A DNA stretch of 62,000 nucleotides from assembly GCA_013239625.1 (NCBI GenBank), contig MU053559.1, positions 1,178,001-1,240,000 of the forward strand, given 5' to 3'. The position numbers and the translations under genes were made by a program. Source of the DNA: Lama guanicoe (lineage: Eukaryota). The notes under the pieces are model-generated. The model saw only the letters and a list, made by a program, of their open reading frames with translations, searched no databases and was not told the origin of the DNA. Shown one piece after another: positions 1 through 62,000 of the stretch; the first letter of the stretch is position 1; each line of letters begins with the position of its first letter.

Positions 1-213
1 GAAGTTGTTTTATTTATACCACCTAAGGATTTGTGAAAAGTGACTATGAATATGCAGGAACTGAACAAAGGATAAATGTCAGAATACAGGGAAGCTTAAA
101 GTTTAAAATGTATAGGATTATTCTACCCAAAACCATAAAGGCTTTGCCTTACACTTATCTTCTGATCATAATACTGAGGCTAGATGTGGAGCCCTTATTT
201 AGCTTTTAATTCT

Positions 214-327
214 TGTTTTTGGAGGCGGGGATTAGGTTTTTTTTTTTTAATGGAGGTACTGAGGATTGACCCCAGGACTTTGCACATGCTAAGCACCTGC
301 TCTACTACTGAGCTCTGCCCTCCCCTC
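214..327 (-). mobile_element. tRNA-Ala-derived SINE (vic-1-like)
   Basis: A/B boxes; TSD TTAGCTTyTAATTCT. Confidence 0.85.
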
Positions 328-1344
328 TTAGCTTCTAATTCTGATTTTACATATTTGCTTCTACATTTTTACTAGGAGTATTCCAAAGTTGTCATAATGG
401 CACATGAGTGATACAAAAAGATTTATTGTCATGTGCTAATAGTTTGAACAAAATCTTTTCTATTTGAACCATATGAACTAACATTTAATGAGACAACCTT
501 ACAGCTAATGGTACCACTGAAAATTATTCATCTTTCACGCTTAGACTGTCATTTTGTATAAAATGCAAGTAAGTTTCTAAGCTGCGAGACCTGAGTGTTC
601 ATGTGTAAATTGCAGGCAAATGGCTCCAACATGGCGTCCTGGCCACCTTGCTTTTCTCCACATGCGTCACGTACTCAAGGCTTAACTGCAGTCACCAGAG
701 CACTGGCAGAACGCCCTGTGATCCTCCCCTGGAACAGGGCAGCCTTGTGAGGAGCTGTCACAGGATGTTTCTCAATCTGCCTTTCTACCTCCCAGCAGTC
801 TTTCTATCTTGCTAGAGGCTCCCACAAAGCCATTTCTCATCCATCATCACTGAATCGGATAAGACATGGGACTTTCTGCTCTAATGCCTCCCCTTAGGGT
901 ACAGCTGCAGGCTTCTCTGTAAGTCCTACAACTGCTTGGCTGTAGTTGAGAGGGGGGCTCTCAATGACCGAGTGACCCGCCGCACATGCTTTCTGTCTTC
1001 TGGCCCCTCTGGTTCAGTGTCATTCTGTGGGACTAGGCATATGGGCAGTGACACAATACTGACCTGGCTTTTACTGTCTGTGTTAATAGTATATCCAATG
1101 ATTGTCTCCTTACCAGCTGAATGTATGGAAATATGACAAGCCAACTTAACCACACTGCTGCTTAGGGACTGCTTAACCACTTGACAAATTGTCACCCAAC
1201 ATGGGGCGGGTAAAGCCATGATGCCTTTTTGGAGAAAAGACACAGGGGCAGTGGAGGTCAAGTTAGGGGTTATGAGGAACCCCTTGGGATCTGGCAGTGC
1301 ATGCTCTTTCTTTTTTTTTTTCAGGGCACTGCCACAGGTAAAAA

Positions 1345-1640
1345 GCATTCATGGGGCAGACTCCCCTCCCACACACAATTTGTCACCTGTGGGTGAGTCA
1401 AAATTTAGTGCAAGTTCCCCTACCATCTGATATCCAAAGCTTTCACTATATAGATGATGTCCTGTTGTTCGGCAAGTCACAAGCTGTAGTCTCAGCAGCC
1501 CTGACTGTGGTGTCATCGCATCTTTACCAGCAGGAATAACTGATCCACCCCAACAACGTCCAGAGTCCTGCTTGCCAAGTGAAGTTTCTTGGATCTATGA
1601 GGATTGTTTACAGCACTCAGTCCCTCTGGAAGCCAAGTTT
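1345..1640 (+). mobile_element. ERVL-class pol fragment (reverse transcriptase)
   Basis: ICHLWVSQNL...HYIDDVLL (YIDD at 1447-1458)...LIHPNNVQSPACQVKFLG. Confidence 0.8.
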
Positions 1641-1656
1641 AAAAATCTACTGTCTT

Positions 1657-1929
1657 GGGTGGAGGGTATAGCTCAGTGGTAGAGTGCAGTGCTTAGCATG
1701 GACGAGGTCCTGGATTCAACCCCTGGTACCTCCATTTGAAAAAATAATGATAAATAAATAAACCTCATTACCTCCCCACCAAAATTTTTTTTAAAAAGGC
1801 AGGGAATGTATAGCTCAGTGGTAGAGTGCATGCTTGGCATAAAAAAGGTCCTGGGTTCAATCCCCAGTACCTCTATTAAAATAAATAAATATACCTAATT
1901 TCCTTCCCCCCGAAAATTAAAAAAAAAAA
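1657..1929 (+). mobile_element. Tandem dimer of tRNA-Ala-derived SINE
   Basis: Two TAGCTCAGTGGTAGAG heads; one flanking TSD with core CTACTGTCT. Confidence 0.85.
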
Positions 1930-4900
1930 CCCTACTGTCTGCCAGACTTGTAACTTCTGCAAAGTGTTGTGATTAAAGAGCCTCCATTACGCTGGGCATT
2001 GGCCCCACCTGTTCCTAATAGATGGCTGTCAGACTTGTGACACTCAGGTTATCAGTGGTGCCTCACTAAAGTTGATATTTTTTCAAACTGTGTCATGTTT
2101 TACTTGATGGACATACACCCAAGTGGTTGTTATGGATGCTGCTGGAAGTGCCGGAGTAACAGATGTTTTAAGTATGCGTAATACTTCTTCTGGTTGTATG
2201 AAATATTTCCAGTGGAGAAATGCCACAGTTAAAACAGTAGCAGTGGGATAAGACACAACCAGGAGCCTACCTGGCTTCCCCAGCCCAGCCATATGGTGTC
2301 ACTGAAATAACACACGATGGGGGTGGGGAGGCTGATCATCGTATTAAACAAAAAGACTAATAGAGGTGGGAGTGCTTTAAATAAAAATTCAACAGATTGC
2401 CATCCCACTCAGGCCAGTCAGGCCCCAATGAGCCTTTTGAACTACAAGTGTCAGTGACTGATAATTATGCAGACTGGAGCCTGTAGGTAAAAGGAGTTGC
2501 CACTAGTCCACAGTCTCTGCTGTTGCTTTGCACATGGAACTTGCCTTTGCACATCAAGATTCCTGAGAATAAATGGATTTGATTCATGGACAGATCAGCT
2601 AAATCAGAGTCGGATAGGGCACCCTGGGACACTTGCAGCAGGGCAACTACCAAAACAAAACAAAACTGTTGGAAGCTTTGCCTGAAGCACGCAGACCCAG
2701 GAAAGGGCTCTGCCCCGCTGAGGGCAGCATCAACACAGATGGAGCAGGAAGCGCTGGGAAACAAGGAAAAGTGCTCCCATCTCCCAATCCCCACATCTTC
2801 CACCCCAAATCCACAGGCACCAGACAGGACCAGAAAATTAACATCCACCCCTGGCACCAGCAACCATTGATAGAGTGCTCCAGTGGCACCAGGCAACCAA
2901 AGCAGACCAGAATGACATTGCAAGGTCTCTGAAAACTAAATTGTTATTGGAACCACAGCCCCAAAGGTCAGGACCTGTATGCTAAACCTAAACAGAGTGA
3001 CTGACTGCTAAAACAGAGGATTTAAATAGGATCCTGAGTCCCCTAGCATAATAGACAAAATGTCCAGGATACAATAAAAATCAGAGGTCATTCCAAAAAC
3101 CAGAAAAACCACAATGTGACTGAAAAGACAATCAATAGAAGCCAATAGCAAGATTAATCGGATGTTGGAATGGTCTGACAAGGATTTTAAAGTAGTTATT
3201 ATAAAAATGATTTAACAAGGAATTACAAATAAATTTGAAACGAAGAAATAGAAATCCTCATCAAATATAAGATATAAAATAAGGACCAAATGGAAAGATA
3301 GAACTGAAAAATATAAGCAAAATTTAAAACTCATGCAAAAGGATCAATGGAAGAATGAATTTGACAGAGGAAAAGTGATCCTGAAGATAAACAATAGTGA
3401 TCTTGATGTTAAACAATAGAAATTACCCAGTCTGAACAACAGACAGAAAATATACTGAAAAAAAGGTGAACAGAAGCTCAGGGATCTATAGGGCAACAAT
3501 GAAGATCTGAGATTCATATTGTTGGACAACCAGAAGTAGAGGAGAAAGAGAATGAAAGGGAAATAAAGACATTCTCAGATAAGGGAAAACAAAAACAATT
3601 TGTTGCTAGTAGATCCACCCTTCAAGCATGGCTAAAGGAGGTTCTCCAAACAAAATTAAAATGACAAAGTCTCGGAACTTCCAGAAAGAAAAACAAAACA
3701 AAACAAAACAAAAAAACAATAAAAACCAACCCCACGGAATGGGTTAAAATGGAGCAAGTGTCCTTCTGCTCATGAGCTTTTTAAACCATATCTGATAGTT
3801 GATGCAAAAATAATAACATCAGTGTATGTAGAGGAAATACTTAAGACAATTATGTTTTAAAAGGCAGAAAGTTAAAAGGAACTAAAGAGAAGTAAGTTTT
3901 CTCCACTTCAATCAAAGTGGTAAAACACTGCTATCTGTAGGCTGTGATAAGTTACACCTGCACATTGTAATTCCTAGAGCAACCACTAGAAAAACATAAA
4001 AGATAACACTAAAAAATTATTTAAATAAAAATGGAATTCTAAAAAATGCTTATGTAGCCAAAGGAAGGCAAGAGGAGAGAAACAGAAGAATAAAAATTAG
4101 AGGGGACAAATAGAAAGCAAATAATAAAATGGCAGACATAAGCCCAAACATATGTCGCTAATTACTCCCCCCCTTTTTAAACATTTTTTTATTGATTTAT
4201 AATCATTTTACAATGTTCTGTTGTCACTAATTACTTTAAATGGTCAAAATATACCAATTAAAAGACAGAGATTGGCAGAGTGAATAGAAAACACAAACTA
4301 TATGCTATCTACAAGAAATTCACTTCAAGTATAATGACCAATAGGTAGATTGAAAGGAAAAGAAAGGAAAAAGAAAAGCAATGCAAACATACAGTTTTTA
4401 AAGAAAACTTCAGAGCAGATAAACTTATAAGGACAAAGAGGAATATTGCATTATGATAAAAGAATCACTCCATCAAGAAGACATAGCAATCCTAAATATG
4501 TATGCACTAAACAAAATCACTTCAAGATACATGAAGCAAAAACTGGGCTGAAAGAAGAAACAGATAAATCCACAATTATAATTGAGGACATCAGTGCTTC
4601 ACATCAGCAATTAACAGAACTACTGGAGAGAAATTCAGCAATGATAAAGAAAAACTGAACACCACCACTGATCAACAGGATCTAAGTGGTATTTATAGAA
4701 CATTCAACCCAACAATTACAGAATACACATTCTTTTCACATGTCCATGGAACATTCACCAAGATGGACAATTACCTGAGCCATGAAGCAAATCTCAACAA
4801 ATTTAGAAGAATTTAAATCATATATGATCTGACTGTGTGGAATCAAACCAGAAATCAGTAACAGAAAGACAAGATGTAAACCTTCAAAACGCTTATTTAA

Positions 4901-5367
4901 AAACATGCTTCTCAACAACCCAGGGGTCAAAATGGAAGTCAAGAGGAAATTTTACAAATGTATAAAACTGAAAGAGAAGAAAAATACAATGTATCAAAAT
5001 CTGTGCAACACGCTAAAGCAGTGCTGAGAGGGATATTTGCAGCACAAGATGCTTACATTAGAAAAGAGGAAAGTTCTCAAATCAATAATCAAAGTTCCTA
5101 CCTCAATAAACTAGAAAAAGAAGAGCAAAATAGACCCAAAGCAAGCAGAAGGAAGGAAATAAAAGAATAAGAGCAAAAATCAGTAAGATTGAGAACAGAA
5201 AAATGGTAAAATCAATGAAACATATATTCATTTTCATATAGTTTTCCACCATAAGTTACTACAACATATGATACAATATTATAAACTGACTATATTTCAA
5301 TTAAAAAATATACATTCAAAAAAGATGAAAAGAACAAAATTCAATGAAACAAAAAAGCTAAATCTCG

Positions 5368-8299
5368 TTTTTTATTGAAGTTGATTTACAATGTTAGTTT
5401 CAGGTGCACAGCAAAGTGACTCAGTTATACATATATATACATTTTTTTTCAGATTCTTTTCCATTATATGTTATTACAAGAAATTGACTATAGTTCCCTG
5501 AGCTATATAGTAAGAGCTTGTTGTTTGTTTATTTTATATATTCATAGTGTGTACCTGTTAATCCCAAACTCCTAATTTATCCATCCCCTGTTCTTTCCCT
5601 TTTGGTAGCCAGAGTTTGTTTTCTATGTCCATGAGTCTGTTTTTGGTTTGTAAATAGAATTTGTATCATTTTTTTTTAGATTCCACATATAAGTGATATC
5701 ACATGATATTTGTCTTCCTCTGTCTGACTTCACTTACTATGATAAGTTCTAGGTCCATCCACGTTGCTGCAAATGGCCTTATTTCATCCTTTTTAATGGC
5801 TAAGTAATATTCCATTATATACATATACATATAATGGAATATATATATATGTATATATATATCACACATATACCACATCTTATTTATCCATTCATAGACA
5901 TTTAGGTTGCTTCCATGTCTTGGCCATTGTAAATAGTGCTGCTATGAATATTGGGGTGCATATGTCTTTTAGAATTATAATTTTCTCCAGATATAGGCCC
6001 AGGAATGGAATTGCTGGATCACATAGTAAGTCTATTTTTAGTTTCTTAAGGAGCCTCCATACTGGCTACACCAATTTACATTCCCTCCAACAGTGTAGGA
6101 GGGTTCCTTTTTGTCCACACCCTCTCCAGCATTTATTATTTGTAGACATTTTAATGCTGGCCATTCTAACTGGTGTGAGGTGATAACTCATTAGAGTTTG
6201 GATTTGCCTTTCTCTAATAATTAGCAATATTGAGCATGTTTTTATGTGCCTGTTGGCAATCTGGACATCTTCCTTGGAGAAATATCTATTTAGATCTTCT
6301 GCCCATTTTTTGATTGGGTTTTTTTTTTTATATTAAGCTGCATGAGCTGTTGGTATATTTTGGAAATTAGTCCCTTGTTGATCATGCCATTTGCAAATAT
6401 TTTCTCCCATTCTGTAGGTTGTCTTTGCATTTTGTTTATGGTTTCCTTTGCTGTGCAAAAGCTTTTAAGTTTGATTAGGTCCCATTTGTATATTTTTGCT
6501 TTTATTTCCGTTACTCTAGGAGTTGGTTCAAAAAAATATTGCTGCAATTTATGTCAAAGAGTGTACTCATGTTCTGCCTATGTTTTCCTCTAGGAGTTTT
6601 ATAGTACCTGGTCTTACATTTAGGTCTTTAATCCATTTTGAGTTTATTTTTGTATATGGTGTTCGAGAGTGCTCTGATTTCATTCTTTTACGTGTAACTG
6701 TCCAGTTTTCCCAGCACCACTCATTGAAGAGACTATCTTTTCTCCATTGTATATTCTTACTGCCTTTGTCATAGATAAACTGACCATAAGTATGGGGGGT
6801 TATTTCTGGCCTTTCTATCCTGTTCCATTGATCTATGTGTCTGTTTTTGTGCTGGTACCATACTCTTTTGATTACTGTAGCTTTGTAGTATAGTCTAAAG
6901 TCAGGGAGTGTGATTCCTCCAGCGTCGTTCTTCTTTCTCAAGGTTGTTTTGGCTATTTGGGGTCTTTTGTGTACTCATACAAATTAAAAATTTTTTCTTT
7001 CAATTATGTGAAAAATGTTATTTGTAATTTGATAAGGATTGCCCTGAATCTATATATTGCCTTGGGTAGTATAGACATTTTAACACTATTGATTCTTCCA
7101 ATCCAAGAACACTGTATGTCTTTCCAAATCTGTTTGTGTCATCTTCAATTTCTTTCATCAGCTTCTTATAGTTTTCAGAGTACAGGTCCTTTGCCTCCTT
7201 AAGTAGGTTTATTCCTGGATATTTTATCCTTTTTGATGTGATGGTAAATGGGATTGTTTCCTTAAGTTTTTTTTCTGATATTTTGTTGTTAGTGTATAGA
7301 AACGAAACTGATTCCTGTGTATTAATTTTGTATCCTGCAACTTTAGCAAATCCATTGATGAGCTCTAGTAGTTTTCTGGTAGCCTCTTTAGGGTTTTCTA
7401 TGTATAGTATCATGTCATCTGCAAACAGTGACAGTTTTACTTCTTCTTTTCCAATTTGGATTCCTTTTATTTCTTTTTCTTCTCTGATTGCTGTGGCTAG
7501 GGCTTCGAAAACTATGTTGAAGAAAAGTGGCAAGAGTGGGCATCCTTGTCTTCTTCCTGATCTTAAGGGAAATGCTTTCAGCTTTTCACCATTGAGTATG
7601 ATGTTAGCTGTGGATCCGTCTGTATTATGTTGAGGTATGTTCCCTCTGTGCCCACTTTCTGGAGAGTTTTTTTATTGTAAATCAATGTTAAATTTTATCA
7701 AAAGCTTTTAGTGCATCTACTGAAATGATTATATGGTTTTTATTCTTCAGTTTGTTAATGTGGTGTATCATATTGATTGGTTTATGGATATTGGAAAATC
7801 CCTGCAATGAATCCTACTTGATCATAGTGTGTGATCCTTTTAATGTATTGTTGATGTCGACTTGCTAGTATTTTGTTGAGGATTTTGCACCTATATTCAT
7901 AAGTGATATTGGCCTATAACTTTCTTTTTTGTGACATCTTTTGTCTGGTTTTGGTATCAGGGTGATAGTGGCTTCATAGAATGAGTTTTGAAGTGTTTCT
8001 TCCTCTGCAATTTTTTGGAATGGTTTCAGAAGGGTAAGTGTTAACTTTTCTCTAAATGTTTGGTAGAATTCCCCTGTGAAGACATCTGGCCCTGGATTTT
8101 GTTGGGAGCTTTTAAATTACTGATTCAATTTCAGTGTCGGTAATTGGTCTGTTCACATTGTCTATTTCTTCCTGATTCAGTCTTGGGAGATTGTACCTTT
8201 CTAAGAGATTGTCCATTTCTTCTAGTTTGTCCATTTTGTTGGCATATAGTTGCTCAAGTAGCCTCTTATGATCCTTTGTATTTCTATAGTGTTGGTTGT
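5368..8299 (-). mobile_element. Younger 5'-truncated L1 (ORF2 RT domain to 3'UTR), antisense in the older L1
   Basis: [46 protein letters not shown]; 3' tail at left end. Confidence 0.95.
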
Positions 8300-8596
8300 A
8301 AAAAAATCTTTGAAAAGATTAATAAAACTAAAAAGCCTCTAGAAAGACTGAGAAAGATTTTAAAAAGATACAAATCACCATTATCAGAAATAAAGCAGGA
8401 GATATCTCTACAGATCCTGCAGCTATTAAAAGGATTACAAGTTAATACTATGAACAACTTTAGGGTCATAACTTCAACAACTTAGAAGAAATGGACTGAA
8501 TACTTCAAAACCACAAACTACCAAACTAATCTAAATAGTCCTATAACCATCAAAGAGAGTGCATTTGTTATTTAGCCCTCAAAAAAAGAAATCTTG

Positions 8597-8830
8597 GGGG
8601 GGTGGAGGGTGGGAAGGGATAGACTGGGATTTCAAAATTGTAGAATAGATAAACAAGATTACACTGTATAGCACAGGGAAATATACACAAAATGTTATGA
8701 TAAATCACAGAGAAAAAAATGTGACAATGAGTGTGTATATGTCCATGAATGGCTGAAAGATTGTGCTGAACAATGGAATTTGACACAACATTGTAAAATG
8801 ATTATAAATCAATAAAAAATGTTAAAAAAA
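8597..8830 (+). mobile_element. L1 3'-end fragment
   Basis: G-tract, CTGTATAGCACAGGGAA motif, AATAAA and A-tail. Confidence 0.8.
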
Positions 8831-10295
8831 ATGTCAGTTCTCCCCAAATGGATCTGTAAGGTTCATGGAATTACTATGAAAATGCCAGCCAAGTTTTTCA
8901 TAAACATAGACAAGATTTTTCTAAAATGTGTATGGAAAAGCAAAGACTGAAATAGCTAAAATAATTTTGGAAAAAGGAAAAAAAGGAGGAACCCCTCCAC
9001 CTGATATTAAGGCTTATTACAGAGATACAGGGATCAAGAGAGTGTGGCACTGGCAGAGGCATAATCATATAGATCAACGGAGCAGAATGGAGAACCCGGA
9101 CATAGATCCACACAAATATGCTCAGTTGATTTTGTCAAGGGAGTGAAAGCAAGTCAATGGAAGAAGAACAGCCCACTCAACAATGGTGCTGGAGCAAGTA
9201 GACGTCAATGGGGAAAGAACCAGGAACCTCACACCTCACACAAAATTAACTCAAAATGGATCACGGACTTAAACGTAAAATGTAAAACTTTAGAACTTTT
9301 GAAAGAAACATAGGAGAAAATGTTCAGGACCTCAGGCTAGATAGAGAATTCTTATACATGACACCAAAGAACACAATCCATAAAAGGGGTAATGTGGCTA
9401 ATTGGGCTTCATCCAAATTAAAATGTTTTGCCCTGGGAGAAACTCTGTTCAGAGAATGAAAAAACAAGCTATAGACTGGGGAAAAATGCTTGCAAAAAAA
9501 TGTATTCAACAAAAGACTTGTATCTAAAATAAAGAACTCTCAAAATGTAGCAGTGAAAAAAAAATCCAATTAGAAAATGGGCAGAAGATATGAAGAGACA
9601 TATTTACCAAACAGGATATACAGATAGCAAATAATGATGTTAGACGTCAGTAACCATCAGGGAAATACAAATGAAAATCACAGTGAGATATCCTTCCGCA
9701 GCTATCGAAATGGCTAAAATTCAAAAAGAGTGACAACACTAAATCCTGCAGAGGATGCAGAGATCACCTACACGTTGCTAGCGGGAATTTAAAATGGTAC
9801 AGCTATCCTGGACAACAATTTGAATTTGTCAGTTTCTTATAAAACTAAACATATGACCCAACATTGCATTTCTGGGCTTTTATTCCAGAGACATGAGAAC
9901 TTATATTCACACAAAAACCCATATACAAAGTGGTCTTGACAGTTTTATTCATAATACCTAAAACTGGAATTCGCTGAGATATCCTTCAGTGAAGGAATGG
10001 TTAAAGTAACCATGGTAACATCCATATGATGGAGTGTCCTCAGCGATAAAAAGGAATCAACTGGCGATACAGGAAACAATTTAGTTGGATCTCAAAGGAA
10101 TTATGCTGAGTGAAAAAAAAACAGTCTCGGAAAGTTTCGTATTGTATGGTTCTATTTATGTAGCATTCTTGAAATAACACAATTATAGAGATGGAGAACA
10201 GAATAGTGGTTGCCAAGGGGACAGGGAGTGGGGGTGGGGGACTATAAAGGCACAGCACAGGGCTCTCCTTGTCCTGATGGAACTGTTCTGTGTCT

Positions 10296-10671
10296 TTTTT
10301 TTTTCATTGAATTATGGTCAATTTACCATGTTGTGTTAATTCCTGGGGCACAGCATAGTGATTCAGTTACACACACGCGTGCGCACACACACGCACACGC
10401 GCACACACACACACACACACATATTCCTTTTCATATTCTTTTCCATTATAGGTTATTACAAGCTACTGAATATAGTTCCCTGGGCTCTACAGTAGCTCCT
10501 TGTTGTTTATTTTATACACAGTAGTGTGTATCTGCAAATCCCAGACTCCCCATTTATCCCTCCCCACCTCCTACCCCCACTGGTAACCGTAAGATTGTTT
10601 CTTATGTCTGTGAGTCTGTCTTCTGTTTTGTAAATAAGATCATTTGTGTCCTTTTTTATTTTATTTTTTCA
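10296..10671 (-). mobile_element. L1 3'-end fragment with (CA/CG)n microsatellite
   Basis: TSD GTTCTGTGTCTT at 10284-10295 and 10672-10683. Confidence 0.85.
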
Positions 10672-10882
10672 GTTCTGTGTCTTGTCTGCCGTGTTCATTA
10701 CAGGACTCAACACGTGATAGAACTGCACAGCACTGCACATATGCACACATGCACACACGCATGCACGACATATAAAGCTGGTGAAATCTGAAAAAAGTTG
10801 GTGGATTGTACCAATGTCCGTTTCCTCATTTTGATATTATACTATAGTTATGGGAAAGCTGGGTAAAAGATATATGGAATCT

Positions 10883-11990
10883 CTTTTTTTTAAATTGAAG
10901 TTTAGTTGATTTACAGTGTTGTGTTTGCTTCTGGTGTACAGCATAGTGATTCAGTTATATATATTCTTTACCAATATAGGTTATTACAAGATACCAAATG
11001 TGGTTCCCTGTGCTATACATAAGGACCTTGTTGTTTATCTACTTTACATATAGTAGCCTGTATCTGCCAATCCCAAACTCCCAATTTATCCCTCCCCCCT
11101 CTTTCCCCTTTGGTAACCATAAGTTTGTTTTCCATGTCTGTGAGTTTATGTTTTGTAAATAAGTTCATTTGTAAAACTTTTTTTAGATTCCTCATATAAG
11201 TGATATCATATGATGTTTGTCTTTCTCTTTCCGACTTAGTTCACTTACTGTGATAATCTCTAGGTCCAACCATGTTGCTGCAAATGGCATTAATTCATTT
11301 TTATGGCTGTGTAATACTCCATTGTGTGTGTGTATAAAGCATCTTTATCCATTTATCTGTTGATGGATATTAGGTTGCTTCCATGTCTTGGCTATTGTAA
11401 ATACTGCTGCTGTGCACATAGGGGTGCATGTATCTTTTTGAATTCATGTTTTCTCTGGATATATACCCAGGAGTGGGATTGCTGGATCATATGGTAACTC
11501 TATTTTTAGTTTTTTAAGGAAACTCCATACTGTTCTCCATAGTAGCTGCACCATTTACATTCCACGAACAGTGGAGGAGGGGTCCCTTTTCTCCACACCC
11601 TCTCCAGCATTTATTATTTGTAGATTTTTAATGATAGCCATTCTTTCTTTTTCTTTTTTTGGTTTTTTCTGGGGGGTGGCAATAATTAGGTTCATTTTAA
11701 TTTAATTATTGCTATTTATTTAATGGAGGTACTGGGGATTGAACCCAGGACCTCATTCATGCTAAGCGTGTGCTCTGCCCTCCCCACCGTGACCATTCTG
11801 ACTGGTGTGAGGTGATACCTCATTGTAGTTTGGATTTGCATTTCTCTGATAATTAGCAATATTGAGCATCTTTCATGTGCCTGTTGACCATTTGTATGTC
11901 TTCATTGGAGAAATGTCCATTTAGGTCTTCTGCCCATTTTTGGATTGGGTTTTTTTTTGTTATTGAGTTGTATGAAATGTTTGTATATTG
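10883..11990 (-). mobile_element. 5'-truncated L1 (contains a SINE)
   Basis: L1 ORF2 C-terminus ([11 protein letters not shown]) and 3'UTR. Confidence 0.9.
11645..11786 (-). mobile_element. tRNA-Ala-derived SINE in L1
   Basis: B box GGGTTCAATCCC; short TSD CCATTCT. Confidence 0.8.
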
Positions 11991-12080
11991 ACGTGGAACT
12001 TCTTTGTACTGTTTTTCTGTCAAGTTCATGTGAATTATTATTTCCAGATTAAGTTTTTTTTTAAAAAAAACTGCATGGAT

Positions 12081-12210
12081 GGGGAGGGTATAACTCAGTG
12101 GTAGAGTGCATGCCTGGCATGCACAAGATCCTGCGTTCAATCACCAGTACCTCCATTAAAGATGAATAAATAAATAAAAACCTAACTACCTCTCCCCAAA
12201 AAAATTTTTT
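12081..12210 (+). mobile_element. tRNA-Ala-derived SINE
   Basis: TSD AAAAACTGCATGGA at 12066-12079 and 12211-12224. Confidence 0.88.
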
Positions 12211-12224
12211 AAAAACTGCATGGA

Positions 12225-14370
12225 GAAGAGAACTGTGCTCAATGGGCAGAGCTAGAGGCTGTGGAGTTTGCCCTGGACCCCTGGACAGTAGTCTGGCATC
12301 AAGACCACTGGTTGATCAGCCTCCATAGTGACAAACATGCAACAGATCGCATAAGACCCACAGCCTTATTTGTGACCCATGGGGTGGCGGTTGCCCATGG
12401 AATGGGACCCTTTCGGAATCTGCATCAAAGGGTCAACGGGCTGGTTAGCCCCGCATTGCCCAGGTGAGGATCATGGTGCCTGGGCCCAGTGCTGCACAGG
12501 GTACAGTAACCCAGCCACAGTTCTGGACTCGGTCCCAGAACAGGGCCTAGTGATTCCAGCACACAAAGCCAGGGAAGCCTAGTGAATGTTCTGAGACTGT
12601 CAGTTACACACACAGTCGGGTGGCAAACGGAGCTTCAGGGCACTGGACCTGTCACATCCTGACGATAGACCCTCTAGGCCCCTTTCCTCCCGCCACTTGA
12701 GGTTGGCCGGGCACTGACTGCAGTAGGCGCCTATTTATGGCAGGGCACTGCCACCCCTGTCTGTACAACAGGTTGGGGACATGCCATCCAAGGACTCCTA
12801 GATGGACTGTGCTGCATTTTGGATTCCTCCGGCCCATCCAGTCACCACCAAATTGTGCCACCTTTTAGTGAAAATCACCAATGAGAGGCCATACACTGAA
12901 CATTTCATGGCCTGTATCACCTCCAGGTGCAAGTGCCATTAAAAAATAACATGGGCTGTCAAAACAAAAAACTAAAGGAAAAAAAAAGATAAGTGAGCCA
13001 GCAGGGCTCAATTCCGGGTGGAGCACACACCGAAAACAGTCAAGATAGGCTCTCAATGTGACGTACTCCACGAGAGAACCTCCCATTGGGAGAAAATGTT
13101 TTAATTATGAAACTCGGGGGGAAGGGGAAGAGGCCCAGAGTGGCTGTAAGAGAACCAAGCCACCCAAATAGTCCTTTTCTCTCTGCTTTTTTCCCCTTCC
13201 ATGCCGACCTGCCAGGAGCCAGGACTTGGCAAGTGGCCGAGAAGAGATGGGGAAGGTCGGAGCTCCCAACCTGGTGTTTTTCTTCCCACTGGGTCAGGCA
13301 GCCGGTCTCGGGGGTTATAGAGACAGATGGCGATGGTCCTAGGTACGAGGTGATGACTTTCAAGTTGCGTGGTGCACACGTCCAGGGTGGGAGATGGTCT
13401 AGGAGGGCACAAGGTATACAAAGAAGAAAGCACAGGGCCATCTTGGGATAAGCCTAGACCCATGATGTGAGCAAGACAGTGGGGCAGTTAGAAGACTGGG
13501 TGTACCCATCAAATGGTCGTGGAATGAAAGTGACAACCTGGGGTGGTGGGGAAGGAACACCTTAGACCCGGGGGGTTGGCATGGATAGGGGGCGCCATTG
13601 GGCTCTCTTGGTTCTTGCCTGCAGGTCTCCTGACCTGTCCTGTCATCTCAGAATGCTGTGGTAACCTTGTCCAAGACCCCAAAGCAACAGAATACTGCTG
13701 TTACGGTTGCTACACATCTGTTAGTGGAATCGAGTTCCAGGTGACCAGGCTGTGGCATGGGGCTGAGCTGGCTGGGCGAGCCTCACCATTCTCTTCAGAA
13801 GCCCTTCAGCCTGCTTCGCAGGAGCCCTTTAATTTGACTGCATTTGTCCACTGCAAGGGACACAGAATTGGTTTATTCTTTTTTCTTTTTCTTTTTTACT
13901 ATTATCTCTTTATTTTTTATTTTATTATTTTATTATTTTTTAACGAAGGTACTGGGAATTGAACCCAGGATCTGGTGCATGCTTAGCACATGCTCTACCA
14001 CTGAACTATACCCCACCACCCCACCCCACCCTACCCCTGGTTTATGCTTGTTGTATGAAATGATACTTACCCTTCTGCTCCAGTTTATGGACCCCGTAGG
14101 GTAATACTTCCGACATGCACATAAGACCTATTCTTGCCTGCCATACACAAATCAGTCTAAACTCTCTAGCATGACTGGTGATGGACAATCCCATTGCCCT
14201 GGGCTTCCTGATGGCCACCAAGACAGGGGGTGTGCCATTGCCAAACCTCTTGCTGCACCTGGATTTGATGTGTATTCCATTGGCTTGGCTCTGGATCAAG
14301 AACCTGGCTGTGGTCTGTCCTCTAGGTGGGGGTGATCACTCTATTGGGAATAGTAGTCATGGTCACTCTA
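12225..14370 (+). mobile_element. ERVL-class internal region: RNase H/integrase plus env TM remnants
   Basis: Degenerate AWAQ..GY...QGL, IDPLGPFPP, ALTAVGAY, TFHGLYHLQ..HGLSKQ; env SLNSLA*LVMDNPIALGFLMA..CAIA..SCCTWI at 14154-14265. Confidence 0.7.
13878..14016 (-). mobile_element. tRNA-Ala-derived SINE
   Basis: A/B boxes and T-rich tail. Confidence 0.8.
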
Positions 14371-14579
14371 GTCTGATTTCACTCAAGACAAATAGTATAC
14401 CAGAAATTAACACATTGTAACTTGACTACACTTCAATTTTTTAAAAAATCAATAAATTTAAGGAAATTAGAACCACAGAAGAAATAAGACAAATAGAAAG
14501 GATTTTGTCCAAGCCCCTATCAGTACAATTACTGACGGGGCATCTGATGGGATGGCTTGTGCTTCTAAAAAGAATTCTT

Positions 14580-15642
14580 TCCCAAAGACAACCTACAGAA
14601 TGGAAGAAAACATTTGCAAATGACATGACGGGCAAGGGACTAACTTCCAAAATATACAAACAGCTCATACAGCTTAATATCAAGAAATAAACAACCCAAT
14701 CAAAAAATGAGCAGAAGACCTAAATAGACAGTTCTCCAAAGAAGACATCCAGATGGCCAACAGGCTCATGAAGAGATGCTCAATATCGCTAATTATTAGA
14801 GAAATGCAAATCAAAACTACAATGAGGTATCACCTCACACAGGTCAGAATGGCTATCATTAAAAAATCTACAGTTAATAAATGCCGGAGAGGGTGTGGAC
14901 AAAAAGGAACCCTCCTATGCTGCTGGTGGGAATGTAAATTGGTGCAGCCACTGTGGAGGACAGTATGGAGGCTCCTTAAAAAATTAAAAATAGACTTGCC
15001 ATTTGATCCAGCAATCCCACTCCTGGGTATATATCCAAAGAAAATGAAATACTAATTTGAAAAGATACACATACCCCAATGTTCACAGCAGCACTATTTA
15101 CAATAGCCAAGACATGGAAACAACCTAAATGTCCATCAACAGATGACTAGATAAAGAAGTTGTGATATAGTTATACAATGGAATATTACTCGGCCATAAA
15201 AAAGAATGAAATAAGACCATTTGCAGCAACATGGATGGACCTAGAGATCATCACATTGAATGAAGTAAGTCAGACAGAGAAGGACAAATATATCACTTAT
15301 ATGTGGAATCTTTAAAAAAAATACAATTTCTATTTACAAACCAAAAACAGACTCATAGACATAGAAAACAAACTCTGGTTACCAAAGGGGAAAGAACAGG
15401 GGAGGAATAAATTAGAGGTTGGGGATTAACAGACATGCATTACTATATATAAAACAGATAAATAACAAGGACATACTATATAGCACAGGAAACTATATTG
15501 AATTTATTGTAATAACATATAATGGAAAAGAATCTGAAAAGAAAAAATACGTATGTAGGTATATGTATAACTGAATCATTTTGCTGTACACCTGAAACTA
15601 ACATTGTAAATTAACTATACTTCAATAAAAAAAATTTTTTTT
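14580..15642 (+). mobile_element. 5'-truncated L1
   Basis: [52 protein letters not shown] at 14569-14579 and 15643-15653. Confidence 0.92.
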
Positions 15643-16636
15643 AAAGAATTCTTCACTAGATACATGAAAGTTCGGGCAGTGCAGTTGTAGAAGGGCTGCG
15701 CCATGTCAGTGACTTTGCACATCTCCACAGAGGTCACACAGGCCAAGGCTTGGATGAAGTCTGACATGAATCTTGGCAGAATGTCCTGTGATTTTTCCCA
15801 GGGACATGCATGAAAAAGACGAGCAGCCCATTGAGGAGCCACTGGGAGGCAGTTTTCTATCTACCTCCTTGGCTCTGGTATGGCTGGGACTCCCACCTCA
15901 GTCACACTTAGGGTACAGCTGCTGGCTTCTGTGTAAAATCTAGAAAACTGGCTGTGGTTTAGAGCTGGCTCTTCAATGACAGACCCTGTGCTGCCTGTCA
16001 TTTGGCCCCTCTGGTTCAGCATCCATCTGTGGGACTGGGGACACCACACTGGTCTTACTTTTGCTGTCTCTGTCAGTACTGTGGTGTCTGAGTGCATTTT
16101 GGTTCACTCTTTCTTTTCTGGCTGAATCCGTGGACACGTGACCAGCCAGCCCCGCAGCTGCCACTTAACTGCTGCTTCAGAGCTGTTGCCTGAGTGACAT
16201 AAATGTGCTGAAATGCGAGGGATAATAGGCTCTCTCTCACTTTGGCATTTTGATGAAATTTCTTCTCAGTGTCATCTTATCTCCCAGTTTCCCACACCAG
16301 CTCTCGGAGTCACATCGCCCCAGTGTGCCACCACCTGCAAGGACTGTAGAACTCTGAGGGACATTAATCATTGTGAACCCCCTGGGAGCTTGGATATGGA
16401 GTGTTACTTAAGAGATTACAAAAGGGAAGACAGGAAACCAGGACCATTTTCCTAGGGAAAAATCCCAGTGAAAGGAAATTAGTTTATCTGTGTAATCAAA
16501 GAACATGGATAACAGACGTTTTTACAGTGAAAAGAGTTAATTAGAAATTAATTAGGCTAACAGCAACCAAGTCAAATGGGGATGTATTATTGTACCTGTC
16601 GTACAGGTCTGGAAATGGAGACACCCAACTGTAAGG

Positions 16637-16988
16637 TGTGCACTGAAAAAAGGCACAACCTAAAAGTTGAGAATGATGTTTTATTTGGCAGACTTTCTGA
16701 AGACGTCAAGCCCAGGAGACAGCCTCTCAGATAGCTCTAAGGGACTGCTTTGCAGAGGTAAGGGAAGAGCCGGGATATACAGGAGTTTTTACAACAAAGA
16801 CCAGGCAATCGGAACATCAAAAGATTACTGTTAATTAAAGAAAACCAGACATCTCAGGTTAAGAAATTTAGTGCTTTTATATGTATGGGAAGATGCAAAA
16901 TTCTGGTTCAAGGTGGCTGCAATGTGATGGCTTGATGGCTGCAACATCCTTTGTTTACTGACATGGCAGGCAATATTTTTCATTCACA
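16637..16988 (-). mobile_element. Solo LTR, MER41-like, inserted in a MIR
   Basis: TG..CA ends, near-TSD AAGG/AAAG, recalled MER41-family motifs; MIR core (AAGTGACTTGCCCAAG) resumes at 16990. Confidence 0.65.
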
Positions 16989-18476
16989 AAAGTGACTTGC
17001 CCCAAGTCTCAGGCATAGAGTTGGGACCTAAATGGGAAGAAATGTCACCCTCTTCCCCTGAAAGCTGGGCCCCTTTCACAAGCTATAGTTGCTGGAGCAA
17101 ACCCCAACAGCTACAACAAAAACATGTTCTTACTCTGAGTCTGCGATAAAGCCAAGAGTTATGTTAAACACAGTCTGAAAGGGGGCAAATGGTGAAGTCT
17201 TTCACTCTTATGAAAAATGCATGCCCTACAAAGATGACTGGATGGAGTGCTCTGCAATGTCACCAACACCCATCGATCGCCCTGGCAGTCGCTGTCATGC
17301 AATGACTGTGTGGACCACCGACTCCTCCCAGCGCGCACGCGTGAAGGGTCCCATTCGCCTGCAGACCGGTGCTCCAGCGTTTGGAATGGCTTCTCCTTTG
17401 TGCCCTGCTGCCCTCTTGTTCCCAGTCGCTGCTCTGAGTCTGTCACCCCACCCCTGCCTATTAAATTTTCAGATGTATATTTGGTTTTGTGGAGAAGGAG
17501 TGGCAAGAGAACCAAAAGCTTACTGTATTTGCAGTATTTTTTTTTAATTGAGGTATAGTCAGTTACAGTGTGTCAATTTCCGGTGTACAGCATGTGTCAG
17601 TCATACATATACATACATATATTCTTTTTCATATTTTTCATTATTTGCAGTTTTTGATCATACACATTTATCAAACTTAGAATTGCACTATAGTTACACA
17701 GAGAAATATAATTAGTTATGGAACACAGTCTCAATATTTGAGTTTGAAGCAAAATGCCAGAAAGACCTGGCTTCTTTACCTGGTGTTCCTGTTTGTTTTC
17801 TAAGTTCCAGGACGGCTATTTGAAAACCTCCCTACAATAATTATGAATTTCTTAGTTTAAAGTAGTAATAACATGCTAAATTCTAACGTGATCCCTCGTG
17901 CCCTTTTAAATAAATTTAACTTTATTTACCAATTTGTGTTCTTAAAGGAGAATGTTTATGTGATCACAAAACTTTTTTCTACGTTATTGCTTTCTTCCCC
18001 TGTATATACCGGGGTCAGTACAACGAAAACAAAATAGTGTTACTGAATTGCAACTAAATTCTACTGTTTGGTGGAGGCTCTGGGCCTGAGACTTGCCCTT
18101 CTGTTGTCAAAAGATGGACTTCTGTCGTCAAAAGTTCCAAACTGAGACCAGGGGCTGAAAGAGCCAGGGAAGGGGCCATCTTGCTCACTTGTGACTTTCT
18201 GTTATTTAGTGCTGTGTCCGTCATGACCACCAGTGATACGTGCACCCTACACTTAGAACTGAGCATCATTTTATTTACATTTTGAAATGTGCATCAATTT
18301 AAAGAAACATATTAGGTAAATAACATTCATTTGATATGTGGATATGGCAAAAGTCTTGATGGTTGTACATGAATTATTGAAGCCAGCACTGTCTTATGAA
18401 TCATATGAATATGTTTTCTATGTATGTATGTCACATATTATATGTGTCATATGTAGCAGATTTAATATGAAATTCA

Positions 18477-18588
18477 GGGGTGGTATATAGCTCAGTGGTA
18501 GAGCATGTGCTTAGCATGCATGAGGTCCTGGTTCAATCCCCAGTACTTCCATTAAGAATAAACAAATAAACATAATTACTGCTAAAAA
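18477..18588 (+). mobile_element. tRNA-Ala-derived SINE
   Basis: TAGCTCAGTGGTAGAGC...GGTTCAATCCC. Confidence 0.85.
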
Positions 18589-19164
18589 GTGAGATCTGAA
18601 CATGTACATATATTTCTATATATATGCTTTGAAATCTCTGGAAGTTAGGGAGAAAAGTATCTCAGTCTCTGGATTTTTTTCTTCCAGAGGCTCCAGCTAA
18701 AATCTTTATGATGCAGTAAATTGAGGAGAAATCAACAGGAGAATTAGGCTGTCAATGAACACATCACACACCAACTTCAGAGAACGGACTTTGGTAGCCC
18801 TTCATCCACTGCTCTGTTTGAGCACCTCCTGGTTAGTAAGCTGGGACTCAAACGAGTTCTCCTGACTCCAGTGCTTGAGTGGTTTACACTATGCTATGTG
18901 CATAGTAACTGGAAAAACCATACGTGATAAGAAAAACATGGTGATGGCAACAGAAATTGATTTATTCTATAGTGTTTACACAACAGAAAAATGCAAAAGG
19001 AAGGACTTATTCTGAACACTTTTCCATTGTTACATAATTATACACTGTTAGGGGTGAGTAAAAAAAAGGGCCATTATGGGATATTTCCATTTCAAATATC
19101 TCCCTGTAGTGTCAAAAATGGGGCGAGGGTGGTGGTGGTGGTAGATATTTACTCCATAGAGATG

Positions 19165-20057
19165 TTTTTTCTTAATTGAACTATAGCCAGTTTACAACAT
19201 TGTGTCAATTTCTGGTGTACAGCATAATGTTTCAGTCATACATATACACACATATATTCATTTTCATATTCTTTTTTATTACAGGTTACTACAAGGTATT
19301 GAATATAGTTCCCTGTGCTGTACAGAAGAAACTTGTTGTTTATCTATTTTATATATAGTAGTTAATATCGACAAATCTCAAACTCCCAATTTATCCCCTT
19401 CCACCCTCTTTCCTCTTTGGTAACCATAAGTTTGTTTTCTATATTCGTGAGTCTGTTTCTGTTTTGTAAGTAAGTTCATTTGTGTCATTTTTTTTAGATT
19501 CCACGTATAAGTGATATCATATGGTATTTTTTTCTCTTCTGACTTACTTCACTTAGTATAATGATCTCCAGGTCCATCCATGTTACTGCAGATGGCATTA
19601 TCTTGTTCTTTTTTATGACTGAGTAGTATTCCATTGTACATATATATGCCACAAGTTCTTTATCCAGTCATCTGTTTAGGTTGTTTCCATGTCTTGGCTA
19701 TTGTAAATAGTGCTGCTATGAACAGAGGTGCATGTAACTTTTTAAATTAGAGTTCCCTCTGGATATATGCCCAGGAGTGGGATTGCTAGATTATATGGTA
19801 AATCTGTTTTTAGTCTTTTAAGGAAACTCCATACTGTTTTCCACAATGGCTGCACCAATTTACATTCCCACCAACAGTGTAGGAGGGTTCCCTTTTCTCC
19901 ACACCCTCGCCAGCATTTATCATTTGTGGGCTTTTTAAAGATGGCCAATCTGACTAGTGTGAGCTGATACCTCATTATAGTTTTGATTTGCATTTCTCTG
20001 ATAATTAGCGATACTGAGCATCTTTTCATGTGCCTATTGGCCATCTGTATGTCTTCC
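19165..20057 (-). mobile_element. 5'-truncated L1
   Basis: ORF2 C-terminus ([17 protein letters not shown]); TSD CATAGAGAT. Confidence 0.9.
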
Positions 20058-20486
20058 ACATAGAGATTTAAATACATCAATCCTGTAAATCAAATCATTT
20101 TTACATATTCTGTGAAATTCAAATGTTCAAAAGGCCAACCTTAAAATATATAAAAAATGTTGCAACTGTACTTTAACACTCATTACATAAATCACATTCA
20201 CTGAATATTTGCTCCAAGCCCGGCAAATAAGTGCTGTAACCCCCTAGATGGGCCCCTACCTCCTCTCTCACAACACCTCTCAGAGCCGTCAAGTCACTCA
20301 ATCTCTCTGTGAGGCAGAACAGTCATCAAGAAACAAAAAGTATGCTTACAAATTCCTCCAGCTCATCTTTTAGCGTTTTACTTGAAGACAGCAGAAATGC
20401 TGCAATTCACATATGCAGACAACTTTATCACTATCGCTCAGAGGAAAGGCCTGTCTTGGTCTGGCAGAATTCTACAGAAAGCTCTT

Positions 20487-20670
20487 GGGGGAGGGTATAG
20501 CTCAAATGGTAGAGCACTTGCTTAGCATGCATGGGGTCCTGGGTTTAATCTCCAGTAGCTCCTCTAAAAATAAATAAACCTAGTTACCTCCCCTCACCAA
20601 AATAAAATAATTAAATAATACAAGAATAAATAAAACATAAAAAAATTTCTTTAAGAAACTGAAATAAAAA
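20487..20670 (+). mobile_element. tRNA-Ala-derived SINE
   Basis: TSD AAAGCTCTTG. Confidence 0.85.
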
Positions 20671-20848
20671 AGCTCTTGTAGCCAGTAATGTAGGGAATAC
20701 AATGAATAAAATGAATAAGTAATGAATCAAATGAATAAAACGGTACCCTTCACATCACACTTGGATTATTAATTTTTCAGATAATTTACATGAAATCTGA
20801 ATATGATTAAACCTTCATTTCACAATTAAGACAGTATCTCACAGGGCA

Positions 20849-20985
20849 GGGGGGAGAGTATAATTCGGTGGTAGAGCACATGCTTAGCATGCACAAGGTC
20901 CCAGGTTCAATCCCCAGTACCTCCATTAAAAATAAATAAATAAAGAATCCTAATTACCTCCCCCCACAAAAAAAAAATTTTTTTA
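20849..20985 (+). mobile_element. tRNA-Ala-derived SINE
   Basis: TSD AGTATCTCACAG at 20833-20844 and 20993-21004. Confidence 0.88.
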
Positions 20986-21700
20986 AAGAGAAAGTATCTC
21001 ACAGCTCTGTTGAGCTGCAGATGTCCAGGTTCTATCACTTTGCCAAGAAACAAAGATATCCTTCCTGGATCACATACTGTTCCTTGGCCACTTCGCAATC
21101 TTTGTTGGATGCATTAGGACTGTGGGGGTGATAAAAAGAAAGTTTTGGCTTTTTAAAATCACGATAGCCTTTAAAAGAGTAGCAAGTCATCGCGCTACAC
21201 TTGCAAAAAAAACTATCTGGGAATAACTATAGAGCAGAAGAAAAGCTGAAAGTTATTTTTAAGGACTAAGGAAAGGAATGCATGGTACGTGCTCCATGTT
21301 ATCTGTTAAAATAGCCAACCACGGGGAAATATCTTTGGGGAGGAGTAGAGATTTTTATAAATGCAGAAAAAAATGTTACTTCTCTGGGTCTAAGCACAGT
21401 AACAAGGTCAAGGAAAAAATATATCAGAACTAGCAGAAAAACCGGGTTCTAGACCTTGAGAATCCAAACCTCTTAGTGATTTTAAGAGAATTACTGTGAC
21501 AAAGAAGGTGAATTTGACAGTGGCATGAAAAGCAGAAAGGGAATGAGAAAAGCAGAAAGCAAACTTGCATTGTCACGGGAGTAGCTTTGACCGTGAGCAT
21601 GGTGTCAGAATTTCAGGAGTGACAGAAAAAGCAGGTAGACAGATGGCAGAGGTATTTGCTGGACCCATAAGGAAGAGGGCCTTGAATATGTTATAATTGC

Positions 21701-22662
<962 letters not shown>

Positions 22663-22725
22663 CTAGGTTTTCTTGATGAAAAGAAATCTGTGATGGGGCA
22701 TTCAAATGCAAAGCATCATTTTTTT

Positions 22726-23236
22726 TAACTGAAGCATAGTTGGTTTACAATATCGTGTCAGTTTCAGGTTTATGGCAACGTGATTCAGTTATATACATAT
22801 TTTTCAGATTCTTTTCCATTACGGGTTATTATAAGATACTGAATATAGTTCCCTGTGCTATACAGTAGGTCGTTGTTGTTTATCTATTTTGTACACATTA
22901 GATTGCATCTACCCATCCCAAACTCCTAATTTATCCCTACCCCTACTTCCCCCCGGTAACCATAAATTTGTTTTCTATGTTTGTGAGTCTGTTTCTGTTT
23001 TGTAAATAAGTTCATTTGTATCATATTTTAGATTCCACGTAGAAGTGATATCATGTAATATTTGTCTTTGTCTGACTTAGTTCACTTACTATGAGAATCT
23101 CTAGGTTTATCCAAGTTGCTGCAAATGGCATTATTTCATTTTTTTATGGGTAAGTAGTCCATTGTATATATATACCACATTTTCTTAAACCAATCGTCTG
23201 TTCATGGGCACTTGGATTGTTTCCATGTCTTGGCAT
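22726..23236 (-). mobile_element. L1 3' fragment
   Basis: L1 3'UTR motifs; TSD AGCATCATTTTTTT. Confidence 0.88.
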
Positions 23237-23877
23237 AGCATCATTTTTTTTTTGAAAATATTTTTGGAGAGCTGCTAATTAGCAGTTTCTTCATAGTTGT
23301 TCAGGTGTTCCTGGAAAAGAACCTCTAAGAAACCATCACCTTCTATGACAACAGTTCAGGCCACTCAACTATTAGCTCAACCCCTGGTCCTCAGCAACAC
23401 ACAAGCAAAATGAAACCATGCTTCCTGGGACCAACATGGATCACAGAGAGACTCCTGCCTTCTGTGGATCCTTTTTATAATATGCCTTTTCACAGCAAAG
23501 CCGGCAAACTTATCAGCTAGTATTGGGACATTTTTAACACCGTGATGAAAACTAGGAGGCCATGGAGAGAAGTGATTTATCAACTGCAGGTGCCTTGAAG
23601 ATGTCACAGCCTGAACATAAAACTGTTACGACCCTGAGAAACCTTAGGTTCCCGATGTTACAGTTTGTTCAGCCATCTGGTTTAATAAGTCTAATGAAGA
23701 TGTTCTGTAGCAGTCCTTAAATTCTCACGATGAGACGTTAAGCAAATGAGGACCTCAAAGAGTTGTCCCCAACAAGCAGAAGACAACTGAGCATCTCTGC
23801 TGTAAAGATTCCCCCAGATTCACTTAAATGCAAAATGCTCTCAAGTCTACACAGCACTTGAAAAGAAGCAAAGCTCC

Positions 23878-23962
23878 AGGGCGAGTGGGTATAGCTCAGT
23901 GGTAGAGCACATGCTTAGCAATAAAAATAAAATAAAATAAAAATAAAATGTTATTAAAAAAA
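23878..23962 (+). mobile_element. Truncated SINE (A-box half plus A-rich tail)
   Basis: Stops at the anticodon TTAGCA, then (A4T)n. Confidence 0.7.
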
Positions 23963-24411
23963 TGGAAGAAGCCCCAGCCTAACGTGAGTGGTTGAAAGAC
24001 AAGGTCAATGCAGAAAGGCATTTATACATCACTGGGAAAGGTGTCTGGGGTGGGGGGAAGGGGAAGTAAATACTAAAATCATCTTTTTCTGAAGTAATCA
24101 CCTGTTTGTTCCAGAAAAGGTTAAAATGAGTCATCTCTCTCCCTGTGTCTCCACCACCCACCTCCTCCACAGCTCTTATGATTCCCAATAGCCAATAATC
24201 ACTGCGGCCAAAAGTAACTGATGGTCACGCATGCACGATCATGTACAGAAAATGATTTATATTCTAAAATACAAATGAACAAAATGAGTAAAATATGCAT
24301 ACGCATCGTTACTGAAGGTTACCATAGAGACAGTCGGCCTTACTCTTCCCAGTTTTATTGCTTGTCATTATTCTGGAATGCATCCGCTATAATTATATTC
24401 TTCCTAGAAAA

Positions 24412-24413
<2 letters not shown>

Positions 24414-24448
<35 letters not shown>

Positions 24449-24456
24449 ACACACAC
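24414..24456. repeat. (CA)n microsatellite
   Basis: About 21 CA units with one interruption. Confidence 0.95.
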
Positions 24457-25139
24457 ATATAGGCTAAACATAGTCAAGCAACGAATTCGTGCAAAATTTA
24501 GGTTATGCTATTATTTCGTCTGTGTTCTTGGAACCATAGAGATTCAGAGCAGCAAGAGCTCTCTGTCCAGACCCTCATTCCAACATACTGTGCTTGCAGC
24601 TGTAGAAAATGAGGTCAAAGCCTGAGATGGGAGTTAGGAGCAGGCTTCTAACTGGACTCCGAGTGCACTCCTTCTCCCTAGAGTAAGATGGCACAGAAGA
24701 GACCCTGGAAAATGCTAACTTCCGGGGAGGGAGTCCCCTTTTGACACTGGGGAATGATGTCCATCATACAGAAAGCACTATTGTGAGGACATTACCAAAG
24801 CCTGGAAGTGTGAATTTTTTTTTTAATCTCAAATTGTATCGTCTAATAATGCTTTAAAATGCAAATATCACTTCTTGATGCTATGCTGCCAGGGAAATTA
24901 ACAAGTGCCCGCTGCAGTTTTAAAAACTGCATTTCCAAAATAGACACATAACTCCTGATTTCTTGGGTATGTTATCACATAAGGGGCTGGCTTATAAAAT
25001 TCCAACTTAAAAACAAAACAGGTTTTCCCCAAATGCTACTTTAGGAAGGTGTTGGAGGAAAAGGGAGGGAGGGGATAAGGAGGGGCGTTAGAAGGTTATT
25101 ATAGGGAAAGTAAGAAACATCACAGCATTGCAATAAGAA

Positions 25140-25965
25140 ATTTAAGATGTCAGAAAAACAACAAGTTTCTACTGTAGAGCACAGGGAACTATATTCAATA
25201 TCTTGTAGTAACCTTTAATGAAAAAGAGTATGAAAACAAATATATGTATGTATATGTATGACTGAACACCAGAAATGCTGTACACCAGAAATTGACACAA
25301 CATTGTATACTTACCATACTTCAATTAAAAAATGAAAAGAAATTTGAGATGTCTATCCTTCCTTCAAAAAGATCGCAGAACAAACTGGTGGTTGCCAGAG
25401 GGGAAGAGCCGGGGGGACGGATGAAATAGGCGAAGTGGATTAAGAGGTACAAACTTCCAGCTATAAGATATGTCACAGTGAGGAGGGTATATAGGTCAGT
25501 GGCAGAGCACGTGCCTAACATGCATGAGGTCCTGAGTTCCATCCCCAGTACCTGCATTTAAATAAATAAATAACCTAATTAATCTCCCCCCAAAGCCCCA
25601 AAAACATACCAAAAAAGATATGTCAGGGGTATGTAATGTACATATAGGGAAAAAGTTTCATAATATTGTAGCAGCTTTGCGTGGTGATGGACGGTAACTG
25701 GTTTTATTATGGTGATCACTTCATAATGTATAAGAATATCAAATCACTATGTTGTACACCTGAAACTAATGTAATATTATATGTTAATTATAACTCAATA
25801 AAATATCTCAGTATGCAATGATTAGGTGTTAACTGAACTTATTGTGATAATTTCACAATATATACATATATCAAATCATCATGCTGTACACCTAAAACTA
25901 ATACAGTGTTATTTGTCAATTATGTCTCAGTAAAATTGGGGAAAAATAAATAAAAAAAATTTTTA
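25140..25965 (+). mobile_element. L1 3'-end fragments with a nested SINE
   Basis: CTGTAGAGCACAGGGAAC and TGTACACCTGAAACTAAT motifs. Confidence 0.75.
25481..25612 (+). mobile_element. tRNA-Ala-derived SINE
   Basis: TSD AAGATATGTCA. Confidence 0.82.
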
Positions 25966-26773
25966 AAGCTCTCAGAACACACACCACCACACACACCAGC
26001 TTGTGTTCAGTACTCACTTTCCCTGCACACTCAGATCTCTTTGCTAAGAGATTTAGGGCTTCCGATGTAGTCAATGACAGGTAATATGTATGCACTTAAT
26101 ATAGTTCCTTGTCATTTAATTCAGTACATTCAATAAAAGTAGCCTATTTGATGTATCTAACTCTGCCGGGGCTTCCTCTTGTCTATCTCCAGCAAAACAA
26201 TTTCTTTTGGTGTTTTCTGCTGAGTTTTAACATCAGAAAAGATGTAAGCTTTGGACTGTGATTACTATAAATTCTTTTCATTCTCCCAAAACACAAAATA
26301 ATCTTTAACTTGTTTTCTCATAAATAAAGTTACTTCCCCTGAACACCACAGCACAGTCTGAAGCTCCCGGTATCTCTGGGTCCTGTAAAAATGAAGACGC
26401 AGCCTTGTGTGGTTCTCTGATGGGAATCCTCAGAACATGCCAAAAATAGGGATGGAGATATGGATAAATTACACTGTAGCAGTCAAAGCAGGTGATGTTC
26501 AGTATCTGCTTGGGCACCAAAATAACCACCTCCTCTTTTTTCTATCCTGGGTTAAAACAAAGAGCTACCACAAATAGCTGAAATTGGGGAAGGGGGAGGG
26601 GAATTCCACCTTTGTTAAATTGCTCATTTTCAAACCACATGCCAGAACCGCTAAGAAAGTAGCAATGCCCCATGAACCTGAGCTATCCCTCCGGTGCCCA
26701 CCCTTTTCATCCACCATGGCAGGGTGCAAAGAGATAAAGCTAGGGTACGAGGGGATCTAAAATAATTAACTGT

Positions 26774-26906
26774 CTGCAGTCAATTAAGCTGACTGCTTTT
26801 TTCCTCATGGGGCCGAATGTGCAATGACTGCAAACAGTATTCTCCTCAGTAGTGTATGCAGCCTGTTGCCCATATGGGTTGCCCCAAAGGGACCTTGGAG
26901 ACAGCC
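26774..26906 (+). ncRNA. SNORA70: SNORA70 (U70) H/ACA snoRNA retrocopy
   Basis: Matches recalled U70 sequence (CTGCAGtCAATTAAGCtGACTG...GGGACCTTGGAGACAG). Box H ACAGTA at 26834-26839, ACA at 26901-26903, basal stem TGCAGTCA/TGACTGCA. Directly upstream of RPL10 exon sequence, its known host. Confidence 0.9.
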
Positions 26907-26950
26907 CTTTCCAGTGGACATTCATGTCTGGCACACTGTCCCCAACCTAG

Positions 26951-27337
26951 GCTCCAGATGGGTATGCACAGTGCCTTTGGAAAGCCTCATGGCACAGTGG
27001 CCAGGGTCCACACTGGCCAAGTCACCATGTCCAAGCGCACTAAGCTCCAGAGCAAGGAGCATGTGATTGAGGCCCTATACAGGGCCAAGTTCAAGTTCCC
27101 TGGCCGCCAGAAGATCCACATCTCGAAGAAGTGGGGATTTACCAAGTTTAATGGAGATGAATTTGAAAACATGGTGGCAGAAAAGTGACTCATCCCAGAT
27201 GAGTGTGGGGTCAAATATGTCCCTAATCGTGGCCCCTGGACAAATGGCGGCCCCTGCACTCATGAGAACCTTGGCACTGTCCCCTCCTTACTCACGACCA
27301 CCAACAAATCCTACTTTCCTGTCAATAAATAAATAAA
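26951..27337 (+). pseudogene. RPL10: RPL10 partial retrocopy (last two exons, spliced together)
   Basis: [20 protein letters not shown]...[19 protein letters not shown]...EK*. Premature TGA at 27186-27188, later 1-nt deletion, native stop at 27263-27265, A-rich tail. Confidence 0.95.
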
Positions 27338-27404
27338 CTGATCTCTAAAGAGTTGGCCCTATGAACATGGCTCATTCCTTCAAACTATAGAAATACATTT
27401 TCTA

Positions 27405-28000
27405 TTTTTAATGTTTATTAAAATATAGTTGATTTACAATGTGGTGTTAGTTTCTAGTATATAGCATAGTAATTCCGCTATATATATTTTATACATATAT
27501 ATATATATATGCACACACACACACACATTCTTTTTCATTATAGGTTATTACAAGCTATTGAATATAGTTCCCTGTGCTGTACAGTAGGACCTTGTTGTTT
27601 ATCTATTTTATACATAGTAGTTAGTATCTGCAAATCCCAAACTCCCAATTTATCCCTCCCCACCCCCTTTCCCCCAAGTAACCACAAGCTTGTTTTCTGT
27701 CTGTCAGTCTGTCCCTATTTTGTAAATAAGTTCATTTGTGTCATTTTTTCAGATTCTACATATAAGTGATATTGTATGATCTTTGTCTTTCCCTGTCTGA
27801 CTTGCTTAACTTAGCATGAAAATCTCTAGATCCATCCATGTTGCTGTAAACGGCATTATTTCATTCTTTTTTATGGCTGAGTAGTATTCCATTGTGTGTG
27901 TGCGTGTGTGTATAAATATATATATAGTATATATACATATATATACACATCCCATCTTCTTTATCCAATCATCTGTCAATGGACTTTTAAGTTGCTTCTC
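27405..28000 (-). mobile_element. L1 3' fragment
   Basis: MEYYSAIKKNEIMPFTATWMDLE. Confidence 0.88.
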
Positions 28001-28338
28001 TTTTTTTCCCAAAGCTTACCCGTGATCAAATTCATTAGAAGGACTGCTGAAAGTACTTTCTTTTTCTTTCAACAAATAAAATTGCTTTTCAGCACATGTT
28101 AGAAGGAATAGAGTAGTAGAAAGAGTGGGGCTTTAGAGAGAAGATCTGGCTGAAAGATACTATTTATTTGCTACCTGACCTTGGGCAAGGGCAAAATGTC
28201 TAACCTCCTCAGCAACAGCTCCATCATCTGCAACATGGCAATGATAACACCACATTCCGCAGTGTTATCACAGAGGGCAAAAGAGAACGTATCAGGAAAC
28301 TTTTTGTCATTTCTGAAGTCCTATACACATTGTTGGGC

Positions 28339-28455
28339 TTTTTTTTTTTTTAAAGTTTACTTACTTATTTTTTAATGGAGGTCCTGGGGATTGAACCCAG
28401 GACTTTGTGCATTCTAAGCATGCACTCTACCACTGAGCTACACTCTGCCCACCCC
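28339..28455 (-). mobile_element. tRNA-Ala-derived SINE
   Basis: TSD CACATTGTTG. Confidence 0.85.
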
Positions 28456-29486
28456 CACATTGTTGTTTTGATAACATTTGAACAGTACAGATTTCAATGA
28501 TTATTAAAGTAGTTTTGTCCCCAGGATAGATTTGAAAATGGATTTTTTTTTTGACAACACATATTTTACCTTCACAGATTCTCAGAGCCCTATTCATATG
28601 TCACAAAATGAAAGATTCGGCTGAAAGCTGGAGACAGGGACAGGAGCTTAGGAAGAGGCAGTAGTGGTACAAATGGACATACAATCTGCTGCCTTCAGCT
28701 CAGTCTCCTTTTGGAAAGAGAAAAGGTCCTCTCCACCCGGCCCCATGTCCATTTAGGCATAGGAAACCTATTCACTGAGGGAAGGAGAGAGACAAGTCCC
28801 TCAGCGAGTGTAACTGCTACAGAAAACCCAAACCAAGGTTTTGTTAGGTTCTAGCATGGAAAGAAACAAGATTCTAGAGCTGCTCAGAGACTAGGACAGG
28901 GATCTTCTATGGTCACAGGAGGGAAAAAAAAAAAGGTTGATCCCTTAGAACCCTGGTTTCAGACATTGTTCAACCTTAACAATACCAAAAAGCTATACTC
29001 ACAATTAAGTTTTCTTCTATAGCGTTTTTACATGCTATTTTTTTAAATCATTCTATAGAGTAGCTAACACAGGCAGTGGCCAGCTTAATGGGGTGGCTGG
29101 TGAATTACTGTGGACCACGACCAGCCATGCATTGCATTTTCTGGAAACTGTAACTGAAGAGCTAGAAACAGTGAGGGTTATGTGCCGTTTCTGCAAACCT
29201 CATCCCTGTGCTACTCATTTTTCCTACTTTTTGATTCCCTCTTCTCCTGGCTTATCTTCTGCCTTCCATATTTTTTTTTTAACTGCCAGATTGCTCTTTC
29301 TCCTGTCTCCTTTCTACACAGAAAAAAAAATGTACAATTTTTAAAGGTACAGTAAGGTTTTAAAATATAGAGATGCCCATGTTTATATACACTTTTGTCC
29401 ACTTATTAAGGCAACTTTTGTCAAGATGAGGGCTGTGATGGCACGAAAATTGTAAGCGTTTCACAAACCTGTTACTTTCCCCCTCC

Positions 29487-29612
29487 CTTTCTTGGTAGGG
29501 GGCAGGGAACTAGGTTTATATATTTACTTACTTTATGGAGGTACTGGCAATTGAACCCAGCATCTCATGCTTCCTAAGCACATGCTCTACCCCTGAGCTA
29601 TACCCGCCACCC
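29487..29612 (-). mobile_element. tRNA-Ala-derived SINE
   Basis: A/B boxes on the minus strand. Confidence 0.78.
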
Positions 29613-30723
29613 TATTTTTTTTTAATTTAAAGAAGTTAAAGACCTCTACAGTGTTAAAAGTAATAAGGCCATTTATGTGGGGTTTTTTTACAATCCATAC
29701 TTCTGTCTTTTATTATCTAAGATTACAGATATATCAAGGCAAAAAGTTAGAATAATTAATGAGTTAAGCCTCTATCTTGAGAAGTGAGAAAAAGAACAGC
29801 TAAATGGTAAATTGTACAAAGTTGACGGAGAGGACTTCTGCTTCCAGCCAAAACGGAGCAACAGGGACAAGACTCACTTTCTTGCCTGAAACAGCAATAC
29901 AACTAGACAAAATATATGAAACGACAGTTTTCAAAACAATGGACAATGGAAGTGAAAGACAGTGATCCCTGAGAAATAGGAAAGAAAAGAGGCGAGCCCT
30001 GTGAATTCTCCAGCTTACTGCCTGGAGGGATTGTCCAGGCCACTGCTCATGGAGGGGAACCCAGGCAGAGCCTGGCAGAACCCTTGAGTTGAAGAGACAT
30101 AGCTGAGAGTCCACGGAGACCAGGACAGCTGGAGTCCATAGGCCAGAGTATCAGAAAGGAGACAGCTGCAGAGAGGACCCCCTGGAGACCTGCAGAGGGT
30201 CCTCCTCAAGCAGTCAGCAGAGGATCAATCAGTGCCTGTGTGTGAGGGAACTGCCCGAGACTGGGACAAGAGCCACCCAAGACGGTTAGAGGGAACGATG
30301 CCTGGCACTCACACAGGGTGGGGGACAGTGATCTAACCAGGAAGACTGGAAACACTCACTCATAATTCTCAGGTCATTAGGTAGAGGATTCAGGAAGATC
30401 TTGCCTCAGTCATGGGGAATAAATAGCCCTCCATTAAACACTTCTGTGGAACTGCCTAACATCATAAAAGCAACACTTGAAAGGAAACTATTTCTAAGAA
30501 AATCAGGTGTATCCCAGAACAAAGGTCCAGGAGATTTATAGGAACACAAAAATATCCAGCAACTAGTAAGATAAAATTTACGACGTCCGGGATCCAACCA
30601 AAGATTACCAGAAAAGCCTTTGCAGGCAAATATGACCCATAATAAGAATAATCAATCAAACCTCAGAACTGACACAGATGTTAGCAGAAAAGGACCTTAA
30701 CAATTATGATTATTATATGCCAT

Positions 30724-31203
30724 TGTAATCAAGCAGGACCCTGGGGGGCCTTCCTGGCACAGACCCCTCCCCCATGTCCTCTGCTGTAGCTCCTCTCTGA
30801 AGCACCCAGATAATATCTCATGCATGTTTCCTGAGTTTTTCCGATGCTAAAAACCACCACCAAATGGAAGAAATTAACTACTTGATGATCATGAGCATGT
30901 AGCCCCCAGACCTTCTGGAGCCTAAAGACTGATAATGTGAACAGCTGTGTTGCCTCAACATCAACCAGTCAAGAGAACTGAGCACAAGCTGATTCCATAC
31001 TCTGGGACGCCCCTCCATCACCTGGCCCTGAATGCTTTTCGGAAACCCTCGGAGGAGTGAGAGGGTTTTGGAAGCAGAAACCACTCGTTCTCCTTGCTCG
31101 GCCCTGCCATATACCTTTCTCTGCTCCAAACTCTGATGTTTCCGTTTCTTTGGCCTCACTGTGTGTGGGGCACAAGAACTTGAGTGAATGGCATACAGTA
31201 ACA
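30724..31203 (+). mobile_element. 5' LTR
   Basis: TGTAATCAAGCAGG...GTAACA; similar to 36412-37015. Confidence 0.9.
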
Positions 31204-31207
31204 AATT

Positions 31208-31227
31208 TGGCAAAGCCAGCCTAGGAG
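31208..31227 (+). promoter_or_regulatory. Degenerate tRNA-Arg(ACG) primer binding site
   Basis: TGGCAAAGCCAGCCTAGGAG vs the complement of the tRNA-Arg(ACG) 3' end TGGCGAGCCAGCCAGGAG, 4 nt after the LTR. Confidence 0.75.
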
Positions 31228-32713
31228 TCTGTGCCCATGAGCCGCCCCTTCCCTGGGTCTCAACACCTGCCGGAGCTCACTCCGCCCCGAGGAACCGGGA
31301 GGGACGCTCCCTGACCTGCACCGGCCACCCCGGCACCGGGCTGTTTGGAGCCGAGAAGCGTCTGGAGCTGCGGTCCACAGTCGGTGTCGCTGAGGGTGAG
31401 CGCTCCAGCTCGCACAGGCTGGGACTTCTCTCCTCTCCATCTGGGCTCATGTCTACCGGGAAGTGAACTGCTCTGGGCTCCTTGCAAGCCATTCTGGGTC
31501 TATTCTCTTTTGAGAACTGGGCCCATTTGTTTGGAGGCCTCGGTCTGGGAGTAGAAATGGCATTTTGAGACTACCCCTCCTCTGATCATCTGTCTGTGAC
31601 CTTAGCTTATTTATTGTTTGTGTTTTTATGTGTATCACTTGGGGTGAGCCACGCCAGCTTGTGCAGAATGGAAAATTCTACCTGCTTCACTTGGCCTCCT
31701 TCACTTCTAGGAAGGGAGCCATTCTGGGTCCACTCTCTTTCAGGAGCGAGGCGACTCTGGAAGCCTCCGTCTGGGAGTAGAAGTGGCATCTTGGGGCTAT
31801 ACCTTGTCTGATCTTTTGTTTGTGGGACATGTTTGTTGATTGTGTGTGTGTGGATCAGTACTTGAATTGGCTCATTGAGTTGCCTTTGGTGTGTAAGAAG
31901 GCTCATGTGTGATGACACCAGGGTATCCCACCCTATTGCATTGGCTTCACCTGTGGTGGAGCCTTGGCCTTTGATTCAGCTTCATCCCTGATGGGGCATT
32001 GGTTGGGGTTCTCCCCTGTTGGACCGATAGGGCATTGGCTGGTAGTCCCCCTTATGGGGGCTAGGGAACTGTGACCCTGAAAGACTGTTCTCTGGCTTGA
32101 TATTTGATAACACCAGCCATGAATAATTAAGCATGGATGATCAGAGCTCTGTTGCGTCTTATAGTCCTCCTAAGGTATATTTTGCAAAATACACCTGGCA
32201 GATCTTCAGCTGTACTCTCCAAAATGAAAGAAAATGGTACTTTTTTTTTATTGTAACACTGTGTGGGCTCAGTACTCCCCCAAGATCTGGAGAAAAATGG
32301 CCCCTAATGGCCCTGTTATTATATCTAAGTGGGCCTTTTGCAACTTGGCTTTTATCTTGGGGGAGGTGCGTGTGTCTCCGTTCCGGAGTCCAAATCCTGT
32401 TCTCTCTTCCTGGTTTTGCTGAAAGTGAGGCATATAAAATTGTCTATTACTGTTATTTCTTTAAGCTGAAGTGGATATTTGGGAACTGGAAAAAAAAATC
32501 CTTGAAAATAGCCGAGATGGTTGGGTTTTGTAAAAAACAGTTAGAGGAGGAAATTTGCATTTCTCTTCCTGTGCCTTTTGAGGTGTAAATAATCTACCTG
32601 GGCTCTCAGGAAAAAGGTTTTTTTAAACTCAAATGGAAAAACTGATCTCTGGCTCTGTATTTACATAAAAGTTAATTTATAAAAGAGCTGTAATTGACTT
32701 AAATGCAAGCACT

Positions 32714-33178
32714 TAGGGAAGGACAAATCTGACTCTTTATTAAAGCTGTTTCTTTTACTGTATACTTTGTATGCTATTGCTGGTTAATCACTAAAGGAAT
32801 GTTGCCTATAGGCTTAAATTATACATAAGGGCCCATTTCGGAGAAAACCCTGCCTCCCAGGTAATGAGCATTAAGCTAAAATACCTTTGTTTAGCTCACA
32901 GGAAACATCCTGACTAGGCCCACCTGTGAATGGCTGCAGGAAGGAAGAAATTAACACCTCCCCTCTGGAGTCTGGCTGGAACCAAGACTTCACCCCTTAC
33001 CATTTTAGTATAAAAGGACCCTGAATTCAAACTTGAGGAAGAATGTTCTCTAGAACATCTTCCACCTTCTCAGTCTGCTGGCTTTCCAAATGAAATCATT
33101 ATTCCTTGCCCCAATACCTCATCTCCCAATTTATTGGCCTGTCGTGTGGTAAGCAGAATGAGTTTGGACTTGGTGATG
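32714..33178 (+). mobile_element. Solo ERV1-type LTR nested in the provirus interior
   Basis: TATAAAA followed by an LTR-like 3' end (TCTGCTGGCTTTCC...TTTATTGGCCTGTCGTG...TTGGACTTGGT); ends approximate. Confidence 0.6.
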
Positions 33179-36100
33179 CTTACAAACAAAATACTTTCTA
33201 AGTATAAAAGAAGCTAGACAGAATACATTTCAGGTTCATGTGATCTAGGAAATATTCAACATTAAATTAATTTCTGATATTAAAGCTAGCCTTATGCTTG
33301 TTATTATCTATAATCAACACAGACATGTCTTTGACCTTCAGTAAACCTAGGTACAGTAAGTTATTTCTGTTGCACAGTTTGTCAGCAGAAAGGAAAAAAA
33401 TTAACTTGGCATGATATTCTTGTAGGTAGATCAGATACAAATAAGATGGGAGCTTTTGGGTGAACTCTTTGGGAATATGTTTTAGGAATGTCTACCTAAA
33501 AATGATCTCTCCAAGATAGCACATTGTAACAACCTATAATGAAAAAGAATATATGTGTATAACTGAATCACTATGTTATACACCAGAAACTAACACAACA
33601 TTGTAAATCAACTATATTTCATAAAAAAAAAAAAGAACAGAATGAAAAAAAAGATCTCTCCAGATATCTGGTAATTTGAAATTTTAAGTTGTGCAAAATT
33701 AAGTTAAATGATGAAAGTTTATTAAATAGCTAGGTCATTCCCAAACGAAATAAGATACTGAAACACTATTTACTGAACACTGGCTTCCCTTTACAGAGAA
33801 ACTAAAGATGTTTAGGACTATTATTAAATATGTTTGGTGCTACACTGAGAGGTTTTCTATAAAAAGCACATCTTTAAAAATTATTATTGGTATCATTATG
33901 TTTGCCAATCTACAGAATGCTAATGAAAAAGACAGTTCGTTATTGCTTGCTTCTTGGTTTTCACTAGAAATTAAGGTTTTTAAGACTTGAGAATTCTAAT
34001 TTAAATATGTAATTAAAGCTACTGAAAATAAAGGAGATATTTCACTATACGGTAGGAAAGGAGGATACGTGTTTTGAGTAAAAGAAGGTATGAGGAAAAG
34101 AATTTTGTTAAAAGAAAAAAAAATTTTTGTCCTAAAGCTGGTTGTTTCTAGGTGAGAAAAAATAAGGGACAGACTAACATGGATACAGAGAGTTGTGGAA
34201 AATTTGTGGAAAGGGAGCTCTGAGTGGGGGAGTCCCGTGCATGGTCAGGCTGAGACACCCGGGTAAATGGGTTTTGTTGTTGAAAGGACGCTGCTGCAGG
34301 ACTAGTTTTGGTTCCTCTCTGTTAGGAGAACAAGTTACTTAGAATGCTGCTTTACTTTGTGTGTGTGTGTGTATATATACATATATATATATATAAATTT
34401 TGTTTTAGAATGCTGCTTTTGATAACAGGTGTGTAAAACTTCTTGATGTTTTTGACAAGCTTCCCATCAAATTCTAATTAAAGTTCTTTTGACCTTAGCT
34501 AACCTTGGGATGCATCAGAGGGCCCCTGAGGCATCTCAGAGGAAAATATTTAACTAGGATTGGTTAGTATGTTACATTACACAGGAAGCATTGTCAAATG
34601 AGTGCTAAACCTCCTCACCTCCTCAGCTTACATGGTTCGAATAAATGTCAATACAGATATTCTAGAAATGGTTTCTGACATTTAAAGATGCTACCAGTCA
34701 TAATTCTGTTATCTTAAAATGTTGTTTGTCACAGTAACTTAATTAAACTTCTTTGTCAAAAAAGAACAAAACCCCCACTGTAATCAGATCTCTAACCTTG
34801 CCTTTACATCTCTTGCCATCCATAGACAGTTAAGCTAATGCTTTGCAAAACTGCTTCAAGAAGATTCATAGAAAGGACTTTTTGACAAGTACATGTTTCT
34901 TTAACTCATAACTGCTGAACTGGGTAAGATATTTAAAAAGTCTAATACATTTGGATTTCATAAAGCTGTCAGTAAAGGATTGCAGAGGATTGAGCGAACT
35001 AATGAATCATTTTTTGGTTTCGTCTGAAATATTACTGACTTTTAATCTGTTTTCTAATTGGACTGTTTACCAAATGTTGGTCTCCCTATCAATATCGCCC
35101 CAAATGTTAGGATAGAATTCTCTAATGGAGTTGTCACAGTGTATGTAACTACTCATGATGGATAACAATGCTTGCTTTTAAGTCTGTTGCTAAAAGCACA
35201 CCTGCAATGCTTGTGTAACAATTGGGTATAAGTAACAAAATGTATAACCTGTAAAGTGTTTCCCCATTAACATGCCGCTGAGCCTGTTCACCATATCTGA
35301 TTAGTTTCTCCCCAACATGAATAATAGGAAATACAAAGGAGGGCTTAGCACCACAAGGACATGATCTAAACCTGGGGCAGGAGCCACCACCCCAGCATCA
35401 AGGGACGGACATTATGATCATCAGTGCTTTCTATCGAAAGATTTGCAATCCAAAGGGGAAGTGAAGGAAAAGCCTGCATGTATTGAGGTATCAGGAAGTC
35501 ATTCTGGTTTATACCCAGTTTAACTTTAACTTGACTGACCAAGTCGACCTGTTTTATGGCCTTTTGGACATGCATTGTACGTCTGCCTTGAGGAAGAGAA
35601 TACATTGTAAGTCTAAATGGAAGAGCTGTGATTCAGACATCCAAGGTAAAACTCGGTGGCCATTGCAGACGTGATTTCAGACATGTTCCTGTAATATTGA
35701 AAACTCAAATTTTCTGAGCTGTGTCATACTCAGGATGCCACCAGCCATTCCCAGAGCAGTGTCTGCTGGCAGGTGGAAGCTGCAACCTTATGGCCTCAAG
35801 GTCTCCTCTTGTAACTATTAAATTTTTAGACAGTGAAGTTGCTTTAGATCAGATGTTAGAAAAAGATGTGTAGTGGCCAATAGCTCCTGTTACGTATACG
35901 TTAATACCACATGGGAAGTTAAAACCCACTTGGATAAAAGACAGCTGGCCACAAGTCTCCCAAGTGCCAGGTCCAGACTGATTTTTTTCAGGCTTATTCT
36001 CCTGAATTCCTCAGGCAATGAGATCTAGTTTGTCTATTAAAGTTCAAGTTGTCACTCCTCCAACTACTTCTAATTGGGTCTGTTGCACCAAAAGGATGGA

Positions 36101-36411
36101 TTAAGGGACTGAGATCTTAATCATGTAAGACTTGGATCCAGGACTTGAAACTCAGGAATATTTCCAGTTTGGTGTCCATTCCCCAAATTGAGGCAGGACA
36201 GTGCCCCATCTCAGCAGGAAGTAGCCAGCGTGGTCATCACCCTATTACCTGAAAAATGTGGGAGGGATGAAACAGGACTGGAGACTGAAACCGAGTCCCC
36301 TTAAAACTGAGTCCCTCTGCCAAGCTTGGTTAAACTCTGTCCAGAACATTATTCCCTTTCCTGTGCAACACCTCTTCTCCTCAAGGTTGAGGAATATCAA
36401 AAGGGGGAAAC

Positions 36412-37015
36412 TGTAAGCAAGCAGGACCCTGTGGGGCCCTCCTCCATATCCTCTGCTGTAGCTCTTCACTGAAGCACCCAGATAATATCTCATGCATGTT
36501 TCTGGAGTTTTTCAGATGCTAAAAACTACCACCAAGTGAAGAAATTAACTACTTGATGTTCATGAGCACGTAGCCCCCAGACCTTCTGGCATCTTAAGGA
36601 TTGATAATGTTAACAGCTGTGTTGCCTTAACATCAAGCAATCAGAATTGAGCACAAGCTGACCCCCCCATACCCTGGGATGCCCCTCCCTCACCTGGCCT
36701 TTTTTTTTTTCAGAGGGGGGCGGTTAATTAGGTTTATTTATTTACTTCTTTATTTTAATGGAGGCACTGGGGATTGAACCCAGGACCTCGTGCATGCTAA
36801 GCATGCACTCTGCCACTGAGCTATACCCTCCCCCTTCACCTGGCCTTTAAAAATGCTTTACTGAAACCCTTTGAGGAATCAGCGGGGTTTTGGGGCAGAA
36901 ACCACTCATTCTCCTTGCTCAGCCCTGCAACACACCTTTCTCTGCTCCAAACTCTGACATTTCCATTTGTTTGGCCTTGCTGTGTGTTGGGCACACCAAC
37001 TTGTGTTCGGTGACA
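36412..37015 (+). mobile_element. 3' LTR (interrupted by a SINE)
   Basis: TGTAAGCAAGCAGG...GTGACA directly after the polypurine tract. Confidence 0.9.
36703..36835 (-). mobile_element. tRNA-Ala-derived SINE inside the 3' LTR
   Basis: 13-bp TSD TCACCTGGCCTTT at 36690-36702 and 36836-36848; absent from the 5' LTR. Confidence 0.92.
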
Positions 37016-37428
37016 CCATATGTTCAAAAAGTTAAGCAGAGACATTGAGGATATTAAAAAGACCCAAACTGGACAGCTGCAATGTCCCAGATGAAACATT
37101 CACTAGATGGAGTTAGCAACACATTAGACATTGCAGAAGAAAATACTGGTCAACTTGAAGGCACACCAATTGAAATGATTGAAAATGAAGTATATAGGGA
37201 AAATTTTTTTTAAATGAAAAGAGCATAAGTGAGCTGTGGGACAGCTTCAAGCAGCCTAATATGTGAGTAGTTGGGAGTCCATGAAGAACGAGGGGAGCTT
37301 CAGAAAAAAATCATTTAAAGAAATACTGGCCAAAAATCTTCCAAATTTAATGAACGTTAGCAACCCACAGATCCAAGAAGCTCAAAGAACCCCAAGCACA
37401 AGAAACATGAGGGAACTACACCAAGGCA

Positions 37429-38828
37429 GGAAACTATCAACAAAATGAAAAGGCTTCCTACTGAATGGGAGAAGATATTTGCAAATATTATATCTGGTAA
37501 GGGGTTAATACCCCAAATATACAAAGAACCCATACAATTCAACATCAAAAAAAAAACAACCTGATTAAAAAATGGGCAGAGGACCTGAACAGACATTATT
37601 CCAAAGAAGACATAGAGGTGGCCAACAGATATACATAAAAGATGCTCACCTTCACTAATCATCATGGAATTGTAAATCAAAACCAGTGACGTACCACTGC
37701 ACACCTGTCAGAATGGCTATTATCAAAAAGACAACAAATACCAAGTGTTAAGAGAAAAGGAACCCTCTGAGCACTGTTGGTGGGAATGGAAATTGGTACA
37801 GCCGGTATGGAAAACAGTAGGAAAATTCCTCAAAAAAAGAGAACTACCGTATGATCTGCAATTCCACTCTTGGGTATTTATCCAAAGAAAATAAAAACAC
37901 TAATTCAAAAAGATACATGCACCCCAATGTTCATAGCAGCATTATTTACAATGGCCAAGATACAGAAGCAACCTAAATGCTCATCAATAGATGAATGGAT
38001 AAAAATGTACATCTAAAATAGAATATTACTCAGCCGTAAAAAATAAAATCTTGCCATTTGTGACAACATGGATGGACGTAAAGGATATTATACTAAGTGA
38101 AATAAGGCAGAGAAAGACAAATATGGTAGGATTTCATTCATATGTGGAATCTAAAAAACAAAACAAACAAACATAACAAACAGAATCATAGATACAGAGA
38201 ACAGATAGTTGCCAGAGTGGAAGGCAGTGGGGAGAGGAGAGAAATAAGTGAGGGAGACTGAGGTACAAACTTCCAGATACAAAATAAATGAGTCATGGGT
38301 ATGAAATATATAGGGTGGGGAATATAGTCAATTATGTAATATCTTTCTAGGGTGAGAGATAGTAACTTGACTTAACAGTGATCATTTTGAAATGTACAGA
38401 AATAATGGATTACTATGTTGTATACTAGGAACTAACAGTACGGGTGGTCAATTATATTTCAAGAATATACAAGCAGACAAACAGGTCAGATTTGTGGTTC
38501 CCAGGGGAAAGCAGTGTGGGGGGAGTAATTGAATGAAGAGAGTCAAAAGGTACAAATTTCTGGTTATAACTACAAGGGATGTAATGTACAACAGTATATA
38601 ATTAACACTGCCATATGTTATATATAAAAGTTGTTAAGAGTAAATCCTACAGAGTTCTCATGACAAGGAAAAATATTTTTTCTATTTCTTTAATTTTGTC
38701 CCTATGTGAGACGATAATCCCTCAGCTTATCGTGGTAACCATTTCATGATGCACGTAAGTCAAATCACTATGCTGTACACCTTAAACTTACACAGTGCTG
38801 TAAATTACATCTCAAAACTGGAAGAAAA
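37429..38828 (+). mobile_element. 5'-truncated L1
   Basis: 15-bp TSD AACTACACCAAGGCA at 37414-37428 and 38829-38843. Confidence 0.9.
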
Positions 38829-40205
38829 AACTACACCAAGGCATATCGTAATTAATTTTTTTCAAAACCAGTGCTAAAGAGAAAACTCTCAAAGCAGTTA
38901 GAGGGAAAAAGACTACATACAAAGGGACAAAGATAAGGATGACAGTGAATTTCTCACAGGAAACAATGCAGAGACGAAGACAGTGGAGGAACACCTTTTA
39001 AAGTACTGAAAGAAATAGAAACTATCAACGCAAAACTCTATACCCATGAAACTAAGGTGAAATAGACTTTCTCAGACATACAAAAACAGAACCCATCACC
39101 AGCAGACCTGCACTACAAGAAATGTTGAAGGATGTCTTTCAGGAAGAAGACAATTGATGTCAGATGTCAATCAGGATCTACACAAAGGAACAAAGAGCAC
39201 TGGAGGTGGTAAGTACGTGGGTAAACGTGTGATTCCTTCTCTTATTATCGAAATCTCTTTGTTTTTATTTAAAGTCAGTTACTTCAATGTATTTTGGAAT
39301 TTATAACATGTTAAAGTAAAATGCATGATGACAGTAGCATAAAGGCTGGGCAGGGAGAAATGGAAGCGCACTATTGTGAAGTCCTTACACTATATATGAA
39401 GTGGTATATATATCACTTGCGGGTAGAGTTGATAAGTTAAAGATATGTACTATAACCCCTAAAGCAATCAGTCAAAGAAACCAAGAGTTACAGTTAATAA
39501 GCCAGCAAAGGCAATACAGTAGAATCATTCAAGAAAAAAAAAAAGAAACAACCTCATTCAAAAAACAACCTCATTCAAAATAAAGTAGAAAAGGAAAAGA
39601 GGGAAGAGGATAGGTAGAAATCAAATAGCCAGGTGAGAGACTCAAACTTAACTGTATCAATCACATTAAATGATCTAAGTACCTCAATTAAAACACAGAT
39701 AATGTTAAGATTACATTATATAAAAGGATCCAATTGCATTGCTTCCTAAGTGTGTTAAATTCTTGTAACACACAAGGGGCGTGATGTCAGCAAAATGGCA
39801 GCCTAGGCAGCTCTTGTTCCCCAACAAAAACATTAAAGGGGGGGGGGGGAAAAAAGAATTGTCAGAACCAACTGGTGTCAGCGCTCTGGAAAAGTCACAG
39901 ATTTATAGCAATATAGCAAGTGTCCAGTTAAGAAAAAGCCATCTTCAGAGTCGTAGGAAAGCTTTGTGGCATTCTTACTCGCCCTTACCCCACCCTTCCC
40001 CTGGCGCCGATGGCAGCTGTGGTCTTGAAGCTGTAGCCCAGTCCCCAGTTTCCTCCCTTGAACTGGAGGGGACAGAGCAGCCTTTATTTGCAAGTGATGG
40101 TGTATGTACTCTATCCATCCACCTTGTCCCATGTTCCTTTCTTCTTGCCTTCTGGAATTCATCATTCTATTGCCCTCCCTCTTCTTTGAAATTTATACTT
40201 TTTCA

Positions 40206-40297
40206 GGGGGTGGGGTGGGTGTAGCTCAGTGGTAGAGCATATCCTTAGCATGCACAGGGTCCTGAGTTCAATCTCCAGCACCTCCATTTAAAAAAAT
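40206..40297 (+). mobile_element. tRNA-Ala-derived SINE
   Basis: GTAGCTCAGTGGTAGAGC...GAGTTCAATC. Confidence 0.8.
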
Positions 40298-41819
40298 TTA
40301 TAGTCTTTCTATTCTCTGGTCTGATAGCTTTTAATTTATCAAAATATAGTATTAGGCTAACTTAGAATCTTCTAGATGAATTCCTTTGGACATTTTAATC
40401 TATATCACAAATTCCCTCTTCAGCTATGTCTGACGTGGTATTAAACTCATCCCTTGACTTCTTAAATTCAGAGCAAGCGTAACTGTCTTACATGGACATC
40501 TGAGAACTGTGATATGAGGCATCTCTGTGTAATGGTGTCTCTTTGTTTATTTCTCCTGATTCTTGGGCATGGTGTCCTTTCAAGATGTCTTTGGTCAAAT
40601 CAGATAAGTTATTTTGAGTGAATTCATTTTAGGGTTTTTGTCCAGGACTGATTACCCATAGCTAATGAGGTCTTCCTGTGCTTAAAACTCATTTTGAACC
40701 AGCTCTTTAATGCGTGCTTCTTAATCTGCAAAATGGGGGTAACAGTGCTTAAACCATATGGGCTTCTTGAGGATTAAATGACAGCTTTCGAGTTCCTGGA
40801 TCCAGTCCTGCCATTAATTAGTATTTCTGTTATTTTTGCTTAAGTCAGTTTGAGCTGAGTTCCTCACAGCAGCTACCTTGATTCTTGCGTGTGTCCACGG
40901 CACGACAGGGAGGTTTGTGGGTGACAAGGCTGGACTGAGTGACCCTCAGAGTGGGTCCTGCCGGGTCCGGTGCAAGAGCAGGGGGCTGGGAGGGGAAAAC
41001 GAGGAGGCCCTTCCTGTGGGCATGGTCTCTCAGCTGCCCTGATCAGGATTCCCTTCCTCAGTGGCAAGAGCTGGGGTGCTTGCCTGTGTCCGGATACCTC
41101 CCCTGTCCACTCCACTCCGCCTCATGGTGGTCCCCACAGAAGCCCTGTTTCTGAGGTGATGGCGCCTGTGGGAAGGGTCAGGCGGGAGCTGTTGAGCGCT
41201 TAGAGGGCAGCTTGTGCTCAGACAGGCTGTGCTGCACTCACACTGTGGGAGGTGCTCCCACCTCACTCCTCAGGGGGCTGAGGCTGGAGGGGCCCTGCCA
41301 GGTGGGGAAGCTGCAGTCACAGTGGGATGGGGGAAGGGGTGGGACAGATACAGGATGCCCACAGGGACCCTCCTCCAGACACTACTGGGGGCCTATGAAG
41401 TGATCTGGTTACTGTCTTTATGTCCAGAAACCACACATTTGCCCGCATGGATGCCTGTGTGTTCCCGGTGCACCTTTCCCGCATCAGCTGTAGCCCAGAT
41501 CATGTCCATAAAGATTTCCATCTTGGGTCCAAGGTCAAACAGCCCCTCCAGGGACTACCTGTAGTGTAACTGATAACCGTGTACTGACCTCCGGGCATAA
41601 CTTGAGCAATTACTTGACCTCTGTATCTGTTTCCCCATCTGAGATTGGCAGTGACAGCTCCCGCAGGAGACTGCCGTGAGGATTCTGAGTCAGTGTCAGT
41701 AAAAACGCTTTGGAAAACGTCGGGCGTGCAGATGGTGCTTCAAAAGCACTTGGACTGGTACCTGGCACACCAACGGCGCTCAATAAGCACTCAGAGCAGC
41801 ACCCCTCCCACACCTGGCA

Positions 41820-41825
41820 TTTAAT
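41820..41825 (-). terminator. Candidate USP11 poly(A) signal ATTAAA (a TATAAA variant near 41905-41910 is an alternative)
   Basis: Hexamer ~450 nt downstream of the stop codon; no AATAAA seen in between. Confidence 0.45.
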
Positions 41826-42273
41826 AAGCACACAGGCATAAAATGGGGGCTTAGGAAGTATGTGGGGGAAAAAAACCCACACTGCCAAGGAACACACTGG
41901 CACTTTTATATATACACAGCGCAAGGTACAGGGTCTCAATAAGAAAATACACTCTGTGTTGAGGTGCAGCCCACCACCCCCCCCTCAGAACACCCCAGGT
42001 TGAGGACAAGAGGGAAGGGGACAACCATAAATAGAGAATAGAAGGGAAGGGAATGCTCTAAGGGGCAAACACAGGCGGGGGACACAGTGCTGGGAGGAGA
42101 CACGACCTCTTCTTCCCCAGGAGAGAGCAACATAGCAGCACAGGAGAACAGTAGCCACGACTAAGCCTGTGACGCCCGGAATGGGGCACCTAACACGGGT
42201 AAGAGGACAGGGGTGGGTTCGGGAAGGAAGAGAGCAGAGATGGCTTCCTTCCCTGTGGCAGGGCCCAGGCCCC

Positions 42274-56700
<14,427 letters not shown>

Positions 56701-57488
56701 ACAAAGGTGCTTGGTGGGATTCTAACGCCATGTTGTTAGGGCAAACGGTTGTGTGGCAGGTGGAGGTAGAGTTCCCCGAGGTGGACGAGGACGTATTGGG
56801 GAGTGCTCGGGGGGCACACAGAAGTTCCAGGTCTTCTAGGTCCCATCCTCTGCTGGGAACTGCGGGCCCCCATCCTGGTAGCGGCATTTTTGTTAGCCTG
56901 ACCAGAATACCCTTCCTTCATTCCACTACCCTTGTCCTCCATCAAAACCTAATGTAAAAGAGGTCACCACTTTATGAGCGCCACCCAGGCCTGCGGGCCC
57001 TTCCCCTGCCTGAACTGGATTTATTCTCCCGGCCAGCCCAGTGTGTTGAAGGCAAGTCAGCCCCAGGCCCTGTGGATTTGTTGGAGTTACAGCAATGATA
57101 ATAATAGTTAGCTCTGTTGGTTTATTGCATGTAAATCGTAGCCTTGGGCAGCAGATTGCCTATGGGCAACAATGGGGCTAGCTGAGGACCAGAAACTTTA
57201 ATTCACTTTGCTCCATCTAGTTAAGTGGTGGAGTTATGGTTCGAACTTAGGAATTCCAGTTCCAGGGCTTGTGACCTTAAAACACTAGGCTAGAGAGTCT
57301 CAAACTGTGGTCCTAGGCTACCAGTTCATGAGACCCTTTCAGGGGGTTCACAAATTCATAACTATTCACAGTAGTTTTTCATGGTCATTCTCTCTTGCAC
57401 ATATGGTGGAAGTTCCAGAGGCTGCATGACATAAGCAGCAGCTCTTGGGATGTTCTGAGGCCAAAGTTTGAGAACTAGTCCACTAGGC

Positions 57489-57680
57489 CAGGATTTTTCA
57501 ACCTAGGCACTATTGACATTTCTCTGCTGTAGGAAGCACTGCAGGATGTTTAGCTTTATCCCCAGGCTCTACCCACTACATACCAGCAGCATCCCCCAGT
57601 TGGGACAACCAAAAGTGTCTCCAGACACTGTCAAATGCCCTCTGGGGGTGGGGAAGAGCATCTCCCGCTGACAACCAGTG
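57489..57680 (+). mobile_element. MER20-like hAT-Charlie MITE
   Basis: GGCACTATTGACATTT...TGTCTCCAGACA..TCAAATG; degenerate TIRs; 8-bp near-TSD CACTAGGC/CAGTAGGC. Confidence 0.8.
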
Positions 57681-59374
57681 CAGTAGGCTATGCTATCCAT
57701 TTCTTTGCTAGGGCTCCCAGCCCCTACGTGTTGGTGATAACTAATATTTCCCTTTTTGGCTCCCAGCATCCACCTGCCTATTGGCTTTCCCCACCTGACC
57801 ATCTCACAGACTCCCCAAGAGAGGCTCATGATTCTAGGTCTGTTCCAGTGACTTCTCTCACTATCACCACCTATTCCCACAGGCAAAAACACCTTGCCTT
57901 GTCACACCTCTAGGCCCATGCATACACAGGTCCCTGGGCCTGGGGTGTCGAGAATACCCTTTCCCTGAACAATTTCAAATCTCACCACCACCTGTACACT
58001 CTGAGGGAGGACAGGAGCAGCCCTCTCACCTGGGGATCCCCAAAGTAACATTCAAGTTGGGTCTGGCACATGGCAGACAGCTGCTCTACAAGCCCAATTG
58101 AAGCGTGTCACATTCTCTGGATTGACTCTCTCTCATTGCCCCTCTGCAGACTCTCCTCCCCACTTAGTTGGTGGTCTGTCCTTCCTACAATCCAACAAGA
58201 CGTCCTCCTCCTTAGGCCTAGACTCAGTTTCTCCACCTTCCAGAGGCCAGCCTCTGCCCACACCAATGACCCTACCACTTCCCAGAGCAGCTGGGTGAAT
58301 TCGAGTCCTTCTGAGTCTGGCCTGGCAATCTTGTCCCCTTTCACAAGGTCTTCATTTCCCCTGCCTCCCTTCCTGCCAGAGGCGGCCATATCATCTGCTT
58401 CTAGCCAAAGGATGGCACAAGAAGTTTGCTGAGGAGCTTATGGAAGTTTCAGCCTGTTACAAGGCAAGAGTCAGGTAGGGAGGATGTTTTTCCCGCTTGC
58501 TTTCCCATCTTTGGGGACGTGGCAGCCACCATGGAACCATGAAGCTGTAAGCTATCACCAAAGTGCTGAGAGGAACACAGCACAGGCCTATGGGCCACTG
58601 CCGCCACTGGACTTCAGTAACCAGCCACTTAGGTTTCCTATTACCTGTAGCATTTGCCTGGCCCTGCCCGCCTCACTTCTGCCCGTAAGTCTATCCTAGG
58701 CTTTACCCAAGATGGTGGACTGGGGCTAGAACTCCCAGGACAAAGGAAATCAAATTCTCGACTTGAGGCCAAGTCCCAGGCTGTCTTTTGACCTCTGGCC
58801 TCTCACAAACCATTGCATCCTCCCCAGGGTCATCTCACACATGCCCACTATTTCCATTACTTCCTAGACACCAATAATCCAAACTTCCACTTCCATCAGG
58901 AAAGGACCTCATTCCTGAATTTGATCCATGAACTAAAGGATTCCCCTATCTACTCAGTGGTTCAAAATCTACCCTCCTCTCATATTCCCTCTCCAACTGG
59001 CCTGCCTCAAGGTCCCAGGTAGATAAGTCACGGTCATACTGGTTTCATTGGGCCTTCCAAGTGTCCTTCAAACGAACAGCCTGTCTGCACTCACCAGTCT
59101 CTACCCTGTCTGGCTTCCTGATATTCTTGGGTAAACCTGACTCCTCTCCCTGCTAGATTCTTAGCCCGTCCTCTGCACAGTCTGCCCTAGCCGCTTCAAC
59201 TTGATGTTCCATGGTTGTGTGTGTAACCACTCAGATGTCTTTTTCATAGTCCTGACGTGTCCCTGGCCCACTCCCAGTGCTCTCCTAGATCGGGACCAGG
59301 TATGAATTCTCCAAGGTCACAGGACTCACTCTAGGTTGAGCCTACTCCCACCCCCACAGGGATTTGCAATCAGG

Positions 59375-60608
59375 TTTTTCACTTTAGACTTTTTAATATT
59401 TCATACAGCGATTATGGTGCATTCAGGAACCCAACCCCCCAAACCCCCCTAGGAGGGCCCTGCCCCTGCCCTCTCACCCCATTTGAGGGCCCCAGGGTTT
59501 AGAGTGGAAGAAGGGGAGGTAACCACCCATCTGAGGACTAACCCCAGAAACTGTCCCTGCCCTGCCTCACCTTCCCTGGGGGTTAGGGGGTAACGCCTGG
59601 GCACAACCCCCCATGTGCCCCTCTGTCCCTGCTTGTGCGCATACACACACTATGGCTCCTTGCTGTGTCGGTCATTTCCTGGCAGGGCCCCTACTCAGCA
59701 GCACCGAGTGGGATGGGGGCAGGAGGGCTGGGCTAGGGAGACCCTGAGAAGGAGGCCCCAGCTATGGGACTCCAGGAGGGAAAGAGTGGGGGCCCCCCAC
59801 CTCATCCATCTCCCAGAGAGTCTCCAGTAGTCCCCAAGTCCCCCTGCAGCTGGGGATGGCAGGTGGGGGTCAGAAGGCGAGTGGTCAAGGCATGCTTTCC
59901 CTTAGCTGACCCCAGGGTCTGGTGATGGTCAGGGTTCTGAATAGGGGCTGTGTCCCTGCCATAGAAAGGCTGGGAGCGGGGCTTCATTGCACAAAATACT
60001 GTGGGAGGGCCACACGAAGTGGGTGGGGCCCAGCCAGTCTGTATACAGAGATATTGCATTTAAAAAATGAAAACCTCATTTAAAATTAATTAAAAAAAAA
60101 CAACAATGAATGAAACAAACAAAAAAAAGGCCCACACAACATGAGGCAGGTGGGACAGGGCAGGAAAACAGGCAGGGGAGCCTCAGACCCATGGCATCAC
60201 CATGTCTCGTCTGAGTCTGAGATCCCCAGCTTGGGCTAGCTCCGGACCCCTGGCTGGCCGTGGTGTAGTGGTCCTGGGGGAGGGTATGATGGGGAGGGGT
60301 ATAGGCCTGGCCTCAGCGTGGGAGGCTGGCACGGCCATGCTGTCCGCCGGCAACTACCGAGACAGAGACACAGAGATAGAGAGACAGACAGACAGACAGA
60401 CCAGGCGAGGGAGCGATGAGAGCTTTGTTAGCACCCAGCAGACAGGCCAATGGGTGGGTATTTGGACAGGCAGCAGGGAACATGTGGGCAGGCGAGCATG
60501 AGTCAGGCAGGTAGGCAGGCAGCAAGCAGGGAGGATGCAGTTGGGGGCTGCCCTGTGAGGGGTGTGGCATCCCTCCAGCTGCTGCCTGCTGGGGCCTCAG
60601 TCTGTGGA
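59375..60608 (-). other. CDK16: CDK16 3'UTR with ATTAAA poly(A) signal at 59392-59397
   Basis: Follows the stop codon; ATTAAA hexamer near the distal end; exact cleavage site approximate. Confidence 0.7.
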
Positions 60609-60646
60609 TTAGAACTCGGTGTCCACCACTCGGAAAGCTGGCCTGC
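60609..60646 (-). CDS. CDK16: CDK16 last coding exon
   Basis: [19 protein letters not shown]. Confidence 0.95.
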
Positions 60647-60737
60647 CTGCGGGCGAAAGCAGAGCGGATGGCTGTTGGTGGGCAAGCAGGTAGGTGAACA
60701 GGACAGGGGAGAGGGCAAGGACCACACCTATACCCAC

Positions 60738-60815
60738 CCGAGTCAGGCATTGACGAAGACCGAAGGCTGGCCTCCTTTTGTAGCTGGATCTCCTTTAGTG
60801 CAAATATGGAAGTAG
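60738..60815 (-). CDS. CDK16: CDK16 penultimate coding exon
   Basis: [39 protein letters not shown]. Confidence 0.95.
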
Positions 60816-61869
60816 CTGTGGGTGGGGGAGGAGAGAGAGAAGCGGGGCATGACCCATCAGGTCATCCAGGACCACCTCCCATGTGACCCCATCGGGGAAA
60901 TGAGAAAAAAATGCCTTTTCTTTGAGAGCCCTGACTTTTACCCATCAAATAATCCCCCACACAAACCAGCTTCAAGCAGGGGAAATGGAATATGGACTAT
61001 TACACGACACCAAGAAATCATTCATTTTGTCAAGGATGATAGTGGCATTGCAATTACCCCATGTTAAGTCTAGATGATGGATGGTATTTGGGATTTGACT
61101 GAGACTAATCCAATGGACCAGTATTCTTTAGCGTGATAATGGTATTATTGTTACGTTTTTAAAATATTTTAGAGATACATACTGAAATTATTTATAGATG
61201 AATGATGTATCTGGGGCTTGATTCAAAATAAACAGAGGTAATACAGATAAAACCAGATTGGCCATGAGTTGACTTGTTGGAGTACTTGGGGACTTAGCAT
61301 ATTATATGGTCTAATGTTTAAATATATCTAATTTTAAAATGTCCATATTAAAACATTTTTAAAAGTCAGATACAAAAAACACCGCATGTGACTCCAATTC
61401 TGGAGGGTACAAAGACGGGGTAAACTTATCTATGATGTTAGAAGTCAAACTAGTGGTAACCCTTGGAGGGGATGCCAGGAGTAACTGAAGGAGGCAGGAG
61501 GGCACTTTGGGGGAGCTTTTCATGTCCCATTTCTTGGCCTGTATCCGGTTACATGGGTGTTTAGTTTGTGAAAATTCATTGCGCTGTATACTTACGATCT
61601 GTGCATTTCTCAGAATCTATTTTACCATGTTTACTTTTTTAAAAAGGTAAAGTGATGTTGCACCGGTTTTTAAAGTATGTTTGAAAATTTCCATGAAAGG
61701 TGAGAGGAATTGAAAGCTAAGAAACTTTTTTTTGTAATCACCAACACATCACACACGTGAACAAGGGCACACCCGCACCGCCCACCCCGAGACGACCTGC
61801 CCAGCTGTCTGCGGCAGTCCTGTTCCCTAGGGCCCCCCACTGGCTGGCCCATTCCCCAGTTCTACTCAC

Positions 61870-61960
61870 TGTCAGGAAGTTTGTGGATCCGCTCCCCCAG
61901 ACTGAGGAAGAATGGATGTTTCATGGCGTCGTCTGCGGAGATCCGATTGCGACCTTCAAA
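61870..61960 (-). CDS. CDK16: Cyclin-dependent kinase 16 (PCTAIRE-1), third-last coding exon; gene continues beyond the window
   Basis: [42 protein letters not shown]. Confidence 0.95.
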
Positions 61961-62000
61961 CTGAGCGTGTGTCGGGGTGGGGGAGTATTGACACTTTCAA

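What the first reader, a model, noticed from the sequence alone, without database searches (positions are those of the whole stretch)
26759..27340. Retrocopy of a 5'-snoRNA-ended, polyadenylated SNORA70-RPL10 transcript
Seen: the insertion starts essentially at the SNORA70 5' end (26774). It keeps the rest of the host intron up to its AG (26949-26950), then has the last two RPL10 exons spliced together (GRQK|IHIS at 27113/27114), the 3'UTR and an A-tail. The flanking TSD is degenerate (AAAATAATTAACTG / AAATAAATAAACTG). Established: SNORA70 is intronic in RPL10, and U70 retroposons carrying host exons have been described in mammals. Inference: the template was a stable RNA whose 5' end was protected by the H/ACA snoRNP (snoRNA-capped, polyadenylated intermediate), not a normal mRNA truncated at random.
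Basis: partly seen in the sequence, partly recalled or inferred. Interest (0 to 1): 0.7.

Follow-up and report, generated by a model that had tools for sequence, protein, structure and literature searches.

The report
Known SNORA70-RPL10 Type-3 snoRNA retrocopy
This is a decayed copy of a ribosomal-protein (RPL10) RNA fragment that starts at the small RNA SNORA70, likely pasted into the genome by LINE-1; this kind of element was described in mammals in 2006, so it is real but ordinary.

Summary
Rfam matches a complete SNORA70 at 26774-26906 (112.9 bits). A 44-nt spacer ends in AG at 26949-26950. RPL10 coding sequence then runs from residue 111 to the stop with no intron, broken by a premature stop and a 1-nt deletion. 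A 3' UTR and an A-rich end follow. The target-site duplication is only suggestive: 14 of 254 other A-tracts score as well.

This anatomy is the Type-3 U70 snoRNA retroposon of Weber 2006, which makes up 30 of 42 human RPL10 retrocopies. The template RNA, the RPL10-SNORA70 3'-snoRT, has since been detected in human cells.

I had no parental locus or empty site, so the exact 5' boundary and the intron origin of the spacer are inferred. No host gene was found for the copy, which lies about 14.5 kb past a USP11-like gene on the opposite strand; it is probably silent. The scan noted the same element type three times on other DNA. Verdict: a new member of a known kind, low interest.

The parts
26759..26772 (+). 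Left copy of a degenerate target-site duplication; starts at a CT/AAAA site, one substitution from the L1 endonuclease consensus TT/AAAA
   Evidence: consensus from PMC1687206 and PMC1802619. Support is weak: 14 of 254 control A-tracts score as well.
26773..26773 (+). One extra base between the TSD and Rfam model position 1 (templated or untemplated, not determined)
   Evidence: Weber allows a few untemplated nt; the human 3'-snoRT median 5' end is 2 nt upstream of H/ACA annotations.
26774..26906 (+). Complete SNORA70 (U70) H/ACA snoRNA copy; H box 26834-26839, ACA box 26901-26903
   Evidence: Rfam RF00156, 112.9 bits, model 1-135/135; boxes located
26907..26950 (+). 44-nt spacer, inferred to be the 3' end of RPL10's penultimate intron: branch-point-like A at 26924, pyrimidine fraction 0.67 over 18 nt, AG at 26949-26950
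   Evidence: RPL10 coding similarity starts right after it. Not aligned to a parental intron.
26951..27113 (+). RPL10 penultimate exon (163 nt; last base of codon 110 through K164)
   Evidence: PDB alignment from residue 111; Pfam PF00252 E 4.1e-09. The exon end at K164 is recalled.
27114..27265 (+). RPL10 last-exon coding part, joined without an intron. Premature TGA at 27186-27188 (in place of R189), 1-nt deletion in the C-run 27233-27236, natural stop 27263-27265.
   Evidence: 152 nt observed against 153 expected for residues 165-214 plus stop.
27266..27323 (+). 3' UTR (58 nt) with a polyadenylation-signal-like hexamer, one base off AATAAA, at 27303-27308, 15 nt before the A-rich tract
27324..27340 (+). 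A-rich tail remnant merged with the right TSD copy (27327-27340)

Best explanation
This is a decayed, probably silent Type-3 U70 snoRNA retroposon: a complete SNORA70, a 44-nt spacer ending in AG, and intron-less RPL10 coding sequence from residue 111 to the stop, likely copied into the genome by LINE-1 from an RPL10 RNA whose 5' end had been trimmed back to the snoRNA. Steps: (1) An RPL10 transcript kept the SNORA70-bearing penultimate intron while the last intron was spliced and the RNA polyadenylated (anatomy shown here; the RNA is shown in human cells in print). (2) It was cut upstream of the snoRNA and degraded 5' to 3' until the H/ACA snoRNP blocked the exonuclease (inferred; proposed by Weber 2006). 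I favour a cytoplasmic, NMD-type cut over a nuclear one at about 55:45, by analogy with NOP56/SNORD86; this is untested for RPL10. (3) LINE-1 reverse-transcribed it from the tail at a CT/AAAA site and made a TSD of about 14 nt (inferred; the TSD is weak). (4) The copy has since decayed: a stop, a frameshift, and about 14 of 95 residues changed.
For: Complete Rfam match starting 1 nt after the left repeat. The AG abuts the start of RPL10 similarity in the right codon phase, and coding similarity has no intron. No Pfam hit in the three + frames of the 1.27 kb upstream (0 of 3 frames), while a 54-residue piece of the element itself scores E 4e-09. The same anatomy is published: 30 of 42 human RPL10 retrocopies, 18 of them with the entire snoRNA; also rat, mouse, elephant and rabbit (PMC1687206); U70m type in PMC1802619. 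RPL10-SNORA70 3'-snoRT detected by long reads and ddPCR, and some snoRTs are cytoplasmic (PMC12152556). An H/ACA snoRNA can replace the C/D cap of SPA1 (review PMC11028025, passage). 14 DNA runs from 6 studies and 4 coded organisms hold 0.70-0.88 of the words of 26300-27800; flanks alone make up about 61% of that stretch, so element sequence is held too. One of these studies may be the window's own source.
Against: The TSD is not significant alone (14 of 254 control tracts score as well), and almost no poly(A) can be separated from it. No parental locus or empty site was obtained (no genome held; motif scan gave 4 of 4 chance hits). A single copy cannot by itself exclude a chance truncation at this point. 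The cytoplasmic location of the RPL10 3'-snoRT specifically was not stated in the passages I read.
Confidence: 0.92

Rival explanations
1. LINE-1 copied a full-length, intron-retaining RPL10 transcript (FL-snoRT), and reverse transcription happened to stop at the snoRNA 5' end, so no snoRNA-capped RNA was needed.
For: FL-snoRT forms of RPL10-SNORA70 exist in human cells. 5' truncation is common: 12 of 30 human Type-3 U70 copies hold only part of the snoRNA. The true 5' boundary was not checked against a parent here.
Against: Weber finds snoRT 5' ends at the mature snoRNA 5' end, with two U99 copies as the sole exception; 18 of 30 human U70 copies hold the whole snoRNA. Stalling on structure should leave partial snoRNAs rather than a complete one (inference). 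The start here is within 1 nt of Rfam position 1.
Confidence: 0.05
2. A chimera: a mature SNORA70 and a 5'-truncated ordinary RPL10 mRNA were joined by template switching or by two insertions at one site.
For: Template-switch and tandem snoRNA insertions are described. The spacer was not aligned to a parental intron.
Against: The spacer has a branch-point-like motif, a pyrimidine-rich tract and an AG exactly where RPL10 similarity starts. There is no A-tail between snoRNA and exon. The order is that of the native gene, where U70 is in the penultimate intron.
Confidence: 0.02
3. A DNA-level duplication of part of the RPL10 gene.
For: It contains intron-like sequence.
Against: RPL10 has one more intron after the U70 intron, yet coding similarity here is continuous to the stop. 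No upstream RPL10 coding match. It has an A-rich end.
Confidence: 0.01

Closest known systems
Type-3 U70 (SNORA70) snoRNA retroposons, 'snoRTs' (Weber 2006, PLoS Genet 2:e205, PMC1687206)
   Same: Same snoRNA, same host gene, same order: snoRNA 5' start, downstream intron, two spliced last exons, A-rich end, TSD of about 14 nt at an L1-like site.
   Different: Only the species. The U70 copies listed in section 8 are human, rat, mouse, elephant and rabbit; this window looks camelid (SINE family, inferred). This copy has a degenerate TSD and little tail. The paper's Figures S1-S3 and Table S1 (.doc) could not be read.
Exon-containing H/ACA retrogenes such as U70m (Luo and Li 2007, NAR 35:559, PMC1802619)
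   Same: U70 retrogenes with 3' intron and exon-derived sequence, poly(A), TSD and T2A4-like site; U70 has the most copies, 21.
   Different: Human only; the authors describe the template as partially processed hnRNA. No supplement could be read.
RPL10-SNORA70 3'-snoRT (Rambaldelli et al. 2025, PMC12152556) and the NOP56 SNORD86 cSPA / SPA lncRNAs (review PMC11028025)
   Same: Living RNAs with the structure inferred for the template: 5' end at the snoRNA, retained intron, spliced downstream exons, poly(A).
   Different: These are transcripts of the parental locus; the window holds a genomic copy with no evidence of expression. A term search of PMC12152556 found no mention of retroposition.

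Membership tests
Type-3 U70 snoRNA retroposon (Weber 2006) | [quoted passage not shown] | tested here: met
   Rfam position 1 at 26774, 1 nt after the left repeat. The boundary rests on a weak TSD, not on a parental alignment.
Type-3 U70 snoRNA retroposon (Weber 2006) | Holds the entire downstream intron of the parental gene | tested here: inconclusive
   44-nt spacer with a branch-point-like motif, pyrimidine tract and AG at the exon start; no parental intron available.
Type-3 U70 snoRNA retroposon (Weber 2006) | Processed (spliced) 3' exons of the host gene | tested here: met
   RPL10 residues 111-206 ungapped, then to 214 in the next frame after a 1-nt deletion.
Type-3 U70 snoRNA retroposon (Weber 2006) | Poly(A) or A-rich tail after the host poly(A) signal | tested here: met
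   A-rich tract from 27324, 15 nt after a signal-like hexamer; short and overlapping the TSD.
Type-3 U70 snoRNA retroposon (Weber 2006) | Target-site duplication of about 14 bp at an L1 endonuclease-like site | tested here: inconclusive
   14-nt pair with 3 mismatches at CT/AAAA; 14 of 254 control A-tracts score as well. With about 7% decay per copy, 3 or more mismatches have probability about 0.3.
Type-3 U70 snoRNA retroposon (Weber 2006) | Insertion point matching an empty orthologous site in another species | not testable with these tools
   No mammalian genome is held; no reads were laid on the locus.
Box H/ACA snoRNA SNORA70 (Rfam RF00156) | Covariance-model score above the gathering threshold, with H and ACA boxes | tested here: met
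   112.9 against 40 bits; boxes at 26834 and 26901.
Functional (expressed) SNORA70 copy | Lies in sense in a host intron and folds into two hairpins | tested here: inconclusive
   No cellular host exon found: 126 of the 131 ORFs of 70 aa or more in 1-41500 were scanned (the 5 left out lie in the element) and gave only RVT_1 and NAC hits. Short or non-coding exons would be missed. The two-hairpin fold is -33.9 against an MFE of -44.8 kcal/mol, with no parental control.
SPA / 3'-snoRT transcript | RNA with snoRNA 5' end and poly(A), shown by long reads or 5'-end mapping | not testable with these tools
   Shown in human cells in print; no RNA of this species was examined here.

The most novel reading that the evidence does not exclude
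Type-3 U70 retrocopies are a germline fossil record of a cytoplasmic, NMD-generated RPL10-SNORA70 RNA conserved across placental mammals, like the SNORD86 cSPA of NOP56. That would answer Weber's open puzzle of how nuclear snoRNAs reach the L1 machinery, and would point to a regulated splice switch at RPL10. I did not find this link stated or 62 (listings and term searches of an open-access library only). This single locus is compatible with it but does not test it.
Probability: 0.3. Interest if true: 0.35.

Novelty: new member of a known kind. Interest (0 to 1): 0.1.

Why it matters
Little on its own. It adds one more lineage (probably camelid) to a class that is the main mode of RPL10 retroposition in human, and SNORA70 is already the largest human H/ACA family, with 39 members (PMC8178906, passage). 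Its use is as one data point: such copies, counted genome-wide, record which RPL10 RNA forms were present in the germline, and they can mislead annotation as extra SNORA70 genes or ordinary RPL10 pseudogenes.

Tried and rejected
No whole genome is held, so copies could not be counted and the parent was not found. A motif scan of metagenome contigs gave 4 loci; all 4 match only over 19-20 nt and none has an Rfam hit, so they are chance hits. No reads or contigs were laid on the locus, which leaves the parental intron and the empty site open.

Folding did not give the canonical shape unaided: MFE z-score -2.24, two-hairpin fold 11 kcal/mol above the MFE. Without a parental control this is uninformative. 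A first A-tract control was too strict and missed the element's own tail (7 of 90 tracts within 3 mismatches), so it was redone.

Term searches of PMC9394076, PMC4233243 and PMC5513067 gave nothing on RPL10/SNORA70; the hits were RPL10A. PMC7699173 gave no exon map. The two papers checked disagree on the target: 18S U1692 for SNORA70C/F/G in PMC3766210, 28S U4975 for SNORA70 in PMC7760958. The first agrees with my recall; guide pairing was not tested against rRNA. I rejected a coding role (stop and frameshift) and a nested location in USP11 (that gene ends about 14.5 kb away on the other strand).

Full report
Observation. Rfam finds one snoRNA in the window: SNORA70 at 26774-26906 on the + strand, whole model, 112.9 bits, E 1.8e-21; the other 11 of 12 hits are tRNA-like. 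An H-box pattern lies at 26834 and an ACA 3 nt from the end. The basal stem of the 5' hairpin forms when that half is folded alone. It carries a paired change relative to the Rfam consensus (read by eye), which was probably inherited from the parent. A 44-nt spacer follows, with a branch-point-like A 26 nt before an AG at 26949-26950 and a pyrimidine fraction of 0.67 over the 18 nt before the AG.

Coding part. One base after the AG, the frame matches RPL10 from residue 111. The match is ungapped to residue 206, with a stop in place of R189. The remaining residues to 214 lie in the next frame and end at TGA 27263-27265 (weak hits, but 19 of the 28 listed are RPL10/uL16). From 27114 to the stop there are 152 nt against 153 expected, so one base is missing. 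Weber places U70 in the penultimate RPL10 intron, so one intron should lie downstream; none is present. Its position at K164/I165 is my recall. By hand count, about 14 of 95 residues differ from human-type RPL10, roughly 7% at the DNA level (rough conversion). That suggests an insertion tens of millions of years old (inference, rate assumed).

Ends. A 58-nt 3' UTR holds a hexamer one base off AATAAA at 27303-27308, and an A-rich tract starts 15 nt later. The proposed TSD (26759-26772 and 27327-27340) has 3 mismatches in 14. 13 of 61986 + strand 14-mers in the window are that close to the left copy. Against A-rich tracts, 14 of 254 score as well and 4 of 254 end in the same five bases. The TSD is therefore suggestive only, though its decay fits the copy's age (probability about 0.3 of 3 or more mismatches). 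The site is CT/AAAA, one base from the L1 consensus. If the TSD is 14 nt, only about 3 nt of tail remain.

Surroundings. The three + frames of 25500-26773 give no Pfam hit, so no upstream RPL10 exon is seen. Of 131 ORFs of 70 aa or more in 1-41500, 126 were scanned (the 5 in the element were left out); only an L1-type reverse transcriptase and a NAC fragment scored. A USP11-like gene (best PDB match USP11, E 1.5e-63) lies on the minus strand and ends near 41900, about 14.5 kb away. No host gene in sense was found, though short or non-coding exons would be missed. 14 DNA runs from 6 studies and 4 coded organisms hold 0.70-0.88 of the words of 26300-27800. The element is 39% of that stretch, so element sequence is held as well as flanks. 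One study may be the window's source. No reads were laid.

Mechanism. Shown: the order snoRNA, AG-ended spacer, intron-less exons, UTR, A-rich end. Inferred: an RPL10 transcript kept the snoRNA intron, was otherwise spliced and polyadenylated, was cut upstream, was trimmed 5' to 3' up to the snoRNP, and was copied by L1. I put this at 0.92. Random truncation of a full-length retained-intron RNA (0.05) would give 5' ends on both sides of the snoRNA start, but Weber reports starts at the mature 5' end with two U99 exceptions. A chimera (0.02) or a DNA duplication (0.01) does not explain the splice-site-like spacer and the missing last intron. Whether the cut is nuclear or NMD-linked is open; I lean to the latter at about 55:45. 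PMC12152556 links the 3' form to translation-dependent decay and finds many snoRTs in cytoplasm, and the review describes this route for SNORD86.

What is known. Weber 2006 (PMC1687206; abstract, section 8, first part of section 13 and passages read.doc supplements not readable) defines this class. U70 is the frequent case: 30 of 42 human RPL10 retrocopies, 18 with the whole snoRNA, plus rat, mouse, elephant and rabbit. The same trimming mechanism is proposed there. Luo and Li 2007 (PMC1802619; abstract, section 11 and table passages; no supplement) list 21 human U70 copies and the exon-bearing type. PMC12152556 (abstract, sections 3.1 and 3.2, passages) detects the RPL10-SNORA70 3'-snoRT. PMC11028025, PMC8178906, PMC13736004, PMC3766210, PMC7760958, PMC3531059, PMC7699173, PMC9394076, PMC4233243 and PMC5513067 were seen as term-search passages only. 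Membership: three defining features met, two inconclusive (intron identity, TSD), one untestable (empty site), none failed.

Earlier notes. The scan reported the same element type three times, once on another piece of this genome, and a similar RPL7A case. I had found Weber's paper before looking, and I did not check those loci.

Verdict. Real, correctly read, and already described in class and mechanism: a new member of a known kind, interest 0.1. The boldest reading still open is that these copies record a conserved cytoplasmic NMD product in the germline (probability 0.3, interest 0.35). It needs genome-wide counts and knockdowns, not this locus.

Noticed in passing
window 21691-22552, minus strand: NACA-like processed pseudogene (Pfam NAC, E 1.8e-4; gene name from recall of the translation) with an exact 14-bp TSD at 21691-21704 and 22539-22552, 4 kb from the SNORA70 copy.
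   Followed up: partly
window about 41900-50000, minus strand: USP11-like gene: UCH and DUSP domains, best PDB match USP11, last exon and stop near 42275.
   Followed up: partly
window about 60300-60860, minus strand: The translation resembles the C-terminal end of CDK16 (recall; no Pfam hit). CDK16 next to USP11 would place the window in the region matching human Xp11.3 (recall), on the same chromosome as RPL10.
   Followed up: no
window, 11 sites (e.g. 45371-45442 +, 36759-36830 -): tRNA-like Rfam hits; the 10 inspected are one short SINE family with A-rich tails. This fits the camel SINE vic-1 named in PMC3531059; not compared by sequence.
   Followed up: partly
window about 27400-27980 and 6500-7700: A multi-copy repeat directly 3' of the element (several 72-85% matches in the window), probably an L1 3' end; and L1 ORF2-like fragments with RVT_1 at 7018-7671, minus strand.
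   Followed up: partly
literature: PMC7760958 gives 28S U4975 as the SNORA70 target and 18S U1692 for SNORA64, while PMC3766210 lists 18S U1692 for SNORA70 copies; the two look swapped in the former.
   Followed up: no
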